DNA of 64,000 bases, from contig CAXXLZ010000002.1 in assembly GCA_963675595.2 (NCBI GenBank), positions 448,001 through 512,000 of the forward strand, in the 5' to 3' direction. A program made the position numbers and the translations under genes. Every line of letters starts with the position of its first letter. Position 1 is the first letter of the stretch. A model generated the notes under the pieces. It had not been told where the DNA came from and made no database searches. It saw only the letters and a list, made by a program, of their open reading frames with translations. This document shows, piece by piece, positions 1-64,000 of this stretch. The DNA is from Thermodesulfobacteriota bacterium (GTDB taxonomy: Bacteria; Desulfobacterota; Desulfarculia; JACQYL01).

Positions 1-649
1 CCTTGCAGGCATCAACGCACGCGGGGAGCAGACCCTCCGCGAGCCGTTCCGCACAGAAATTACACTTCTCCACCACGCCCCGCATACGAGTGGGAAACTC
101 GGTCCGAATCTCCGGAATGAAGGGACGGGGGTCCTTGAAGTTGAAACTTCTTGAACCGAAAGGACAGGCCGCCATGCAGTACCGGCACCCGATGCACCGA
201 TGGAAATCCATCATCACGATGCCGTCTTTGGCCACGAAGGTCGCCTTGGTGGGACAGACTCTCACGCAGGGAGGATTATCGCAGTGGTTGCACAGCACCA
301 CGAAAGGCAAATCCTCAAGGTGCGTGTATTTTGCGTCCAGACCCGGAAAAGCGTGCTCGTAAGTCGTTCTCCAGATCCACTTGATCTCTTCCTTGGGTCC
401 CTCAATGTTGGTGGGAACATTGTGAGCCACATGACACGCGGCGATGCAGTCCTTGCACTGATCCTTCTCCACCTTTTCCGCGCACTTCTTCACGTCTACG
501 GCCATGCCCCATCGTTTGCCCACAAGAGCCTCGGGTCTTCTCGAGTAGGCAGATTCGTCCTGGGCGAACGCGTCCTTCACCGGCTTCGAGAATAGCCCAA
601 GGGAGCAGAGACCGGCTGCTTTCAAAAAATCTCTACGAGTGTTCTTCAT
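1..649 (-). CDS. dsrO: DsrO, periplasmic Tat-exported 4Fe-4S subunit of DsrMKJOP (3' part runs off the window)
   Basis: Not in the ORF track; translated by hand from ATG at 649: MKNTRRDFLKAAGLC (twin-Arg), then CKDCIAAC, CNHCDNPPCVRVCP, CIGCRYCMAACP, KCNFCAERLAEGLLPACVDAC. Overlaps the dsrJ stop. Confidence 0.95.
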   Translation of the reverse strand, partial: MKNTRRDFLKAAGLCSLGLFSKPVKDAFAQDESAYSRRPEALVGKRWGMAVDVKKCAEKVEKDQCKDCIAACHVAHNVPTNIEGPKEEIKWIWRTTYEHAFPGLDAKYTHLEDLPFVVLCNHCDNPPCVRVCPTKATFVAKDGIVMMDFHRCIGCRYCMAACPFGSRSFNFKDPRPFIPEIRTEFPTRMRGVVEKCNFCAERLAEGLLPACVDACK

Positions 650-1034
650 TCTCTTTCCCCTTTGGCACATTATGGCAGTCCCAGCAATAGGGCCTTACCG
701 ACGCCCAGTTATGGCATCGATCACAGAAAGTGTCCTTATTGGAATGACAGTCCAGGCACGTATTGGTGAGACTCATTACGTACTCTTTGCCGTTGCTTGC
801 CGTGTAGATTCGATCTTTCTCACGAACCACCTTGTTACGCCATTCGTCCACCACCTTCATGTGGCTGGCTTTCATGAATTCCGTGCTCTCTATGCACTCC
901 TTGGCCGCCTTCGCCTTCGCCGTCAACACCAGCTCCGGTTGAGGAGAGGGAGTGCCGATGCTTGACCATATCGGATAGCCGATGAGCCCCACAAAAATCA
1001 CCAGCCCGATGATGATTTTGCCTGTGTTATACAT
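633..1034 (-). CDS. dsrJ: DsrJ triheme cytochrome c
   Basis: N-terminal TM helix; three CxxCH (CLDCH, CDRCH, CWDCH); MKASHM motif; lies between dsrK and dsrO. Confidence 0.95.
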   Translation of the reverse strand: MYNTGKIIIGLVIFVGLIGYPIWSSIGTPSPQPELVLTAKAKAAKECIESTEFMKASHMKVVDEWRNKVVREKDRIYTASNGKEYVMSLTNTCLDCHSNKDTFCDRCHNWASVRPYCWDCHNVPKGKENEEHS

Positions 1035-2652
1035 CTTCCTCCTCCCCTTCGTCCTCTACGCCGGGCAAGTCTTCGCCCCGCAGGTCGGTGGTCCGCTTCT
1101 TTTCACCTTCGAAGACCAGGGCATTGGCGACCAGTTCGTGAAGGCCGCAAACGTCCACTTCGGGAACCCAGTACTGCATGGAGGCGGTGAGCACCGCACG
1201 GTCGATGGCGCAGATACAGGCCAACATGTTTACGTCGTGCTTGTCGGCCACATACTTGACGGCGTTGGCTCTCGGCAATCCGCCCCGCATACGGATTTCC
1301 ATGTTTTCACCGGCATTGAGGCCGGATCCGCTTCCGCAGCAGAAAGTCTGTTCCCGGATGGTATTCTCCGGCATCTCGTAGAAGTTGTTCACCACGTTCT
1401 TGAGCACGTAGCGCGGCTCCTCCAGGAAGCCCATCCCGCGGGCGGTGTTACAGGAGTCGTGCCAGGTCACCGTCAGATGATCGTTCCTCGACTTATCCAG
1501 GTTAAGCTTATTGTTCTTGATCAGGTCCGCGGTGAATTCCGCGATGTGGACCATCTTGGTGGATTTGGCGCTGTCGAACCGGGTACCCGTGATGGGAGAC
1601 ACCGGAACCTCAAGGAAGTCCGCGGGACCGTTCATGGTATCCATGTACTGGTTGATGACCCGCCACATGTGACCGCACTCGCCCCCGAGAATCCATTTGA
1701 CGCCCAAGCGTTTGGCTTCCATGTACATCTTGGCGTTCAAGCGCTTCATCATCTCGTGGGATGTGAACAGGCCGAAGTTGCCGCCCTCGGAGGCGTAGGT
1801 GCTCCATGTGTAATCCAGGCCCAGGTAGTGGAACAGCATGATGTAGCCCATGCAGGTGTAGGTGCCCGGATCGGCAAAGACGTCGCCCGACGGCGTGATG
1901 AACAGAATCTCGGCGCCTTTCCTGTTGAAGGTGGGCTCCATCCGGATTCCGGTGACGCCTTCGATCTCATCCACGAAGAAATCGATCATGTCTTTGAAGG
2001 CGTGAGGCTGAATTCCAAGATGGTTGCCCGTACGATAGCAGTTGGCAACAGGAGCGGAAATCCAGTCCGTGTTCAATCCCAGCAGGTTGATCAGTTCCCG
2101 TCCGATGATCGTAACTTCCGCGGTATCGATACCGTAGGGGCAGAACACGGAACAGCGACGACACTCGGTGCACTGGAACAGGTAATACCACCACTCTTTG
2201 ATCACCTGCTCGGTGAGTTTGCGCCCGCCGGCCAGCTTGCCCAGAACCCGTCCGGCCTTGGTGAACTCCCCGCGGTAAATCGAGCGAATCAATTCCGCTC
2301 TTAACACCGGCATGTTCTTGGGATCCCCGGAACCGATGAAGAAGTGGCATTTGTCCGCACAGGCGCCGCATCGAACGCAGATGTCCATGAATATATGGAA
2401 AGATCGATACTTCGTAAGTCTTTGTTTGAAGCCCTCCCGAACGATTTCCATCCAGTTGTCCGGAAGTTTCCAGTCGTCGTCAGAGGGAGCCCATTCCCTG
2501 GGGTTGGGAAGACCGACAACCTCGAGGTTCTTCGGTTTGCCGGCGTGGCAAAATACGCCTTCCCGGATGTCCACCGGGACATCCATCCACCCCGTGAACG
2601 GGGGGTGGTGATCTATCTTGGCCATCTCCGGAGGTTTGGGTGTGCTTGCCAT
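1027..2652 (-). CDS. dsrK: DsrK, HdrD-like Fe-S catalytic subunit
   Basis: CVRCGACADKC and CTECRRCSVFCP ferredoxin motifs; GECGH, HDSCN, FCCGSG and CICAID CCG-type motifs; operon position. Confidence 0.97.
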   Translation of the reverse strand: MASTPKPPEMAKIDHHPPFTGWMDVPVDIREGVFCHAGKPKNLEVVGLPNPREWAPSDDDWKLPDNWMEIVREGFKQRLTKYRSFHIFMDICVRCGACADKCHFFIGSGDPKNMPVLRAELIRSIYRGEFTKAGRVLGKLAGGRKLTEQVIKEWWYYLFQCTECRRCSVFCPYGIDTAEVTIIGRELINLLGLNTDWISAPVANCYRTGNHLGIQPHAFKDMIDFFVDEIEGVTGIRMEPTFNRKGAEILFITPSGDVFADPGTYTCMGYIMLFHYLGLDYTWSTYASEGGNFGLFTSHEMMKRLNAKMYMEAKRLGVKWILGGECGHMWRVINQYMDTMNGPADFLEVPVSPITGTRFDSAKSTKMVHIAEFTADLIKNNKLNLDKSRNDHLTVTWHDSCNTARGMGFLEEPRYVLKNVVNNFYEMPENTIREQTFCCGSGSGLNAGENMEIRMRGGLPRANAVKYVADKHDVNMLACICAIDRAVLTASMQYWVPEVDVCGLHELVANALVFEGEKKRTTDLRGEDLPGVEDEGEEEDV

Positions 2653-3668
2653 TACGACTCCTTTTCTACTGGTAGACCAGCTTCTATCATTCTTTCCCTG
2701 AACTCGTCTTCATAGTGATCGTAGGTATGGACTTTTACCGGATAGTTCCAGGGGTTGATGTGTCTTCGGATCCGGCTGTCGTTGGCCAGGTTCCGAGTGG
2801 GGCTGAGGAACACACCGCCCATGTGCATCAGCTTGCTCACTGGAAAATACGCCAGCAGGACGCTCACCAAGAACAAATGGATGAAAAAGATGGATCCGAT
2901 GTTCGTGGGCGCTTTGGGGCTCAAACTGAACAGGCTCACAATGAATTCCTTGACTCCCACGACGTCTTCCCTGAGGAAGTAGCGCATCAGAATACCCGTG
3001 AGCACGATCCCCATGATGAGGAGCAAGGGAAAGTAGTCCGCGGGAAGGGAAATATAGCGGATCTGCGGGATAATGAGTCTTCGGACGAAAAGCCAACCCA
3101 GTCCCGCCAGGATCAAGAGGCCGCTCATATAAAGCTCGGGCATACCGACCTCAAGCCACCCGTCCACCGTTTCGATCCAAGGAATGAAGAACGGCACCGG
3201 ATCCAGAAACAAACGGAAATGACGGATAAAGATTACCAGAAAGCAGTAATGGAAGATAAGAGCGGCGACCCACAAAAATTTCTCTGAGCCGTAACGAATG
3301 ATGGGGCCTTTGGGGGTGATACGGTAGTCGATTTCGGTATTTCGGAAAAGGGATCGGAACGTGCAGACCTCGAAAAACATGCGGACGACGACGCCCAGCG
3401 TTGTTGTGGGATTCTCCACCCAGTTGTGCTTGATCCACGGAAGGGACTTCTGCTGCCCACAGGTGGTCGGAATCTTAAAAGGCACGGCGGATCGTCCCCA
3501 TTTAACCACCTTAATAATGAAACCTGCGAAGAATGTCAGGATGGCCGCGTAAGGGATGACCACCCCGAATAACACCCGCAGGTCCAGTACGCCGACCCCG
3601 ATCCAGGGGATCAGGACGAGCGCAGCCACCGCTGCTACGGAAATGAGCAATGCCGCTATGAAATTCAT
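2652..3668 (-). CDS. dsrM: DsrM, NarI-like membrane cytochrome b
   Basis: Multi-TM; PFKIPTTCGQQKSLPWIK and SKLMHMGGVFLSPTRNLAND..HINPWN signatures; conserved His ligands. Confidence 0.97.
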   Translation of the reverse strand: MNFIAALLISVAAVAALVLIPWIGVGVLDLRVLFGVVIPYAAILTFFAGFIIKVVKWGRSAVPFKIPTTCGQQKSLPWIKHNWVENPTTTLGVVVRMFFEVCTFRSLFRNTEIDYRITPKGPIIRYGSEKFLWVAALIFHYCFLVIFIRHFRLFLDPVPFFIPWIETVDGWLEVGMPELYMSGLLILAGLGWLFVRRLIIPQIRYISLPADYFPLLLIMGIVLTGILMRYFLREDVVGVKEFIVSLFSLSPKAPTNIGSIFFIHLFLVSVLLAYFPVSKLMHMGGVFLSPTRNLANDSRIRRHINPWNYPVKVHTYDHYEDEFRERMIEAGLPVEKES

Positions 3669-3718
3669 GCTTCTACACCTCGCTTATCTTGGCTTGTTGC
3701 CTCAAAGACTCCATACTC

Positions 3719-4243
3719 CTATCTCTCTTCCTCGGAAACGATGAGGTTTGCCCGCTGGAGCAGCCTATAGGTTTGGTTCTTGAATTCCATCACCCTCAGC
3801 TCATAGAGTTTCTCCCTGCAACCCATATAAACTTCGAAAGCCTGCAGCGCCACCCGGTCGATCTTCGCCTCCAAATCCAGAAGCTCGTGCAGAGACACCC
3901 GCCCCGCCTTGATCTCCGGCTTGAGGGACTTTCTGATCTCATCCTTCAAAAGAAAAACGAAGGACACGGCCGTTGAGGCACTGAAATCCTGAACCGCTCG
4001 GATCCGGATGATTTTGTCCAGACCGGCACCCATTTTCTCCGGATCCGCCTCTCCCACAATCTGATCGTACAAGGGTCCCGTCTCTTCTTTCAGAATCACC
4101 CCGACAGGATTGGAGAAACGGTCTTTGCCGCTTTTCAGGATTCCGGCGGTTTGTTTTGGATACGTATCCAGAATGCCGTTCATCCAAGCGCCGACAATAA
4201 CGGAACGCCGTTTTTCTTCGCAGAGCAAATCAGTCAAACCCAT
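3719..4243 (-). CDS. dsrT: DsrT (RsbRD N-terminal-like protein)
   Basis: DRFSNPVG, LDKIIRIRAVQDF, AFEVYMGCREKLYELR; directly upstream of dsrM as in dsrTMKJOP operons. Confidence 0.9.
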   Translation of the reverse strand: MGLTDLLCEEKRRSVIVGAWMNGILDTYPKQTAGILKSGKDRFSNPVGVILKEETGPLYDQIVGEADPEKMGAGLDKIIRIRAVQDFSASTAVSFVFLLKDEIRKSLKPEIKAGRVSLHELLDLEAKIDRVALQAFEVYMGCREKLYELRVMEFKNQTYRLLQRANLIVSEEER

Positions 4244-4399
4244 TTACAGCAGCTTTCCGCGGAATCCCGGGCACCCGACCCGCTTGATACTTTTCGCACA
4301 AGACACGCCGCTTGTTATTCAAGTGAGGCTACAAGAACTAACCCTTTGAATTTATGTGGAAAAATACCTGGGTGGTGCGGGTCCCGCAATTGGAGGTTT

Positions 4400-4429
4400 C
4401 TTGTAGAACAACTTGACTTTCCTTGTCAA
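4400..4429 (-). promoter_or_regulatory. Putative sigma70 promoter of dsrTMKJO
   Basis: Minus strand TTGACA-N18-TACAAG about 160 nt upstream of dsrT; the -35 is half of a TTGAC-N7-GTCAA palindrome. Confidence 0.4.
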
Positions 4430-4934
4430 GAGCAAAACAGGCGGTAAGAAAACACGCTTCCCTCCAGCCTGTCCGGCATAATGTAAGGCGTATGTTACGC
4501 TTTTCCCAAAACGTCCCCGTGACGAGGGCAGGGTACCTCAAAGATCCGGCCCGACTCAAGCCGGCATCGCGTCTCGAATCTCCGGTATCATTTAGTCGAA
4601 CTCCGATCAAACACTTACTGTGACTTTTTCGCAGGGGTTCGCACACCTCCTCACCTTGTCATAGGAACGACCCGAAAACGCACCGCACCGCAAATCCACG
4701 CGTATGTTTCTCGCCTCTTTTTGCATTGTCGGCCGCCGTCGATCCTGGTATGAATAAATCCCACAAGGTCCGCCCGATAGACCTTCAGGGGCCGGACCCA
4801 CGGAAACCACCGAGTGGACCCGTCACCGCGCCCCCTGTCCCTCCGAAGGACGCCGAAGATCGTCGTCTCCCCTTCGTGTCGGTTGACCCGCCTCGCTGCC
4901 TGTTTCCATATCATCATTGTTTAAGGAGTACCGT

Positions 4935-5603
4935 ATGACGCAAGACGGCAACCTGTTTTTGGGCAAGTACGAAACCGAGACCACTCCGATTCGTTTAGGA
5001 GACAAGCATCTCCAGTTCCTGGAAATCGCCAATATGGAGGTGGTGTTGGAGGACATCCTCCAGCCCGGCGAGCGTCCGGAGGGGGAGCGGCCTTTCTGGG
5101 CCAAAATATGGGAGAGCTCGCTACTGCTGGCCCATGTGCTCTGCCGTCGTCCTGAAGACCCGGAGGCCCGTTATCTGGAGCTGGGGTGCGGCATGGGCGT
5201 GGCCGGTCTTTTCGCCGCCGCCCACGGCCATCGCGTGCTGCTGTCGGACATCAACGAAGATGCTCTGGCCTTTGCCCGGGCCAACGCCGCCCTCAACGGC
5301 TTCGATCCGTCCATCGTGATCCGCTTGGATTGGCGGGACCCCGATTTCCAGGGACGCTTCGATGTCATTTTCGGATCCGATATTCTTTACAGCGAAGGCT
5401 CCTACGCATTTTTGATCTCCTTCCTAAAGTCCCATCTCAAGCCCCGAGGAGAAGTACTTCTGAGTGTCAGCGCCTTCATCTCGGCCGCTTCGTTTTTTTC
5501 CGAAGCGGAACCTCACTTCCGAATTTCACAAAAGAAGCTGTCTCTTCGCTCGGAAAAAGAATCTCACGCGGTATTTCTTTACCGCCTCGTGCTCCGCGAA
5601 TAA
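4935..5603 (+). CDS. Class I SAM methyltransferase, Methyltransf_16/METTL21-like (putative protein methyltransferase)
   Basis: PFWAKIWESSLLLA, LELGCGMG, LSDIN, LDW, FDVIFGSDILY; SD AAGGAG precedes ATG 4935. Confidence 0.85.
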   Translation: MTQDGNLFLGKYETETTPIRLGDKHLQFLEIANMEVVLEDILQPGERPEGERPFWAKIWESSLLLAHVLCRRPEDPEARYLELGCGMGVAGLFAAAHGHRVLLSDINEDALAFARANAALNGFDPSIVIRLDWRDPDFQGRFDVIFGSDILYSEGSYAFLISFLKSHLKPRGEVLLSVSAFISAASFFSEAEPHFRISQKKLSLRSEKESHAVFLYRLVLRE

Positions 5604-5925
5604 GCAGCGCGTCTTCCTGGATTTTTTGTTGACAAGCGGGGGCGATTATGTTTAAAGGGGTTGATCTAACTATTTGAAAAATTGGCAAATTATAATCTTC
5701 ACAAATACTTACCTCAAATTCGGTTCCTCTGGAGGAAGCCGAGGTAGGGAGGTACATTAATTTGGACCCCAAGCGTCCGATCCAGTTCGCATGAGCCGAT
5801 TTACCCAAGGGAGGAGGTGAACGGGAAGCATCCATCAAGCCTGGAAGGTTCCTTAATTATATATTTCCCAAAATATCCAACAGGTCCAAGGGTCAATGAA
5901 TACACGAAACAAGGAGGCTTAGCAG

Positions 5926-7344
5926 ATGGCGTTTGAACCCCAGGAAGAACAAAAAGGATTAAAATACGAGGAGCTGCGCATCTACTCCGATGAAGAGCTG
6001 CACAACTATACGGAGGATGAGCTCAAGAATTTCAAAATCAAGCACGAAGTCCCGATGTGCGAGGACTTGGAAAAGGGTCCGTGGCCGAGCTTTGTCGCGG
6101 ACGCCAAGCGCTGCGCCCTGCATCGGAGAAAGCTGTCCGACGATCGCATGCTGATCGAACGGGACGTTGTCGAAGATTTGCTCGGCCAGCTCGAGCTTTC
6201 CTTCAAAGAGGGTGAAACTCACTGGAAACACGGCGGCATCGTGGGCGTCTTCGGTTACGGCGGCGGCGTCATCGGGCGTTACTCCGATATGCCCGAACAA
6301 TTCCCGTCCATCGCCCATTTCCACACCATGCGCGTCAATCAGCCCGCGAGCAAATTCTACGACACGGACTACCTCCGGACGCTCTGCGATTTGTGGGAAT
6401 ACAGGGGCAGCGGCATGATGAACATGCACGGCTCCACCGGTGACATCATCTTCCTGGGAACTTTTACGGAACAGCTCGAGCCCATTTTCTACGAGCTCAC
6501 CCATAAGCTTGACCAGGACCTCGGCGGCTCCGGCTCGAACCTGCGTACCCCGTCCTGCTGTATCGGCAAGGCCCGCTGCGAGTGGTCCTGCTACGACACC
6601 CAGGAAATGTGCTACCAGTTGACGCACTTCTACCAGGACGAACTGCATCGTCCCGCGTTCCCCTACAAGTTCAAGTTCAAGTTCGACGGCTGCCCCAATG
6701 GTTGTGTGGCCTCCATCGCCCGTTCCGATATGTCGTTCATCGGAACCTGGAAAGACGATATCCGGATCGATCAGGCTGCGGTCAAGGCCTACATCGGCGG
6801 AGAAATCAAGCCCAACGCGGGCGCGCACGCCGGTAAAGACTGGGGCGCTTTCGACATTCAGAAGGAAGTCATCGACCTGTGCCCCACCAAGTGTATGTGG
6901 ATGGAAGGCGGCGAGCTGAAGATCGATAACGCGGAATGTACCCGCTGCATGCATTGCATCAACACCATGCCGCAGGCGCTGCGTCCGGGAACGGATACCG
7001 GCGTGACCATCCTTTGCGGCGCCAAGGCCCCCATCCTGGAAGGCGCTCAGATGTCCGTGCTCACAGTGCCCTTCATGAGAGCCGAGCCTCCGTACGACAA
7101 CGTGAAAGCCGTCGTCGAAAAGATATGGGATTGGTGGATGGAAGAAGGCAAGAACCGGGAACGTCTGGGCGAGCTCATTCAGCGCCAGGGCCTCCCCAAG
7201 TTCCTCGAGATGCTCGAACTGCCGCCCATGCCGCAGAACGTGAAAGAACCTCGAAGCAACCCGTACATCTTCTGGAAGGAAGAAGACGTGCCCGGCGGCT
7301 GGCAGCGTGACATCAACGAATACCGTTCCCGACATAAGAGATAG
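5926..7344 (+). CDS. dsrA: Dissimilatory sulfite reductase alpha subunit
   Basis: [39 protein letters not shown]...[41 protein letters not shown]. Confidence 0.99.
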
Positions 7345-7370
7345 AAGACCCGGACAGGAGGTATGTAACA

Positions 7371-8561
7371 ATGGCATTATCCACTGAACGACTTGGTCTG
7401 TTTAATCCTGATAAACCGATGGAAAACCGAATCACCGATTTGGGGCCCCGTCACTACTGGCAGTACTTCCCTCCCGTGATTCAGAACAACTACGGGAAAT
7501 GGAAATACCATGAAATCCTCGAACCCGGCGTTCTGGTTCACGTGTCCGAAACCGGGGACAAGGTCTTCACCGTGCGCACGGGCGGTTGCCGTTTCATGAC
7601 CGTTGAGAACGTGCGCGAAATCTGCGACATCGCCGATAAATACTGCGGCGGTCATCTGCGCTTCACCACCAGAAACAACATCGAATTCATGGTGGACAGC
7701 CAGGATAAGCTGGACGCTCTGAAGAAGGACTTGTTGAGCCGCAAGCACGTCTCCGGCAGCTATAAGTTCCCCATCGGCGGAACCGGTGCCGGTTTGACCA
7801 ACATCGTCCATACCCAGGGCTACCTGCACTGCCACACGCCCGCCACGGACGCCTCCTCCATGGTCAAGGCCGTGATGGACGACCTGTACGAGTACTTCAC
7901 CAGCATGACCCTGCCCGCCCAGGTGCGGGTATCCATGGCCTGCTGCCTCAACATGTGCGGCGCGGTGCATTGCTCCGACATCGCTCTGTTGGGATACCAT
8001 CGCAAACCCCCCATCGTGGACGGCGAAGTTCTTCAGTCCGTCTGTGAAATTCCTCTGGTCATCGCCGCGTGCCCCACGGCCGCCATTTCCCCGGCCAAGA
8101 CCGATGAAGGCAAGAAGTCGGTGAAGATCAAGGAAACCCGCTGCATGTTCTGCGGTAATTGCTACACCATGTGTATGGCGCTGCCTCTTTCCGACAAGGA
8201 CGGCGACTGTGTGACGATTCTGGCCGGCGGCAAGATCTCCAACCGGATCAGCATGCCCAAGTTCTCCAAGGTCGTCATCCCGGCGCTGCCCAACAACTTC
8301 CCGCGGTTCCCGGAAGTGTGCCAGTCCGTGAAAAAAATCATCGAGGCTTACGCCGCCGGCGCGAACAAGTACGAACGCATCGGTGACTGGGCTGAGAGGA
8401 TCGGCTGGGAACGCTTCTTTGAAAAATGTGATCTGCCCTTCTCCGATCACTTGATCGACGACTACCGCTTGGCTTACGATACCTTCAGAACGTCGACGCA
8501 GTTCAAGTACACCGACGCTTCCTGGGCCGTGACCGAAGCGGCGGAAGGTCTGTCCGAGTAA
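7371..8561 (+). CDS. dsrB: Dissimilatory sulfite reductase beta subunit
   Basis: [66 protein letters not shown]. Confidence 0.99.
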
Positions 8562-8563
8562 CG

Positions 8564-8588
8564 GGAGGGCCGGCTTCGGCCGGCCTCC
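8564..8588 (+). other. GC-rich intergenic hairpin between dsrB and dsrD (no U-tail; possible mRNA-stabilising or attenuating stem)
   Basis: GGAGGGCCGGC-TTCG-GCCGGCCTCC immediately after the dsrB stop and just upstream of the dsrD SD. Confidence 0.55.
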
Positions 8589-8606
8589 ATAAGGAGCCAA
8601 CAAGCG

Positions 8607-8837
8607 ATGGAAGACATCAAAAAGGCAATCCTTGCGTTTGCCGAAGGCAGCAAGAAGAGCAAATTTTATTTCAACGACATGGAAAAGGCCGTCAAAGAGA
8701 CAATGCCGGACGCAAAACCCCGGGAGATCAAGAAGGCGGCCACCGCGTTGGTGAACGAAGAAAAGCTGATCTACTTTTCCACCGGCAGCAGCACCATGTA
8801 CGGTCTCAAAGGACGAGGGGTCACCGAAGACCACTAA
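8607..8837 (+). CDS. dsrD: DsrD
   Basis: 76 aa; KKSKFYFND...LVNEEKLIYFSTGSSTMYGLKG; follows dsrB. Marker of the reductive Dsr type. Confidence 0.96.
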   Translation: MEDIKKAILAFAEGSKKSKFYFNDMEKAVKETMPDAKPREIKKAATALVNEEKLIYFSTGSSTMYGLKGRGVTEDH

Positions 8838-8870
8838 TCCGACTTCCGATTACCGGGTTGGACAGATCAC

Positions 8871-8901
8871 GAAGCCGCCCCGCAAGGGAGCGGCTTCTTT
8901 C
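8871..8901 (+). terminator. Intrinsic terminator after dsrABD
   Basis: GAAGCCGC-CCCGCAAGGGA-GCGGCTTC followed by a T-run. Confidence 0.75.
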
Positions 8902-8927
8902 ATCCCGCTTGTCCAAGATTTGGAGAC

Positions 8928-9581
8928 GTGTTCCAAGAAGTGGAAAGGAATCCCATGAAAGACCCCCAATGTTCGGACGAATTCATCAGGCAGGCTAAGC
9001 AGGTGTTGGCCGAGAATCCCGAATGTGCCAATACCTATTACAATATGGGCATCGAATTGCTTAAACAGGAACGTTTCGATGAAGCGGCGGACGCCTTTGA
9101 AAACGCCGTTGCCAACAGCGGACGGATGTTCGAGGCCTGCGTCAATTTAGGATATATCTACTTCAGAAAAGGCGACCTGGAGAAGGCCCTGGAAGCGAAC
9201 CAAAAAGCGGTGGAGATCGAGCCACGCTACGCGCGGGGCTACGCCAACATCGGTTTCGTCTATCTCCAGATGTCACGCACCGAAGAAGCCGTCCAAGCCC
9301 TGGAAAAGTCCGTCGAGCTGAATCCGGACATCGCCCAGGCGCGTGGTATGCTCATCAGCGCCCATCTCCAAAAAGGGGACATCGATCGAGCCGTCGAGGT
9401 GGGTGAGAAACTGGTGGAGGCGGCGCCCACCTTCGGATTGGGCCACAACAACCTGGCCAACGCCTACTATGCAAAAGGCGATTACGCTTCCGCCGTCCGC
9501 CACGCGGACTTGGCGCTGCAAAACGGTTTTGAAGTCCACCCGGACTTCCTGGCCCTCTTGGAGCCGCACAGAACCAAGTGA
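8928..9581 (+). CDS. Tetratricopeptide repeat protein
   Basis: About 5 TPR units (YYNMGIEL, ACVNLGYIY, GYANIGFVY, GHNNLANAY); start could be ATG 8955. Confidence 0.88.
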   Translation: MFQEVERNPMKDPQCSDEFIRQAKQVLAENPECANTYYNMGIELLKQERFDEAADAFENAVANSGRMFEACVNLGYIYFRKGDLEKALEANQKAVEIEPRYARGYANIGFVYLQMSRTEEAVQALEKSVELNPDIAQARGMLISAHLQKGDIDRAVEVGEKLVEAAPTFGLGHNNLANAYYAKGDYASAVRHADLALQNGFEVHPDFLALLEPHRTK

Positions 9582-9764
9582 CCGCCGGGGCCATGCATCG
9601 GCTCCCTCCGCAACAGGGGCGGCATCACTGATCGAGAATTCAAAGGCGTCTTTTGGAGGGAGACCGGACTCGTCCGCCCGAGACTCTCCCCACCAACAGG
9701 GAAAGAGCGCCCCGCCCGAAGGGGGTTCCCCTTTAGCGTTGACCAAACGGGCGTGGATCGCCTT

Positions 9765-10916
9765 TTACCGACCGAGGAGGCCCTTTGCCGCGTCCGACAA
9801 TTCTTCTGCGTGGGTCCTCAGGCGCCTCTTGATGATCTCGGACTCCTCCGCGGCATAGTGTCCGTAAATCCCCATCGCGGACTCCACGAGGCCCATCAGC
9901 TCTTCCGGGCCGAATGACACGATCAGGGCCATCAACTCCCCTCCCCTTCCCGGAGACCCTTGGATATCAAGCGCTTCCGAAACGCCCCTCAACGCCTCAC
10001 TCATGGGAAAGTCTCCTTTCCACACGAACTCCCCGACACCGTCGCAACGGTCCAGACGCATCCTCAGAGTCAGATCCAGAACAAAATATACCAGAAAGAG
10101 AAACGGTCCGGACTTTGCGCAGTTGTCGAGCGGTAGGCAGGCCCGGTAATCCCTGGCGGTGATCAGGCGCACTTGGACGGACCCGTCCTCGGCCTTCACC
10201 ACAAAGTCGCCGGCGGCGTGACTCCATGGAAAGATTTGTCTCCACCCTTCCGGGTCAAGGTAACTGGTCAGAACGTAACACGCCCGTCGATAAAGGATGT
10301 CTTCTTCTTCCCTGGACAAGCACCGGAACCCGTTACGGTAATCCCATAAAAACACTTTCGCGCCGCCGGAATCTCCGTCGGGCGACAAATGCCACTCGTG
10401 GTATCCTTCGAACCACTCCAACACCGTCACCCGAACCTCGCAATCCCTCATCCTGGTTTCACCCTTGAAGAAGAGCTCGGGCAAGTATCCGGTGTCATGG
10501 ATCTCGCTCAATTCAGCGATCACCGCAAACTCCCTGTCCAACCATTCGGCGGCCTCCGAGCCTACGGCAACGTTCATTCCGAATCTGACAAGGTCGTCTC
10601 CCCAGTCCAGCTCCCCCACCGCCACATGATAAAGCGCTCCGTGTTTCTCCGTTTTGATGGTGAGGGTTGCCGAGTCCAGGGACGGACGATCGTCGGGCCG
10701 AAGTCGATCCAGCAGGCCTTCCAACAACGCCCTGTTTTCCACGGTTAGAAAACGATAGAGCCCTTGGAAGTAATCTCCAAGGCTCAGGCTGGGATGAAGC
10801 GAATTGGGAGCAATCAGAAAAGGGCGGCTCAACAAGCTTTCCCCTACCTCCAGGTCTCCTTCGGGAGAAGCACAGAAATAACGAACTCCGAGAGGCTGGG
10901 CTGAAAGCCTGTTCAT
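9765..10916 (-). CDS. Conserved hypothetical protein, possible protein-kinase-like (APH-like) fold
   Basis: 383-aa ORF coupled (ATGA overlap) to the upstream gene; EKHGALYH, LDREF, LPELF, LEWFEGYHEWH, WSHAAGDFVV, VRLITARDY. Fold assignment is inference. Confidence 0.7.
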   Translation of the reverse strand: MNRLSAQPLGVRYFCASPEGDLEVGESLLSRPFLIAPNSLHPSLSLGDYFQGLYRFLTVENRALLEGLLDRLRPDDRPSLDSATLTIKTEKHGALYHVAVGELDWGDDLVRFGMNVAVGSEAAEWLDREFAVIAELSEIHDTGYLPELFFKGETRMRDCEVRVTVLEWFEGYHEWHLSPDGDSGGAKVFLWDYRNGFRCLSREEEDILYRRACYVLTSYLDPEGWRQIFPWSHAAGDFVVKAEDGSVQVRLITARDYRACLPLDNCAKSGPFLFLVYFVLDLTLRMRLDRCDGVGEFVWKGDFPMSEALRGVSEALDIQGSPGRGGELMALIVSFGPEELMGLVESAMGIYGHYAAEESEIIKRRLRTHAEELSDAAKGLLGR

Positions 10917-12019
10917 GTATCGATTCGGTCTCCGAGGGCTTCGCCGGCAAGATCCCCGACGGTTACACGTTTCAGAAATCCTTCCACATAAACCTCGAGG
11001 ACGTCCTTATCGTCGCGGATTCTCACCAGGTGCTCTCTACACGACGACACGTCCAAAAATCCAAGGATGCGGGCGGCATATCCACGGATGGAGGGATTTT
11101 CCGACGACAACATACGCACGAAGAAAGGCACGGCTTGGCTGCCGAGTACATCCTTGTCAACGGCGACGATCCCGCACAGAACTCGCAAGACGTTGGGAGC
11201 CAGAACTTCATCTTTGATGAAATCGAAGAAAAACTGTGTATATCTTGCGTAGAGATCGGTCCGATGGGCGATAATGGAACCTATGGCGTCCAATGCGCCC
11301 CAACTTGACGCTGCGCTGTCCGCAACCGAACTAAGAAGACGTTGCAGAAGATTGGCCACAAACCCCGGTTCGGTCTCCGCAATAATCGCGGCGGCACGCC
11401 CGATCATGTCGGACGCCCTCAATCGCATCAACTCATCGCCCGTGTACAACAGACGCTGTAGGTCACGAAGAATGCGCTTGTCTTCTCGGGCAAGTCTTTC
11501 CACCCGTTCCGTGTCATAAGAAGCGACCAAGGCGGCGACATCTTCCTTGCCGAAAGACTTTGGGACAAAAACCCTTTTAGAGCCCTGCCGGTGCACGGCG
11601 TAATCCTTCAGATCGCTCCCCCCGGCCTTACCTGCCTGATCGCAGATCTGCCGCTCCTTGAGCCGCAGAAAAAAGAGTGCACCACGGATCCTCCTGCCTT
11701 CAAGAGCTCCTCCGGGAACCACCAGATGACTTTGATCATCGTATCTTTCGAGAACCTGGTCCTGATAGTCGACTTCAGCCACCACGTCGAGGGCCGCGTC
11801 CATCGTTTTTCCCGAAGCTGATTCAAGGGCGATCAGCAGAGCGCTGCCCAGGTTGTGGCCCGTAACGTCGCACACGTACACGGCTCCGCACGAACACACG
11901 CCGCGCGGCATGCTTCCCCCGTCATGATAGTCGGCCGGCCGTTCCACGGCAAAGCCGCAGAAAGGACATCGGGCTCTCTGAACGATTTCGCGTTTCCCCA
12001 CGCTACCGGACATGATCAA
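10913..12019 (-). CDS. Zn-ribbon + HEAT/PBS-lyase-like repeat protein
   Basis: N-terminal CPFCG...CSCGAVYVCD; C-terminal helical repeats (LQRLLYTGDELMRLRASDMIG, LSSENPSIRGYAARILG). Confidence 0.8.
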   Translation of the reverse strand: MIMSGSVGKREIVQRARCPFCGFAVERPADYHDGGSMPRGVCSCGAVYVCDVTGHNLGSALLIALESASGKTMDAALDVVAEVDYQDQVLERYDDQSHLVVPGGALEGRRIRGALFFLRLKERQICDQAGKAGGSDLKDYAVHRQGSKRVFVPKSFGKEDVAALVASYDTERVERLAREDKRILRDLQRLLYTGDELMRLRASDMIGRAAAIIAETEPGFVANLLQRLLSSVADSAASSWGALDAIGSIIAHRTDLYARYTQFFFDFIKDEVLAPNVLRVLCGIVAVDKDVLGSQAVPFFVRMLSSENPSIRGYAARILGFLDVSSCREHLVRIRDDKDVLEVYVEGFLKRVTVGDLAGEALGDRIDT

Positions 12020-12297
12020 ACACTCCCGGCATCCAGGTCCAGAGAAACCTCCTCAGCATCAGGATCGAATTCGAATTCGGTGATTCCGAATCCATCCCCA
12101 CGCGATACAAACGTAATCGTCCAGCTCTTGTATTCCGAGCCGGCGAAACCGCAGCTAAGCACTCCGGTTCTCGCGTCCATGCTCCTGAGTCTGGGTACGA
12201 TCGTTTCGTAGAAAACCTCTTGAATTATGCCTTTATCCTCGTAACTCAGCACAGGAGGCTTTGCTGCTCCCATATTCTTCCTTCCGCCAAACCTCAT
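12016..12297 (-). CDS. Small acidic hypothetical protein
   Basis: Stop overlaps the next start (ATGA); start may be ATG 12273; ends FEFDPDAEEVSLDL. Confidence 0.65.
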   Translation of the reverse strand: MRFGGRKNMGAAKPPVLSYEDKGIIQEVFYETIVPRLRSMDARTGVLSCGFAGSEYKSWTITFVSRGDGFGITEFEFDPDAEEVSLDLDAGSV

Positions 12298-12324
12298 CCG
12301 AGGGCCGACGGTCCGCGATTCGGT

Positions 12325-12567
12325 TCACGCAGGCCCGGGGATGTCCACGCTCAGGCAGTGATTCCCCTGGCCGCAGGATTTGGCCGTAATGGTAGGTTTA
12401 TTTCCACCCTTGCCGGGTCCCACCACATAGTTCGTTCGGCTGACCACACGCTCCAGGTTTTCGCAGCCGCATTCACGGCATTTCAACTCCACCTCTTGGT
12501 CGGAGCGAGAGAGGATTTCCTCATTGACGAACCCGCATTCCATACACCTAAATTCAAAAATGGGCAT
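12325..12567 (-). CDS. FmdB-family zinc-ribbon protein
   Basis: MPIFEFRCMECG...CRECGCENLERVVS, plus a C-terminal SCGQGNHC. Confidence 0.88.
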   Translation of the reverse strand: MPIFEFRCMECGFVNEEILSRSDQEVELKCRECGCENLERVVSRTNYVVGPGKGGNKPTITAKSCGQGNHCLSVDIPGPA

Positions 12568-12704
12568 TTCAGCATCCCTTTTCGGCAGGTCTTCGAAGGA
12601 ATAAAAAAGGCGTCGCGGCATGGAGTTCACACCTAACGCCTTTTATCCGAAGACGACTTTTTGGACAGCCCTTGACAGGCAGCTTCGTATAATTTCCTTG
12701 GAAA

Positions 12705-13022
12705 TTAGACGCAGCCGGTCGGTTTGGGAAGGCCGGCCATCTTACAGGCGCCCTTACCAGGTCCGGAGGGAAACAGCTCATAGATGTATTTGAGCTTATA
12801 ACCGGTCACTTTGGACAGAATACGGACCATGGGAGCAATCCCGTTCTTCTTGTAGTAGTCCTGAAGGACGTTGATGACCTTCCAGTGTTCGTCCGTGAGC
12901 TCCTCGATACCTTCGGTGCTCTTGACGTATTCCACCCAAGTCTTGTTCCAGTTATTGAAATCGTCGATGAATCCGTCCTCATCAACGCTGAACTTTTCAC
13001 CCTTGAAATCAATTTCCGCCAT
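12705..13022 (-). CDS. dsrC: DsrC sulfur-carrier protein
   Basis: VDEDGF, LTDEHWKVI, APMVRIL, YELFPSGPGKGACKMAGLPKPTGCV; both C-terminal Cys (CysB and CysA) present. Confidence 0.98.
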   Translation of the reverse strand: MAEIDFKGEKFSVDEDGFIDDFNNWNKTWVEYVKSTEGIEELTDEHWKVINVLQDYYKKNGIAPMVRILSKVTGYKLKYIYELFPSGPGKGACKMAGLPKPTGCV

Positions 13023-13054
13023 CTGCGATTCCTCCTAGATTGTTTAAATTTTCT

Positions 13055-13083
13055 TTCTTAAACCCCTTCGACATTTCTGTCAA
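13055..13083 (-). promoter_or_regulatory. Putative sigma70 promoter of dsrC
   Basis: Minus strand TTGACA-N17-TAAGAA, about 30 nt upstream of the GGAGG SD and ATG of dsrC. Confidence 0.6.
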
Positions 13084-13169
13084 GAAGATATTAGAGCCGA
13101 AATTTCCTGCACAAAAAAACCCTTGCCAACCATTCAGCGTCTTGTCAAGCGATTTCAGTCCGCCGAACC

Positions 13170-14609
13170 TCACCCGCCCGTCCTCCCACCGGCCGCCAAC
13201 ACGGCTTCTCCCAATCGGGCTTTTCCTCGTCGTTTTTCAACGGAGTATTCGGCGGATTTTCGCACAAATCCCTCCGCCCACTCCGGCGTGCCCGAAGCAT
13301 GCACATGGGTATACATCGCCATTACGTTCTTGTAGACCAAACCATCACGCCCCGAAAGGCACCCGGTGCCGCGCTCCATCCGGAAGCAGCAGGCTCCCGA
13401 GGAACCCGAACCGTCCGGTTTCGAGTAGTGGAATTCATGCCCTTTGATCTTGACGCCGACGGCGAAAAAGGGGTTGCGCCGGTCCGACTTCAAGATGCTG
13501 TATCCGTGGCCTTGAGGCTTGGATTCCATTCGGAAGCGAAGGGGAAAAACACCCATCATGGGGTACACGCCGCTCGGCGTCGATAGTTCCTCCCCCAAGA
13601 GCATAAGCCCTCCACATTCCGCATAAACCGGCATTCCGTTTTCAACATGCCCTCTGAGCCAGGACCGAAATTCCACGTTTGTGGAGATTTCCCGCGCGTG
13701 AGTTTCCGGAAATCCGCCGCCGATGTATAAGCCGTCCAGTTCCTCGGAAGGCGCTCCACGCAAAGAGCAGACCTCCGTCAGTTCCGCGCCCGTCCGTTGG
13801 AGAGCCTCCAGATTCTCGGGATAATAAAACCAGAAAGCGCTGTCTCTCACGACTCCGATTTTGGGACGAACGTTGGACTCCCACCGTTCCGAAGTTTCTT
13901 GACACACCTCCGGGAGAGGACCGGCGGAATCGGCCAGGGCCAACAAATCAGGCACGTTCAGGCAGTTCTTGGCCACAATGAGGGCGCTCTTCATGGCCGC
14001 CTCGCCTTGCGGATGCTCCTGCGGAGGCACCAAGCCCATGTGTCTTTCGGGAACCAGTCCGTCCGTGATCCTTCGAACCACGCCCAACACGGGCAGCCCC
14101 GTGTAGTGCTCGACGGTCTTTCTCACCAAATTCGCATGGCGGGCTCCCCGGATACGGTTGAGGATCACCCCGGCCAGACGAAGCTCGGGATCGAAATGAA
14201 GACACCCCAAAACCATTGCCGCCACGGTGCGCGTAGCCATGGTGCAGTCGACTATGATCACCACGGGAGAACGCGTGAGCTTGGCCAGCTCCGCAGTGGA
14301 AAAGGTACCCTCTTCGTCCATGCCGTCGTAAAGCCCTCGGTTTCCTTCGATCAGCGCGACTCCGGAAGCTCCGTGACGGTATACGGACCGCAGAACTTCG
14401 TCCCCGCCCATAAGGAAGGGATCCAGATTGTAACAGGGTCTGCCCGCAGCGAGAGACAGCCAGCCCGTATCAATGAAATCCGGACCCTTCTTGAAAGGCA
14501 CGACCGTACGACCGAGCCCTCGGAAGGCCTGGATCAAGCCCATGGTAAGGGTGGTCTTACCGGACCCTCCACGAAGAGCCGCCACCACGAGCCGAGATTT
14601 ATGCGTCAT
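13170..14609 (-). CDS. dsrN: DsrN / cobyrinate a,c-diamide synthase-like siroheme amidase
   Basis: GGSGKTT, FKKGPDFID, IEGNRGLYDG, PERHMGL, FYYPENL, GGFPE, YAECGG, GHEFHYS, YTHVH; in the dsr cluster; start trimmed to ATG 14609. Confidence 0.88.
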   Translation of the reverse strand: MTHKSRLVVAALRGGSGKTTLTMGLIQAFRGLGRTVVPFKKGPDFIDTGWLSLAAGRPCYNLDPFLMGGDEVLRSVYRHGASGVALIEGNRGLYDGMDEEGTFSTAELAKLTRSPVVIIVDCTMATRTVAAMVLGCLHFDPELRLAGVILNRIRGARHANLVRKTVEHYTGLPVLGVVRRITDGLVPERHMGLVPPQEHPQGEAAMKSALIVAKNCLNVPDLLALADSAGPLPEVCQETSERWESNVRPKIGVVRDSAFWFYYPENLEALQRTGAELTEVCSLRGAPSEELDGLYIGGGFPETHAREISTNVEFRSWLRGHVENGMPVYAECGGLMLLGEELSTPSGVYPMMGVFPLRFRMESKPQGHGYSILKSDRRNPFFAVGVKIKGHEFHYSKPDGSGSSGACCFRMERGTGCLSGRDGLVYKNVMAMYTHVHASGTPEWAEGFVRKSAEYSVEKRRGKARLGEAVLAAGGRTGG

Positions 14610-14812
14610 TTCCGTTTGAAACATACCGGGTCGGATACTCTGAAACCTGACATCATGAGGTTGTTTAAAGGTGCGGATGAGTGTTCGTTGTTTCTCCGCG
14701 AAACCACTTTTCACTCCTTTCGGCACCGGTCCGAACTCCTCGCGGATCGTGGCCGAAACGAGACTGGAACTTGTGTACGGCAGCCGTTCCGAGTATTTTT
14801 CGCGACCAAATT

Positions 14813-14841
14813 TCTATACATTTCAAGTTGTTTGAAGTCAA
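14813..14841 (-). promoter_or_regulatory. Putative sigma70 promoter of dsrN
   Basis: Minus strand TTGACT-N17-TATAGA in an AT-rich patch; implies a leader of about 200 nt. Confidence 0.6.
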
Positions 14842-15157
14842 CAAAAAAATAATCTTTTCACAAGCATCGCCCCCTCCCTCCGCCCGGAAGACACCTCTTC
14901 CCATCCGCGCACCGGCGAACCCGTTCAACGGTGACGCCTGTGTTGTCACCCTCCCATAATCGCCCTTCACCGAGGCCTCCTCGCCGATCGTGGGTCGCAC
15001 CCAAGGCTTCGAGAAAGTTTTCCCATTGGCATGGGGGGGGCCGGTTTTCGTTTCCACCTGTCGAACGCTGAACACAATAATCGAGACTTCCCATTGGTCG
15101 AAACTTCATGCTGTTGTATAATGAAGCCGCAAATCAGAATCGAGGAGTCGGACACCA

Positions 15158-16291
15158 GTGAATTCCGCCAAAGAGTCTCACGTTCCTAAAATTCTCATCG
15201 TCGACGATGACCGTCTCAATCACCTGCTTCTCACGGCCATTCTCGAGCGAGACGGGCACCATACCATCTCAGCCTACGATGGTCCCGAGGGCCGCCGACT
15301 GGCTTCGGACGAAAAACCCGACCTCATTGTGCTGGATGTCATGATGCCCGGCGAAAACGGCTTTGAAACCTGCACATTGCTGAAACAAGAGCAGGAAACC
15401 ACGGACATACCCATCATTTTTATCTCCGCTCTGGACGACGTCGACAGCAAGGTCAAAGGACTCACTCTGGGCGGCGTCGACTATATCTCCAAACCCTTCG
15501 AAGCCGCCGAAGTGCTCGCTCGGACCCGCATTCACCTCAAACTGCGCCACGCCTACCAAGCCGTAATCAATAACCAAGCCGACAAGCTGAAACAAATTCA
15601 AGAAGCGCAGCAATCCATTCTGATTCACCCGGACGACATCCCGGAAGCGAAATTCTCGGTCTCCTACATACCCCTGCAGGAAGCGGGAGGCGACTTCTAC
15701 GACGTGTTTCCGCTCACTGATAATATCCACGGCTATTTCGTGGGAGACATCAGCGGCCACGACTTGGGGGCGTCCTTCGTCACCCCGGCCTTGAAAGCCC
15801 TATTGGCCCAAAACGCCAGACCCATCTTTACCCCGGTGGAAACCATGAAGATGATCAACGGAGTCCTGAACTTGGTTATCCCCCCGGGAATGTACCTCAC
15901 GGCCTGTTACGCCCACCTTAACCGGCTCCGATCAACCCTCACGCTCGTGGGTGCCGGCCATCCGCCCGCGATTTACCTCGACGGAAACGGCCAAGTTCGC
16001 GAGATCCAAGCCTCCGGCGACGTCCTGGGCGCCTTCGAAAACGTGGTTTTCGATTCCGTGCAGGTCAAGGTCTCCCCGGGAGACAGGCTCTTTCTCTACA
16101 CCGACGGCATCATCGAGCTGTTCGGAAAGAGCACCAGAGGCAGGGACAAAGGAATCGATATACTGTCCAGAGCGTGCCAAGACACGCGCAACCTTTCCCT
16201 TGATGAGTCTCTCGCGGAGATGTCCAAACGCCTATTCGGATGTAACGTGCCCCAAGAGGACGATTACCTGCTCCTGGGGATCGAGGTGTAA
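15158..16291 (+). CDS. Response-regulator receiver fused to a PP2C/SpoIIE (RsbU-like) phosphatase
   Basis: ILIVDDD, LDVMMPG, DYISKPF; GGDFYD, GDISGH, AGHPP, LYTDG, EDD. Confidence 0.92.
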   Translation: MNSAKESHVPKILIVDDDRLNHLLLTAILERDGHHTISAYDGPEGRRLASDEKPDLIVLDVMMPGENGFETCTLLKQEQETTDIPIIFISALDDVDSKVKGLTLGGVDYISKPFEAAEVLARTRIHLKLRHAYQAVINNQADKLKQIQEAQQSILIHPDDIPEAKFSVSYIPLQEAGGDFYDVFPLTDNIHGYFVGDISGHDLGASFVTPALKALLAQNARPIFTPVETMKMINGVLNLVIPPGMYLTACYAHLNRLRSTLTLVGAGHPPAIYLDGNGQVREIQASGDVLGAFENVVFDSVQVKVSPGDRLFLYTDGIIELFGKSTRGRDKGIDILSRACQDTRNLSLDESLAEMSKRLFGCNVPQEDDYLLLGIEV

Positions 16292-16295
16292 AAGC

Positions 16296-16754
16296 ATGTT
16301 CACCGTCCAAAAAAGCGCCGGCGGGTTACGTATGAGATTTCCCGCCTCCCTCGAAAACATAGACATCGCCTGCAGGCACGCCCGAGATCTCTTGAGAAGC
16401 ATCCGGACCGGTGTGCAGGATATCTTCGAAGTCTCCCTGGTGCTTAGAGAAGCTTTGCTCAACGCCGTGATACATGGGAGCGGGTCCGATCCGACCATGA
16501 AGGTTCAGTGTGAACTGGGCATGGAGCCGGGTAAGATCGAGATCACCGTCGAGGACGAGGGAGGCGGCTTTGATTGGAAAACTCGGCTGAAGCGCATCTC
16601 GGACCCGCACGAGACCGGTGGAAGAGGCCTGACCATTCTGCGAGCCTATTGTGACTCCGTGGTTTTCAATGAGAGCGGAAACCGTGTGGTTATGAGGATG
16701 AATCTCGAACCGGTCAAATCCCCGCAAGACCCCGAATCCGCCGACGTGCGGTGA
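16296..16754 (+). CDS. RsbW/SpoIIAB-like anti-sigma Ser/Thr kinase
   Basis: EALLNAVIHG, VEDEGGGFDW, GGRGLTIL; start trimmed to ATG 16296. Confidence 0.9.
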   Translation: MFTVQKSAGGLRMRFPASLENIDIACRHARDLLRSIRTGVQDIFEVSLVLREALLNAVIHGSGSDPTMKVQCELGMEPGKIEITVEDEGGGFDWKTRLKRISDPHETGGRGLTILRAYCDSVVFNESGNRVVMRMNLEPVKSPQDPESADVR

Positions 16755-16963
16755 ACGAACCGACCCATTACGTGTACGACAAGTTTCCCGAACCTCGGAG
16801 CAGAGCGTTGGAACGCGCGATAAGCGGCATTGCGCTTTGTCCCTCGTCGGTCCGACATACTTTCACTTACGGCCTCCTTGCGATTTCCGCGTTTCGCCCG
16901 TCATCGTTTTTCACCGATCCGCAGTGACGCGGTGACCGGGCTATTCCAGCGAGCCGGCGGAGG

Positions 16964-17650
16964 TCACCCCCGATCCTCGCAGGCCGAGACGCGCCCGCCT
17001 GCGGGAAGATTCGAAAAAAACTCCCGAACCACCCGGCACATGATCGTCGACGCCTCTTCCATTGTGGGGCAACGAGCCCCCAATTCCTCACGTAGAGACG
17101 TGACCTTGAGCCCACGTAATCCGCAGGGATTCATCAGGGAAAAAAACCGCAGGTCCGGATCGAGGTTGAGACTCAGCCCATGAAGGCTCACGTACTTTTT
17201 CACCGCCACACCGATAAACTGTACCTTCCTGTCTTCGATGAACACCCCTCTTCCCACGGAGGACCGTCCGCCGCTGAGGCCGTATTCGGCGAGGAAACGA
17301 ATTCCGGTCTCCTCAAGGCCGGTTACCAGACCCGATACGCTCAGGCCGGAGGTCTTCAAATCCAGGATCGGGTAGACCATCAACTGTCCGGGACCGTGGT
17401 AGGTGACGTCCCCTCCCCTCTCAGTGGAAACGACTTCCACCGGAGTCCCGTCGGGGCCGATACGAGAGAAAAGATTTTCTCGATTGCCGGCTCTCCCCAG
17501 AGTGATCACATGGTCATGCTCCGTAACCAGAACCACGTCGGGAAGGCCTCGATCCTCCGATTTCCGTTTGTGGAGCGCCCGTTGCCGGTTCAGGGTTTCC
17601 GAATAACCCGTCCGGCCGAGCCATTCTACGATTACCTGGGTTCGGCCCAT
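16964..17650 (-). CDS. lipB: Lipoyl(octanoyl) transferase LipB
   Basis: EHDHVITLGR, RGGDVTYHGPGQLMVYPIL, HGLSLN, NPCGL; start trimmed to ATG 17650. Confidence 0.92.
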   Translation of the reverse strand: MGRTQVIVEWLGRTGYSETLNRQRALHKRKSEDRGLPDVVLVTEHDHVITLGRAGNRENLFSRIGPDGTPVEVVSTERGGDVTYHGPGQLMVYPILDLKTSGLSVSGLVTGLEETGIRFLAEYGLSGGRSSVGRGVFIEDRKVQFIGVAVKKYVSLHGLSLNLDPDLRFFSLMNPCGLRGLKVTSLREELGARCPTMEEASTIMCRVVREFFSNLPAGGRVSACEDRG

Positions 17651-20010
17651 TTCCGAACACCGGTGGATCGTAAATGAGAGATGCCGCTTCCCGGCGATCC
17701 CGAGACTTCCGCTTCCTTGAACCCGAAATAGCCGATACCCTGCTGGTTCAGTCCGTCCTGCAACACGTGCAACAGACGGCCGTCCACTGCGGAGGGAATG
17801 TGGATCACGTGCACCGACGCGGCGTGGCAGGCGTATTCGGGAATCCATTCCGCCAGCGAGTTCCGCGATCCCAGGATGAACGCCTCGTTGAAAACCACCC
17901 CATCGTCGTCGGGATACACGGCGACGGGAACGATCCTCGCCTCGACCAGATCGTTGAAAAAGTGAGTGCCGTAGGAAACCTCCGGAGCGAAACCGTCTTC
18001 CTCAAAGGAGATTTCACCCAAGATCAATGTATTGTTGATATCTTGATATCCCACCTTCACACCGAGGGTAATATCGTTGCTCCCCCAGCGCCCCGGACCG
18101 AACAACGCGAATCTCTTCCGATAAAGCCTCCGATTGAGTTCTCCCACGACTCGGCCCACAGCCAGCTTTTCCCGGTGAGTCTCAATGTTGGCATAGGCTT
18201 TGGGGTCCACATACACCAGGTACTCGATGTTGCGGATGGCGCTGTTCGTGATGCCCCGGTTGTTGGTGAAGAGCACCCGTTCCGGGTCCATTTCCTCAGG
18301 CAGGGTCACCAGCCCAAACTCCTCCCGAACGGGGTGCGATCGGCACTGAAGCAAATAGAACTTGTTGTCGTCCCATGCGAATTCAACTTCGATGGGTCCG
18401 CCGTAGGCCTGGTGAAGCCTGGACAGAATCTTCTTCATAATCCGGATGAAGGGAGTCTTGGAAAGCAGATTCTCAAAGGTCAGACAGGTCTTGGCCAAAG
18501 GGATGGTTCCCCCTTTGAACATGGGGGCCGAAAGGTGCATGTCCTCACGCACGGAAACCGCGTAGAAGAGCTCCGGATGCTCTACGTCTTCGAGCAGCTC
18601 GAGGTAGGGCTTGGTTTCGAGCCTGCCGTCGGAGAGATTGACGGCGTCCACCAGTCGTTGCGAGTACTTCTGAATCTCATCGGCGGTGACTTCCGGTCTA
18701 AGCTGCGGATGACTCAACGGCACCATACGTGGATAATCCCTTACCACCCGATCCACGGCTCTCGTACCCAGCCCGAACACCATGCGAACCATGCCCTCTT
18801 CTTTTTGGATCTTGGGGCTCCAATTGTAGGCGTTCACCGAAAAGGCCACACCGGCGGCAAAGGGAAAAAAGTTGTCTCCGAACCTGCGTCCCACCACGTT
18901 CTGCACGAGGACGCTCATTCTTTCGTCGAAGTCCAGAAGGTTCCGCTCCCTGCGATAAGCCAGCGCTCCCGGACTGATGGTACTCAAATGAACCTGCTTG
19001 AGCCCCCGGATGAAGTCTTTCAACCTGGTGTCCAAATCTCCCTGATTGGCGACGAATACCGATTCGTACTTACCCGAAAATGCATGCCCCAGGCTGTCTT
19101 CCAGAAGGCTCGACGACCTCAGGATCAACGGCTGTTCCCCGATCTCCTCCAAAAAGCTGCGAAATTTGGACACCACCTCCTTGGGGTATTCGGCTCGCTC
19201 GAACTCCTCCCCGATCTCCTCGAAAGCCTTTTCCATATTTTCCTGAGGCTCGTATTTGAGGCTGTGACAACGATGCAGATCGTTGAATTCGATGAAGTCG
19301 GAGAAAATACCTGAATTGAAGTAATAGGACTCGGGAATACGGACGAATTCCGCCAGCTCAGGGTCTTTTTCCATCAACCGGGGAAGTACGATTCGGTAGG
19401 CCAGCAACATGCCCGCCGCCTTCCCGCCGATTTTTCCGGAGCGTCGTTCGTTCCAGTGGGACCGCTGGACCACGTCGAAAACGTCCCTTGTGGTCAAATG
19501 CTTCTTGGCGACGCCGATAAAGGAAAGCTGGTTTGAAATGAAATGATTGATCAAGGCCACCCGAACCACTTCCGCCTCGTTGGGCGGAATGAACAGGCGG
19601 CCTTCGGGAATGTCGCAGAACTCCTTGAGGGCTCTTTGGATCCGGCGAGAAGTCACGTCCTCGGTATTGATCACCGCGGTCAGGTTCCTAAATCGGTCCC
19701 TTTTTCTGGCCAGGTTGATGTGATCCTCGATTTCGCTTTCCGAACGCCCTTCGGCAAAGTGAAGATCGATGAGTGCGTCTTTGACTTCTTTGATTGCTTC
19801 CTCATTTTCCTCGAGGCCGACCTCCCGAACCTGATTCAAGGCTTCGTTCCTCAAAGCTTCCAGTGTGAAGCCTTTTTCGCTGATAAGGCACGTCAGGAAG
19901 ATTTCCCGGATTTCGTCGATGAGATGGGGATGCTGCATCATCTTGTTGTACATCCGGTACGCCTTGATCAAATCCATAGATATCCCTCTTGGAGTTCCCG
20001 ACACGTCCAT
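17632..20010 (-). CDS. PEP-synthase/PPDK-like ATP-grasp protein (PEP/pyruvate-binding-domain family) next to GDH
   Basis: IGGKAAG, LRSSSLLEDS...FSGKYES, MSVLVQ, GLGTRAV, EVEFA, LLQCR; C-terminal GPGRWGS and SYGTHFF; start 20010 or 19977. Confidence 0.85.
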   Translation of the reverse strand: MDVSGTPRGISMDLIKAYRMYNKMMQHPHLIDEIREIFLTCLISEKGFTLEALRNEALNQVREVGLEENEEAIKEVKDALIDLHFAEGRSESEIEDHINLARKRDRFRNLTAVINTEDVTSRRIQRALKEFCDIPEGRLFIPPNEAEVVRVALINHFISNQLSFIGVAKKHLTTRDVFDVVQRSHWNERRSGKIGGKAAGMLLAYRIVLPRLMEKDPELAEFVRIPESYYFNSGIFSDFIEFNDLHRCHSLKYEPQENMEKAFEEIGEEFERAEYPKEVVSKFRSFLEEIGEQPLILRSSSLLEDSLGHAFSGKYESVFVANQGDLDTRLKDFIRGLKQVHLSTISPGALAYRRERNLLDFDERMSVLVQNVVGRRFGDNFFPFAAGVAFSVNAYNWSPKIQKEEGMVRMVFGLGTRAVDRVVRDYPRMVPLSHPQLRPEVTADEIQKYSQRLVDAVNLSDGRLETKPYLELLEDVEHPELFYAVSVREDMHLSAPMFKGGTIPLAKTCLTFENLLSKTPFIRIMKKILSRLHQAYGGPIEVEFAWDDNKFYLLQCRSHPVREEFGLVTLPEEMDPERVLFTNNRGITNSAIRNIEYLVYVDPKAYANIETHREKLAVGRVVGELNRRLYRKRFALFGPGRWGSNDITLGVKVGYQDINNTLILGEISFEEDGFAPEVSYGTHFFNDLVEARIVPVAVYPDDDGVVFNEAFILGSRNSLAEWIPEYACHAASVHVIHIPSAVDGRLLHVLQDGLNQQGIGYFGFKEAEVSGSPGSGISHLRSTGVRKWAEPR

Positions 20011-20015
20011 ATCGA

Positions 20016-21269
20016 TCAGACCACCCAACCTCTCAGCCTGCAGGCTTCCGCAACTCTCGCCACGGCCACCAAGTAGGCGGCTCGCCTCATATGCGTGTGG
20101 TGTTTGACGCTCATTTCGTGAACGCCCTTGAACGCACGAGTCATCTGTTGGTCCAGCCTCCAGTGAATTTCCTTCTCCTCCCAATAGAAATTCATGGTGT
20201 TCTGAACTTGCTCATAATAGGAGACCGTAACGCCTCCCGCATTGGCAAGAAAATCCGGGAGGACAAATATCCCTTTGTCGAAAAGAATCTCGTCGGCGGT
20301 CGGCGTGGTGGGCCCGTTGGCCAGTTCGCACATGATTTTGCATTTGACCTTGGGTGCGTTGTCCCCTCGGATTACGTTCTCCAGGGCGGAGGGAAACAGA
20401 ACGGTCACTTCCAACTCCAAAAGCTCCTCATTGGAGATGCGTTCCGTGCCCGGCGCTCCTTCCAGAACGCCGTTCTTAAGTTTGTAATCCACCAGGCTCT
20501 TTGCATCGATGCCCATGGGATTATAAACCCCTCCTTTGGAGTCGGAAGCGGCCACCAGTTTCAGACCCAATATGCGCTCACCCAGAACGGCGGCGTTCTG
20601 GCCCGCATTTCCGAATCCCTGGATGGCCATGGTCTGCCCTTTCAGGTCGAGGGCCAGCACCGCGGCAGCCTCCCGCGTCGTGTAAATGCCCCCCCTGGCC
20701 GTGGCGTCCGCCCTTCCCTGAGACCCGCCCATGGGAATCGGCTTTCCGGTGATCACCGCCGGGTGCTTCTCTCCTCGAATCACCTCGTACTCATCCATCA
20801 TCCAGGACATGATCTGCGGTGTGGTATACACGTCGGGCGCCGGCACGTCTTTGGCCACCCCGAGCGAGTCGGCGATGCCGCGCACGTAGCCTCTGGCCAG
20901 TCTCTCCTTCTCCGTGACGGAAAGTTCTTTCGGGTTGCAGATCACGCCGCCCTTGCCCCCGCCGAGGGGAATGTCCACCACGGCGGTCTTCCAGGTCATC
21001 CAGGCCGACAGCGCCCGCACCGTATCCACGGTTTCTTCGGGATGCCAGCGGATTCCCCCTTTGGCAGGCCCCCTGGCCGTATTGTATTGGACCCGAAACG
21101 CCCTGAATATCCTCGTGGATCCGTCATCCATCCGAACCGGTATCGAGAAGTGAATCTCTCGCATGGGCCATCGAAGAAGTTCGTGAGTCGCCGGATCCAG
21201 TCCGAGAGCTTCGGCGGCCTCGTCGAGTTGTTGTTGAGCGATTCTAAACGGGTTCAGCTTGTCTTCCAT
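20016..21269 (-). CDS. gdhA: Glu/Leu/Phe/Val dehydrogenase (glutamate dehydrogenase)
   Basis: [57 protein letters not shown]; start ATG 21269 with SD. Confidence 0.95.
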
Positions 21270-21430
21270 ACCTGCTCCTCCCTTTTGGATCGGCCCCACC
21301 GCCACGCGGCAAACCGAGATCGAGCACACCGTCCGTTTCCATCCCCACGACCCATCAAACGCCGGCCGATTTCCATTCCGAATCATGCCCGCAAGCGGCA
21401 CAGGCATGGGAGACCGGCGATTCGCCTGCA

Positions 21431-22603
21431 TCAACTCAGAATTGAATCCTTGATCCCGGATACATCCTGTTTTTCATCCATCATTTTCTTAATCTTGGCA
21501 AACTCCGCCAAGTCGCCAAGCAGGATGCAGCCGACTACCGTATTGTCCTCGAAGACGACTTTCTTGTAGAGTTGTCGGTCTTTCACCACACGACTCTCCC
21601 GCTCGTTTTCAGCGTCGATGTCGCCTGCGGAGGCGAGGTCGATGCCCACCACCTTGAGAGTGTTGGCCATAATGGTGCCTTCGTAGGTTTCATCTCCCCC
21701 GCACATGTTGGCGGCGGCAATCTTTCCCTGTTCCATGGCGGCGGGCCAGATTCCGAAGAGTTTGCCCCGGTGTTCGACCACGTCCCCCGCGGCGTAAACC
21801 TCCGGCACACTGGTCCGAAGTCGATCGTCCACCTTAACACCCTTGTCCGCGTCGAGTCCCAAAAAGCCGGCGACTTCCAGGTTCGGACGAACCCCCGCCG
21901 AGATGATCACCATCCCGCCTTCCACGGTGTCGCCGCTTTCCAGGAGGATACCACGGACGCGGTCTTCGCCGAGTATTTCCTTGGTAACGGCGCCGAGATG
22001 GAAAGACAGCCCCATATCTTCCATGATCCGCTGAAGAATCAGCGCTCCTTCGTGATCGAGCTGTCGCGGAAGAAGCCGGGGAAAGAACTCGACCACCCGG
22101 CATCGTATTCCAAGCTTTTTGAGAGCGTATGCGGTTTCGAGACCCAAAAGGCCTCCTCCCACGAGGACCGCGTCTTCGGTGTTTTTGGCGGCTTCCCGGA
22201 TGTCTCTGGCGTCCTGAACGGACCGCAGGGCGAACGTTCCGCGTTTCTCCACACCTTGAATGGGCGGCACGAAAGAATGAGCGCCCGTGGCCACGAGCAG
22301 AAGATCGTAAGGAATTTCCTCTCCGGCATCGGTAACGATCGTCTTGCTCTTCGGATCTGCATTCACCACCCGGGTCTTCAATTTAAGGTCGATACGGGAG
22401 TCTTTGTACCATTGCAGATTCTTGGCCACCAGCTTGTCTTCGTCCCATTCTCCCGAGATGTATTCGTTCAGCTTGAGACGCCAATAGAAAGGCAGATTCT
22501 CCTCGGTGAGCGCGGTGATCGAACCGTCCGGGTCCCGCTTGCGGATCTCTTCCGCCGCCGTTGCTCCTGCAATGCCTTGTCCAAGAATCACATATTGTCG
22601 CAT
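21431..22603 (-). CDS. FAD/NAD(P)H oxidoreductase (NirB N-terminal / rubredoxin-reductase-like)
   Basis: [34 protein letters not shown]; start ATG 22603. Confidence 0.9.
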
Positions 22604-22865
22604 GTCGATTTTCCTTTCGAAGTGGGGTTCACCTTTCGTCCATTCGGGACCCGTTTCCCCGGCGGTTCCTAATCGAGCCGGCCCCGCACACAAGATGTCC
22701 ACCTTGAACAACAGGCTTCCCAAAGGTTACACGGCGATCCTCAAGACCCAACCTACAATGGTTTCCGTTTGAAAAGCAACCGAGGCAACTTGGTGAAAGA
22801 AGTGTCTCCGTCGTCCAAAGCGGCACGTTTATCACCCTGGTTTATCTATAAAAAATTTCGACCCC

Positions 22866-22895
22866 TTGACCTCCCCGCAAACCGGCGTATAAACT
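22866..22895 (+). promoter_or_regulatory. Putative sigma70 promoter of korDABC
   Basis: TTGACC followed by TATAAA (16-nt spacer) or TAAACT (18-nt spacer), about 45 nt before korD. Confidence 0.45.
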
Positions 22896-22940
22896 GTTCG
22901 ATAAAATTCGGGGCAACGCCTTAAGTGAGGAATTCGTTTT

Positions 22941-23132
22941 ATGGAGAATGACAGGCGGGTGACAATCAACCGCGACTGGTGCAAGGGATGCGGCATTTGC
23001 GTCGAGTTTTGTCCCAAGGGTGTACTGCAACTGGACAAAGAAGACAAAGCAGTCGTCGTGGACCTTGAAAAGTGCAACAAATGCAGACTTTGCGAGCTAC
23101 GCTGTCCCGACATGGCCATTGAAATAGAATAG
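22941..23132 (+). CDS. korD: 2-oxoacid:ferredoxin oxidoreductase delta subunit (2x4Fe-4S)
   Basis: WCKGCGICVEFCP and CNKCRLCELRCPD. Confidence 0.92.
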   Translation: MENDRRVTINRDWCKGCGICVEFCPKGVLQLDKEDKAVVVDLEKCNKCRLCELRCPDMAIEIE

Positions 23133-23146
23133 CCGACCGGACCCTT

Positions 23147-24298
23147 ATGAACAATCAGAAAATCAAATTCGTACAGGGAAACGAAGCGTGCGTCCATGGA
23201 GCATTGTATGCCGGATGCAGCTTCTTTGCGGGCTACCCCATTACTCCGTCTACGGAGGTCAGCGAGATACTCGCCTCACTCCTGCCCGAGCGAGGGGGGA
23301 AGTTCATCCAGATGGAAGACGAGATATCCGCGATGTGTGCCATTGTCGGGGCGTCACTTACGGGAGCCAAGGCGATGACCGCAACCAGCGGTCCAGGCTT
23401 CTCGTTGATGCAGGAAGCCATCGGATACGCCGTTATGACGGAGACCCCCTGCGTCATCGTCAACGTGCAACGCGTGGGTCCTTCGACCGGCATGCCCACC
23501 GCTGCGAGCCAGGGCGACGTGATGCAGGCTCGATGGGGCACCCACGGAGACCACTCGATCATCGCCATGACCGCCTCCAACCACCAGGACGTGTTTGCCA
23601 CGACGGTCGAGGCCTTCAACTTGGCCGAGACCTATCGCACTCCGGTCATTCTTCTCCTGGACGAAGTCATCGGTCACATGAGGGAAAAACTCGTCCTCCC
23701 GGAACCCGGAGAAATTCCCGTATGGGACCGGCTGTGGACCTCGGTCAAAGAGGGGACCAATTTTCATCCCTATCTTCCCAGGGAAGACGGCAGGTTGCCC
23801 ATGTCCGCCTTCGGAGGAGTACACCGATACAACGTGACCGGACTGGTTCACGACATGTGGGGGTTTCCCTCGAATCAGTCGGAAATAGCCCACGAATTGG
23901 TGCACCATCTCGTGGACAAGATCGAGGGACGGGCTCACGACATTATCAGGACCCGCAGGTACTTCCTGGACGATACGGACACCGTTCTCATATCCTACGG
24001 TTCCTCCGCCCGATCCGCCCTACACGTGGTCGAGGAACGTCGAACCGTCGGCGAAAAGATCGGGCTGCTCGAACTCCAGACCCTATGGCCTTTCCCCGCC
24101 CAAGAGGTAAGGGAAGTCTGTACGGGGGCCAGGCACGTTATTGTGGTGGAGATGAATCTGGGCCAGGTACTTTCCGAGGTAAAAAAGGCCGTGGACGACC
24201 CGAACCGGGTCTTCCTGGCCAACCGATTCGACGGACGGCTCATCACCCCCCAAGACATCAAAGACGTGTTGCGGCTCATTCGCGGTGGAGGTCTCTGA
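23147..24298 (+). CDS. korA: 2-oxoglutarate/2-oxoacid:ferredoxin oxidoreductase alpha subunit
   Basis: GNEA, FAGYPITPSTE, QMEDEI, TATSGPGFSLMQE, QRVGPSTG, EMNLGQ. Confidence 0.93.
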   Translation: MNNQKIKFVQGNEACVHGALYAGCSFFAGYPITPSTEVSEILASLLPERGGKFIQMEDEISAMCAIVGASLTGAKAMTATSGPGFSLMQEAIGYAVMTETPCVIVNVQRVGPSTGMPTAASQGDVMQARWGTHGDHSIIAMTASNHQDVFATTVEAFNLAETYRTPVILLLDEVIGHMREKLVLPEPGEIPVWDRLWTSVKEGTNFHPYLPREDGRLPMSAFGGVHRYNVTGLVHDMWGFPSNQSEIAHELVHHLVDKIEGRAHDIIRTRRYFLDDTDTVLISYGSSARSALHVVEERRTVGEKIGLLELQTLWPFPAQEVREVCTGARHVIVVEMNLGQVLSEVKKAVDDPNRVFLANRFDGRLITPQDIKDVLRLIRGGGL

Positions 24299-24301
24299 AC
24301 C

Positions 24302-25105
24302 ATGGCCGTCAAAGACTACGTGCGTGAAAGATTCATGCCCCATATGTGGTGCGCGGGATGCGGTCACGGAACGATCATGAACACCTTGATCCGCGCCGTG
24401 GACGATTTGGGAATCAAGAAAAACGATATCGTCCTGGTGACCGGAATCGGATGTTCCGCACGCATTTCAGGGTACCTGGATTTCCATACGCTGCACACCA
24501 TCCATGGGCGTGCGTTGGCCTTTGCCACCGGTGTGAAGATGGCAAGGCCGGACCTTACGATCATTGTCGCCATGGGTGACGGGGATGCACTGGCTATTGG
24601 AGGAAATCACTTCATCCATTCAGCCCGACGCAACATCGATATCACCGTCCTTCTCATGAACAACCGAACGTACGGCATGACCGGCGGACAGTTTTCCCCC
24701 TTGTCGGGCCTCGGTTTCAAAGGAACCACCGCGCCCTTCGGGAACATCGAAACCCATTTCGACACTGTGGAATTGGCCCGCTCCGCGGGCGCCTCGTTCG
24801 TGGCGAGGGGCACTACGTACCACGTCACCTCTCTACACAAGAACCTCAAGAAGGCCATCCAACATAAGGGCTTCTCCGTTGTGGAAGTTCTCTCGCAATG
24901 CCCGACCTACTTCGGAAGGAGAAGCGAAGTCGGCGGCGCCGTCGACTTACTCAGACTTTTCAAAGACCGAACCGTGCCCGTGGGGTCCCCCGCGAAGGAC
25001 AAAGAACCGGGACTTGTTGAACGGGGGGTCTTCGTCGATGAGGAGCGGCCCGAATACTGCTCGGAATATCAGAAGATCATCGACGGAATCAGAGGGGAGG
25101 TCTAA
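24302..25105 (+). CDS. korB: 2-oxoacid:ferredoxin oxidoreductase beta (TPP) subunit
   Basis: WCAGCGHG, GIGCS, HGRA, GDGDALAIGGNH, NN.TYGMTGGQ.SP, QCPT. Confidence 0.93.
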   Translation: MAVKDYVRERFMPHMWCAGCGHGTIMNTLIRAVDDLGIKKNDIVLVTGIGCSARISGYLDFHTLHTIHGRALAFATGVKMARPDLTIIVAMGDGDALAIGGNHFIHSARRNIDITVLLMNNRTYGMTGGQFSPLSGLGFKGTTAPFGNIETHFDTVELARSAGASFVARGTTYHVTSLHKNLKKAIQHKGFSVVEVLSQCPTYFGRRSEVGGAVDLLRLFKDRTVPVGSPAKDKEPGLVERGVFVDEERPEYCSEYQKIIDGIRGEV

Positions 25106-25110
25106 CACCC

Positions 25111-25656
25111 ATGGAACGTTACACCCTCGTTTTTTCAGGTTCCGGAGGCCAGGGAATCATCACCGCGTCGGTGCTGTTGGCCGAAGCCGCCGTGATTCAC
25201 GAAAACCTCAATGCCGTTCAGACTCAAAGCTACGGCCCTGAAGCACGAGGCGGCGCGGCCCGGTCCGATGTGATTCTCTCCAAAAGCGAAATCCGGTTTC
25301 CCAAGGTGATACAGCCCAACGTGTTGATCTGCCTGACTCAGAAGGCTTACAACAAATTCCATAGCACCATCCGGCCCGGAGGGCTGTTGCTGGCCGATTC
25401 GCATCTCGTCACCCGCGAACCACGGGTGGACGCTCGGCAAATCATGCTGCCCATGTACGAGACCACAAAACGGGAAGTGGGCAACACGGTGGTGTTCAAC
25501 GTGTGTATGCTGGGCGTGCTCGTGAGGGCCACCGGCCTCGTCCGACTGGAATCGGTCGAACGAATTCTCGAAAGCCGGGTGCCCGCAAAGTACCTCGATC
25601 TGAATCGACGGGCGTTGTCCGTCGGGTTCGATATGGCCGAGGGGATTACCATCTGA
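25111..25656 (+). CDS. korC: 2-oxoacid:ferredoxin oxidoreductase gamma subunit
   Basis: GSGGQG, QSYGPEARGG, NVCMLG. Confidence 0.92.
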   Translation: MERYTLVFSGSGGQGIITASVLLAEAAVIHENLNAVQTQSYGPEARGGAARSDVILSKSEIRFPKVIQPNVLICLTQKAYNKFHSTIRPGGLLLADSHLVTREPRVDARQIMLPMYETTKREVGNTVVFNVCMLGVLVRATGLVRLESVERILESRVPAKYLDLNRRALSVGFDMAEGITI

Positions 25657-25723
25657 CGTTCGTCCAACCTGCTTGACTCCTCCCCCGGGACAGGTACGCT
25701 TAGATCGACAAGGGAGACTGAAG

Positions 25724-26362
25724 ATGTCCGAGCTCCAAGACGGCCCGCCCACCACCGCCGTGCTTCTCACGGACATCCAGGCGGATTTCACCGAATTCGG
25801 CAACGGCTCTTTGGCGGTTCCCGGCACAGGGAGCGACTATGTGGAATCCGTAAAAAAGGCCACACTTCATTACATGGACGAAGGCCTTTCCATCTACGCG
25901 GTGCAAGACCGGCACCCACCCGACCATGTCAGTTTTTACACCAACCACTCCAACAAGAAGCCCTTCGATACAATCCCTCTCGGTCGCATAACGCAGATCC
26001 TCTGGCCGCCTCATTGTGTCCGAGACACCCCGGGGGCGCGACTCTTGTTTCCGGAATCCTGGGCCAAGGAAATCGTTCAGAAGGGAACAGACCCGGACCA
26101 CGACTCCTACTCGGCCTTCAAAGATGATGGTGGCCGGAAGACCGGCATTGATGATATTCTCCGTCGAGACGGCATATCGGAACTGATCGTCTATGGGCTG
26201 GCTACGGACTTTTGCATCCGATACACGGTGAACCACGCCCTGGAAGCGGGTTACCGGGTCCGTGTCAGAATCGATCTATGTCGGGGTGTATCGGAAGATA
26301 CCACGAAAGAAGCCGTTCGAGACATGAAGTCCCGAGGCGCGGTCATCGAAACCGCCGGCTGA
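25724..26362 (+). CDS. pncA: Nicotinamidase/pyrazinamidase
   Basis: DIQADF, GSLAV, DRHPPDHVSF, WPPHCV, KG..DSYSAF, GLATDFCI. Confidence 0.92.
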   Translation: MSELQDGPPTTAVLLTDIQADFTEFGNGSLAVPGTGSDYVESVKKATLHYMDEGLSIYAVQDRHPPDHVSFYTNHSNKKPFDTIPLGRITQILWPPHCVRDTPGARLLFPESWAKEIVQKGTDPDHDSYSAFKDDGGRKTGIDDILRRDGISELIVYGLATDFCIRYTVNHALEAGYRVRVRIDLCRGVSEDTTKEAVRDMKSRGAVIETAG

Positions 26363-26650
26363 AGCCCGGCCGGGAAGTCCCATTTCATCCGAGGCGGCGA
26401 AATAGGCACACCAAAGCCCCCGAAGCCTTTTGCGACCATAGAGCGCCGCTCCTCCACTGCGGTGAAGCGGTGCGATGCGCCCACGCTCGAAAATTTGTCC
26501 GAGCCCTCGGCAGGCCTTCGCTCCGAACGGCGCTCCCCCGCATTTCCCCGAAAATCGGACTGCAAACACCGGCCGAGTTCCGGCCCCAAACTTGAGGAAC
26601 CCACCCGCAACCATCCAAAAGGCTTGTTCCCCCCCGCGGAGAAATGACCC

Positions 26651-28561
26651 ATGAACAATGAAATAGTGCAATTCCTCGCCCGTGTGGATCCTTTCAGCTT
26701 CCTGCCGAAGGAAGAGATCGAAAGGCTCGCCGACACCGTGACCCTCGCGCGACATCCCAAGGACACCATCCTCTTCATCCAGGGAGAGTCGCACATGGAT
26801 CACCTTTACGTGGTCATGGACGGCGTCGTCGAAAGGTATACGGAGGAGTTCGGGAGAAAGACCTTTCGAGGCTTCGCCGAGGAGGGAGATATTTACGGCG
26901 GCGTTTCACTGCTGCTCAATGCGGGCGTTTCCCTCAGGACCGTACGTGTCGAGGAAGAAGCCACCTTCTGCCTGGTACCCAAAGCGGACTTTCTGGACCT
27001 CTGCGCGCGCTATGAAGAATTCCGCGAATATTTCTCGAATATTTTCGGTAAGCGAATGCTTGAGAAGTCGTACGGGGCTATGGCGGGCCGGAGCACACGC
27101 ACCCAAGAAGAAACCGGACTCCCGTTGCTGAATCAGCGTGTCGAAAGTATTTACTCGGACGACATCGCCGTCTGCCGACCCGAGGAGCCCATTCAAGAGG
27201 TGGCCGCCCGCATGGTTCGCAAGAGCTGCAGCGCGGTCCTGGTGGAAGGGCCCGACGGCCGATTCGTCGGTATCCTCACGGATAGGGACTTACGCGAAAA
27301 GGTTGTGGCCGGAGGGCTGTCGCCGGCCCTGCCGGTTTCTTCCATCATGTCTTCCCCCGTGGCTTCCGTTTCCGAAGACGCTCTGGTTTCCGAGGCCATT
27401 CTGGCCATGGTTCAGAAGAACATCAAACACCTAGCCGTGACGGACGCATCGGGGCGCGTTTTGGGCATGACCAGCGATGAGCATCTTCTGCTCTCGCAGA
27501 CCCATTCCACGATCTACCTCATCCGTGACATCCACAAAGCCACGCAACTCGACGACGTCATGGACAAGCATGCCCAACTCCCGCTGCTTTTCAAAACCCT
27601 GATCAACAGCGGGGTTAAGGCGGAGCGTCTCACAAGATTGATTTCGGCCTGCTCGGACGCCATTCTAAGAAAGCTTGTGGAATTCGCTTTAAATGAACTC
27701 GGTCCGCCCCCGGTACGTTTTACCTTCATGGTGCTCGGCAGTGAGGGACGAAACGAACAGACCTTTAAGACCGACCAGGATAATGCGGTGGTGTTCGAAG
27801 ACGTACCTCCGGAATCCCTGGATTCCGTCACCGACTATTTTCTCAAATTCGGGGACAAAGTCTGCACTTGGCTGGATCGGGCGGGCTACGACTTCTGCAA
27901 AGGCGGAGTCATGGCCAAGAATCCCATGTGGTGCCGGCCGATCTCCGCCTGGAAGAAATACTTCACCGATTGGATCCATACCGCCGAGCCGGAGGCGCTC
28001 CTCCAGGCCAGCATCTTTTTCGATTTTCGATCGGGTTTTGGAGACGACTCGCTGATCCATGAGCTCCGTGCACATCTCTTCGGGTCTTTAGGACAGTGGG
28101 CGGGTTTCTTTCGCCATCTCACGGAGAACACCCTGGTATTCAAGCCTCCCCTGGGATTTTTCCGTAGCTTTGTCGTGGAATCCAAAGGAAAACACCGCAA
28201 CAAGTTGGACATCAAAAGCGCCATGACCCCTATCGTGGACTATGCGCGCATTTACGCCCTGAAGAATCGCATATCCGCCACGAACACATTGGAACGGCTG
28301 AAGAAGCTGGTGACCGCGGAGCAACTTTCCCATGAAGACTACGAGGATATCTCTCAAGCCTACGTCTTCCTGATGCAGCTTCGGCTGGTTCACCAGGTGC
28401 GTCAGGTCACCGAGCTCAGAGAAGAGCCGGACAACCACATTAACCCCAAGGACCTTACCCGCATCGAACAGAACACCTTGAAGGAGATTTTCAAGCGGGT
28501 GGAACGCTACCAAGGGCAACTTCGCATAGAGTTTACCGGAGAAGGATTCGTGATCACCTGA
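26651..28561 (+). CDS. cNMP-binding + CBS pair + DUF294 (GlnD/GlnE-like nucleotidyltransferase) protein
   Basis: N-terminal cNMP domain; GILTDRDLR (CBS); LGSEGRNEQTFKTDQDNA NTase motif; CKGGVMAKNP.W, IFFDFR, LDIK, NTLERL. Confidence 0.92.
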   Translation: MNNEIVQFLARVDPFSFLPKEEIERLADTVTLARHPKDTILFIQGESHMDHLYVVMDGVVERYTEEFGRKTFRGFAEEGDIYGGVSLLLNAGVSLRTVRVEEEATFCLVPKADFLDLCARYEEFREYFSNIFGKRMLEKSYGAMAGRSTRTQEETGLPLLNQRVESIYSDDIAVCRPEEPIQEVAARMVRKSCSAVLVEGPDGRFVGILTDRDLREKVVAGGLSPALPVSSIMSSPVASVSEDALVSEAILAMVQKNIKHLAVTDASGRVLGMTSDEHLLLSQTHSTIYLIRDIHKATQLDDVMDKHAQLPLLFKTLINSGVKAERLTRLISACSDAILRKLVEFALNELGPPPVRFTFMVLGSEGRNEQTFKTDQDNAVVFEDVPPESLDSVTDYFLKFGDKVCTWLDRAGYDFCKGGVMAKNPMWCRPISAWKKYFTDWIHTAEPEALLQASIFFDFRSGFGDDSLIHELRAHLFGSLGQWAGFFRHLTENTLVFKPPLGFFRSFVVESKGKHRNKLDIKSAMTPIVDYARIYALKNRISATNTLERLKKLVTAEQLSHEDYEDISQAYVFLMQLRLVHQVRQVTELREEPDNHINPKDLTRIEQNTLKEIFKRVERYQGQLRIEFTGEGFVIT

Positions 28562-28850
28562 AGCGCCCCACACTCCACAACGGTTCCGGCCCGGCGGCCT
28601 TCAGGCGAAAACTTCCGTTCGAGCCCGACCTTCAGGCGGTACCATTCACGGGGGAGGGGAATAGGGTTGCGCATTGATTTCCAGCCTTCCTTACACCTCC
28701 TGAGTCGACCAAGAAGCTCCATGGTCCGGTTTCGTCGCGCGCCGGCGGCCTGTCATTTCCGCGACCGACTTTCCTTCAGGCCTCTCCGCCGATATCAGCT
28801 CCCTCTCCTGTCGGCGACACCCAAGGAGAGTTTTTCCTATGTGGCCTCAA

Positions 28851-29067
28851 GTCAAGCCGGAATTGGATAACCGTTTCCTATTCGCGCCCGAAGCGCCAAG
28901 TACACATGCGATGTAGAAGCGAAGATGCCGCCATTTCCCCAGCGCTACCGATGCAGCCAAACTTTATCGCGGCCGTCTCCGCTTTTTTCTCCCGGCTTGA
29001 GGCTCGGGACCCACCTCAAGTATGGGTCCCGAGCCGGTTGGGTTCTCCTAAACAAGTCCTAACCGGC
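28851..29067 (-). ncRNA. Putative bridge RNA / seekRNA of the IS1111-type element
   Basis: Long 5' stems, then two loops, each with an internal hairpin flanked by segments matching the target (TGGGGAAA, AGTTT) or donor (ATAGGAAA, GTACTT) junctions. RNA ends are approximate. Confidence 0.75.
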
Positions 29068-30156
29068 TCATGCTTGGTCCGCTTGGAGACGAAATTCATA
29101 GGTCCGTTTTTCCATGGTCAATCGCCATAGAACAACGGCCAGTTTCCGTGCCAACGCACAAATGGCCTTTTGTGGAAGGCCCGTTCGCGACAGGAGTTTT
29201 CGATAATGCGAATCAATGGCCGGATCCCTGGACTTCCACGTCCAGGCCGCCTCCACCAACAGACTCCGCAGTCGCGTCTGACCCACGGGAGGAAGCGCCA
29301 CTCGAGATTTCCGCTCTCCGCTTTGTCTTACCAACGGTGCGAGTCCCAGATAGCTGGTCACTTCCTCCACCCGATGGAACCGACTCGGGCGAAACAATTC
29401 CAGGAGGAAGGTAGCCGCTGTGATGGGACCCACCCCGGGGACGCTTCGAAGGCATCGCATTTCCTCAAAGTGTTCAGGTTTCTCGCACACACTGGAAGTC
29501 CTTTCCTCCATGAAGGCTTTTTCCTTTGTGAGGAAATTCAACTCACGGAGCAAGCTGAGCAGCGTCGCTTTGGCCTCCTTCGGCAGACGAAGCTTTCGAA
29601 GTTGCGCCACAGCGCTTCGGCCCCAATGATTGAGCCCGGGAGGCGCCTCCACACCGTGAAACAGCAGAAGGGATTGAATTCTCTGCTTAACGCGTCGAGT
29701 GCCGTCGGCCAGATCGTGCCGACGGCGAATTACGCTGCGTTCGGCCTCCTCTTCCTCCGTGGGAACGGCGATGGACTTCAATATCCCTCGGGCGGCATGG
29801 TCCGCCAACCGCATGCAATCCAGGCGGTCGGTCTTGGCCCCCGCAGTCACCGGCCTAGGGACCCGACTCGGCGCCACCACGATCACGCTGAACCCGGCTT
29901 TGGCCAAAGTGCGCGCAAGGCCGAAGCCGGTGGGCCCCGCTTCGTAGGCTACGGCTCGGATGCGCCTCAAGTGGGGGAGCAACATGGCCACGATGGCCTC
30001 CGGAGAGGCCGAGGACACAAAAGTCTTCACCTCGCCGTCGCTGCGAAGCACGGCCACGTGGTAGCTCTTTTTGTGTACGTCGATCCCGACGTGGAAATCA
30101 CGGTCGATATCCAGCTCCAAAAACTTGGCCAATTCTGTTACTTTCGTTGCTACCAT
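29068..30156 (-). CDS. IS110-family DEDD recombinase/transposase
   Basis: VGIDVHK, YEAGPTG, KTDRLDC, SVPGVGPITA, SYLGLAP..RQSG (catalytic Ser), ALARKL; SD AAAGGAG before ATG 30156. Confidence 0.96.
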   Translation of the reverse strand: MVATKVTELAKFLELDIDRDFHVGIDVHKKSYHVAVLRSDGEVKTFVSSASPEAIVAMLLPHLRRIRAVAYEAGPTGFGLARTLAKAGFSVIVVAPSRVPRPVTAGAKTDRLDCMRLADHAARGILKSIAVPTEEEEAERSVIRRRHDLADGTRRVKQRIQSLLLFHGVEAPPGLNHWGRSAVAQLRKLRLPKEAKATLLSLLRELNFLTKEKAFMEERTSSVCEKPEHFEEMRCLRSVPGVGPITAATFLLELFRPSRFHRVEEVTSYLGLAPLVRQSGERKSRVALPPVGQTRLRSLLVEAAWTWKSRDPAIDSHYRKLLSRTGLPQKAICALARKLAVVLWRLTMEKRTYEFRLQADQA

Positions 30157-30430
30157 GTTGGTCTCCTTTCTGTTTGGGTGATGCTCCATCATAACGATCG
30201 AGCACCTGAGGCCAACATGGTATTTCCCCATGGATGTGGAGTGTTAACTTTCTATAAGTTTTTCCCTCGAAAACGATCATGAATCCGTTTATGATTCCCG
30301 ATCAGTGACTTTGAAAGCGTGCTGCCGGTAAATAGGAAAACGGTCGGCAGTCGGAGGCCGCAATGCGATGGGTCTCAACTCTTCGCTTTCACCAACCCAT
30401 TTCCATTTTTTGTTCGGAGGAAGCCCAAGT

Positions 30431-31990
30431 ATGAAAAGAAGTGCATTTTTTTTCGTCCTTTTTCTCCTGACCTGCTCCGTCGTCGTTTCAACGCCCCCGG
30501 CGTTTGCCGGCCACGCGGGCATCTGGAAAGCGACGGACGGTTCCAACAACTACTACATCCAGACTTATGAACAGAAATCAGGCATTGAAAGCATCGCGGT
30601 GATCGCCACACCCGATCTCATCAGCTTCCACGTATTTCTGGGAACCGTCATCAACGGCTATCCTCTTCTGAACGATGACCCCAACACCGGGGCAAGCCTT
30701 ACTTTGACGTTCACTTCGGCCACGGAAGGCACCGCCGTGTTTACCCTGAACGGCACCGCCCACGAATCTCCGATCACACAGTCTTTTGTCGAGGACTGTG
30801 AAAACCTGACGGTTTCAAGCTTCATGGACCGAATCATACCCGCGACCCCCGTGGGGAGCGAGGGAGCCGGCCAAGCGGGCATCTGGAAGGCCAACGACAA
30901 TTCCATCAATTTCTACATTCAGACTTACGCCGGAGAGGGAGGATCGAGAAGCATCGCCGTGGTCGCCACGCCGGACCTGATTCAATTCTACGTCTTTTTG
31001 GGGACTATTGTGGACGGCGTGGCTCAGTTGAACCCGGACCCCGTTACCGGTGCGGAACTGAGCCTGGAATTCTCGTCTCTCACCCAAGGGACCGCCACCC
31101 TGATCATGGGCGGGTCCACCGCGGTTTCCCCCATGACCATCGCCTTCACCGCCAATTGCCGCGATCTGTCGCTCAGCGGAGGGAGCGGAGACGGATGGTC
31201 TTCCGGATATGTTTCCCTGGACATGAGCACCTATGCGGGTGAGTTCGGCGACGTTTATGTGGATGCCTACGCGACCTTCGCCTCCTTCAGCCAGGAACCC
31301 CAATGGTACGAGGACCCATCAGCCGCGGTGCGCGACATTCCATTGGACACCTGCGTGTTCAATTCATACGACATGGACAGTTCAGGAATCGAGATTCCCG
31401 GGCTTCTCGACGCCGGTGATTACGTGGACGTGTCTGGAGGACCCTCGGGAACCATCAGTCTCGTCAAGACCACCACGACGGCGGGCCCCTCCTACGCCCC
31501 GGAAGAGGATCTGACCGAGGCCGATTACGGAGCCGGCTCCACTTACACCTTCAGCTCCTCCGGCGGGTCCGACGTGGGTCCTTTCAGCGTCTCGGTCAAG
31601 GCTCCGGATCCTGTTCAACTGATTTATCCGGTTCTGGGAAGCACGCCGCCAAGTATCCCCAGAAACCAGGACCTGAACGTGCAATGGAATGCGGGAAGCG
31701 GCAGCGAGGTGGAGGCATCCATCAGCGCCACCAAGCTGGACCTGCAAAATCAGAAGATTACCTACTATGAGATCTACTGTCGATTCAGCGACGACGGTGA
31801 AGGCACGATTCCCGCTTCCGAGTTGAGCAAGATGCCGGACCTGGCGTCACCCGGGCCCATTCCTTTCACGTCCCCGTCCTACTTCGATCTGATCCGCTAC
31901 AATACGGCTTCCTTTTCGGCAAGCGGCCTTTCCCAGGGAGGTTTCGCGGCGATCAGCACGGGCATGGGCGGCGACATCAACCTCGAATAG
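30431..31990 (+). CDS. Secreted protein with two tandem ~95-aa GIWK/QTY modules and a C-terminal Ig-like region
   Basis: Signal peptide ending PAFA; internal repeat with 120-aa period; C-terminal LDAG, GGSDVGPF, QDLNVQW, CRFSDDG. Confidence 0.85.
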   Translation: MKRSAFFFVLFLLTCSVVVSTPPAFAGHAGIWKATDGSNNYYIQTYEQKSGIESIAVIATPDLISFHVFLGTVINGYPLLNDDPNTGASLTLTFTSATEGTAVFTLNGTAHESPITQSFVEDCENLTVSSFMDRIIPATPVGSEGAGQAGIWKANDNSINFYIQTYAGEGGSRSIAVVATPDLIQFYVFLGTIVDGVAQLNPDPVTGAELSLEFSSLTQGTATLIMGGSTAVSPMTIAFTANCRDLSLSGGSGDGWSSGYVSLDMSTYAGEFGDVYVDAYATFASFSQEPQWYEDPSAAVRDIPLDTCVFNSYDMDSSGIEIPGLLDAGDYVDVSGGPSGTISLVKTTTTAGPSYAPEEDLTEADYGAGSTYTFSSSGGSDVGPFSVSVKAPDPVQLIYPVLGSTPPSIPRNQDLNVQWNAGSGSEVEASISATKLDLQNQKITYYEIYCRFSDDGEGTIPASELSKMPDLASPGPIPFTSPSYFDLIRYNTASFSASGLSQGGFAAISTGMGGDINLE

Positions 31991-32007
31991 ACGCTCACCG
32001 GCTTTCA

Positions 32008-32036
32008 GGGGAACTCCGCGGAAACGGGAGTTCCCC
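32008..32036 (+). terminator. Hairpin, probable terminator
   Basis: GGGGAACTCC-loop-GGAGTTCCCC 18 nt after the stop; no clear U-tail. Confidence 0.5.
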
Positions 32037-32386
32037 CCACTGGAACCGCACCCGCTTCAGTAGTTCGCTATGCCTCTGCCCGTATGTTGTTACCGACCAG
32101 CGGACTTGGGCGCGTTCCCTCGTTCCCGACCTTATTCGATCGTTTCTTTCTCACCGATAATCCCGTCTCCGTTATCCCCTCGGGAATCGTATTCTCGAAT
32201 GTCCCAGAAGCCTCTCACCCCGTCCGGGTCACATCATGTGCCCGAACATGCCTCCCAAGAAGTCCACGGTCTCTGAAACGCCGTGAAATCTTGTTGCCCT
32301 CGGCGAAGACCTTCCGTATATTCGCTGGATAGAGTAACTCCCTTCTCATTTTCTCGCATTGTCCCACATCCGAAAAGGAACCAATC

Positions 32387-34219
32387 ATGCGCAGACCCCT
32401 GATGCTTTATGTAATCATCTGTTTGCTGCCGGCGCTGCTCATCGTCCAATGCGGTGATGATGATTCGTCGCATAAGCAACCATCCGGTGACACCGCCGTT
32501 GTCAGTCAAGCCGGATTCATTTCCATCGAGAACGTCTCGTACTCGTTTCTCAATTCGAGTAATAGCGTGCAAACCTTGTCACCCGAACCGGTTCGAATAT
32601 TCTATTCTTTTCAGAAAGCCGACGATACGAACTCCGACATCAAAGCCGTGGATTTGCCCGTATTGGTCCTCTTTAACGGGGGACCGGGTGCGGCAACATC
32701 CGTCAACTTTATGAGCCTGAACACGGCGGATATTACTCTCTGCAAAGCAGTCACCGGTGAAGAGCTCTACAAGACAAATCCCTATAGTTGGAGAAAGATG
32801 GCCAATATCCTCTATATTGATGCTCCATGGACCGGATTCTCGTACAATTATGGGTATCAGCTTCCTTGTTTTGAAGCCTTTGTCGGTTTAGTAAACGCAA
32901 ATACCTTTAATCCGTTTGTTGACGCCGACCTCATGGTCAGAGCTCTGCTTCAAATTTTGAAGAAATGTCACGTTCAGAAGAACGAAACCGTCATTGTCGG
33001 TGAGAGCTATGGTGGGACTCGCGCAACCGTGATGCTGAACATGCTCCTTTTTCCGGACAATTATCATGGTACACCGGATACCAACCACCTGTTCAAAGAC
33101 AACGCCCTGGTTGACGAAATACGTGCTCACCATCTTGCCGTTCTTGGGACGGAAGACCTGACGCCAAAAGAAATCGCGGCGAAACAGTTCGGCAAAACCG
33201 TGCTGGTTCAGCCCCAACTCACGGGAGAATACTACAACCTGGAAGCCGGGGATCTATTTTCGGAAGAAGATTCAATCATTGATGCCTTATGGAAAGAGCA
33301 AAACCTTGAGAATGTGGGGAAATGGGATCGGAGCGGAGCGCGCGGTTCCGAGAGGAGCATGAGCGCAATCACGTATGTCAGAGACAAGCTCCTTCTGGAT
33401 CCGTATTTTGTGGAAAAAGAGTCGAAGTTCACGGATAAGATGGAATATCACGCCACAAGAGGCCTCCTGCGTGCGGATGTACTTGCTAAAGTCTTGAACC
33501 TGTCCGGTCCGGAGGCGATCAAGAATATCCCCGAGTTTCTTCCTGAGACTCGATCGCAAGCGGGAGCCTACAACAAATGTGTGAGTTCATCCTGTGACGA
33601 TCTCGCGGCTCTCATTCAGAAATTGTTTGGAGAAGAACCGGTCCCCGCGCCGGTGGCGGTAAGAATAGACGAAAACGATGATCTGGTTTATGACTTACCG
33701 CCTATCGAAGACGCGACCTACGATTTAAGAAAATATCTGGGCAGCACTTCCGGATGGTGTGACGAGTATTTCAAACCTTGGGATATCATGCTCTGCTTTA
33801 TTTATTATATCGATTCCATAGACAGCATTTTCACAAAACCCATAGGGAGACGATGGGCCCGTAAAATACATCCTGATTCGGTGATGTACGGGGAGATGTT
33901 TCTTCACAATCTCGCCGTTATGGATGTCATGATCACGAATGCGGACGAAGATCTAATGATATACTCGCCGGCGGTTCCGCCGTCTCTTGCACATTATGGA
34001 GAAATTGTCACAAAGGTTGATCCCGATGACGAGAACAGCACGTTCGTTGTGCACTATAAGGAAGGTTTTCTATCGACAATAGACTCTGAAAACACAGATC
34101 CCACAAGGACCATTTATCATCCCAAATATGAACACTGCGGACACGCCGTTTCAACGGCCAAGCCTGAAAAACTGCGTAACGACGTGGCGAGTTTTCTGGG
34201 ACTTCAGATCCTTCCATAA
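32387..34219 (+). CDS. Peptidase S10 (serine carboxypeptidase)-like lipoprotein
   Basis: Lipobox-like LLIVQC; LFNGGPG, NPYSW, LYIDAP.TGFSY, GESYGG (Ser), DEDL (Asp), CGHAV (His); visibly AT-richer than its flanks. Confidence 0.88.
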   Translation: MRRPLMLYVIICLLPALLIVQCGDDDSSHKQPSGDTAVVSQAGFISIENVSYSFLNSSNSVQTLSPEPVRIFYSFQKADDTNSDIKAVDLPVLVLFNGGPGAATSVNFMSLNTADITLCKAVTGEELYKTNPYSWRKMANILYIDAPWTGFSYNYGYQLPCFEAFVGLVNANTFNPFVDADLMVRALLQILKKCHVQKNETVIVGESYGGTRATVMLNMLLFPDNYHGTPDTNHLFKDNALVDEIRAHHLAVLGTEDLTPKEIAAKQFGKTVLVQPQLTGEYYNLEAGDLFSEEDSIIDALWKEQNLENVGKWDRSGARGSERSMSAITYVRDKLLLDPYFVEKESKFTDKMEYHATRGLLRADVLAKVLNLSGPEAIKNIPEFLPETRSQAGAYNKCVSSSCDDLAALIQKLFGEEPVPAPVAVRIDENDDLVYDLPPIEDATYDLRKYLGSTSGWCDEYFKPWDIMLCFIYYIDSIDSIFTKPIGRRWARKIHPDSVMYGEMFLHNLAVMDVMITNADEDLMIYSPAVPPSLAHYGEIVTKVDPDDENSTFVVHYKEGFLSTIDSENTDPTRTIYHPKYEHCGHAVSTAKPEKLRNDVASFLGLQILP

Positions 34220-34372
34220 CAGGTTGGTGAAAAACGCGACCTGCGGCGTTGCACTTCATCCCTCGTCACTGCGGCGTACTTCTATGTACGCCGCAGTCCT
34301 CGGGATTTGCGCGCCTTGCACGTCATCGTTTTTCACCAACCTGTGGCAACCGGATTTTTCAACGGGCTGTTA
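34217..34372 (+). repeat. MITE/REP-like palindromic element, copy 1
   Basis: Perfect IR ACAGGTTGGTGAAAAACG (34219-36 / 34327-44) plus an outer TTTTCAACGGGCTGTTA end; homologous to 46104-46232 and 49116-49272. Confidence 0.88.
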
Positions 34373-34471
34373 TCCGCCGTTGGATTTGCAGAAGAGGCGG
34401 GATATTGAGAGCCGGAACCCGGAGATGAAATAACCGTCCAAGGGGACGCTGAGGCGTTCGGCCCCCCCCTG

Positions 34472-36631
34472 CTAGTACTTCAACCGGGCGTAAAGCGTTT
34501 TCTTCGAGGCCTGTCGCGCGTCCTTCAAAGTCACGATTCCCCGTTGCGCCAGCAGGGGGATGAGCTTCAGCAGAATCTCAGCCGTAACCAGAGCGTCGCC
34601 CAACGCCGTGTGCCGCCCGGTAACCCGGATCCCCATCCGTCCGGCCACCCCTTCGATCGTGTGGTCTTTCTGGTTGGGGTGCGCCACGGCAGACAGCAGC
34701 AGCGTGTCCACAACGGCGTTGTCGAATTTCACTCCGGTGCGAGCTTCGTTGACTTGCAGCAACCGCATGTCGAAGGCGGCGTTGTGAGCCGCGAGGACGG
34801 TATTCTCACAAAACCGTGAGAAGGCGGGAAGCACTTCCTCAATTCCCGGCTGTCCCTCGAGCATTTCCGGGAGGATCCCGTGAACTTTGATCGAGGCCTC
34901 CGGCACGGGTCGCCTGGGGTCCACCAGACGATCGAATACCTCGCTTCGCAACAACCTGCCGTTCAGGAGTCGCACCGCACCTATGGAAATGATCTCGTCC
35001 CCTCCCGAGGCGTCCAGGCCCGTGGTTTCCGTATCGAATACGGTATACGTCAGCTCCCCGAGGGGAACGTCGTCCACTTCCGGTCGCTGTCCGGGCTGAT
35101 TGAACAAATCGAAATCGTAAAATTCGGGACGACTCGCCACATGGAAATGCTCCCCTTGACTCTCGGAAAAATCCGGAAAAGGCGCGGAAGGGAACAGGAA
35201 GCGAAGGCAAGATACATCCGCAGCGTCGTCCCTCTGAGGCCAGATTTCCGCATTGTGCCGTTCGAGCACTTCTCCGAGCCTCAAAGGAAGCTCCTCGCCC
35301 GTAAGCGAAAGAGTCCGGCCAAGCCAATGCTTCAGCGTCTCCAGGGGAAGTGCGGAACCTTTCCAGCATAGATCCACGTTGACGAAACGACCCTCGGACC
35401 CCAAACGACAGAAAAATTCCTCCCCCAGCTTCCTTCCCTTAATCTCATTGAGCACGAACAGAAAGGCGAGCACCAATGCATAACTGTCCACCCTCAGGTA
35501 CACGTCTCGCCCGCCGGGTGCGGCATCCAGCTTCAACCCCAGCACCTGCCCGCATTTGTGCTTTATGGCGGTCAACAGGTCCGTTCCCGCCATTTCGTCC
35601 AGGGGCCATCCGGTCCGAAATTGACAGGCCTGCTCCCCCGCCACCTGATCCACATGGTCGCTCAACGCCATGGATTCCTGCAGAATGACCTGCTTGAAAC
35701 TCCTCTCCTGCTCATCCTCCATATTGGGATACTCGATCATGGCCTCGATGGCCGCCCGGATGCCTGCCAAAGACCGACGCAGACCCTCCGTGAGGGTCTG
35801 CAAAAGATAATCCCGCTTACACTCCGTCTCAACGCGCTCCGTGATATCGGCCAGAACCAGAATGAAGCCCCGCATCTCCTTAAGTTCGTGGAGTACGGGC
35901 ACCATTTGCACCCTCAGCAGGCGTCCTCCTCCCACCGACACCGCGAAGGAATGCACCAAGCGTCCTTCCCCGCGGCGTACCCTGCGATTCAGCGTATCCA
36001 GAGAGTGGATCACCAGGTTCCGATCCACCACCCCGAAAACCGAACGGCCCAATCCCACCAGTCCCTGGTCCGTGGAAGGCTTCCCCTCGCCGTTCTCTTC
36101 GTCCGACAGCAGCCGGCGGGCTTTGGCGTTATAGAGAAGAATCCTTCCCTCGGTGTTACATACCAGGACACCGTCGGTCAGTTCGGCCATCACTGCGGCC
36201 AGGATGTTTCTCTCTTCTTCGATGCGCGCTTTGGCCTGCTCGACGTGTGTACGCTCCCTGGTCTCCGCTTCTTCAAGCCGGACCGCGATGCGGTTGATGG
36301 TGTCGACCAATCGCAACACTTCTTTTCCACCTTCGATGTTGATGCGATGGGCGGGGTTCACCGTGGCGATCACCGCGGTTTCCTCTTCCAGTCGGTGCAT
36401 GGGGATCAGGTAATAATGCAGTAGTGCATCGATGGCGAGGACGATCCCGCCCACCCCCAGGAAGAGCGCGAGAAACACGTACGCAAAACGTTCTTTCAGT
36501 ATTTCGCTGATCACCGCCCGCTGATTGGGGTCAAGTCGGTCCCAGAACAACACCGAGACGATGGTAACGCCCACCACCAGCACCACCAGGGAAAGAGCCA
36601 CGAACAGCATAAATTTGTTTCTTAAAGGCAT
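34472..36631 (-). CDS. Membrane 2TM-HAMP-PAS-degenerate HisKA/HATPase-like protein fused to a DEDDh (DnaQ-like) 3'-5' exonuclease
   Basis: Two TM helices; PAS (LTDGVLVCN.EGRILLYN); RPEFYDFDLF linker; FDTETTG, AHNAAFD, RHTALGDA; start ATG 36631 overlaps the RR stop. Confidence 0.9.
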   Translation of the reverse strand: MPLRNKFMLFVALSLVVLVVGVTIVSVLFWDRLDPNQRAVISEILKERFAYVFLALFLGVGGIVLAIDALLHYYLIPMHRLEEETAVIATVNPAHRINIEGGKEVLRLVDTINRIAVRLEEAETRERTHVEQAKARIEEERNILAAVMAELTDGVLVCNTEGRILLYNAKARRLLSDEENGEGKPSTDQGLVGLGRSVFGVVDRNLVIHSLDTLNRRVRRGEGRLVHSFAVSVGGGRLLRVQMVPVLHELKEMRGFILVLADITERVETECKRDYLLQTLTEGLRRSLAGIRAAIEAMIEYPNMEDEQERSFKQVILQESMALSDHVDQVAGEQACQFRTGWPLDEMAGTDLLTAIKHKCGQVLGLKLDAAPGGRDVYLRVDSYALVLAFLFVLNEIKGRKLGEEFFCRLGSEGRFVNVDLCWKGSALPLETLKHWLGRTLSLTGEELPLRLGEVLERHNAEIWPQRDDAADVSCLRFLFPSAPFPDFSESQGEHFHVASRPEFYDFDLFNQPGQRPEVDDVPLGELTYTVFDTETTGLDASGGDEIISIGAVRLLNGRLLRSEVFDRLVDPRRPVPEASIKVHGILPEMLEGQPGIEEVLPAFSRFCENTVLAAHNAAFDMRLLQVNEARTGVKFDNAVVDTLLLSAVAHPNQKDHTIEGVAGRMGIRVTGRHTALGDALVTAEILLKLIPLLAQRGIVTLKDARQASKKTLYARLKY

Positions 36632-37002
36632 CAGTCGTTCCCCAACACTTCCCGGACTTTTTCCACCAGCTCCCTGGTTCCAAAAGGTTTCATCACATAG
36701 GCGTCTCCCCCCATGGCCATTCCCTTGGTCACGTCCGTATCCCGACCTTTGGCCGTGAGGAAAACAATCTTGACATCCTTCCACTCCGGGTTCTCTCTGA
36801 CACTTTGACAGACTTCAAAGCCGTCTCTGAGCGGCAGCATGATGTCCAACAAGATCAAATCGGGACCGAATCCTTGAATCTTGTTCAGGGCTTCCTCCCC
36901 GTCTCGGGCGATTTCCACCGCATAGCCCGCCTTCTTCATGAGGAATTCGAGGGAAATCACGATGCTCGGATCGTCTTCCACAATCAGGATTCTCTGGGAC
37001 AT
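36631..37002 (-). CDS. Stand-alone response-regulator receiver
   Basis: ILIVEDD, LDIMLP, FLTAK, KPF; 123 aa with no output domain. Confidence 0.93.
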   Translation of the reverse strand: MSQRILIVEDDPSIVISLEFLMKKAGYAVEIARDGEEALNKIQGFGPDLILLDIMLPLRDGFEVCQSVRENPEWKDVKIVFLTAKGRDTDVTKGMAMGGDAYVMKPFGTRELVEKVREVLGND

Positions 37003-37044
37003 GGTGTGCTCCCCACGCCTCGACCCGGTCGAGGATATCTCGCG

Positions 37045-39819
37045 TTAATCCGTCAATGATTCGGAGCGGAGCTTCTGCAACCGCTGTTCCGCTTTGAGAG
37101 GCAAAACAAAGGAAAATACCGACCCTTTGGATGGTACGCTGTCCACCCAGATGCGGCCTCCGTGAATTTCCACGATACGTTTGGTGATGGCGAGGCCGAG
37201 CCCGCTGCCTGCGGGACGTCCGCGCACGGCATCCTCCACTTGACGAAACTTCTCGAAAATAATGTTTTGCATGGCGGGACTGATACCGACCCCGTTGTCC
37301 CTTACGTCCACACGCAGGCTGTTTTTCTGGACCTTCACGGTAATGCCGATGAAGCCCCTTTCCGGATCGCAGAATTTCACCGCGTTGGAAACGAGATTCA
37401 TTACCACCTGAGTCAAGCGATCGTGATCCCCCTCGATCTTGGGCACTTGAACGGGGATTTCGAATTCGACCTCGATGCCCTTCTCTTCAATGATTCGTCC
37501 CAAAGAGGCGAACACTTCCTGAATCACCTCCCGGATATCCACCTGGGTGAAGTCCAAGGCCACCGCGCCCGACTCGACTTTCTGGAAGTCCAGCACCTCA
37601 TTGATCAGTCGGCTTAGACGTTCGCTTTCCCTAGTGACGATATCGAGAAACTCTTTCCGCTGGGCGACATCCATATCCGGGTTGTCGATGAGGATTTCGG
37701 CGAAAGCCCGAATGGAGGTCAGGGGAGTCCTGAGTTCATGAGTAATGGTTGAAATGAATTCGTCTTTCAGTTGGTCCAACTCCTGAAGTCTGGCGTTGGC
37801 CGCTCGAAGTTCCGCCGTGGCCTGCTCGAGCTGTCTCGATTTTCGCTCCAGTTCCCGGCTATACGCCTTGATCTGTCGGGCCTCATCCACAATGTGCATC
37901 ACTTCTTCAAGGCTGACGGGTTCCTCTTTGACCACGGAGGCCACCATGGCTCTCGCGGAAGCGGAACCGATGGCCCCCGCCAGAATCTTCTCCGCATAGT
38001 CCACAAGCCCGGGGTCCGCTTCCCATGACAGGCTCCAATCCACATTGTGTTGCTTGGCGTAGGCTGCGAAGATTTCGTCCGAACGTTTAGCGCCCAAAAA
38101 CCTGGCCAACAAAGATTTCAAATCCGGCACCAGGGCGCGCCCCTTCCAGATGGTGGATTCGGCCAACATGCCCGGGGGCCTGAACACATCCACAAACAGG
38201 TTTGCCTGGTTCAGCTCGATAACGGACGGGCGACTGAGAAGAGATCCGCCGACATACAGGGAAACATTGATCAACATGCTCCAGAACATGGCGTGAGAAA
38301 CCGGATCGAAGTGCTGAAGACCGAACAGATGATCGGGTCGGAGAATGCTGATGCCGAAGGGTCCCTCATCCAGCAGCGTCACCGGCAACAGGCCGGCGTG
38401 AGACAAAGAGGGCAGCACCAGCGTATAGGCCCAGATCAAGAAACCTCCGCTCAAACCGCACAGAGCGCCCCATCGGGTGCCCCCTTTCCAGAATATGCCC
38501 CCAAGGAGGGCCGGGGCGAACTGAGCCACCGCGGTGAAAGACACCAGCCCGATGGAGACCAGAGTGTAGAATTCCCCCACATAGCGGAAGTAAACGTAGC
38601 TGAGCAACAACACCAGTATGATGACGCCTCTTCGGATTCCCAGGAGAAGACCGCCCAGTTCCTTCCTTTGTAGAAGATTGGGCTCCGGGACCCTCAGCAA
38701 CACGGGCATGACCAGGTCGTTGCACACCATGGTGCTCAAAGCGATCGTCGCCACAATGACCATGCCCGTGGCCGCGGACATGCCTCCCAGGAAGACGAAG
38801 AGCGCCAACCACTCCTTTTTTTCGGCCATGGGCAGAGCCAGTACAAAGGAATCCGCCTCCACCGGTCCCCCCGCGAAATGGACCAATCCCGCGATGGTTA
38901 CGGGCAGGACGAAAAGGTTGATGGCCCAAAGGTACAGTGGAAACAACCAGATGGCTTTCCGTATATGATCCTCGTTCACGTTCTCCACAACGGCCACCTG
39001 GAATTGTCGGGGCAGCAGGATCACGGCAAGCATGGACAGGAACACCAGCCACGTCCAGTTTCCATAGGTCCCGTGGGCGTCTCCGAAATGAAACAGTTCC
39101 ATGAGGTTGGGCACGGTCTCCGCTTTGGTGAGGATATCCGAGAAACCGTTGTAAAGCCCATAAGTGACAAATATGCCCACGGCCAGGAAGGCGGCCAATT
39201 TCACCACGGATTCGAAAGCGATGGCCGCTACCAAGCCTTCGTGTCTTTCCGTTGCGTCCAAATGGCGGGTCCCGAAAAGGATCGTAAATGCGGCGAGCAC
39301 CAGGGCCGCATAGAACGCGGTGTCGTGAAAAATGGAAAGCTGCCCGGGATCCGTAGGCATTCGGATTTCCGGATATTCACTGATGACGAGAAAACTCGTG
39401 GATATGGCTTTTAACTGAAGAGAGATGTAGGGCACGATGCCCAAGACCGCGATGACCGTGGCGAGTCCGCCCAACAGGGTACTCTTCCCGTATCTGGAGG
39501 CGATGAAATCCGCGATGGAAGTGATGCGGTGTATCTTGCTGATCCTGACGATCTTCCGGAGGACGATCCACCATAGAGGCGCCAAGACGGTGGGCCCGAT
39601 ATAAATGGGGAGGAACCCCACGCCGGAATTGGCCGCCCGTCCCACGCTTCCGTAAAAGGTCCACGCCGTACAATATACCGTGAGTGAAAGCGCGTAGATG
39701 TATGGATTGGCGATAATGCTCCTGCCCGCATCGGCACGCTTATCACCGAAATACGCAATGGCGAACAAAAGGCCCAGATAGCCGAAGGAAACGGTGAGGA
39801 TAAACCCGCCCTGCAGCAT
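37045..39819 (-). CDS. CrbS-like SLC5/SSS-STAC sensor histidine kinase
   Basis: YALSLTVYCTAWTFYGSVG, SIADFIASRYGKS, PYISLQLKA, LPRQFQV; STAC (LLARFLG...LAGAIGSASAR); THELRTPL, NAVKF, DNGVG, GSGLGL. Confidence 0.92.
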   Translation of the reverse strand: MLQGGFILTVSFGYLGLLFAIAYFGDKRADAGRSIIANPYIYALSLTVYCTAWTFYGSVGRAANSGVGFLPIYIGPTVLAPLWWIVLRKIVRISKIHRITSIADFIASRYGKSTLLGGLATVIAVLGIVPYISLQLKAISTSFLVISEYPEIRMPTDPGQLSIFHDTAFYAALVLAAFTILFGTRHLDATERHEGLVAAIAFESVVKLAAFLAVGIFVTYGLYNGFSDILTKAETVPNLMELFHFGDAHGTYGNWTWLVFLSMLAVILLPRQFQVAVVENVNEDHIRKAIWLFPLYLWAINLFVLPVTIAGLVHFAGGPVEADSFVLALPMAEKKEWLALFVFLGGMSAATGMVIVATIALSTMVCNDLVMPVLLRVPEPNLLQRKELGGLLLGIRRGVIILVLLLSYVYFRYVGEFYTLVSIGLVSFTAVAQFAPALLGGIFWKGGTRWGALCGLSGGFLIWAYTLVLPSLSHAGLLPVTLLDEGPFGISILRPDHLFGLQHFDPVSHAMFWSMLINVSLYVGGSLLSRPSVIELNQANLFVDVFRPPGMLAESTIWKGRALVPDLKSLLARFLGAKRSDEIFAAYAKQHNVDWSLSWEADPGLVDYAEKILAGAIGSASARAMVASVVKEEPVSLEEVMHIVDEARQIKAYSRELERKSRQLEQATAELRAANARLQELDQLKDEFISTITHELRTPLTSIRAFAEILIDNPDMDVAQRKEFLDIVTRESERLSRLINEVLDFQKVESGAVALDFTQVDIREVIQEVFASLGRIIEEKGIEVEFEIPVQVPKIEGDHDRLTQVVMNLVSNAVKFCDPERGFIGITVKVQKNSLRVDVRDNGVGISPAMQNIIFEKFRQVEDAVRGRPAGSGLGLAITKRIVEIHGGRIWVDSVPSKGSVFSFVLPLKAEQRLQKLRSESLTD

Positions 39820-40052
39820 CAGCGACCTCGCTCCTTGGATTTTCGGGAAGAACCCTTCACCGGGCCCCGGGTGACGATCATGAAAAGAACGATCATCACG
39901 GCCCAGATCGCGAAGAAATAGGCGACCAACAGGGGAATTCCCAGAACGTTCACGTCACTGTTGAATAGGGAGAGGATCGGGTAGTCGAAAAGCAGGGCAC
40001 CCAGAAGAAAGATGGCGATGAGCCACTGATTTCCTCGGTTTCCGGAGGGCAT
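39819..40052 (-). CDS. Small 2-TM membrane protein coupled to the CrbS-like kinase
   Basis: Two hydrophobic helices (FDYPILSLF, VLGIPLLVAYFFAIW); TGATG overlap with the kinase start. Confidence 0.8.
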   Translation of the reverse strand: MPSGNRGNQWLIAIFLLGALLFDYPILSLFNSDVNVLGIPLLVAYFFAIWAVMIVLFMIVTRGPVKGSSRKSKERGR

Positions 40053-40217
40053 GGGCAGGCTGGTCTTTCACCCGGCCGGCGTCGGGATACGTGTCGGGGT
40101 TCGGGACGCCTTCAGGCGTTGGTCACGCTTTCCGCCGGAGCACGAGCATGGCGACGCGCCGATCCGCCGCCGAAAGCGGATGGGAATCGGCGCGCCTCAA
40201 GTTGCGTCAGGCCGGGA

Positions 40218-40304
40218 TTAACCGAACACTCCGGCTCCGAACAGAATCACCCAAAAGATGGAAAAAGCCACCAAACAAATCATGGTAATGTCTTCGGCTT
40301 TCAT
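40218..40304 (-). CDS. 28-aa single-TM small protein (not in the ORF track)
   Basis: AAAGGAG SD, then ATG; MKAEDITMICLVAFSIFWVILFGAGVFG-TAA; lies between the SSS transporter and the kinase genes. Confidence 0.65.
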   Translation of the reverse strand: MKAEDITMICLVAFSIFWVILFGAGVFG

Positions 40305-40414
40305 GAATGTACTCCTTTCGCACGCGGCGTGAGAAAGGCGCGTTGCCGCACCGTTCCAGGACGCCGAGGCGAGGTCGTGTCACCCTTCGCCCCGGGATCC
40401 AGCTGTTTGCCGGT

Positions 40415-42202
40415 TCAGGTGATCTCCTCCACCACGATGTTCTGCTCCTTTTCCGCGCGTGCGATCTGCTCATCCGTGATGGTGGACATTTCCGCTTTGA
40501 AACAGAGGCCCCACATCATGACGATGCCGACGATCCACCAAGCGATCTGCCAGGACCACACATGAGGGAACCCCGCGAAACTGAACGCGTTGTTCCCGAG
40601 GATACAAGCGGGACCGATGGCGAAGAAGTACCACGCGGGCACGATGAACTTCATGGCATTGCGCCATTTCTGACCCGCTTCACTGGGCTTTTCGATGCTG
40701 GCCAGCCACTCTCGGACCTCTCTCTGACGTTCGATGGTCTCGGGATTGTCCTTGAAGCCGAGTCCTTTGCAGAGATAGGCCACGATGAGGCCCACGCCCA
40801 CGCCCCAAGCCGCGGAGTGAATGGTGAGGGGATATTTGATGGCAGGGATTCCATACGTGACGTATACCGCCACCATGCCGGAGAGAATACCCAACACGGT
40901 GCCCATGGAAGGCCACTTCCACCCCCACAACACTCCGAGCAGGGGAATGTACATGACGAAGCCGAAGGCCGTGGCCAAGGCTCCCAGCATGACCAGGGCC
41001 GCCTTGGAGGTCATGCCCACGGCCAGGGCCGCAATGGTCAGGATGGTGGTGAACATGCGGTTGATCCAGATCTGCTCCGCATGACCGCCCTTCTTACCAC
41101 GCACGTACCGCCACCACACGTCCCGGAGGAGAATCGAGCCGCCGGTGCCGATGTAAGGCGCCGCCGTGGAGTGCATGGCGGCAATGGCCCCGATGAACAC
41201 GATCCCCAACATGAAGCCGGGTAGGTAGGTTTTCATCAAGAGCGGTACCACGTCGGAGTCCTTGGCCAGCGAGATCACCCCCTGGTCGGCCAGAATCCTG
41301 GCGGCCATGCCCTGGAACGCGGTGAAGAAGAACAGGGCGAAGCCCACCACAAAGGTGGACATAAAGGCCTGCTGCCAGGGAAAGGGCCTGGGATTCTTGT
41401 TGGCGAAGGCCCACAGGGTGAAGGCGGGAGAAGACTGAATTCCCATGAGAGCGAACATGTAGGTCAGGATCATGATGCCGGTCCAACGCGTCTTGCCGAC
41501 GGTGAAGTCGATGACCGAAGGCACCTCGAGATACTTGGCCTCCAGTCGGCCGACTTCCATGGACAGCTTGCTCCAGCCGCCGAAGTCGTAAAGCACGTAG
41601 GCCCCGAGGATGATGATGCCGCCCACGAGGAAGAGAAATTGCATCACCCCCACCCAGGTACTGGCGCGAAGACCTCCTGTGACCACGTAGAACCACACCA
41701 CAAAGGCCAGGAAGATGGCGCCGTAGGTGGCCGGCATACCGGTGACCCAGTGAAACAAGGCGCCGGATGCCATGAGCTGCACTGCGGAATAAAACATTCC
41801 ATAAAGAAAGGCCGTGATGACGACCAACCAACGTACGCCTTCGTTGTTGTAGTAATAGGCGTACATGTCGCCCGGCGTGATGAAGCCGTAGCGCTTGCCC
41901 ATAAGCCAAGTTCGCTTGGCAAAAAATGTTCCGGTAATGGGAATGGTGAGTACGTAGAATGACGCGAAGGCGTAAGCCAGACCGTCCCGCCAGATAAGAC
42001 CGGGATGGCCGATGAAGGTCCAGCCGCTGAAGGAAGCCGCGGTGGCCGCCATCAAAAAGGCGATCATGGGAATGGAACGTCCGCCGATGGTGTAGCCGGA
42101 GGACGTCTTTTCGGTGAAATACCCCTTAAGTCCCCAGTAGAAGCAGTAAATGATGTAAATACCGAGCATTATGTAAACCCAAGTACTTGTTCCTCCCTCC
42201 AT
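40415..42202 (-). CDS. Sodium:solute symporter (SSS), probable monocarboxylate/acetate permease
   Basis: About 14 TM; AASFSGWTFIGHPG, KRYGFITPGD, GGLRA, AAMHST; divergent from acs. Confidence 0.88.
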   Translation of the reverse strand: MEGGTSTWVYIMLGIYIIYCFYWGLKGYFTEKTSSGYTIGGRSIPMIAFLMAATAASFSGWTFIGHPGLIWRDGLAYAFASFYVLTIPITGTFFAKRTWLMGKRYGFITPGDMYAYYYNNEGVRWLVVITAFLYGMFYSAVQLMASGALFHWVTGMPATYGAIFLAFVVWFYVVTGGLRASTWVGVMQFLFLVGGIIILGAYVLYDFGGWSKLSMEVGRLEAKYLEVPSVIDFTVGKTRWTGIMILTYMFALMGIQSSPAFTLWAFANKNPRPFPWQQAFMSTFVVGFALFFFTAFQGMAARILADQGVISLAKDSDVVPLLMKTYLPGFMLGIVFIGAIAAMHSTAAPYIGTGGSILLRDVWWRYVRGKKGGHAEQIWINRMFTTILTIAALAVGMTSKAALVMLGALATAFGFVMYIPLLGVLWGWKWPSMGTVLGILSGMVAVYVTYGIPAIKYPLTIHSAAWGVGVGLIVAYLCKGLGFKDNPETIERQREVREWLASIEKPSEAGQKWRNAMKFIVPAWYFFAIGPACILGNNAFSFAGFPHVWSWQIAWWIVGIVMMWGLCFKAEMSTITDEQIARAEKEQNIVVEEIT

Positions 42203-43947
42203 TCCTTACCTCCTAACACGCGGTCCGGTTGCTTTGCGGAATGCCGCACATGTTTGTTGAATGACGTGGAACTCGGGTTTTCAGTCTGTCGCCGGTGTCG
42301 GAAATCCCTCCTTTCCCCTGAAAGGGGTACCCAATACGGGCCGCCGCCCGCCGGGAACGAGGTGCGGGACAAAAAAATACCGGTTCCCGATTATACCGGT
42401 ACCGGTTCTTTTTCTTTGTTGGAACCCATCACTCATGAAGCGGATCACGTCCCAACCTCCCTTCCCTCGGGTTGCCCTCTTCGCCGTCCCGCCTGCCGGT
42501 CAATTGCCGGGAACAGGCAGTCGGCGCCTTCGGCCGATTCTTCCCTTGGAGCGTACACGGCATCGCAGGGTTACCCATTCATTGAACACTACGGCAAGAA
42601 CGGGTTGCTGATTGGGAAAATTTACAGAACAACACCACCGGTGACCATGCAACTTCATTAGGACTCACCGGGGCAGTCCCAAACCCTCTCAATCCCCCAC
42701 CCGACAAGCGCGGCCAAGTAAGGGACCTTGCGCCGGAGGCTCTGCAAAGGCTCCGGATTCTGCGAACCTAACCTTTTCCCTCTCACCTCCTTTCGCGCCC
42801 GGAAATGAACTACCACAGGAAACATCCTGAATATAGGCGGAAATTGTTATCCTTTCTCTCATAGTCCCCCGGCGACTGTCAAGAAGGAAAATTTCTTTCC
42901 CTGGAAGGATCACGCATGGAAGAGGCTAACTCACTGAGTTCCAACAGGAACCGACGGCGAAAGTCGAAACTTTTTGTGGCCATCCGGCGGAAATCGGACC
43001 AAGGCTTGGTTGCCACGCGAAGTTTTTTTAGTACCGGTCCGTGAACGTACGAAAGCCGTCGCTCCCTCAACACGCCCGACCGTTCTTAACTTGCTGATGC
43101 CACAATATATCGGACCGATTCGACCGTTCTTCCCGTACATGGCCGCAGCCTTTCAGAATTATGCTTTATTTTGCAGGAAAACTAGGGTAAGAGAAGAAGC
43201 TAGCCGTTACTTCCAATTCTCTACAGCGCGATGCGATGCCGGAATTGCGACTTCATCCCAATCTTTCGACGGACTCCATCCGGCGTGCGGCGATACGATT
43301 TCTCAACTAAGCCTATACGATAACAACGCCACTCAGGATTACGGATATCGAGATTACAGACGGGATGGAGAGGGGTACGTGATCCCCACACCCATTCGTC
43401 TGCATGTCGACACGGCGGATCGTTTTGTGTTCGCCGAACCCCAATGGAAAGGAGGGATGCCGTTCAGCGGTCTCCGACCGCTTCAGGCCGGTCGAGTTCA
43501 GGCCGACGTTTAGACGCCGACGGCGGGAGCTGTTCGAAACCCGCTTTGCCCGGCCCTCTCCGTCATGCCCTTAGAGCCTTCGATCGGTTCCGTTCGCCGG
43601 ACTTCTGCTCTGACGAAACCGGGAGGCTTGACTGTACGCATTAACCACCCTGTTTTCGAAGCAAAGAGCGATTTCCAACCGCTTAGTCGGTCATCCGGAA
43701 ACGTTGTTGTTCCCGGATAAGACCCTCTTAGGAGTACGCAACGGACCTATGTGCCGCTTCTTCACCCGCCACAACCATCCCCACGTCGGATGTAGAGAAG
43801 CCCCTCCGCAGGGCATCTCCTATCCAGGCTGTCTTTTTCTCCCCCACCCGACTTCAACCGTCGGACCAGGCCGTCTTTGCCGGACGATTCGGCGCAGTCG
43901 TATTCCGAGCAACTCCACCACCACCACAAGACAAGGAGGGTATTGTA

Positions 43948-45933
43948 ATGGCGGTTATTGAAAAGGATGGGAAGTTCTATCCCGACGAGCAGTTCGTCGC
44001 CCAAGCCCACGTCAAGAGCTTCCAGCAGTATCAGGAAATGTACAAGAGGTCCGTCGAAGACCCTGAGGGTTTCTGGATGGATGTGGCCAACGAGTTGTTC
44101 TGGTACAAGAAACCCGAAAAGGTCATGGAGTACAACTTCGATATCCGCAAAGGCAAGGTCTTTCACAAATGGTTCGAGGGCGGTGTCACCAACATGTGCT
44201 ACAATGCGATAGATCGGCACCTCGATACCCCCACCCGCAACCGTGCCGCCATCATCTGGCAAGGCGAACCCGACGAAGACACCAAAGTCTTGACGTATCA
44301 GACCCTCCATCGGGAAGTCTGTCGATTCGCCAACGTGCTCAAGAAGAAAGGCCTCAAACGCGGGGATCGTGTCAGCATCTATCTTCCCATGATCTGGCAG
44401 CTTCCCGTGGTCATGCTTTCCTGCGCCCGCCTGGGCCTCCCGCACAGCGTGGTTTTCGGCGGATTCTCCGCCGACGCCTTGGCCCATCGTGTGGAGGAGA
44501 GCGAATCCAAGCTCCTGATCACCACGGATCATTCCATCCGGGCCGGAAAACTGTTCAACCTGAAAGACAACGCCGATGAAGCCCTGAAGAGCTGCCCCAA
44601 ATGCGAATACGTCATTGTGGTGCAGAGGACCGGCAAGGACATCCCCTGGACCGAAGGTAGGGACTCCTGGTACCACGAGGAAATGGTCGCCGAAGACATC
44701 TCGGATGTCTGCGAGTGCGAGCAGATGGGCGCCGAAGACATGCTTTATCTGCTTTACACCAGCGGCAGCACGGGTAAGCCCAAAGGGCAGGTGCACACCA
44801 CGGGCGGATATCTGGTCTATACGTATCTGACCCAGAAGCTCGTCTTCGACCTGCAGCCGGAGAGCCTGTACTGGTGCATGGCGGACATCGGGTGGGTCAC
44901 GGGTCACAGCTACATCGTGTACGCGCCGCTGGTCAACGGCACCACCACTTTCATGTACGAAGGCACTCCCCTGTATCCCAAACCCGACCGTGCTTGGGAA
45001 CTGATTGAACGATACAAAATCAACATCTGCTACACCGCTCCCACGGCCATTCGGGCCCTGTCCCGCCAAGGCGAGGATTGGCCCCGAAACAGAGACATGT
45101 CCAGCCTCAGACTGCTGGGCACCGTGGGTGAGCCCATCAACCCCGAAGCCTGGCTCTGGTACCACGAAAACGTGGGTAAAGGAAACTGCCCCATCGTGGA
45201 TACCTGGTGGCAAACGGAAACCGGCGGTATCTGCATCACGCCGCTGCCCGGCGCTTGGCCCACCAAACCCGGCGCCGCCACCTTCCCCTTCTTCGGCATC
45301 ATTCCCAAGGTGACCGACCCCGGAGCGGAAGACGAGACCAAACGCGGTGAAGAAATGGCGGCCGGAAAAACGGGCCACCTCTGCATTGAAAAACCCTGGC
45401 CCGGATTGTCCCGTACCATCTACGGAGACCATGAGCGTTGGGAGCAGACCTACTTCGCCGATTATCCCGGCATGTATTTCACCGGCGACGGTTGCCTCAT
45501 GGACGAAGAGGGATATCACTTCCTCCAGGGCCGGGTGGACGACGTCATCAACATCTCCGGCCATCGCATCAGCACCGCGGAAGTGGAAAGCGCCCTGGTG
45601 CTCCATCCCTCCGTGGCGGAAGCCGCTGCTGCGGGCATGCCCCACGAAATCAAGGGGCAAGGCATTTACGTCTTTGTCACCCTCAAGATGGGCGTGGATG
45701 GAACCGATGAGCTGAAAAAAGAGCTCATCAACCATGTACGAAAAGAGATCGGCGCCATCGCCACTCCGGATAAGCTCCAGTTCGCCCCCGCCCTTCCCAA
45801 AACTCGAAGCGGCAAAATCATGCGTCGAATTCTGAGGAAAATCGCGGAGGACAAGACGGACGAACTGGGCGACGTTTCCACGCTGGAAGACTCCGAAGTG
45901 ATCACTCGCCTCGTGGCGGAGAGAATCGAATAA
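43948..45933 (+). CDS. acs: Acetyl-CoA synthetase (AMP-forming)
   Basis: YTSGSTGKPKG, ADIGWVTGHSY, VGEPINPEAW, VDTWWQTETG, GRVDDVINISGHR, PKTRSGKIMRR (acetylation Lys). Confidence 0.97.
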   Translation: MAVIEKDGKFYPDEQFVAQAHVKSFQQYQEMYKRSVEDPEGFWMDVANELFWYKKPEKVMEYNFDIRKGKVFHKWFEGGVTNMCYNAIDRHLDTPTRNRAAIIWQGEPDEDTKVLTYQTLHREVCRFANVLKKKGLKRGDRVSIYLPMIWQLPVVMLSCARLGLPHSVVFGGFSADALAHRVEESESKLLITTDHSIRAGKLFNLKDNADEALKSCPKCEYVIVVQRTGKDIPWTEGRDSWYHEEMVAEDISDVCECEQMGAEDMLYLLYTSGSTGKPKGQVHTTGGYLVYTYLTQKLVFDLQPESLYWCMADIGWVTGHSYIVYAPLVNGTTTFMYEGTPLYPKPDRAWELIERYKINICYTAPTAIRALSRQGEDWPRNRDMSSLRLLGTVGEPINPEAWLWYHENVGKGNCPIVDTWWQTETGGICITPLPGAWPTKPGAATFPFFGIIPKVTDPGAEDETKRGEEMAAGKTGHLCIEKPWPGLSRTIYGDHERWEQTYFADYPGMYFTGDGCLMDEEGYHFLQGRVDDVINISGHRISTAEVESALVLHPSVAEAAAAGMPHEIKGQGIYVFVTLKMGVDGTDELKKELINHVRKEIGAIATPDKLQFAPALPKTRSGKIMRRILRKIAEDKTDELGDVSTLEDSEVITRLVAERIE

Positions 45934-45995
45934 ACGAACCGGATCCCAACTTCTTCGCGGCCCTCCTTCCTTGAAGGAGGACTGTCGGGAAAGCA

Positions 45996-46039
45996 TCGGA
46001 GGGGCCTTTTCGATGTGAGAAAAGGCCCCTCCGATTATT
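45996..46039 (+). terminator. Intrinsic terminator after acs
   Basis: TCGGAGGGGCCTTTTC-loop-GAAAAGGCCCCTCCGA followed by TTATTTT. Confidence 0.75.
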
Positions 46040-46103
46040 TGGGATGGCAACCATTCCGGACGGCTTGCGGGAGTCCGCCGGCAAGCGGCTTCCCCCCGGC
46101 CTC

Positions 46104-46232
46104 CAACAGTGCCCCAAAAAAGTCGGATTGTTGCGGGCCGTTGAAAAACGATGAGATGCAAGGCGCCCAAATCCCGATCAACGAGGCGTACATGGAAGTA
46201 CGCCGCAGATTGCGTTTTTCCACGGGCTGCTA
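46104..46232 (-). repeat. MITE/REP-like element, copy 2 (internally deleted)
   Basis: GTTGAAAAACGATGAGATGCAAGGCGC...GAGGCGTAC...GTACGCCGCAG; lacks ~30 nt between the ACGCCGCAG direct repeats present in the other copies. Confidence 0.8.
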
Positions 46233-46766
46233 AAACTCGATTCCCCTCTGCGCCTTGATCCCCTGTTTATGGTGATGTTTGACTTCCCGCATCTCGGTCA
46301 CCGTGTCCGCAGCGTCCATGATGGTCTGAGGCGCCCGCCTGCCGGTGAGTATCAAATTCACGGACGACGGCTTGTTTTTCAGCAGTTCCACCACTTCTTC
46401 CTCGCCGATGAAACCGTAATCCACGATGAGATGAATCTCATCCAGGACCACCAAGTCGTAATCCCCTGACATGACTTTGCTTCGAGCCGTTTCCCAGGCG
46501 GAGCGAGCCTGTTCCCTGTCCTTGTCGGAACTCTCGTGACGTTTCACCATGCCCAGGCCGAGCGGATGAATCTCCAGATTCGGCACGTGGCGAATCGATT
46601 CCAGTTCTCCATACTTCCAGGCTCCCTTGATGAACTGGATGATGATCACTCTGAGTCCCTGCCCCGCCGCGCGCAGCGCCGCCCCCAAAGCGGCCGTGGT
46701 TTTGCCTTTGCCGTTGCCCGTGTTCACCAGGATCAAACCCCGGTGTTCTTCCGATGTGGTTTTCAC
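46230..46766 (-). CDS. cobO: Cob(I)yrinic acid a,c-diamide adenosyltransferase
   Basis: NTGNGKGKTTAALG, QFIKG, LDEI, LTGR, ADTVTEM, AQRGIEF. Confidence 0.95.
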   Translation of the reverse strand: MKTTSEEHRGLILVNTGNGKGKTTAALGAALRAAGQGLRVIIIQFIKGAWKYGELESIRHVPNLEIHPLGLGMVKRHESSDKDREQARSAWETARSKVMSGDYDLVVLDEIHLIVDYGFIGEEEVVELLKNKPSSVNLILTGRRAPQTIMDAADTVTEMREVKHHHKQGIKAQRGIEF

Positions 46767-46858
46767 TGAAGCCGGCCTCCGTTCGTTATTGATTCGTGGA
46801 AGTCATAAGCGTCAACACGGGAACAAGCGTCTGAACAAGACCCCGTGTCCGATGCGTT

Positions 46859-48862
46859 TTAGGATTGGTCCGTCACGTTCTCGGATTCGCGAAACCGGCG
46901 GTCCAAACGAGAAATTCGGTCCGGAGAGCCTAGAACATAGAGAAGGTCGCCGGATACCAGAGCGGTCTCCGCTCCGGGATTGGAGATGATCTCCGAGCCT
47001 CTGCGCACGGCCAACACGGTGACTTCGTGCTTTCTCCGAAGCTCCATCTCCCCCACGGTCCGCCCCTCGAATCTCGATTCGCCGGGCATGCGTAGGACGC
47101 CCACTTCCATATCCGGCAGGTCGACCTCCAACGGAAGCCGATCCGTCGTGTCCCCGGAGAGACTCCTCAACATTTCATAGCCTTCGGAACGGACCTCGCC
47201 TACCAGCTTCTCGATTTCGTCCCGAGGAACCAAATACCGAGACAACACCCTGGAAAAGATCTCCACTGAAGTTTCAAACTCCTCGGGAATGACCTCATCG
47301 GCCCCAAGCTTGCGGAGCGGCCCGATTTCTTCCAAGTAGCGGGTTCGCACAATCAGGTGGATTCTCGGATTGATCTGCTTGAAGGCATCGGTGATGCCTC
47401 GTGTGGCGGCGGGATCGTTGATGGCGACAACGGCAACGCGAGCCGCCTTCGCGCCGACGCAATCCAGAATGGCTTCCTGAGCCGCATCACCGTAGTGGAT
47501 CGGTTCTCCCTTTTCCTTTTGCCTGCGCACCGTTTCCGGGTTCATTTCCAGGATCACATAAGGGATACCGGCCAATTTGGCGGCCTTGGCCACGTTCCTA
47601 CCGTTGATTCCGAAACCTACGATGATCAGGTGATGCCTCATCCCCGAGTCCGCTTCTCCCGGAGGTGGAGCCCCGCCCTCCTTGAGCCGCGTGGGTAGAG
47701 GCAAACGCAGGCTGAAGTCCACGATTTTCGGCGACAAGGCGATGAACAAGGGAGCCGCGGCCATGCTGACGATGGAACAGGCCAGGAACATCTGCTGCTG
47801 CGCGGCGTCCAGAAGATGATGCTCCACGCCGGTATCGGCCAGGATAAAGGAAAACTCTCCGACCTGTCCAAGCGCCATGCCCGTCAGAATGGCCGTGCGC
47901 AACGGCATTCGCAAAATCAGGATGCCCCAGGACGCTCCCACCGCTTTGACGACCACGATTCCCAGCACGGCGGCGGGAACGACCAAGAAATGAGACACCA
48001 GGAAGCGCACGTCCAACAGCATCCCTATGGATACAAAGAAAAGGCTGGTGAACACATCCCGAAAGGGCAGTATGTTTCCTAAGGCTTGATGATTGTATTC
48101 GGACTCGGAGATGATCAGACCGGCAAGGAAGGCCCCCAAGGCCAGGGACAATCCCACGGCCTGGGTGAGCCAGGCCGCGGCCAGACAGATGACCACGATG
48201 GTCAGCAGGAACACTTCCCGGTTCCTCGTCTTCGCCACCTGATAAAGAATCAGAGGAACGACCCATTTGGTGGCCACAACGGCCGCCGCCACCAATCCCA
48301 CGCCTTTGGCGGCAATCAGCAGAAGGGAACCTTGGTCTCCGAATCCCCGCCCGGCGAGAACGGGCGTTACCAGCATCATGGGCACCACGATGATATCCTG
48401 GAAAATCAGAATTCCCAGCACCGCTCTTCCGTGGGGCGTGTCCACCTCCGCTCGTTCCTGAAGAATCTTCAGCACGATGGCGGTACTGCTGAGGGACACC
48501 AGGAATCCCCAGAACAACGCCTCCCTCGGTGAAAACCCCAAAAGATCGGCCACCCCGAAGACCGCCGCGATGGTCAGCATTACCTGGAGCGCGCCTCCCA
48601 CCAAAACCAGCTTCTTGATCTGGAGTAGATTCCTCAGGGAAAACTCCACCCCAATGGTGAAAAGAAGCAACACCACCCCGATCTCCGCCAACATCTCGAC
48701 TTCATGAACGGATCGAATCAGCGCCAAACCGTGGGGACCGGCGATGATCCCCGTAAACAGGAATCCCACGATCACCGGGACCTTGAATCGATGGGACAGA
48801 AAGATCACGGCGATGGACAAAGAAAACACCGTGACGATTTCAAACAGCAGCTTAATTTCCAT
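46859..48862 (-). CDS. CPA2/Kef-type cation:proton antiporter with TrkA-N and TrkA-C domains
   Basis: AEIGVVLLLFTIG, LSSTAIV, LIFQD, LGAFLAG, GEFSF; IVGFGING, YGDA; C-terminal RCK_C. Confidence 0.92.
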   Translation of the reverse strand: MEIKLLFEIVTVFSLSIAVIFLSHRFKVPVIVGFLFTGIIAGPHGLALIRSVHEVEMLAEIGVVLLLFTIGVEFSLRNLLQIKKLVLVGGALQVMLTIAAVFGVADLLGFSPREALFWGFLVSLSSTAIVLKILQERAEVDTPHGRAVLGILIFQDIIVVPMMLVTPVLAGRGFGDQGSLLLIAAKGVGLVAAAVVATKWVVPLILYQVAKTRNREVFLLTIVVICLAAAWLTQAVGLSLALGAFLAGLIISESEYNHQALGNILPFRDVFTSLFFVSIGMLLDVRFLVSHFLVVPAAVLGIVVVKAVGASWGILILRMPLRTAILTGMALGQVGEFSFILADTGVEHHLLDAAQQQMFLACSIVSMAAAPLFIALSPKIVDFSLRLPLPTRLKEGGAPPPGEADSGMRHHLIIVGFGINGRNVAKAAKLAGIPYVILEMNPETVRRQKEKGEPIHYGDAAQEAILDCVGAKAARVAVVAINDPAATRGITDAFKQINPRIHLIVRTRYLEEIGPLRKLGADEVIPEEFETSVEIFSRVLSRYLVPRDEIEKLVGEVRSEGYEMLRSLSGDTTDRLPLEVDLPDMEVGVLRMPGESRFEGRTVGEMELRRKHEVTVLAVRRGSEIISNPGAETALVSGDLLYVLGSPDRISRLDRRFRESENVTDQS

Positions 48863-49115
48863 GAAAAGCTTACCGATCTCCCGAGACACTCAGGACCGTT
48901 TGTTCAGGCGAGGGCCACAGTGCGGGCTTTTTATCACGCGCGAAAATGCCCCCGCCGAGTTCTCCGGCCTCTATAGCATGTACGCCTTCACAACAAAATG
49001 TTTGAAGACTCTCGAAGGAGGTTTTTTCGAGGAAGGGCGGGGAAAGACAGGTAGGAAGCCGACCGGAGAGGTGGAGGAAAGCCCGTGTGACACGGACTTC
49101 CCTCTCACGATCTTT

Positions 49116-49272
49116 TGACGGCCCGTTGAAAAAAACCGGTTGCAACAGGTTGGTGAAAAACGATGACATGCAAGGCGCGCAAATCCCGAGGAACGAGGCG
49201 TACACGGAAGTACGCAGCAGTCACGAGGGATGAAGCGCAACGCCGCAGGTCGCGTCTTTCAACGGCCTGTCA
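49116..49272 (-). repeat. MITE/REP-like element, copy 3
   Basis: Near-identical to copy 1 in reverse orientation; ends TGACGGCCCGTTGAAA and TTTCAACGGCCTGTCA. Confidence 0.88.
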
Positions 49273-50592
49273 AGTGTGTTCTTCTTTGGAAGTCTTCTTT
49301 CTTTGAATAACCGTGGTCGCTGCCGTGACGCCGGATTTCGCCGGCGACACGCTCGGGCCCGTCTTTGCCTGAAGCCTTGCCTGCAGAGCCGCTTCCCTGG
49401 CGGCTTGGATGTCGAGCACCACCATCAGACCGCTCTCGGCCCAAGATTGATAGTCCTTAAAGGCCGTAGCTTCCGTAAAGGCTTTTCGCGCCAGTTCCCA
49501 GTTCTTCAGTTCCGTCGCGGAGAATCCCACCAGGAGGTAGGCCTTTCCCTGGTTGGGGTCCAACTCCAGACTGTGTTGCAGGCTCTCGACGGCCTTCTCG
49601 TAGTCCCGGTTCAGGTAATGGTACTTACCTTCGATAAAATGTCGCTCCGCGTTGGGCTGCACCTCCACGGCCGTCCGAATATGGTGCATGGCCTCCTCAT
49701 ATCGGAACGCGCGGGCGAGCAGCGAGGCGATCTTTTCATGCTCTTCCGCGGAAACGGCTCCCCGATGAGCTTTATTGAGGCTTTCCACAGCCCGCAGCGG
49801 GGCGTTGAGATAGCGGTACAGATCGGACAAGTCCTTCCAGTTGGTGAGTTCGGGTGGATCAAGACGGTAAGCCACTTCGAGCGCCGCAGCCGCTTCCTCG
49901 TAACTCTGCCGCCGAATCTTGATCTGGGCCAGGAGCTTCCAATAATCCGCTCTATCACGCACGTGGGGCATGAACTGAGAAAGCGATCCGTCGGCCTTTT
50001 CCCAGTCCTCCATTTGAACGTAGGTGTGGACCAACAGTTTCAGCCATTCGGCCTTTGGAGTCTCCTTCGTTTCCATCAGCATTGCAAGGGTGCTTTCGAC
50101 TTGCGTAAAGGCACGCCCGCTATAGTACGCGGAAGCCGCCTTATACAGTAAATCGGGTTCCTGAGCTTCCCCGGTCCGTTTCTGCAGTTCGTAGGCTTTG
50201 AGAAACGAGTTTCCCGAGTCGACGAAATCTTCCACATAGTAGCTCGAAACCGCAAAATTCAGGTGCAGGGAGACGTTCTCCGGGTGAAATCGAAGCCCCT
50301 CGGCATAGACGTTTCCGGCGCTCCGGTAATCTTCCAGCTGGTACCAAGCGTTGCCGAGCAGAAGGAATACCTCCACCGGAGGCGCTTCAGGCTTCTTCAG
50401 CAGGTATTTCTCCAACACTTTTACGGTGTCGTCGTATCTACCTTCCACAAAGGCCAATTGCGCCTTGTACAAGGCTTTGTGGGCATCCCTCGGAAGCGGG
50501 GACGGCGACGACGCCCCGACCGGGAGGCACCACAAAAAAAGGAAAGTAACCAACATCATGATTCGCAGGAATCCGTTTGCTCCGGGTTTCAT
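49270..50592 (-). CDS. Periplasmic TPR protein (TtpD-like) of a TonB2-type cluster
   Basis: Signal peptide, multiple TPRs, downstream of tonB; start trimmed to ATG 50592. Confidence 0.82.
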   Translation of the reverse strand: MKPGANGFLRIMMLVTFLFLWCLPVGASSPSPLPRDAHKALYKAQLAFVEGRYDDTVKVLEKYLLKKPEAPPVEVFLLLGNAWYQLEDYRSAGNVYAEGLRFHPENVSLHLNFAVSSYYVEDFVDSGNSFLKAYELQKRTGEAQEPDLLYKAASAYYSGRAFTQVESTLAMLMETKETPKAEWLKLLVHTYVQMEDWEKADGSLSQFMPHVRDRADYWKLLAQIKIRRQSYEEAAAALEVAYRLDPPELTNWKDLSDLYRYLNAPLRAVESLNKAHRGAVSAEEHEKIASLLARAFRYEEAMHHIRTAVEVQPNAERHFIEGKYHYLNRDYEKAVESLQHSLELDPNQGKAYLLVGFSATELKNWELARKAFTEATAFKDYQSWAESGLMVVLDIQAAREAALQARLQAKTGPSVSPAKSGVTAATTVIQRKKTSKEEHT

Positions 50593-50787
50593 AGGCTTAT
50601 CCACCTTTCCCTCTTTCTCGCGCCGGATGGAGCGACTTCCGCCCCATGCACGCATCCGGCGTTTCATCGTTTGCGGAACGGCCCGATTCGGCCCCGATCT
50701 TCCAAGCATCGCAATAACGAAACGCCTTTTGGGGCCATTTATGGGAATGGACCACCGTTAAGGCGTTGAGTTGAGCGGTATCTGCAG

Positions 50788-51480
50788 TTACGGCTTGAAC
50801 TGAATGGGAATCACCACCCAAGTCGGTACGGGTTTGCCCTCGAAGATTCCGGGCTTGAAGCGCCATTTGGAGATCGCTTCGACGGCTCTCTGTTCGAAGA
50901 TGCCCTTCGGATCCGCACGCACAACGGAGATGTCCTCCACCTTGCCCACTTCATTCACGAGAAAGCGAAGCACAAGCATGCCTTCAATGCGTTTCTTCAA
51001 AGCGTCATGCGGATACACCGGAGGGATCTTTCTCAGGACCTGAGGCGGACGATCCACCTCGTCCATTTCAAAAGCGGTTCTCGCCGCCTGCAAAGCCCTC
51101 TGGGCCGCCGATTGCCCCGGCGCGCCCACCGCCATGCCCTGGTCGACATCCAGATCCAGGGGGATTTCGAATTCCGGCACTTCGAAATCCATGTTGATCT
51201 GCTCAGGCCGGGATTCCTTCTCAAAGAAAGCGGCTTTTTCCGGGAGCTGATCCTTCGGACGTTCCGGTTCCTTCTTTATTTCCTGCTCTCGCAGTATCTC
51301 TTTTGGGTCCGGCGGCTTATCGAAAGACACCACCATGGCCCATTCCACATCCTCCACTCGAGGCTTTTTCGTCTCGGAAAGCAGGGGAATGGAAAGGAAA
51401 AGAGAAATATTGATCAGCGCCGTGGCCAAGACAACGATAACACGATCCCGAAAGGGTGCTCTGATTTCCTGGATGCTCAT
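50788..51480 (-). CDS. tonB: Energy transducer TonB
   Basis: N-terminal TM, Pro/charged linker, PVYP..A...IEG.LVLRFLV...G.V...FEQRAVEAISKWRFKP. Confidence 0.92.
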   Translation of the reverse strand: MSIQEIRAPFRDRVIVVLATALINISLFLSIPLLSETKKPRVEDVEWAMVVSFDKPPDPKEILREQEIKKEPERPKDQLPEKAAFFEKESRPEQINMDFEVPEFEIPLDLDVDQGMAVGAPGQSAAQRALQAARTAFEMDEVDRPPQVLRKIPPVYPHDALKKRIEGMLVLRFLVNEVGKVEDISVVRADPKGIFEQRAVEAISKWRFKPGIFEGKPVPTWVVIPIQFKP

Positions 51481-51516
51481 CCGGCTTGTTTCTCAGTCGA
51501 TCGGTTCATATCCCCG

Positions 51517-51930
51517 TCACTCTTCTCTGCGCGCGGCAATGCTTAAATTCTGCACACCGGCCAAACGACAAGCATCCAACACTTGGATGAGAATGTCCGT
51601 GTAGCTCTTTCGGTCCGCGGCGATGACCACCGATCCTTTGGGCGTCTCAAGCAGATACTGCTCCATTCGAGATCGAACCGAGCGTACGTCGATGGGTTTG
51701 CCCTCGACGTACACCTCCCCCTTGGAGGTAATTCCCACGACCATGTTGGCTTGGTCTCGGGGTTTGGCGGAATCGGCCACAGGCCGGTCCACCTCGACGC
51801 CCGCCTCTCTGACGAAACTGGTGGTCACCATGAAGAAGATCAGGAGGATAAAGATCATGTCGATCAGCGGGGTCATGTTCAACTCGGCGGTTTTCGAACG
51901 CCTTTGCCGAACGTTGCGATAATAGCTCAT
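51517..51930 (-). CDS. exbD: ExbD/TolR biopolymer transport protein
   Basis: LNMTPLIDMIFILLIFFMVTTSF, IAADR, VLD.CRLAG. Confidence 0.94.
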   Translation of the reverse strand: MSYYRNVRQRRSKTAELNMTPLIDMIFILLIFFMVTTSFVREAGVEVDRPVADSAKPRDQANMVVGITSKGEVYVEGKPIDVRSVRSRMEQYLLETPKGSVVIAADRKSYTDILIQVLDACRLAGVQNLSIAARREE

Positions 51931-51948
51931 GATAAAGACTCCGTTGCC

Positions 51949-52557
51949 CTAGCCGATCTGCAACGTACGTTGAAGATTCAGGGTGAACCGCTCGACACGG
52001 CCTTTGGCGTTTTCGGCGCGGCGCCTGAGAAAATTGCCTATGAACAACCCCGGAACGGCCACGATGAGGCCGGTCTGGGTGGTGATCAGCGCTTCCGAAA
52101 TGCCGCCCGCCATCGCTCTGGCATTCCCCGTACCGAACTGGGAGATGACGTCGAACGTTTCGATCATACCGATGACGGTTCCCAGGAGCCCCAGAAGCGG
52201 GGACAGGAAGCTGAGCACCAGGATCGTGGAAACCGAGCGATCGAACCAGGCTTCCTGCTTTCGCACCACGGGCTCCAGCGTTTTCGGCTTGATCGGTCTT
52301 CCCGAACGACGCAGTTCCCAGAGGAGGCTCATGATCTCCTTTTGCCAGGGCGCCGCGGCGAAGTCCGGGTCTCCGAGATGCTCGATACATTCGGCGGAAG
52401 GCTTTTCCAGTTTGCGTGATCGTTGAAGCTCCAGCCATTTGCCGATAATCAGCCCCCACATCCAGAAGGAAATGAGGATAATGGGGATCAGCACGCCTCC
52501 GCCGCTTTGAAGGTAGTCCAGCGTATTGATGAAAAGGTCACGCAACACCGGGTTCAC
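51949..52557 (-). CDS. exbB: ExbB/TolQ proton channel
   Basis: PLLGLLGTVIGMIETF, MAGGISEALITTQTGL. Confidence 0.93.
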   Translation of the reverse strand: MNPVLRDLFINTLDYLQSGGGVLIPIILISFWMWGLIIGKWLELQRSRKLEKPSAECIEHLGDPDFAAAPWQKEIMSLLWELRRSGRPIKPKTLEPVVRKQEAWFDRSVSTILVLSFLSPLLGLLGTVIGMIETFDVISQFGTGNARAMAGGISEALITTQTGLIVAVPGLFIGNFLRRRAENAKGRVERFTLNLQRTLQIG

Positions 52558-53974
52558 AACCTCCTCTTATGGCTCCTTCCTTCAGTATCTCCAGGGAGAA
52601 GGCGGTGCCTTTTTCATCGATATCGGCCACGATTTTGTCCACCCGGCGTTCGAGAAAGTGGTGCATCAGTATGATGGGGATGGCAATGGCCAAACCGAGC
52701 TGGGTGGTGACCAGCGCCTCGGAAATGCCTCCGGACATCATTTTGGGATCGCCCGTGCCGAAGATGGTGATCACCTGAAAGGTGTTGATCATGCCGGTAA
52801 CCGTGCCCAGAAGCCCCAACAGCGGGGCAACGGCCCCCAACACGGCGAGGGTGGGAAGGAACCGCTCCAGCCGCGGCACGATGGCCGAGATCCCTTCCTG
52901 GATCGAATTCTCGACGACTTCCTGGGAAGAACCGATGTGATCCAGGGCCGCGGCGAACACCCGGCACGTCGGAAACCGTTTGTTGCCGGTGCAGTAATCT
53001 CTGATTTTGTCGTACTCGCCTTTCTGAATGAGCCCACGTACAAAGGTCATCACTCGATCGGAATTGGATCGGATGGACAGGAGATAGAACAAACGCTCAA
53101 GAGCCAGAATCAACGCCAAGGCGCCTACGGCAAAAATGGGCCACACCAGAATTCCGCCGGAACGGATCCAGTCACCCAGGCTTTTTTCTTTGGTGATCCG
53201 TTTGAAAACCGTGCCTCCTGAGATGTCCACCGGCAGATGATCGGTTTCGCCCGACAAGTAATCCTCCAACCTGCCGATAACGCTCCAGGAAGGATCTCCC
53301 GGAATCGCGGCCAAAGTCCCCTCTTCCTGAACGTCGAGATAGCCCGTCTTGCCATCCGGAAGCCGGTACACCGCACAAATGGACCCGATGCGCACCACCC
53401 GGGCCTCCTGCTCCCTGCCTTCCTTCGTCAGGATGGAACCTTCGCGGGACACGATGTCCCCCGAGTCCCGCATTTCGCCCAGCAGCACGCCGACCACGGC
53501 TTGGATTCCTTCAATGCCCGGAAATCGCTCTTTTGAGAGGAGCGGCACCAGGGCCTCAAGTCGTTCGGGATGCTCGGCAGTGGCGGGGCTTCGATCCAGC
53601 AGGGTCCTCGCTTTGGAGGCGGAAGTGAACACCGCGTCCTCGATTTTTCTGATCTCGTCTTGCTGCGCTTCCAGAGCATTCCGAAGCTCATCCTCCTGGA
53701 ACAGGAGTGACTGAAGACGCTTCTGCCTGCCGTCCAACACGGACTGGGCTGCGTTGAGCTTTTCCTTGAGAGCCTTCAACTCGGCGGAGAGCCGCTCCTG
53801 ATCCATTTCGACCAATGCCGCCGTTTCCCTGGCCTGGGCCTCGGCAACCTCCGCGTCCTCACTCACTTCAGCCGCCGCCCCCTCCCACGTCTGTTCCGAG
53901 GCGGCGTAACCCGACAAGCACCAAACGACCAGGGCCGGGATCACGGCAATCTGAATCCAAAATTTCCTCTTCAT
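52538..53974 (-). CDS. TtpC-like long MotA/TolQ/ExbB protein with a periplasmic coiled coil
   Basis: Signal peptide, coiled coil, VVRIG, PVDISGG, APLLGLLGTVTGMI, GISEALVTT. Confidence 0.9.
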   Translation of the reverse strand: MKRKFWIQIAVIPALVVWCLSGYAASEQTWEGAAAEVSEDAEVAEAQARETAALVEMDQERLSAELKALKEKLNAAQSVLDGRQKRLQSLLFQEDELRNALEAQQDEIRKIEDAVFTSASKARTLLDRSPATAEHPERLEALVPLLSKERFPGIEGIQAVVGVLLGEMRDSGDIVSREGSILTKEGREQEARVVRIGSICAVYRLPDGKTGYLDVQEEGTLAAIPGDPSWSVIGRLEDYLSGETDHLPVDISGGTVFKRITKEKSLGDWIRSGGILVWPIFAVGALALILALERLFYLLSIRSNSDRVMTFVRGLIQKGEYDKIRDYCTGNKRFPTCRVFAAALDHIGSSQEVVENSIQEGISAIVPRLERFLPTLAVLGAVAPLLGLLGTVTGMINTFQVITIFGTGDPKMMSGGISEALVTTQLGLAIAIPIILMHHFLERRVDKIVADIDEKGTAFSLEILKEGAIRGGCEPGVA

Positions 53975-54744
53975 CGAACCGGCCCTCCCACGGGAAGATC
54001 CACCAAATCCACCGCCTTCTTTTGTGCGGCCATGTTGATCGCGTCACGCACCGCGAGTGTGAAATCCTGCGAAAGCGGTTCCCAGGAGCCGGTCTCCTCG
54101 TTCCAACGCCCCAAATGTTTTCCATCACGGGAGCGGAAGAACATGGCCACTCGACCCACTCTTAAGATTTCGGCGCGAACCTTCTTGCCGTCGAAATCCA
54201 GAGTCTCCGTGGTCACGTCCACCGTCTGCCCGAACTTGGTTTCGACCTCCAGCGCTTCCAGCACCCGCTGCAGCTTGTCGCTCAAAGACAGATGGTAATT
54301 GTTCAAGGCATCCTTCATGAAACCGATGCGGCTTTCCCGTTCTTCCCGAAGGAAAGGGATGTCCTCCGAAACGAAGGTTCGAAGCTCCTCGACAACCCGG
54401 TCCAAATAAGGTTCCAGCGATCGCCTGATGTTGTCCATTTCCGCTTCTTTGCGACGAAGCTCCTTGAGCAGATCCTCTTCCTGGTCGATGTATGCGGCGT
54501 ATTTGTCGTTCTGATAATTGACCCACTCGAGGTTCGTGTCGATCTGCTGGATTTCCGCCAACAGGGCCTGTCGTTCTTCGCTCCAACGATCCGCCTTTTC
54601 CTGAACCTTGACCTGCTCCCGTATGGCGCCGGTCATCTTTTCGTGAACTTCCAAATCGCCTGCCGGGCCGTCGCAAACCGGACCCAGGGAAAACAGGCAG
54701 GCGGAAAACGTTATGATGAATGTCTTTCTCCAGATCATCGGCAA
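53971..54744 (-). CDS. DUF3450 (TtpB-like) protein
   Basis: Signal peptide, coiled coil, DIPFLREER..RI, RVLEALEVE..FG, LRVGRVAMF, LVDLP. Confidence 0.88.
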   Translation of the reverse strand: MPMIWRKTFIITFSACLFSLGPVCDGPAGDLEVHEKMTGAIREQVKVQEKADRWSEERQALLAEIQQIDTNLEWVNYQNDKYAAYIDQEEDLLKELRRKEAEMDNIRRSLEPYLDRVVEELRTFVSEDIPFLREERESRIGFMKDALNNYHLSLSDKLQRVLEALEVETKFGQTVDVTTETLDFDGKKVRAEILRVGRVAMFFRSRDGKHLGRWNEETGSWEPLSQDFTLAVRDAINMAAQKKAVDLVDLPVGGPVR

Positions 54745-54843
54745 TATCCTGTCCGAAGCCTTTTTGGCTCGGGAAATGGGTTGGGACGCCGCGGCCGCGA
54801 CGTCCCGACCGGACCGGACGAACCGGTTCCTTGGTGTTGATGC

Positions 54844-56496
54844 TTATTCCGTGCCCACGAACACGGGACCGGCGAGTTTCCATATCTTGTTGTTGGTAAG
54901 CCGGGCGTCGGATGTCATGTCGCCCGAGGCGATGGTGCAGGAACCGTCGCCGTTGTCCGTAACGGCCAGTCCGCCCATGGTGCTCGGGCAGGCGCTCGCG
55001 GTGTCGATCATATCGGGGCTCCAGATTCCCGCTTCGGCGCTGTTGCCTCCGTAGGGAATGGTCCAGCCGTCTTCCCAACCGCTTGCGGCGTTGGGATCAA
55101 AGGCGCCCACGAAATTCACGTTTTCGAAGAAGGCGTCCCCGATGATCGACGTGGAGGCGCCGGATTTCAGTGCTGCGGGAGAGGAGGCGGTCAGGTGCAG
55201 ATCCGTGCCCAACTGAGGATCCTGGGAAGCGATGTTGCTCTGGTTGTTGAACCAGTCGGAAACCAGGAACGGGTCCCCGTCTTCGTCCTCGAAGAGGGCT
55301 CCGCCCGCTTCGTACACCATGGAATTCACCATGGTGAGTTCCGTGGGAGAGGTGGCGTTGGGCGCGTTGGCAAAGGTCTCGTCGCTGTCGATATCGATCT
55401 GACCCTTTCCAAAACCGTCCACGATGAAGTTATAGAAATTACCTGCGGTTCCCCGGCGGAGCAGCATACCGAAACCGTTGCCCTCGTATCCTTTCAAAGT
55501 CATGTTGGCGATGACCGGGTGGGAGCGGGGCAGAGCGGTGTTGTCGGATTCCAGGTTGTCCGCTTCGATGCCCTGATCGCCGCTGAACTGATTCTTATGA
55601 ACGTGCACGAACTGAACCTTGCCGACCCAGCCGTCGGTCCAGTCAAGACTGTCGTCTTCGTTTTCGGTCAGGTAGACATGTTTGGCGTTCACCGTGCCGC
55701 CGAAAAACTCGACGCCGTCGTCTTTGTTCTTGTGTACCTGAATATAGTTCACGGTGGTGCCGGACCCCACGCCCTGGAAGGCGATCCCGTTCAACTCGGT
55801 TTCAGGGTCGAATGCGTAACCCGCGTGAGCCACCACCACGTACTGCAGGATGCCGCTACTGTCTTCGGGGTCCTCTCCGCCGTAGGTTCCGGTATCCGCT
55901 TCACCCAGGGCCGTAGCGCCACGGTTGATGGGAGCGTAACCGTTCAGGATCAAGCCGCCCCACTCTTCCGAGCCCGACTCCAGGGAACCGGTCATGAGGA
56001 TCGGATATTCCCGGGTACCCACCGCATAGAGACGCGCGCCCCGGCGAACGGCCAGAAAAGAGATGCCCTGTTCCTGAAGACCGACGACCTTGGTACCGGG
56101 TTCGATCACCAGGCTCACCGCACTGTCCGGAATCGAGGAGGCGGAAGCGCAATCGCCCATGAAGGCCCTCGTGAGAGCATAGGTTGTGGCTTGAGACTGG
56201 ATGTTCAAGATGCCGGTGGCGGAGGTGTCGTCGGCAAAGGCAATGGACAGGTAGGCGCGCATTCCGAACATGTCTGCGGCGAAAAAGCCGTCGCTGGTGT
56301 CCCCGTCGAGAAACACGTAGAACGTGGCGCCGTCCTGGGTCGCAATGGCGATGGCGGAGCCGGTGTCATAGGTTTGCACGTAGATGTTGATGCTTTGATC
56401 CGCCGGTTTCCAGATACCGGAAACGCCGGCGAAACCCACCCCGGATGCCAGTATCACGAGGGCGATTGCAAGAACGGCACTTATCGTCTTCTTCAT
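54844..56496 (-). CDS. Secreted acidic beta-helix-like protein partnering the TonB-dependent receptor, with an N-terminal GIWK/QTY module
   Basis: Signal peptide ending GFA; IEPGT, WGGLILNG.AP.N, YGG...DSSG.LQYV, ELNGI, GVGSGT, DDGVEFFGGTVN, DDSLDWTDGW, IEADN, VGAF, W..GWT. Confidence 0.88.
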   Translation of the reverse strand: MKKTISAVLAIALVILASGVGFAGVSGIWKPADQSINIYVQTYDTGSAIAIATQDGATFYVFLDGDTSDGFFAADMFGMRAYLSIAFADDTSATGILNIQSQATTYALTRAFMGDCASASSIPDSAVSLVIEPGTKVVGLQEQGISFLAVRRGARLYAVGTREYPILMTGSLESGSEEWGGLILNGYAPINRGATALGEADTGTYGGEDPEDSSGILQYVVVAHAGYAFDPETELNGIAFQGVGSGTTVNYIQVHKNKDDGVEFFGGTVNAKHVYLTENEDDSLDWTDGWVGKVQFVHVHKNQFSGDQGIEADNLESDNTALPRSHPVIANMTLKGYEGNGFGMLLRRGTAGNFYNFIVDGFGKGQIDIDSDETFANAPNATSPTELTMVNSMVYEAGGALFEDEDGDPFLVSDWFNNQSNIASQDPQLGTDLHLTASSPAALKSGASTSIIGDAFFENVNFVGAFDPNAASGWEDGWTIPYGGNSAEAGIWSPDMIDTASACPSTMGGLAVTDNGDGSCTIASGDMTSDARLTNNKIWKLAGPVFVGTE

Positions 56497-56923
56497 GTTG
56501 TCCCCTTTTGAGCCTTTTGGCCCCAACGAATGATGCGTTGGTTGCGCGCTTCGTTTACAGATTGTTCTCATCGGATTTCCGCAGACGGTTTCCCGTCGAC
56601 TTCAGGGTGCTCTTTCATGCTTTCCGAAAAAAGCCGCCCTTTCGGGTCCGCTTTCACTCACTCCAATACCGCCCGCGAATCAAGGAACTGCAAGCCTTTC
56701 GAACGGATTCCCTTATCACCTCCCGTCCATGCCACCCGAGGGCGGACCGTTGATCGGTTCAACCGGATATTGTTCGCTCCTCACAAAACTGAACGCTTTG
56801 AGCGAAACCGTTGCCGAACCCATTGACGTTTCCCGTTACGTCCCGATCGTCGTTGAGGTTTTTCCCTGCATGAAAGTCGGCCGGAAGCGCGGACGCCGAG
56901 TCTCCGGGAATCAAGCGTGAAGA

Positions 56924-59809
56924 TCAGAACAACGCGTACTCCAATCCCACGGTGAACTTTCTGCCTTTCCGAAAACTCCTGGTCGTTACGCCGCCTTGGG
57001 TATACTCGTCCCTAGGGTCCAACAGATTTTCCGCTTCAAATCGGATGGTAAGGTCTTCGGCGAGCTTGTAGCTGAGCACATAATCCAACTGGTAGAACGG
57101 TTCTCTAAACTGGTCGGGCAGGTCGTCGGTACCCACCGCGTCGATGGTCTTTCCCTGCACATTCAGCAGCAAAAGAGACAGCAGGCCGAGTCCCTGATCG
57201 TCATATCCGATCATGAAGTTCATCAGGTATTCGGGCTGTCCCTGAAGGGGATGCTTGTTGTTGGTGACGTCCACTTCCAGGTCCGATCTGCCCTCTCCCA
57301 CTTCGGCCTCGGATTTGATGTAGGTGAAGTTGGCCCCCACGAAGAAGTTGAACAAAGCGTCGTGAATGAAACTCAGATTCTTGTTGAGTTCGAGTTCGAA
57401 GCCGTAGAGGTAGGCGCTGTCCGCGTTGATGTAGGTTCGTTCCTCCTGAACGCTCTCCACCTGCACCCGCTCGATGGGGTTGGTGAAGGTCTTGTAGAAA
57501 ACGCTGATCGATGCGATCTCATCGGGCGAAAAGAAGTGCTCCAACCGGAGATCGTAATTCTTGATATGGGCTTCCTGAAGGTCGGGATTCCCTCGTACGA
57601 TACGCTTGGTTACCGGATCAAAGAAGGGGGCCCTGGAGAGTTCCTTGAAATCGGGCCGGCACAGGGTCTCCCCGTAGGCCGCCCGGAGCTTGGTTTCGTC
57701 GTCGATGAACCAAGTACCCGAAACGGCCGGGAGGTAGTCCCGGTTGTCCAAATCCTGGTCGATTTCCGTGCCGGCGAGTTCGAACGTATCGATGTTCAGG
57801 TGTGAATCCTCGAAACGGATCCCCCCGGTAATCCCGAACGCGTCGTTGATCCGTACATCGGCCATGCCGTAGACGGCGTTGATCCGTTCCAATGCGCTGT
57901 ATTTGTCCGACGGTTGGGTGGTCTCTCGAAGTTCGAAAATCCCGGCGTCGAAGTTTTCGTCCGTCAGAATGTCCTCGAGGGACTCTTCGCTTCGGATGAT
58001 TTCGTAGGCCTTCTGCAGGTCCTTGTGGGTAAATCGGAACCGGCGTATGGTCGAGTCTCTTTTCCGAAAAGTGTGCCTGTAGCCCGTCTTGAGAGTCAGT
58101 TCTTTGACGAAGCCCGGTTCCAGAGGCAAAGAGGCGTCGGCCGAAAAATCGTGGCTGTCGTCGTCCATGTTCTTGTAGTTTCGTTCATCCTGCCCGTACC
58201 CTCCAAACAGGGCCCATTCCTGTCGATCGTCTTCAAGAAAGTAGTGGGTGATTCTCTCGTCCGGAACGAAATATCTCCCATGAGCGTAGGTGTACGACCA
58301 GTCGATTCCAAGATCGGACGCTTCCGGAAACAGATGGGTCCCGGAAATCTGCTGAACCAGGAGGGAGCGCTCCACCCAACTCAAGCTGGTTTGACGGATG
58401 TACGCGTCCTCATCGTCGACGAAACCCACGTCGTCGCGCGCCGTGTCGGAAGTGTTCCGCAGGTAGAGCGTTGTCGTGCTGAGTTTGTGATCACGGAAGA
58501 GCTCCGTTCCGAGATTGAGGAGCCCGGAGGTGACGATTTTTCTTTCCGTCCAGTTGTAGTCCCAGTCGTCCCCGACTTCCACGCCGCTGTGGCCGAGATT
58601 CAGTTTCTTAAATATCTCGTCGGTTTGCGTCATCCAGCTTTGCTTGTATTTCAGGCCCATGGTGTAACCCAGAACAACGTCTCCGTCGGCCGCGTCGAAT
58701 CGGTCGCCGATGTTGAAGCCGAGGTCCAGGTCGGGTGGGATGGTCTTCTTCTCCACGTCGTAGATGTCGGAAAAGGACTTGCCGAACTCCTTCAGCTCAT
58801 CCGCGGTGTATTTCACCGTCTGAATCTTCTCGTCGGGGATGATCTCAGGCAAAGACCGGGTGCCGTCGTCGGCTCCAAGAAAATCCAAACCGCCTCCCTC
58901 GTAGCGATAACCGTCCTTGAACGTGGTGTTCGTCTGGTAGGCCGTGGATGCGGACAACGTGGCGAAGAAGCGGTCGGGATAGGTCTTGGTTCGCAGCAGG
59001 ATGTTGCCCCCGCCGAAAGCGCCCGGAAGATCCGGCGAGTAGGATTTCTGTATGACGGCCGCTTCCAGCACGCCGGTGGGGATCAAGTCCAGTTCGATAA
59101 CGCGGCGGTTGGGGTCCGTGCCGGCCAGATTCGCTCCGTTCAACAGGACGCTGGAATAACGCTCCCCCATGCCGCGAACGTAGACGTATTTGCCTTCGGC
59201 GAGATTCAGTCCGGTCACCCTGCGCAGCGCCTGGGCGATGTCCGAATCACCCGCTCTGGACATCTCTTCCGCGCTAAGTACGTCCACCACGGAGGGTGCG
59301 GCCCGTTTTTCCTCAAGAAGTGAAGGAATACTCCCGGCAATTTGCGAGCCGGACACCACCATCACCGACATTTTGTACATGTCCGTGAGCTGTACATTCC
59401 TCACCGTTGGTCGGTCTTCGACCACGGCCACGTCCCTGATCTTCTTGGGAAGGAAGTCCATGTGACTGAAGGAAAGTTTGTAGACACCAACGGGCAAAGT
59501 AAGCTCGAATCGGCCGTCGGAGTCGCTCACGGTATCGACTTGAGCTTCTTCAACGACAATGCCGACTCCGGCAATCGGCTCATTCGTCTTGTTACAGGTG
59601 ATCCTGCCGCTTAGCGTCCCAACTGAAGCCGATGTCGATCCTTTGAAATCCGACTTGATCTTTCGAATACCCGAGGACGCTGCTCTCTTTGGTGAGGCAT
59701 CTTCCGATCCCGCATGTCCTATCGTTGGAGCGTTTGCCCATGTTAAGGCGATCAATGCAAACGTAAGACACAAGTGGAAAAACTTGTTGGTATAGAATCG
59801 TATTATCAT
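56924..59809 (-). CDS. TonB-dependent outer-membrane receptor with an N-terminal carboxypeptidase-regulatory-like domain
   Basis: Plug (ALRRVTGL...YVRGMGERYS..LNG, LDLIP, KSYSPDLPG.FGGG); barrel (RPDFKEL, GNPDL, NYDLR, NLLD); C-terminal F. Confidence 0.95.
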   Translation of the reverse strand: MIIRFYTNKFFHLCLTFALIALTWANAPTIGHAGSEDASPKRAASSGIRKIKSDFKGSTSASVGTLSGRITCNKTNEPIAGVGIVVEEAQVDTVSDSDGRFELTLPVGVYKLSFSHMDFLPKKIRDVAVVEDRPTVRNVQLTDMYKMSVMVVSGSQIAGSIPSLLEEKRAAPSVVDVLSAEEMSRAGDSDIAQALRRVTGLNLAEGKYVYVRGMGERYSSVLLNGANLAGTDPNRRVIELDLIPTGVLEAAVIQKSYSPDLPGAFGGGNILLRTKTYPDRFFATLSASTAYQTNTTFKDGYRYEGGGLDFLGADDGTRSLPEIIPDEKIQTVKYTADELKEFGKSFSDIYDVEKKTIPPDLDLGFNIGDRFDAADGDVVLGYTMGLKYKQSWMTQTDEIFKKLNLGHSGVEVGDDWDYNWTERKIVTSGLLNLGTELFRDHKLSTTTLYLRNTSDTARDDVGFVDDEDAYIRQTSLSWVERSLLVQQISGTHLFPEASDLGIDWSYTYAHGRYFVPDERITHYFLEDDRQEWALFGGYGQDERNYKNMDDDSHDFSADASLPLEPGFVKELTLKTGYRHTFRKRDSTIRRFRFTHKDLQKAYEIIRSEESLEDILTDENFDAGIFELRETTQPSDKYSALERINAVYGMADVRINDAFGITGGIRFEDSHLNIDTFELAGTEIDQDLDNRDYLPAVSGTWFIDDETKLRAAYGETLCRPDFKELSRAPFFDPVTKRIVRGNPDLQEAHIKNYDLRLEHFFSPDEIASISVFYKTFTNPIERVQVESVQEERTYINADSAYLYGFELELNKNLSFIHDALFNFFVGANFTYIKSEAEVGEGRSDLEVDVTNNKHPLQGQPEYLMNFMIGYDDQGLGLLSLLLLNVQGKTIDAVGTDDLPDQFREPFYQLDYVLSYKLAEDLTIRFEAENLLDPRDEYTQGGVTTRSFRKGRKFTVGLEYALF

Positions 59810-59998
59810 TCGGATATCTATTATCGGAATATAGCAATGAGGTTGTTTGCGGAATAAGCTAATCGACTATATGATCGATTTACGAAGATGGATCATTTGA
59901 TCGGCATGTCGTCCTATCCCAAAAATACGGAATAATTCAGCGTAACAGAACCGACAAAAAGTCGTTGAATTCCCGCTTTTGTCCCGATAGGCATCTAG

Positions 59999-60073
59999 AT
60001 GAAATCGTGATGACAGGATCGAGGTCGGATAATACGGCTTAAGAAGAAGATAAAAGTGACGAAAATATGAAAT
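59999..60073 (-). promoter_or_regulatory. Two Pho-box-like tandem repeats upstream of the TBDR operon
   Basis: Minus strand CTGTCAT-CACG-ATTTCAT (59999-60016) and ATTTCAT-ATTT-TCGTCAC (60056-60073); 11-nt period as in the PhoB consensus CTGTCAT-N4-CTGTCAY. Confidence 0.5.
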
Positions 60074-60471
60074 ATAGGTCACATGTTTATTCTTGGTCTT
60101 GGGGCAACCTTGGTAGCGGTCACTTCCGGGGAGTTTTCGGAACGGACGTCCGGAATCCGAGCCACAGACTCGTACCCGGTGCGCAGGGGCCGTGCCGGGC
60201 GTGTTTCCGCGGCAGGATCCCTCGGCGTATGGCTCGTACGAAGAACGCCGAGAGAGAGTCGGGCCGACTTTCGAAGTCCGACGCTAAGGAGAGAAAATTC
60301 GGAAAGAGACGGGAGCGTTCTTTAATCCCGGAAGTCCCTCTTACCCAAAGAAGAAATGGATTGAAGCCCGGGAATTCAGGGCGGGGAGGAGGCGGACGTG
60401 GGGCCGGAGAAGGTTCGTCCGGCATGCCCGACCCGCCTCAAAGGTAAGGTGCGCGGAGTATCGCGACGGGG

Positions 60472-60726
60472 TCAGCGGTACCGGATTCTCAAAATGAGCG
60501 CCGTGAGCACGAGCGTGAGGGTGACCGCGTTGGCCGCGATCACGGGCAAGGACCGGATGAGGATCCCGTAGACGGTCCAAAGGCTTACGCCGGTCAGAAA
60601 AATGGAAAGCATCAGGTACGAAACATCCTTGACGGATTTGGTCCTCCACATTCCGACCACTTGCGGAAGAAAGGCCGTGGTGGTCAGTGTTCCCGCCGCC
60701 ATACCTATGAAGTCGATCCAGCTCAT
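60472..60726 (-). CDS. SemiSWEET / PQ-loop (MtN3) transporter
   Basis: IGMAAGTLTTTAFLPQV, KSVKDVS, LW.VYG, PVIAAN; start ATG 60726. Confidence 0.9.
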   Translation of the reverse strand: MSWIDFIGMAAGTLTTTAFLPQVVGMWRTKSVKDVSYLMLSIFLTGVSLWTVYGILIRSLPVIAANAVTLTLVLTALILRIRYR

Positions 60727-60785
60727 GGATTTGCGCTCCCACGGGCGAATGAGGGGACCTCGTCGCCCGAGAAAAAGAACGTCCT

Positions 60786-61889
60786 TTACCGGAAGTCGTA
60801 GAACGTGTCGTCCCGGTTGAGCAGTTCCGCGCCGTTCTCCCGAATCACCACCATTTCTTCCAGGCGCACGCCGCCCCACTCGGCCAAATAGATGCCGGGC
60901 TCCACGGTGACCACCATGCCGGCTTTCAACTCCACGGGCTGGACCCGCCTCAAGCTGGGAGCCTCATGGACGGCCAGACCTACGCCATGCCCCAGTGAGT
61001 GCAGGAAGTAGTCCCCGTAGCCTCCCTCTTCGATGACTCGACGCGCCAGGGCATCCACCTCGTCCGTCGTCATGCCGGCCTTCATGTTGCGGATGGCGCT
61101 CAACTGGGCTTCGCGCACCAGTCCGTACACTTCCCGAAACTTTCCGTCGGTCCCCCCCAGACATATGGTTCGCGACATGTCGGAGCAATATTTATCTTTT
61201 TTCGCTCCGATATCAAAGATGACGGGTTCGCCTTCCCGAATTGCACGATCCGTGGGAACTGCGTGAGGGAGGGCGGCGTTGGGTCCCGAAGCCACAATGG
61301 ACTCGAACGCCGGTCCCTGGGCGCCGAGGTCCCGCATGGCGCGTTCGATGTTCAGCGCGGTTTCCATTTCCGTCATGCCCGGTTTGAGAGTCCCCACGAC
61401 CTCCCGAAAGGCGCTCTCAGTGACGCGCAGGGCTCCCACGATCCGATCCAATTCGCCTTCGGTCTTGACCTCCCTGATCGGCTCCACCAGTCCGTCGGTC
61501 TTGACCACTTCCACGCCTTTTTCCGCGAGGGCTTCGGTCAGGCGATCATAGAAGCGAACACTCAGATGCCGGCTCTCGATGCCCAGCCTTTTGGCGTTCA
61601 ACATGGTCACACCCTCTTGAAACACGGGCATCATGTCCGCCGAATAGACCATCACCCGGAAACCGGGGCATTCCCGGAGAGCCTGGGTATGGTATCTTCC
61701 GTCCGTAAGCACCAAAGCATCACGCCGTCCCACCAAGATGAACCCGCTGATCTCCATGATCATGGGGTCTTCCGCTTCAAATCCGCTCACGAAGTACCGA
61801 TTTTCGGGGATGGAAACGAGGAAGGCGTCCAAGTCCGATCCCGCCATGGCCTCACGCAGATTCTCCAACCGTTCGAAAAAAACGTTCAT
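60786..61889 (-). CDS. Xaa-Pro aminopeptidase (M24B)
   Basis: [52 protein letters not shown]. Confidence 0.94.
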
Positions 61890-62046
61890 AAGAAACTCCG
61901 GTTCATGTATGTTGCATCGAGCAGTAAATCGGGACTTGCATTGCATTCGCGGCCCGAACTATGGTTTCGGCTCCACGTTGTCGAAGGAGCCCACAAGCAT
62001 TTCTCGATCCTACGGTTTTATTCTACCGTTCTCATAAAGGATTTTG

Positions 62047-62074
62047 TTGACACGATCAACAAAAGCCTTATCAT
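62047..62074 (+). promoter_or_regulatory. Putative sigma70 promoter of the his genes
   Basis: TTGACA-N16-TATCAT; overlaps ATG 62073, which suggests the true hisB start is downstream (e.g. GTG 62103). Confidence 0.4.
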
Positions 62075-62711
62075 GGAAAGTATCAACCATCAGGTACCGC
62101 TCGTGACAGAATCGCCGAATATTCCCAAAAGATATGCCGAGGTTTCCCGAAAAACACGGGAGACGGAAATCCAGGTTTCCATCCTCGTGGACGGGACCGG
62201 TTTTTCGGAAATCCGTACAGGCCTGCCTTTCATGGATCATATGTTGACCCTGACGGCCTCCCACGGTTTATTGGACTTGAAGGTCCACGCCCGCGGCGAC
62301 GTGGAAGTGGATTATCATCACACCCTCGAAGACACCGGAATCTGTCTTGGACAGGCGCTGAAACAGGCCCTGGGGGACTGTCGAGGCATCGTGCGGTACG
62401 GCCATGCCGTGGTCCCCATGGACGAGACTCTGGTGAGCGTGACGCTGGACGTCAGCAACCGATCTTATCTGGCGTTCAATTTGGCCCCCGTTCAGGGAGC
62501 CTACATGGATTTCGACGTACAGGTGATCAAGGAATTCATGCGCGCCTTTGCTTTTAACGGAGGGTTGACCCTGCACGTCAATCTGCTCTACGGGGAAAAC
62601 ACTCACCACATTTATGAAGCCTGTTTCAAGGCCTTGGGGAGGGCCCTGAGGCAGGCGGCTTCCTTTGATGATCGCAATCCGGGGATTCCCTCCACCAAGG
62701 GAGTCCTGTAG
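62073..62711 (+). CDS. hisB: Imidazoleglycerol-phosphate dehydratase
   Basis: RKTRETEI, TGLPFMDHML, DYHHTLED, PMDE, NTHHIYEACFKA, PSTKGVL; start uncertain (62073 or 62103). Confidence 0.95.
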   Translation: MESINHQVPLVTESPNIPKRYAEVSRKTRETEIQVSILVDGTGFSEIRTGLPFMDHMLTLTASHGLLDLKVHARGDVEVDYHHTLEDTGICLGQALKQALGDCRGIVRYGHAVVPMDETLVSVTLDVSNRSYLAFNLAPVQGAYMDFDVQVIKEFMRAFAFNGGLTLHVNLLYGENTHHIYEACFKALGRALRQAASFDDRNPGIPSTKGVL

Positions 62712-62861
62712 CGGCCCGTCGAAATCCGTAACCGCCGGTCGTAACGGCATGAGAGATCCCCTTCGCGCGGGGCGCTCCATGTCGGTCGAATCCGAGTCCG
62801 GGTTTCCGTCGTCGTCGACTGTTCTGGGGATCGACTCACTGAAGAAGAGAGAAGGGAACTC

Positions 62862-63560
62862 ATGTCCGCTACCAAATATCGGCAACGAATCCTGTCGGCC
62901 GTCGTCCTGATGGCCGTGCTTGCGGCCTGCGCCGCCCCGCGACTCGAGACGGAAAACCTCGATCCCATGGAGACCGTGAGTAGTTTTGCGGTGTTGCCTT
63001 ATCACGTCATCGCTCCCCCGGCCGGTGAGCAAGTGGCGCGCGCCTATTTCGGTGGGGCCACCTATCTATCCGCGCCGATTCAGGAAGGGGCTGCGCCCTA
63101 TTTGGACGACCTGCTTCGCAAACACCTCGTCGGCAAACCGGGCATCGTCTACATTACTCGTCCGGTGGGCGAAGAGATTTACAGGTCGCCGGGGCCCGAC
63201 GGCACGGCGGAAGAGCGCCGAATCTTTCTGGACAAGGTAGGCCGGACCTCGGGCGCGGACGCCATGCTGGCGGGGTTCGTGTATGCGTTCGAGGACAAGA
63301 AAGGCAGCGCTCTGGGCGTAGACCGGCCGGCATACGTAGCCTTCGATCTCTACATCATTCGATTGGCGGACGGTCGGATTCTCTGGAGAAACTCCTTCGC
63401 CCGCCGACAGAAGGATTTGACCCAAAGCATTCTCGAAGCCAAAGAGTTTTTCAAAGCCGGAGCCAAATGGCTGACGGCCGAACAACTGGCCTCTTTGGGC
63501 TTCGAGGAGATGATGAGTACCTTCCCGGTCCTGGGAAGCACGCCGGAGGCGACGCAATGA
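62862..63560 (+). CDS. Hypothetical lipoprotein (CsgG/LpoB-like alpha/beta fold possible)
   Basis: Lipobox LAAC; FAVLP, ADAMLAG, AYVAFD, DGRILW; stop overlaps the hisA start. Confidence 0.8.
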
Positions 63561-64000
63561 TCATCATTCCGGCCGTGGACATCAAGAACGGCAAATGTGT
63601 CCGCCTCTTTCAGGGCGATTTCGGAAAAGAAACGGTTTTTTCCGACCGACCGGCGGACATGGCGATACGGTGGGAACGGGAGGGTGCCGGCCGCCTCCAT
63701 GTGGTGGACCTGGACGGAGCGGTGGGCCGGAGCCCTCAAAATCGATCGGCCGTTGAAGATATTCTCAAATCGATTTCCATTCCGGTTCAACTCGGAGGCG
63801 GCGTTCGAGAACTGTCCACCATCGAGGCGTACCTGGATTTGGGGATCAACCAGGTGATTCTTGGAACCGCAGCCCAACAGAATCCCGCACTGCTGAAAGA
63901 CGCGTGCGCTCGTTTTCCCGGCCGCATCGTGGCGGGCATAGACGCCCGTAACGGAAAGGTGGCGGTTCAGGGATGGACGGAAACCACCGGGGATGATCCC
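63557..64000 (+). CDS. hisA: HisA phosphoribosylformimino-AICAR-P isomerase (runs off the window)
   Basis: Translated by hand: [57 protein letters not shown]. Confidence 0.95.

What the first reader, a model, noticed from the sequence alone, without database searches (positions are those of the whole stretch)
28833..30240. IS1111-type bridge/seekRNA whose target and donor guides can be read against the element's own junctions
Seen (element on the minus strand): left junction ...catggGGAAA|taccatgttggcctcag; right junction ttgaggccacataGGAAA|aactctcc. Excision would restore target TGGGGAAAAACT and donor circle ATAGGAAATACC. The non-coding region after the transposase has two parallel modules. 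Target loop: AGTTT-g-[gctgc atcg gtagc]-gc-TGGGGAAA (plus 28959-63 / 28934-41). Donor loop: GTACTT-g-[gcgc ttcgg gcgc]-ga-ATAGGAAA (plus 28898-903 / 28874-81). The 8-mers match target-left and donor-left exactly; the short segments match the opposite strand of target-right (AGTTT) and, with one mismatch, donor-right (GTATTT). Established: IS110/IS1111 recombinases are guided by bridge/seekRNAs with target- and donor-binding loops. Inference: an intact, programmable RNA-guided recombinase from a sulfate reducer with predictable specificity.
Basis: partly seen in the sequence, partly recalled or inferred. Interest (0 to 1): 0.85.

Follow-up and report, generated by a model that had tools for sequence, protein, structure and literature searches.

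The report
IS1111-type insertion sequence with bridge RNA
This is an intact, recently active mobile element of a known kind, which carries a small RNA whose loops spell out both the DNA site it jumps into and its own ends; it is a clear example rather than a new mechanism.

Summary
Window 28833-30222 (minus strand) is a 1390-bp IS110-family element of the IS1111 group. It has a DEDD transposase, subterminal inverted repeats and a 235-nt non-coding region after the gene.

- **Boundaries:** a contig from another sequencing run joins 28832 to 30223, skipping exactly 1390 nt.
- **Copies:** the genome holds 8 full copies, 7 of them identical.
- **Preferred site:** seven of eight left flanks end in GGGGAAA. 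Five copies lie in a REP-like palindrome, GGGGGAAA|CTTTC..GAAAGTTTCCCCC.
- **Target loop:** the RNA carries AAAGTTT, the complement of AAACTTT, 5' of a hairpin and TGGGGAAA 3' of it. In relatives these two segments change together with the flanks (no shuffle of 100,000 or 20,000 reached the observed match).
- **Donor-left guide:** it equals the last 8 nt of the right end in 14 of 15 relatives, across three sequence variants.
- **Donor-right guide:** support is weaker, resting on 3-5 nt matches across clades.

The real target is GGGGAAACTTT, not TGGGGAAAAACT. The window copy sits in an off-consensus site, with the left guide matching 8/8 and the right guide 4/7 in register.

RNA expression and programmability are untested. 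This is a new member of a known kind, of modest interest.

The parts
28833..30222 (-). Whole insertion sequence, 1390 bp (TACC...ATAGGAAA; one copy of the shared GGAAA is counted with the right end)
   Evidence: An empty-site contig skips exactly 28833-30222. There are 8 copies of 1390/1391 bp in the genome.
30223..30230 (-). Left flank of this copy, TGGGGAAA (target-left plus core)
   Evidence: It is identical to the 8-mer at 28934-28941.
28825..28832 (-). Right flank of this copy, AACTCTCC (off-consensus; five other copies have CTTTC)
30204..30222 (-). Left end: TACC followed by the left subterminal inverted repeat. TACCAT (30217-30222) would serve as the -10 box of a circle-junction promoter.
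   Evidence: I16 (arms 28842-28852 / 30204-30214, 11 nt, 91%). Spacing read.
30151..30165 (-). Ribosome-binding site and ATG of the transposase gene; an inverted repeat of the first 15 nt of the left end
   Evidence: I3 (15 nt, 93% complementary, 42 nt apart).
29068..30156 (-). Transposase gene, 362 aa (DEDD RuvC-like domain plus a C-terminal domain with a Ser-Gly motif)
   Evidence: Invariant D26, E72, D110, D113, S279, G280.
29001..29035 (-). Perfect 13-bp hairpin between the stop codon and the RNA module, with no T-run after it
   Evidence: I5.
28852..29000 (-). Predicted long bridge/seekRNA region. In the minimum-free-energy fold an 11-bp helix (29000-28990 / 28862-28852) encloses the target arm, a small hairpin and the donor hairpin.
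   Evidence: The closing helix is not clearly conserved in relatives.
28917..28984 (-). Target-binding arm: helices 28976-28984/28917-28925 and 28969-28973/28927-28931 close an internal loop capped by the inner hairpin
   Evidence: The outer and inner helices were recovered by RNAalifold on 16 relatives, with compensatory changes.
28959..28965 (-). Right-target guide AAAGTTT, complementary to the top strand AAACTTT (core plus target-right)
   Evidence: 7/7 match to five copies, 6/7 to two and 4/7 to the window copy. It co-varies with right flanks in relatives.
28944..28957 (-). Inner hairpin of the target loop (GCTGC atcg GTAGC)
   Evidence: Three of its four aligned pairs have 4-7 sequences with both sides changed.
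28934..28941 (-). Left-target guide TGGGGAAA, same sense as the top strand of target-left plus core
   Evidence: 8/8 to three copies, 7/8 to four and 6/8 to one. It co-varies with left flanks.
28901..28915 (-). Small hairpin between the two modules (UACAU/GUGUA in the fold; ACAU/AUGU is an alternative)
   Evidence: The relatives have GUACC..GGUAC at the same place.
28898..28903 (-). Proposed donor-right guide GTACTT: GTA is opposite TAC of the left end, TT is opposite the core AA, and C is an invariant mismatch or bulge
   Evidence: Cross-clade matches. It overlaps a conserved hairpin arm in relatives. Weakest part of the model.
28884..28896 (-). Donor-loop hairpin (GCGC ttcgg GCGC)
   Evidence: It is nearly invariant in the 16 aligned relatives (15-16 of 16 keep each pair), so there is no covariation for or against it.
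28874..28881 (-). Donor-left guide ATAGGAAA, identical to the last 8 nt of the element
   Evidence: It equals the right-end 8-mer in 14 of 15 relatives, across three variants, and in further clades.
28850..28855 (-). TTGACT, a -35-like box lying 17 nt from the right terminus. On a circle it would face TACCAT of the left end.
   Evidence: Read. TTGAC sits at the same distance in the 10 relatives whose right ends are printed.
28833..28852 (-). Right end: right subterminal inverted repeat (28842-28852) and terminal ATAGGAAA (28833-28840)

Best explanation
Window 28833-30222 (minus strand) is an intact, recently active insertion sequence of the IS1111 group of the IS110 family.

How it most likely works:
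1. Its DEDD/Ser recombinase excises the element as a circle. Joining the ends would create a promoter, TTGACT-17 nt-TACCAT.
2. The transposase mRNA and the 3' non-coding region are transcribed together.
3. The non-coding region yields a bridge/seekRNA of roughly 70-150 nt.

The target arm is an internal loop. Its 5' strand, AAAGUUU, pairs with the top strand of core plus target-right (AAACTTT). Its 3' strand, UGGGGAAA, pairs with the bottom strand of target-left plus core. The specified site is therefore (T/G)GGGGAAA|CTTT, with the crossover inside AAA. That site occurs in one arm of a REP-like palindrome.

The second module has the same layout. AUAGGAAA reads the right end of the element. GUA-C-UU probably reads the first bases of the left end plus the core.

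Shown here: the family, the boundaries, the copy number, the site preference, the RNA-flank matches and their covariation, and the conserved helices. Inferred: that the RNA is made, that it binds the recombinase, and that changing the loops would change the target.
For: **Family**
- PF02371 (E 4.1e-22) and PF01548 (E 1.3e-15).
- NF033542 at 228.5 bits against a cut-off of 140.
- Distant matches to the ISCro4 and IS621 transposases in the PDB, with the GIDV, E, KTDxxD and SG motifs aligned.
- Subterminal inverted repeat (I16).
- 235 nt of non-coding sequence after the gene, against 66 nt before it.

**Boundaries and recent activity**
- An empty-site contig skips exactly 1390 nt.
- The genome holds 8 full copies. 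Seven are identical over 1390 bp. The eighth differs at 11 positions, and its 8 changes inside the gene are all synonymous.
- Flanks of different copies are unrelated beyond about 100 nt.

**Target preference**
- Left flanks: TGGGGAAA x3, GGGGGAAA x4, CGGGAAAA x1.
- Right flanks: CTTTC x5, CCTTT x2, AACTC x1.
- Guide matches per copy are given.
- Unoccupied palindromes of the same kind exist. GGGGAAACTTTC occurs 13 times against 0.7 expected.

**Covariation, clade 1** (16 elements with 48-56% identical transposases, plus a partial copy whose DNA is 82% identical)
- Left guide against its own flank: 5.54 of 7 variable positions, against 2.76 for other elements' flanks; 0 of 100,000 permutations reached this.
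- Right guide: longest exact match 7.4 nt against 4.19; 0 of 20,000.
- A subset of 8 elements with distinct targets: only the true pairing, 1 of 40,320 permutations, reaches the observed sum on each side.

**Covariation, two further clades** (38-45% identical)
- Left: 4.08 of 6 against 1.91; 0 of 100,000.
- Right: 6.46 against 3.05; 0 of 20,000.

**Donor-left guide**
- It equals the right-end 8-mer in 14 of 15 elements, as ATAGGAAA, ATAAGAAA or ATGAGAAA.
- In other clades both are ATAACAG or ATAGCAG.

**RNA structure**
- RNAalifold finds four helices. Six of 16 pairs have compensatory double changes, and the inner target hairpin has 4-7 such sequences at three pairs.

**Agreement with the literature**
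- The order of the matches, top-strand match 5' of bottom-strand match, is the order reported for IS1111 seekRNAs (PMC11187229, section 9).
- A bridge RNA in the right end was predicted for 93.0% of IS1111 elements (PMC11208160, passage).
Against: - **No expression evidence.** No RNA run was listed for this sequence, and Rfam 15 has no matching family.
- **The window copy fits the right guide poorly:** 4/7 in register, and 5 nt only if slid by 2.
- **The donor-right guide is short.** It is 3 nt plus the core here. In 14 of 16 aligned relatives the same bases pair inside the RNA as GUACC..GGUAC. In L047 a change there is compensated in the RNA while the left end stays TACC.
- **The donor hairpin never varies,** so it has no covariation support.
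- **A donor module may not be needed.** For ISEc11 an 82-nt seekRNA with only the target matches was sufficient for movement (PMC11187229, section 10).
- **Ends of the metagenomic relatives were placed by similarity** to this element's ends, not from empty sites.
- **The elements are related,** so permutation counts overstate independence.
Confidence: 0.88

Rival explanations
1. The element and its target loop are as described, but the second module is not an RNA guide for the donor. On this view the internal ATAGGAAA is a DNA-level repeat of the right terminus, for example a protein-binding site or a secondary end. GTACTT would be only part of a structural hairpin. The short target arm alone would be the functional seekRNA, and the ends would be recognised by the protein through the subterminal inverted repeats.
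For: - An 82-nt seekRNA sufficed for ISEc11, and the role of the long form was left open (PMC11187229, sections 10 and 14).
- The GGUAC bases are a hairpin arm in 14 of 16 relatives, with one RNA-side compensation in L047.
- The donor hairpin has no covariation.
- An internal copy of the terminus would track the terminus under either model.
Against: - The module has the same layout as the target loop: a 5' segment, a hairpin, a 2-nt spacer, then an 8-mer.
- The 8-mer follows the right end through three variants within the clade and through further variants in other clades.
- The complement of the first 4-5 nt of the left end sits at the same place in four lineages with different left ends: GGUA/TACC, AUUA/TAAT, CUAC/GTAG and CAUAA/TTATG. 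Own-element matches average 3.71 nt against 2.29 for other elements.
Confidence: 0.12
2. Site choice is made by the protein recognising the shape or sequence of the REP-like hairpin, and the RNA-flank matches are incidental.
For: Five of 8 copies lie in one palindrome family and a sixth in a variant palindrome. REP targeting is common in this family (titles and abstracts).
Against: - Two copies, including the window one, are not in palindromes yet keep TGGGGAAA.
- Relatives with different loops sit at different sites that match those loops.
- A relative in a Desulfovibrionaceae MAG inserts beside a similar hairpin rather than in it, at the site its own loop spells.
Confidence: 0.03
3. The element is a silent relic, and its copies arose by duplication rather than transposition.
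For: No expression data. Two pairs of copies share some flank similarity.
Against: - Seven copies are identical, and the gene is intact in all eight.
- Flank similarity fades to 39-43% by 300 nt.
- Other runs have this locus empty.
- The variant allele has 8 of 8 synonymous changes within the gene.
Confidence: 0.04

Closest known systems
IS1111-group elements with demonstrated seekRNAs: ISEc11, ISPa11, ISKpn4, ISPst6 (Siddiquee et al. 2024, PMC11187229)
   Same: - DEDD transposase with the GL-P----SG motif.
- Subterminal inverted repeats.
- A long non-coding region after the gene.
[quoted passage not shown]
- Natural retargeting between relatives.
- A promoter formed at the circle junction.
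   Different: - The transposase is 362 aa, against the 330-350 aa reported for that group.
- No named plasmid-borne relative exceeds 46.8% identity.
- The target is different: GGGGAAA|CTTT in a REP-like palindrome of a dsrA-bearing bacterium.
- Nothing has been tested experimentally here.
- I could not compare sequences directly, because I did not hold those elements.
IS621 bridge RNA (IS110 group; Durrant et al. 2024, PMC11208160; Hiraizumi et al. 2024, PMC11208158)
   Same: - Two modules, each with a guide for the left half (same sense as the top strand, including the core) and a guide for the right half (complementary to the top strand).
- A core shared by donor and target.
- A REP-type natural target.
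- Catalytic DEDD plus Ser residues.
   Different: - The RNA lies in the right end, after the gene, not in the left end.
- The order of the guides within each loop is reversed.
- The subterminal repeats are long.
- The donor guides lie in a multi-branch region rather than a simple internal loop.
- Protein similarity is distant (E 3.9e-10, C-terminal part only).
REP-targeting IS110-family elements of Pseudomonas putida, ISPpu9 and ISPpu10 (PMC12288879; bioRxiv 10.64898/2026.03.19.712850; abstracts in search listings only)
   Same: - Multi-copy elements inserted in repetitive extragenic palindromes.
- A small-RNA gene after the transposase gene.
- Extra RNA-gene copies without a full transposase. 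Here that is L009.
   Different: A different host lineage and target sequence. I read only the beginnings of those abstracts, so finer comparison was not made.

Membership tests
IS110 family, IS1111 group (insertion sequence) | DEDD (RuvC-like) transposase with an N-terminal PF01548 domain and a C-terminal PF02371 domain | tested here: met
   both domains are above their Pfam cut-offs. NF033542 equivalog at 228.5 bits against 140.
IS110 family, IS1111 group (insertion sequence) | Catalytic D, E, D, D residues and the C-terminal GL-P----S/T-G motif | tested here: met
   D26, E72, D110, D113 and L272-A-P...Q278-S279-G280 are invariant in the 4-protein alignment. They align with the GIDV / E / KTDxxD / SG motifs of ISCro4. 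The roles of the residues are by analogy with IS621.
IS110 family, IS1111 group (insertion sequence) | Subterminal inverted repeats of 7-17 bp with short terminal extensions | tested here: met
   I16: 11 nt, 91% complementary, starting 4 nt in from the left end and 6-9 nt in from the right end.
IS110 family, IS1111 group (insertion sequence) | The longer non-coding region lies downstream of the transposase gene | tested here: met
   235 nt after the stop codon against 66 nt before the ATG.
IS110 family, IS1111 group (insertion sequence) | Orientation-specific insertion at one sequence, without a target duplication beyond the shared core | tested here: met
   Eight copies. The empty site skips 1390 nt with a 5-nt overlap.
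Bridge RNA / seekRNA | An RNA is made from the non-coding region and associates with the transposase | not testable with these tools
   No RNA run was listed, and only contigs could be laid.
Bridge RNA / seekRNA | [quoted passage not shown] | tested here: met
   AAAGTTT and TGGGGAAA flank a hairpin. Matches to the 8 insertion sites are.
Bridge RNA / seekRNA | Guide segments co-vary with target flanks among relatives | tested here: met
   no permutation reached the observed match in either set.
Bridge RNA / seekRNA | Donor-binding loop, left-donor guide matches the end of the element | tested here: met
   14 of 15 elements, across three variants; further clades.
Bridge RNA / seekRNA | Donor-binding loop, right-donor guide is complementary to the start of the element | tested here: inconclusive
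   Matches of 3-5 nt in four lineages. In clade-1 relatives the same bases are a hairpin arm, and one change there is compensated on the RNA side.
Bridge RNA / seekRNA | Conserved secondary structure supported by compensatory changes | tested here: met
   six of 16 pairs have double changes. The donor hairpin is invariant and therefore uninformative.
Bridge RNA / seekRNA | Reprogramming the loops redirects insertion | not testable with these tools
   This needs a transposition assay. Natural retargeting among relatives is the only proxy.

The most novel reading that the evidence does not exclude
IS1111-type bridge RNAs may carry a mirror image of the IS621 'handshake' guides.

The one or two nucleotides just 3' of the left-target guide equal the first one or two nucleotides of the element's left end in four lineages whose left ends differ:
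- U with TACC
- AU with ATAAT
- GU with GTAGC
- UU with TTATG

The guide therefore reads the product (or excision-substrate) left junction on the bottom strand, rather than the naive target.

In addition, the donor-right guide is held in a hairpin whose other arm copies the donor top strand. Together these would imply a strand-exchange order or gating in IS1111 elements that differs from IS621.
Probability: 0.15. Interest if true: 0.55.

Novelty: new member of a known kind. Interest (0 to 1): 0.3.

Why it matters
This is a clean natural example rather than a discovery. Bridge or seekRNAs were already predicted for 93.0% of IS1111 elements and demonstrated for several, and NCBI's own model already names this protein an RNA-guided transposase.

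Its value is practical:
- A compact recombinase of 362 aa with a fully readable guide RNA.
- Eight copies, and an empty site that fixes the boundaries to the base.
- A set of about 30 relatives in which both target guides and the donor-left guide change together with the DNA they read.

That set bears on one point the seekRNA paper left open: whether the longer RNA form, with its second module, reads the element's own ends in the IS1111 group. It also gives a starting point for testing donor-loop and handshake rules outside IS621.

Tried and rejected
- **Rfam:** the scan of 28000-31000 at E up to 1 gave no family.
- **Expression:** no RNA holder was listed. Only contigs could be laid, so starts, ends and levels of an RNA could not be seen.
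- **Closing helix:** I tested across relatives whether the 11-bp helix of the fold (29000-28990 / 28862-28852) is conserved. Duplex energies were better than shuffles at z <= -2 in only 3 of 15 elements, so I do not claim it.
- **Retargeting in trans:** I asked whether the truncated relative L009, whose left guide is CCTGCAAA, has redirected intact copies. No copy and no left end lies at such a site.
- **Segmental duplication:** rejected as the source of the copies.
- **Close relatives:** searches of the order (own genome only, of 5) and the phylum (3 of 401 at E <= 1e-70, own genome included) gave few. The metagenome scan supplied most of them (the best 80 of 581 confirmed stretches were kept, and about 30 were used).
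- **Named relatives:** the best plasmid hit is 46.8% identical and is annotated only as 'IS110 family transposase'.
  - The table was off by one and was redone.
  - In one search the window row was anchored on the wrong hairpin; its true match is GTA.
  - In one search the L062 row was mis-anchored; by eye it reads AT, like its left end.
- **Rows dropped or replaced in the counts:**
  - In one search the window copy was replaced by the consensus site of copies L002-L006. The window copy itself scores 5 of 7 on the left and 5 nt on the right.
  - In one search, L065 was dropped as a duplicate of L020, and the left junction of L052 was dropped because it is a tandem copy.
Durrant et al. Extended Data Fig. 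10c and Supplementary Table 5, and Siddiquee et al. Supplementary Figs 6-9, may already show donor loops or guide extensions for IS1111 elements.
  - No structure or complex prediction was run.
- **Literature on the 'handshake' idea:** a search for 'IS1111' together with 'handshake' found 4 papers.
  - In PMC13626964 the only places holding 'IS1111' are in the reference list.
  - None of the IS1111 passages shown for PMC13604230 mentions handshake guides.
  - I did not look up 'IS1111' in PMC11208158 and did not open the fourth paper.
  - This is not proof that the idea is unpublished.
Full report
**What is there**

On the minus strand the sequence reads ...catccaTGGGGAAA|TACCATGTTGGCCTCAGG... 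at the left and ...CTTGACTTGAGGCCACATAGGAAA|AACTCTCC... at the right. Between them lie three parts:
- a 66-nt leader;
- one open reading frame of 362 codons (29068-30156);
- 235 nt of non-coding sequence.

The protein has the two Pfam domains of IS110-family transposases: PF01548 (E 1.3e-15) and PF02371 (E 4.1e-22). It passes NCBI's equivalog model NF033542, 'IS110 family RNA-guided transposase', at 228.5 bits against a cut-off of 140. Its only solved relatives are the ISCro4 and IS621 transposases (E 4.8e-11 and 3.9e-10). In the ISCro4 alignment printed the GIDV, E, KTDxxD and SG motifs line up.

The ends carry an 11-nt subterminal inverted repeat (I16). Together with the long non-coding region downstream of the gene, these are the features that separate the IS1111 group from the IS110 group (PMC11187229 section 6; PMC11208160 passage).

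**Boundaries**

The genome holds eight full copies, a 551-nt 3' fragment of a relative (81-82% identical, L009) and a 73-nt left-end remnant (L010).

A contig from another public run (X3) joins window position 28832 to 30223. It skips exactly 1390 nt, and five letters fit either side. That is the empty site, and the five letters are the GGAAA shared by the left flank and the right terminus. A contig of run X5 also lacks the element here. The element is therefore 28833-30222.

Copy L007 has GGGAAAA on its left, which limits the shared core to AAA or less.

**Activity**

- Seven copies are identical over all 1390 bp.
- The eighth (L008) differs at ten substitutions and one inserted base. Its eight substitutions inside the gene are all synonymous.
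- The same allele is the one seen in runs X3, X5 and X11.
- None of these differences falls in a guide segment.
- Flanks of different copies are unrelated beyond the first ~100 nt, so the copies are separate insertions.

**Target**

| Flank | Sequence | Copies |
|---|---|---|
| Left | TGGGGAAA | 3 |
| Left | GGGGGAAA | 4 |
| Left | CGGGAAAA | 1 |
| Right | CTTTC | 5 |
| Right | CCTTT | 2 |
| Right | AACTC (window copy) | 1 |

The five CTTTC copies lie in one arm of a palindrome, GGGGGAAACTTTC-GA-GAAAGTTTCCCCC. This palindrome is usually followed by a conserved CCCCTT(T)CAAAGC box, and a sixth copy lies in a variant palindrome.

GGGGAAACTTTC occurs 13 times in the genome against 0.7 expected from base composition:
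- 3 are the surviving arms of occupied sites;
- 2 are in a CRISPR-like array;
- 8 are arms of six unoccupied palindromes.

Fifteen of the 26 GGGGAAAAACT hits lie inside another multi-copy repeat. None of the 17 is occupied.

**The RNA, target module**

The 243 nt after the stop codon fold far better than shuffles (z = -4.40, 0 of 200). In the fold, helices 28976-28984/28917-28925 and 28969-28973/28927-28931 close an internal loop capped by the hairpin GCUGC-AUCG-GUAGC. The 5' strand of the loop holds AAAGUUU and the 3' strand holds UGGGGAAA.

- UGGGGAAA is the top-strand sequence of target-left plus core.
- AAAGUUU is the complement of AAACTTT, that is, core plus target-right of the consensus site.

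Matches per copy:

| Guide | Score | Copies |
|---|---|---|
| Left | 8/8 | 3 |
| Left | 7/8 | 4 |
| Left | 6/8 | 1 |
| Right | 7/7 | 5 |
| Right | 6/7 | 2 |
| Right | 4/7 | window copy |

A top-strand match lying 5' of a bottom-strand match is the order reported for IS1111 seekRNAs (PMC11187229 section 9).

**Covariation**

The fragment L009 keeps the right guide (CUAAAGUUU), and its right flank is CTTTAG, a 9-nt match. Its left guide has become CCUGCAAA. Its left end is lost, so that guide cannot be checked.

Relatives with 48-56% identical transposases came from three sources:
- a Desulfovibrionaceae MAG with 7 copies;
- two genomes of the same class;
- metagenome contigs.

All have the same layout. 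Examples of left guide / left flank pairs:
- GGCAAAGAAA / GGCAAAGAAA
- GTGGAAGAAA / GTGGAAGAAA
- GGACAAAAAA / GGACAAAAAA
- GTCTCCAAAA / CTACCCAAAA

Statistics for this clade:
- Over 13 elements, the left guide matches its own flank at 5.54 of the 7 variable positions, against 2.76 for other elements' flanks. None of 100,000 permutations reached this.
- Over 15 elements, the longest exact match of the right guide to its own flank averages 7.4 nt against 4.19. None of 20,000 permutations reached this.
- For eight elements with clearly distinct targets, only the true pairing among 40,320 permutations reaches the observed sum, on each side.

Two more distant clades (38-45% identical) have different ends (...CATAACAG or ...CATAGCAG). 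They give the same result:
- left, 4.08 of 6 against 1.91 (0 of 100,000);
- right, 6.46 against 3.05 (0 of 20,000).

RNAalifold on 16 clade-1 sequences recovers the outer and inner helices of the target arm. The inner hairpin has 4-7 sequences with both sides changed at three of its four pairs.

Two caveats apply. The ends of the metagenomic elements were placed by similarity to this element. The elements are also kin, so the permutation counts overstate independence.

**The RNA, donor module**

The second module repeats the layout: GUACUU-G-[GCGC UUCGG GCGC]-GA-AUAGGAAA.

*Donor-left guide.* AUAGGAAA is the last 8 nt of the element. In relatives the 8-mer in the RNA equals the 8-mer at the right end in 14 of 15 elements, as ATAGGAAA, ATAAGAAA or ATGAGAAA. 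The one exception, L047, has an extra G in its end. In the distant clades both are ATAACAG or ATAGCAG.

*Donor-right guide.* This part is less secure.
- Against it:
  - In this element only GUA (opposite TAC) and UU (opposite the core AA) can pair, around an invariant C.
  - In 14 of 16 aligned relatives the bases GGUAC are the 3' arm of a hairpin, GUACC-loop-GGUAC.
  - In L047 a change in that arm is compensated in the RNA (GUAUC/GAUAC) while the left end stays TACC.
- For it:
  - The complement of the first 4-5 nt of the left end sits at the same place, 3-4 nt before the donor hairpin, in four lineages with different left ends: GGUA/TACC, AUUA/TAAT, CUAC/GTAG and CAUAA/TTATG.
  - L053 has a perfect 8-nt complement to core plus left end.
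  - Own-element matches average 3.71 nt against 2.29 for other elements.

I read the segment as a real but short donor-right guide that may be masked in the free RNA. I rate this step as inferred.

Durrant et al. note that in many IS1111 orthologues the donor-binding nucleotides lie in a multi-loop, which fits the fold here. Siddiquee et al. found an 82-nt RNA with only the target matches sufficient for ISEc11, and left the role of the long form open. The need for the donor module is therefore not settled.

**Other regulatory features read from the sequence**

- *Junction promoter.* On a circle, TTGACT (28855-28850) would lie 17 nt from TACCAT (30222-30217). That is the junction-promoter arrangement described for this family (PMC11187229 discussion). 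TTGAC sits at the same distance in the 10 relatives whose right ends are printed.
- *Ribosome-site masking.* The first 15 nt of the left end are an inverted repeat of the ribosome-binding site and start codon (I3). In transcripts reading in from outside this would mask translation. That reading is inference.

**Verdict**

The element is a new member of a known kind. What remains untested is expression of the RNA, its binding to the recombinase, and reprogramming.

**Papers and what I saw of each**

| Paper | What was read |
|---|---|
| PMC11187229 | abstract, sections 6, 9, 10, 13, 14 |
| PMC11208160 | passages around 'IS1111' |
| PMC11208158 | passages around 'handshake' |
| PMC13604230 | passages around 'IS1111' |
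| PMC13626964 | abstract, outline, reference passages |
| PMC12288879, 10.64898/2026.03.19.712850 | beginnings of abstracts in search listings only |

No supplements were seen.

Noticed in passing
window 28933 and 30222; loci L017, L018-L020, L050, L052, L053, L055-L061: The one or two RNA bases just after the left-target guide equal the first one or two bases of the element's left end in four lineages: U/T, AU/AT, GU/GT and UU/TT. As parsed this holds in 13 of 14 distant-clade elements, and the one miss is a parsing error. The pattern looks like a mirror image of the IS621 handshake guides.
   Followed up: partly
G000 C1:339446-339997 (locus L009): A truncated relative: only the last ~141 codons of the transposase remain, and the DNA is 82% identical. 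It still has an apparently intact bridge RNA, an identical donor module and a different left-target guide (CCTGCAAA). No element copy was found at a matching site.
   Followed up: partly
G000 C2:3813470-3813542 (locus L010): A solo 73-nt left-end remnant (97% identical) with left flank ...GCACGAAA. The rest of the element is missing.
   Followed up: no
window 30151-30165 and 30208-30222: The first 15 nt of the left end are a 93% inverted repeat of the ribosome-binding site and ATG of the transposase gene. The same pairing is visible in relatives L011, L015 and L034. It may mask translation in read-through transcripts.
   Followed up: no
window 29001-29035: A perfect 13-bp hairpin lies directly after the transposase stop codon, with no T-run after it. 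It is conserved in L009. It may be a processing or attenuation signal upstream of the bridge RNA.
   Followed up: no
G000, e.g. C2:40323-40349, C3:102080-102106, C2:328995, C2:4351037, C2:4539275: A family of REP-like palindromes, GGGGGAAACTTTC..GAAAGTTTCCCCC, usually followed by a CCCCTT(T)CAAAGC box. A variant with a longer A-run also occurs. A related element in a Desulfovibrionaceae MAG inserts into the box beside a similar hairpin rather than into the hairpin itself.
   Followed up: partly
G000, 15 places, e.g. C1:121982, C2:654065, C2:1622897: Another repeat of about 15 copies, probably a different insertion sequence, whose start carries ATGGGGAAAAACT. This is the exact 12-mer in which the window copy sits, yet none of these sites is occupied.
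   Followed up: no
G000 C2:4378306-4381543: CRISPR-like repeats (...CCCCGCGTGTGCGGGGGAAAC) end in a 7/8 match to the left-target guide. Where the spacer begins with TTT they complete the element's target.
   Followed up: no
loci L034 and L035: Two relatives (54-56% identical transposases) are inserted at an A7 run inside what looks like an IS3-family transposase gene. Their left guides read (G/A)UAAAAAAA.
   Followed up: no
locus L052, about 1349-1375: In a metagenome contig the right end of one copy abuts the left end of the next (...CATAGCAG|GTAATATG...). This is either a head-to-tail tandem or an assembled circle junction.
   Followed up: no
window 29313-29371, 28984-28994; locus L008: The one divergent copy has eight synonymous changes clustered in 59 bp, plus three changes in the non-coding region. 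The same allele is the form of the element in runs X3, X5 and X11. This suggests two lineages of the element, or gene conversion.
   Followed up: partly
window about 6061-8456 (G000 C2:454061-456456): A dsrA match (585.6 bits, cut-off 392.85), followed by a weaker paralogous match (probably dsrB), lies in the same window. This is consistent with a sulfite- or sulfate-respiring host.
   Followed up: no
window 28839-28913, minor contigs of runs X1, X3, X5 (tables 7 and 8): Low-depth contigs carry a variant of the right end with 6 differences, running into ...GGGGGACTTTTTGAG... instead of the GGAAA terminus. I did not place it in the genome.
   Followed up: no
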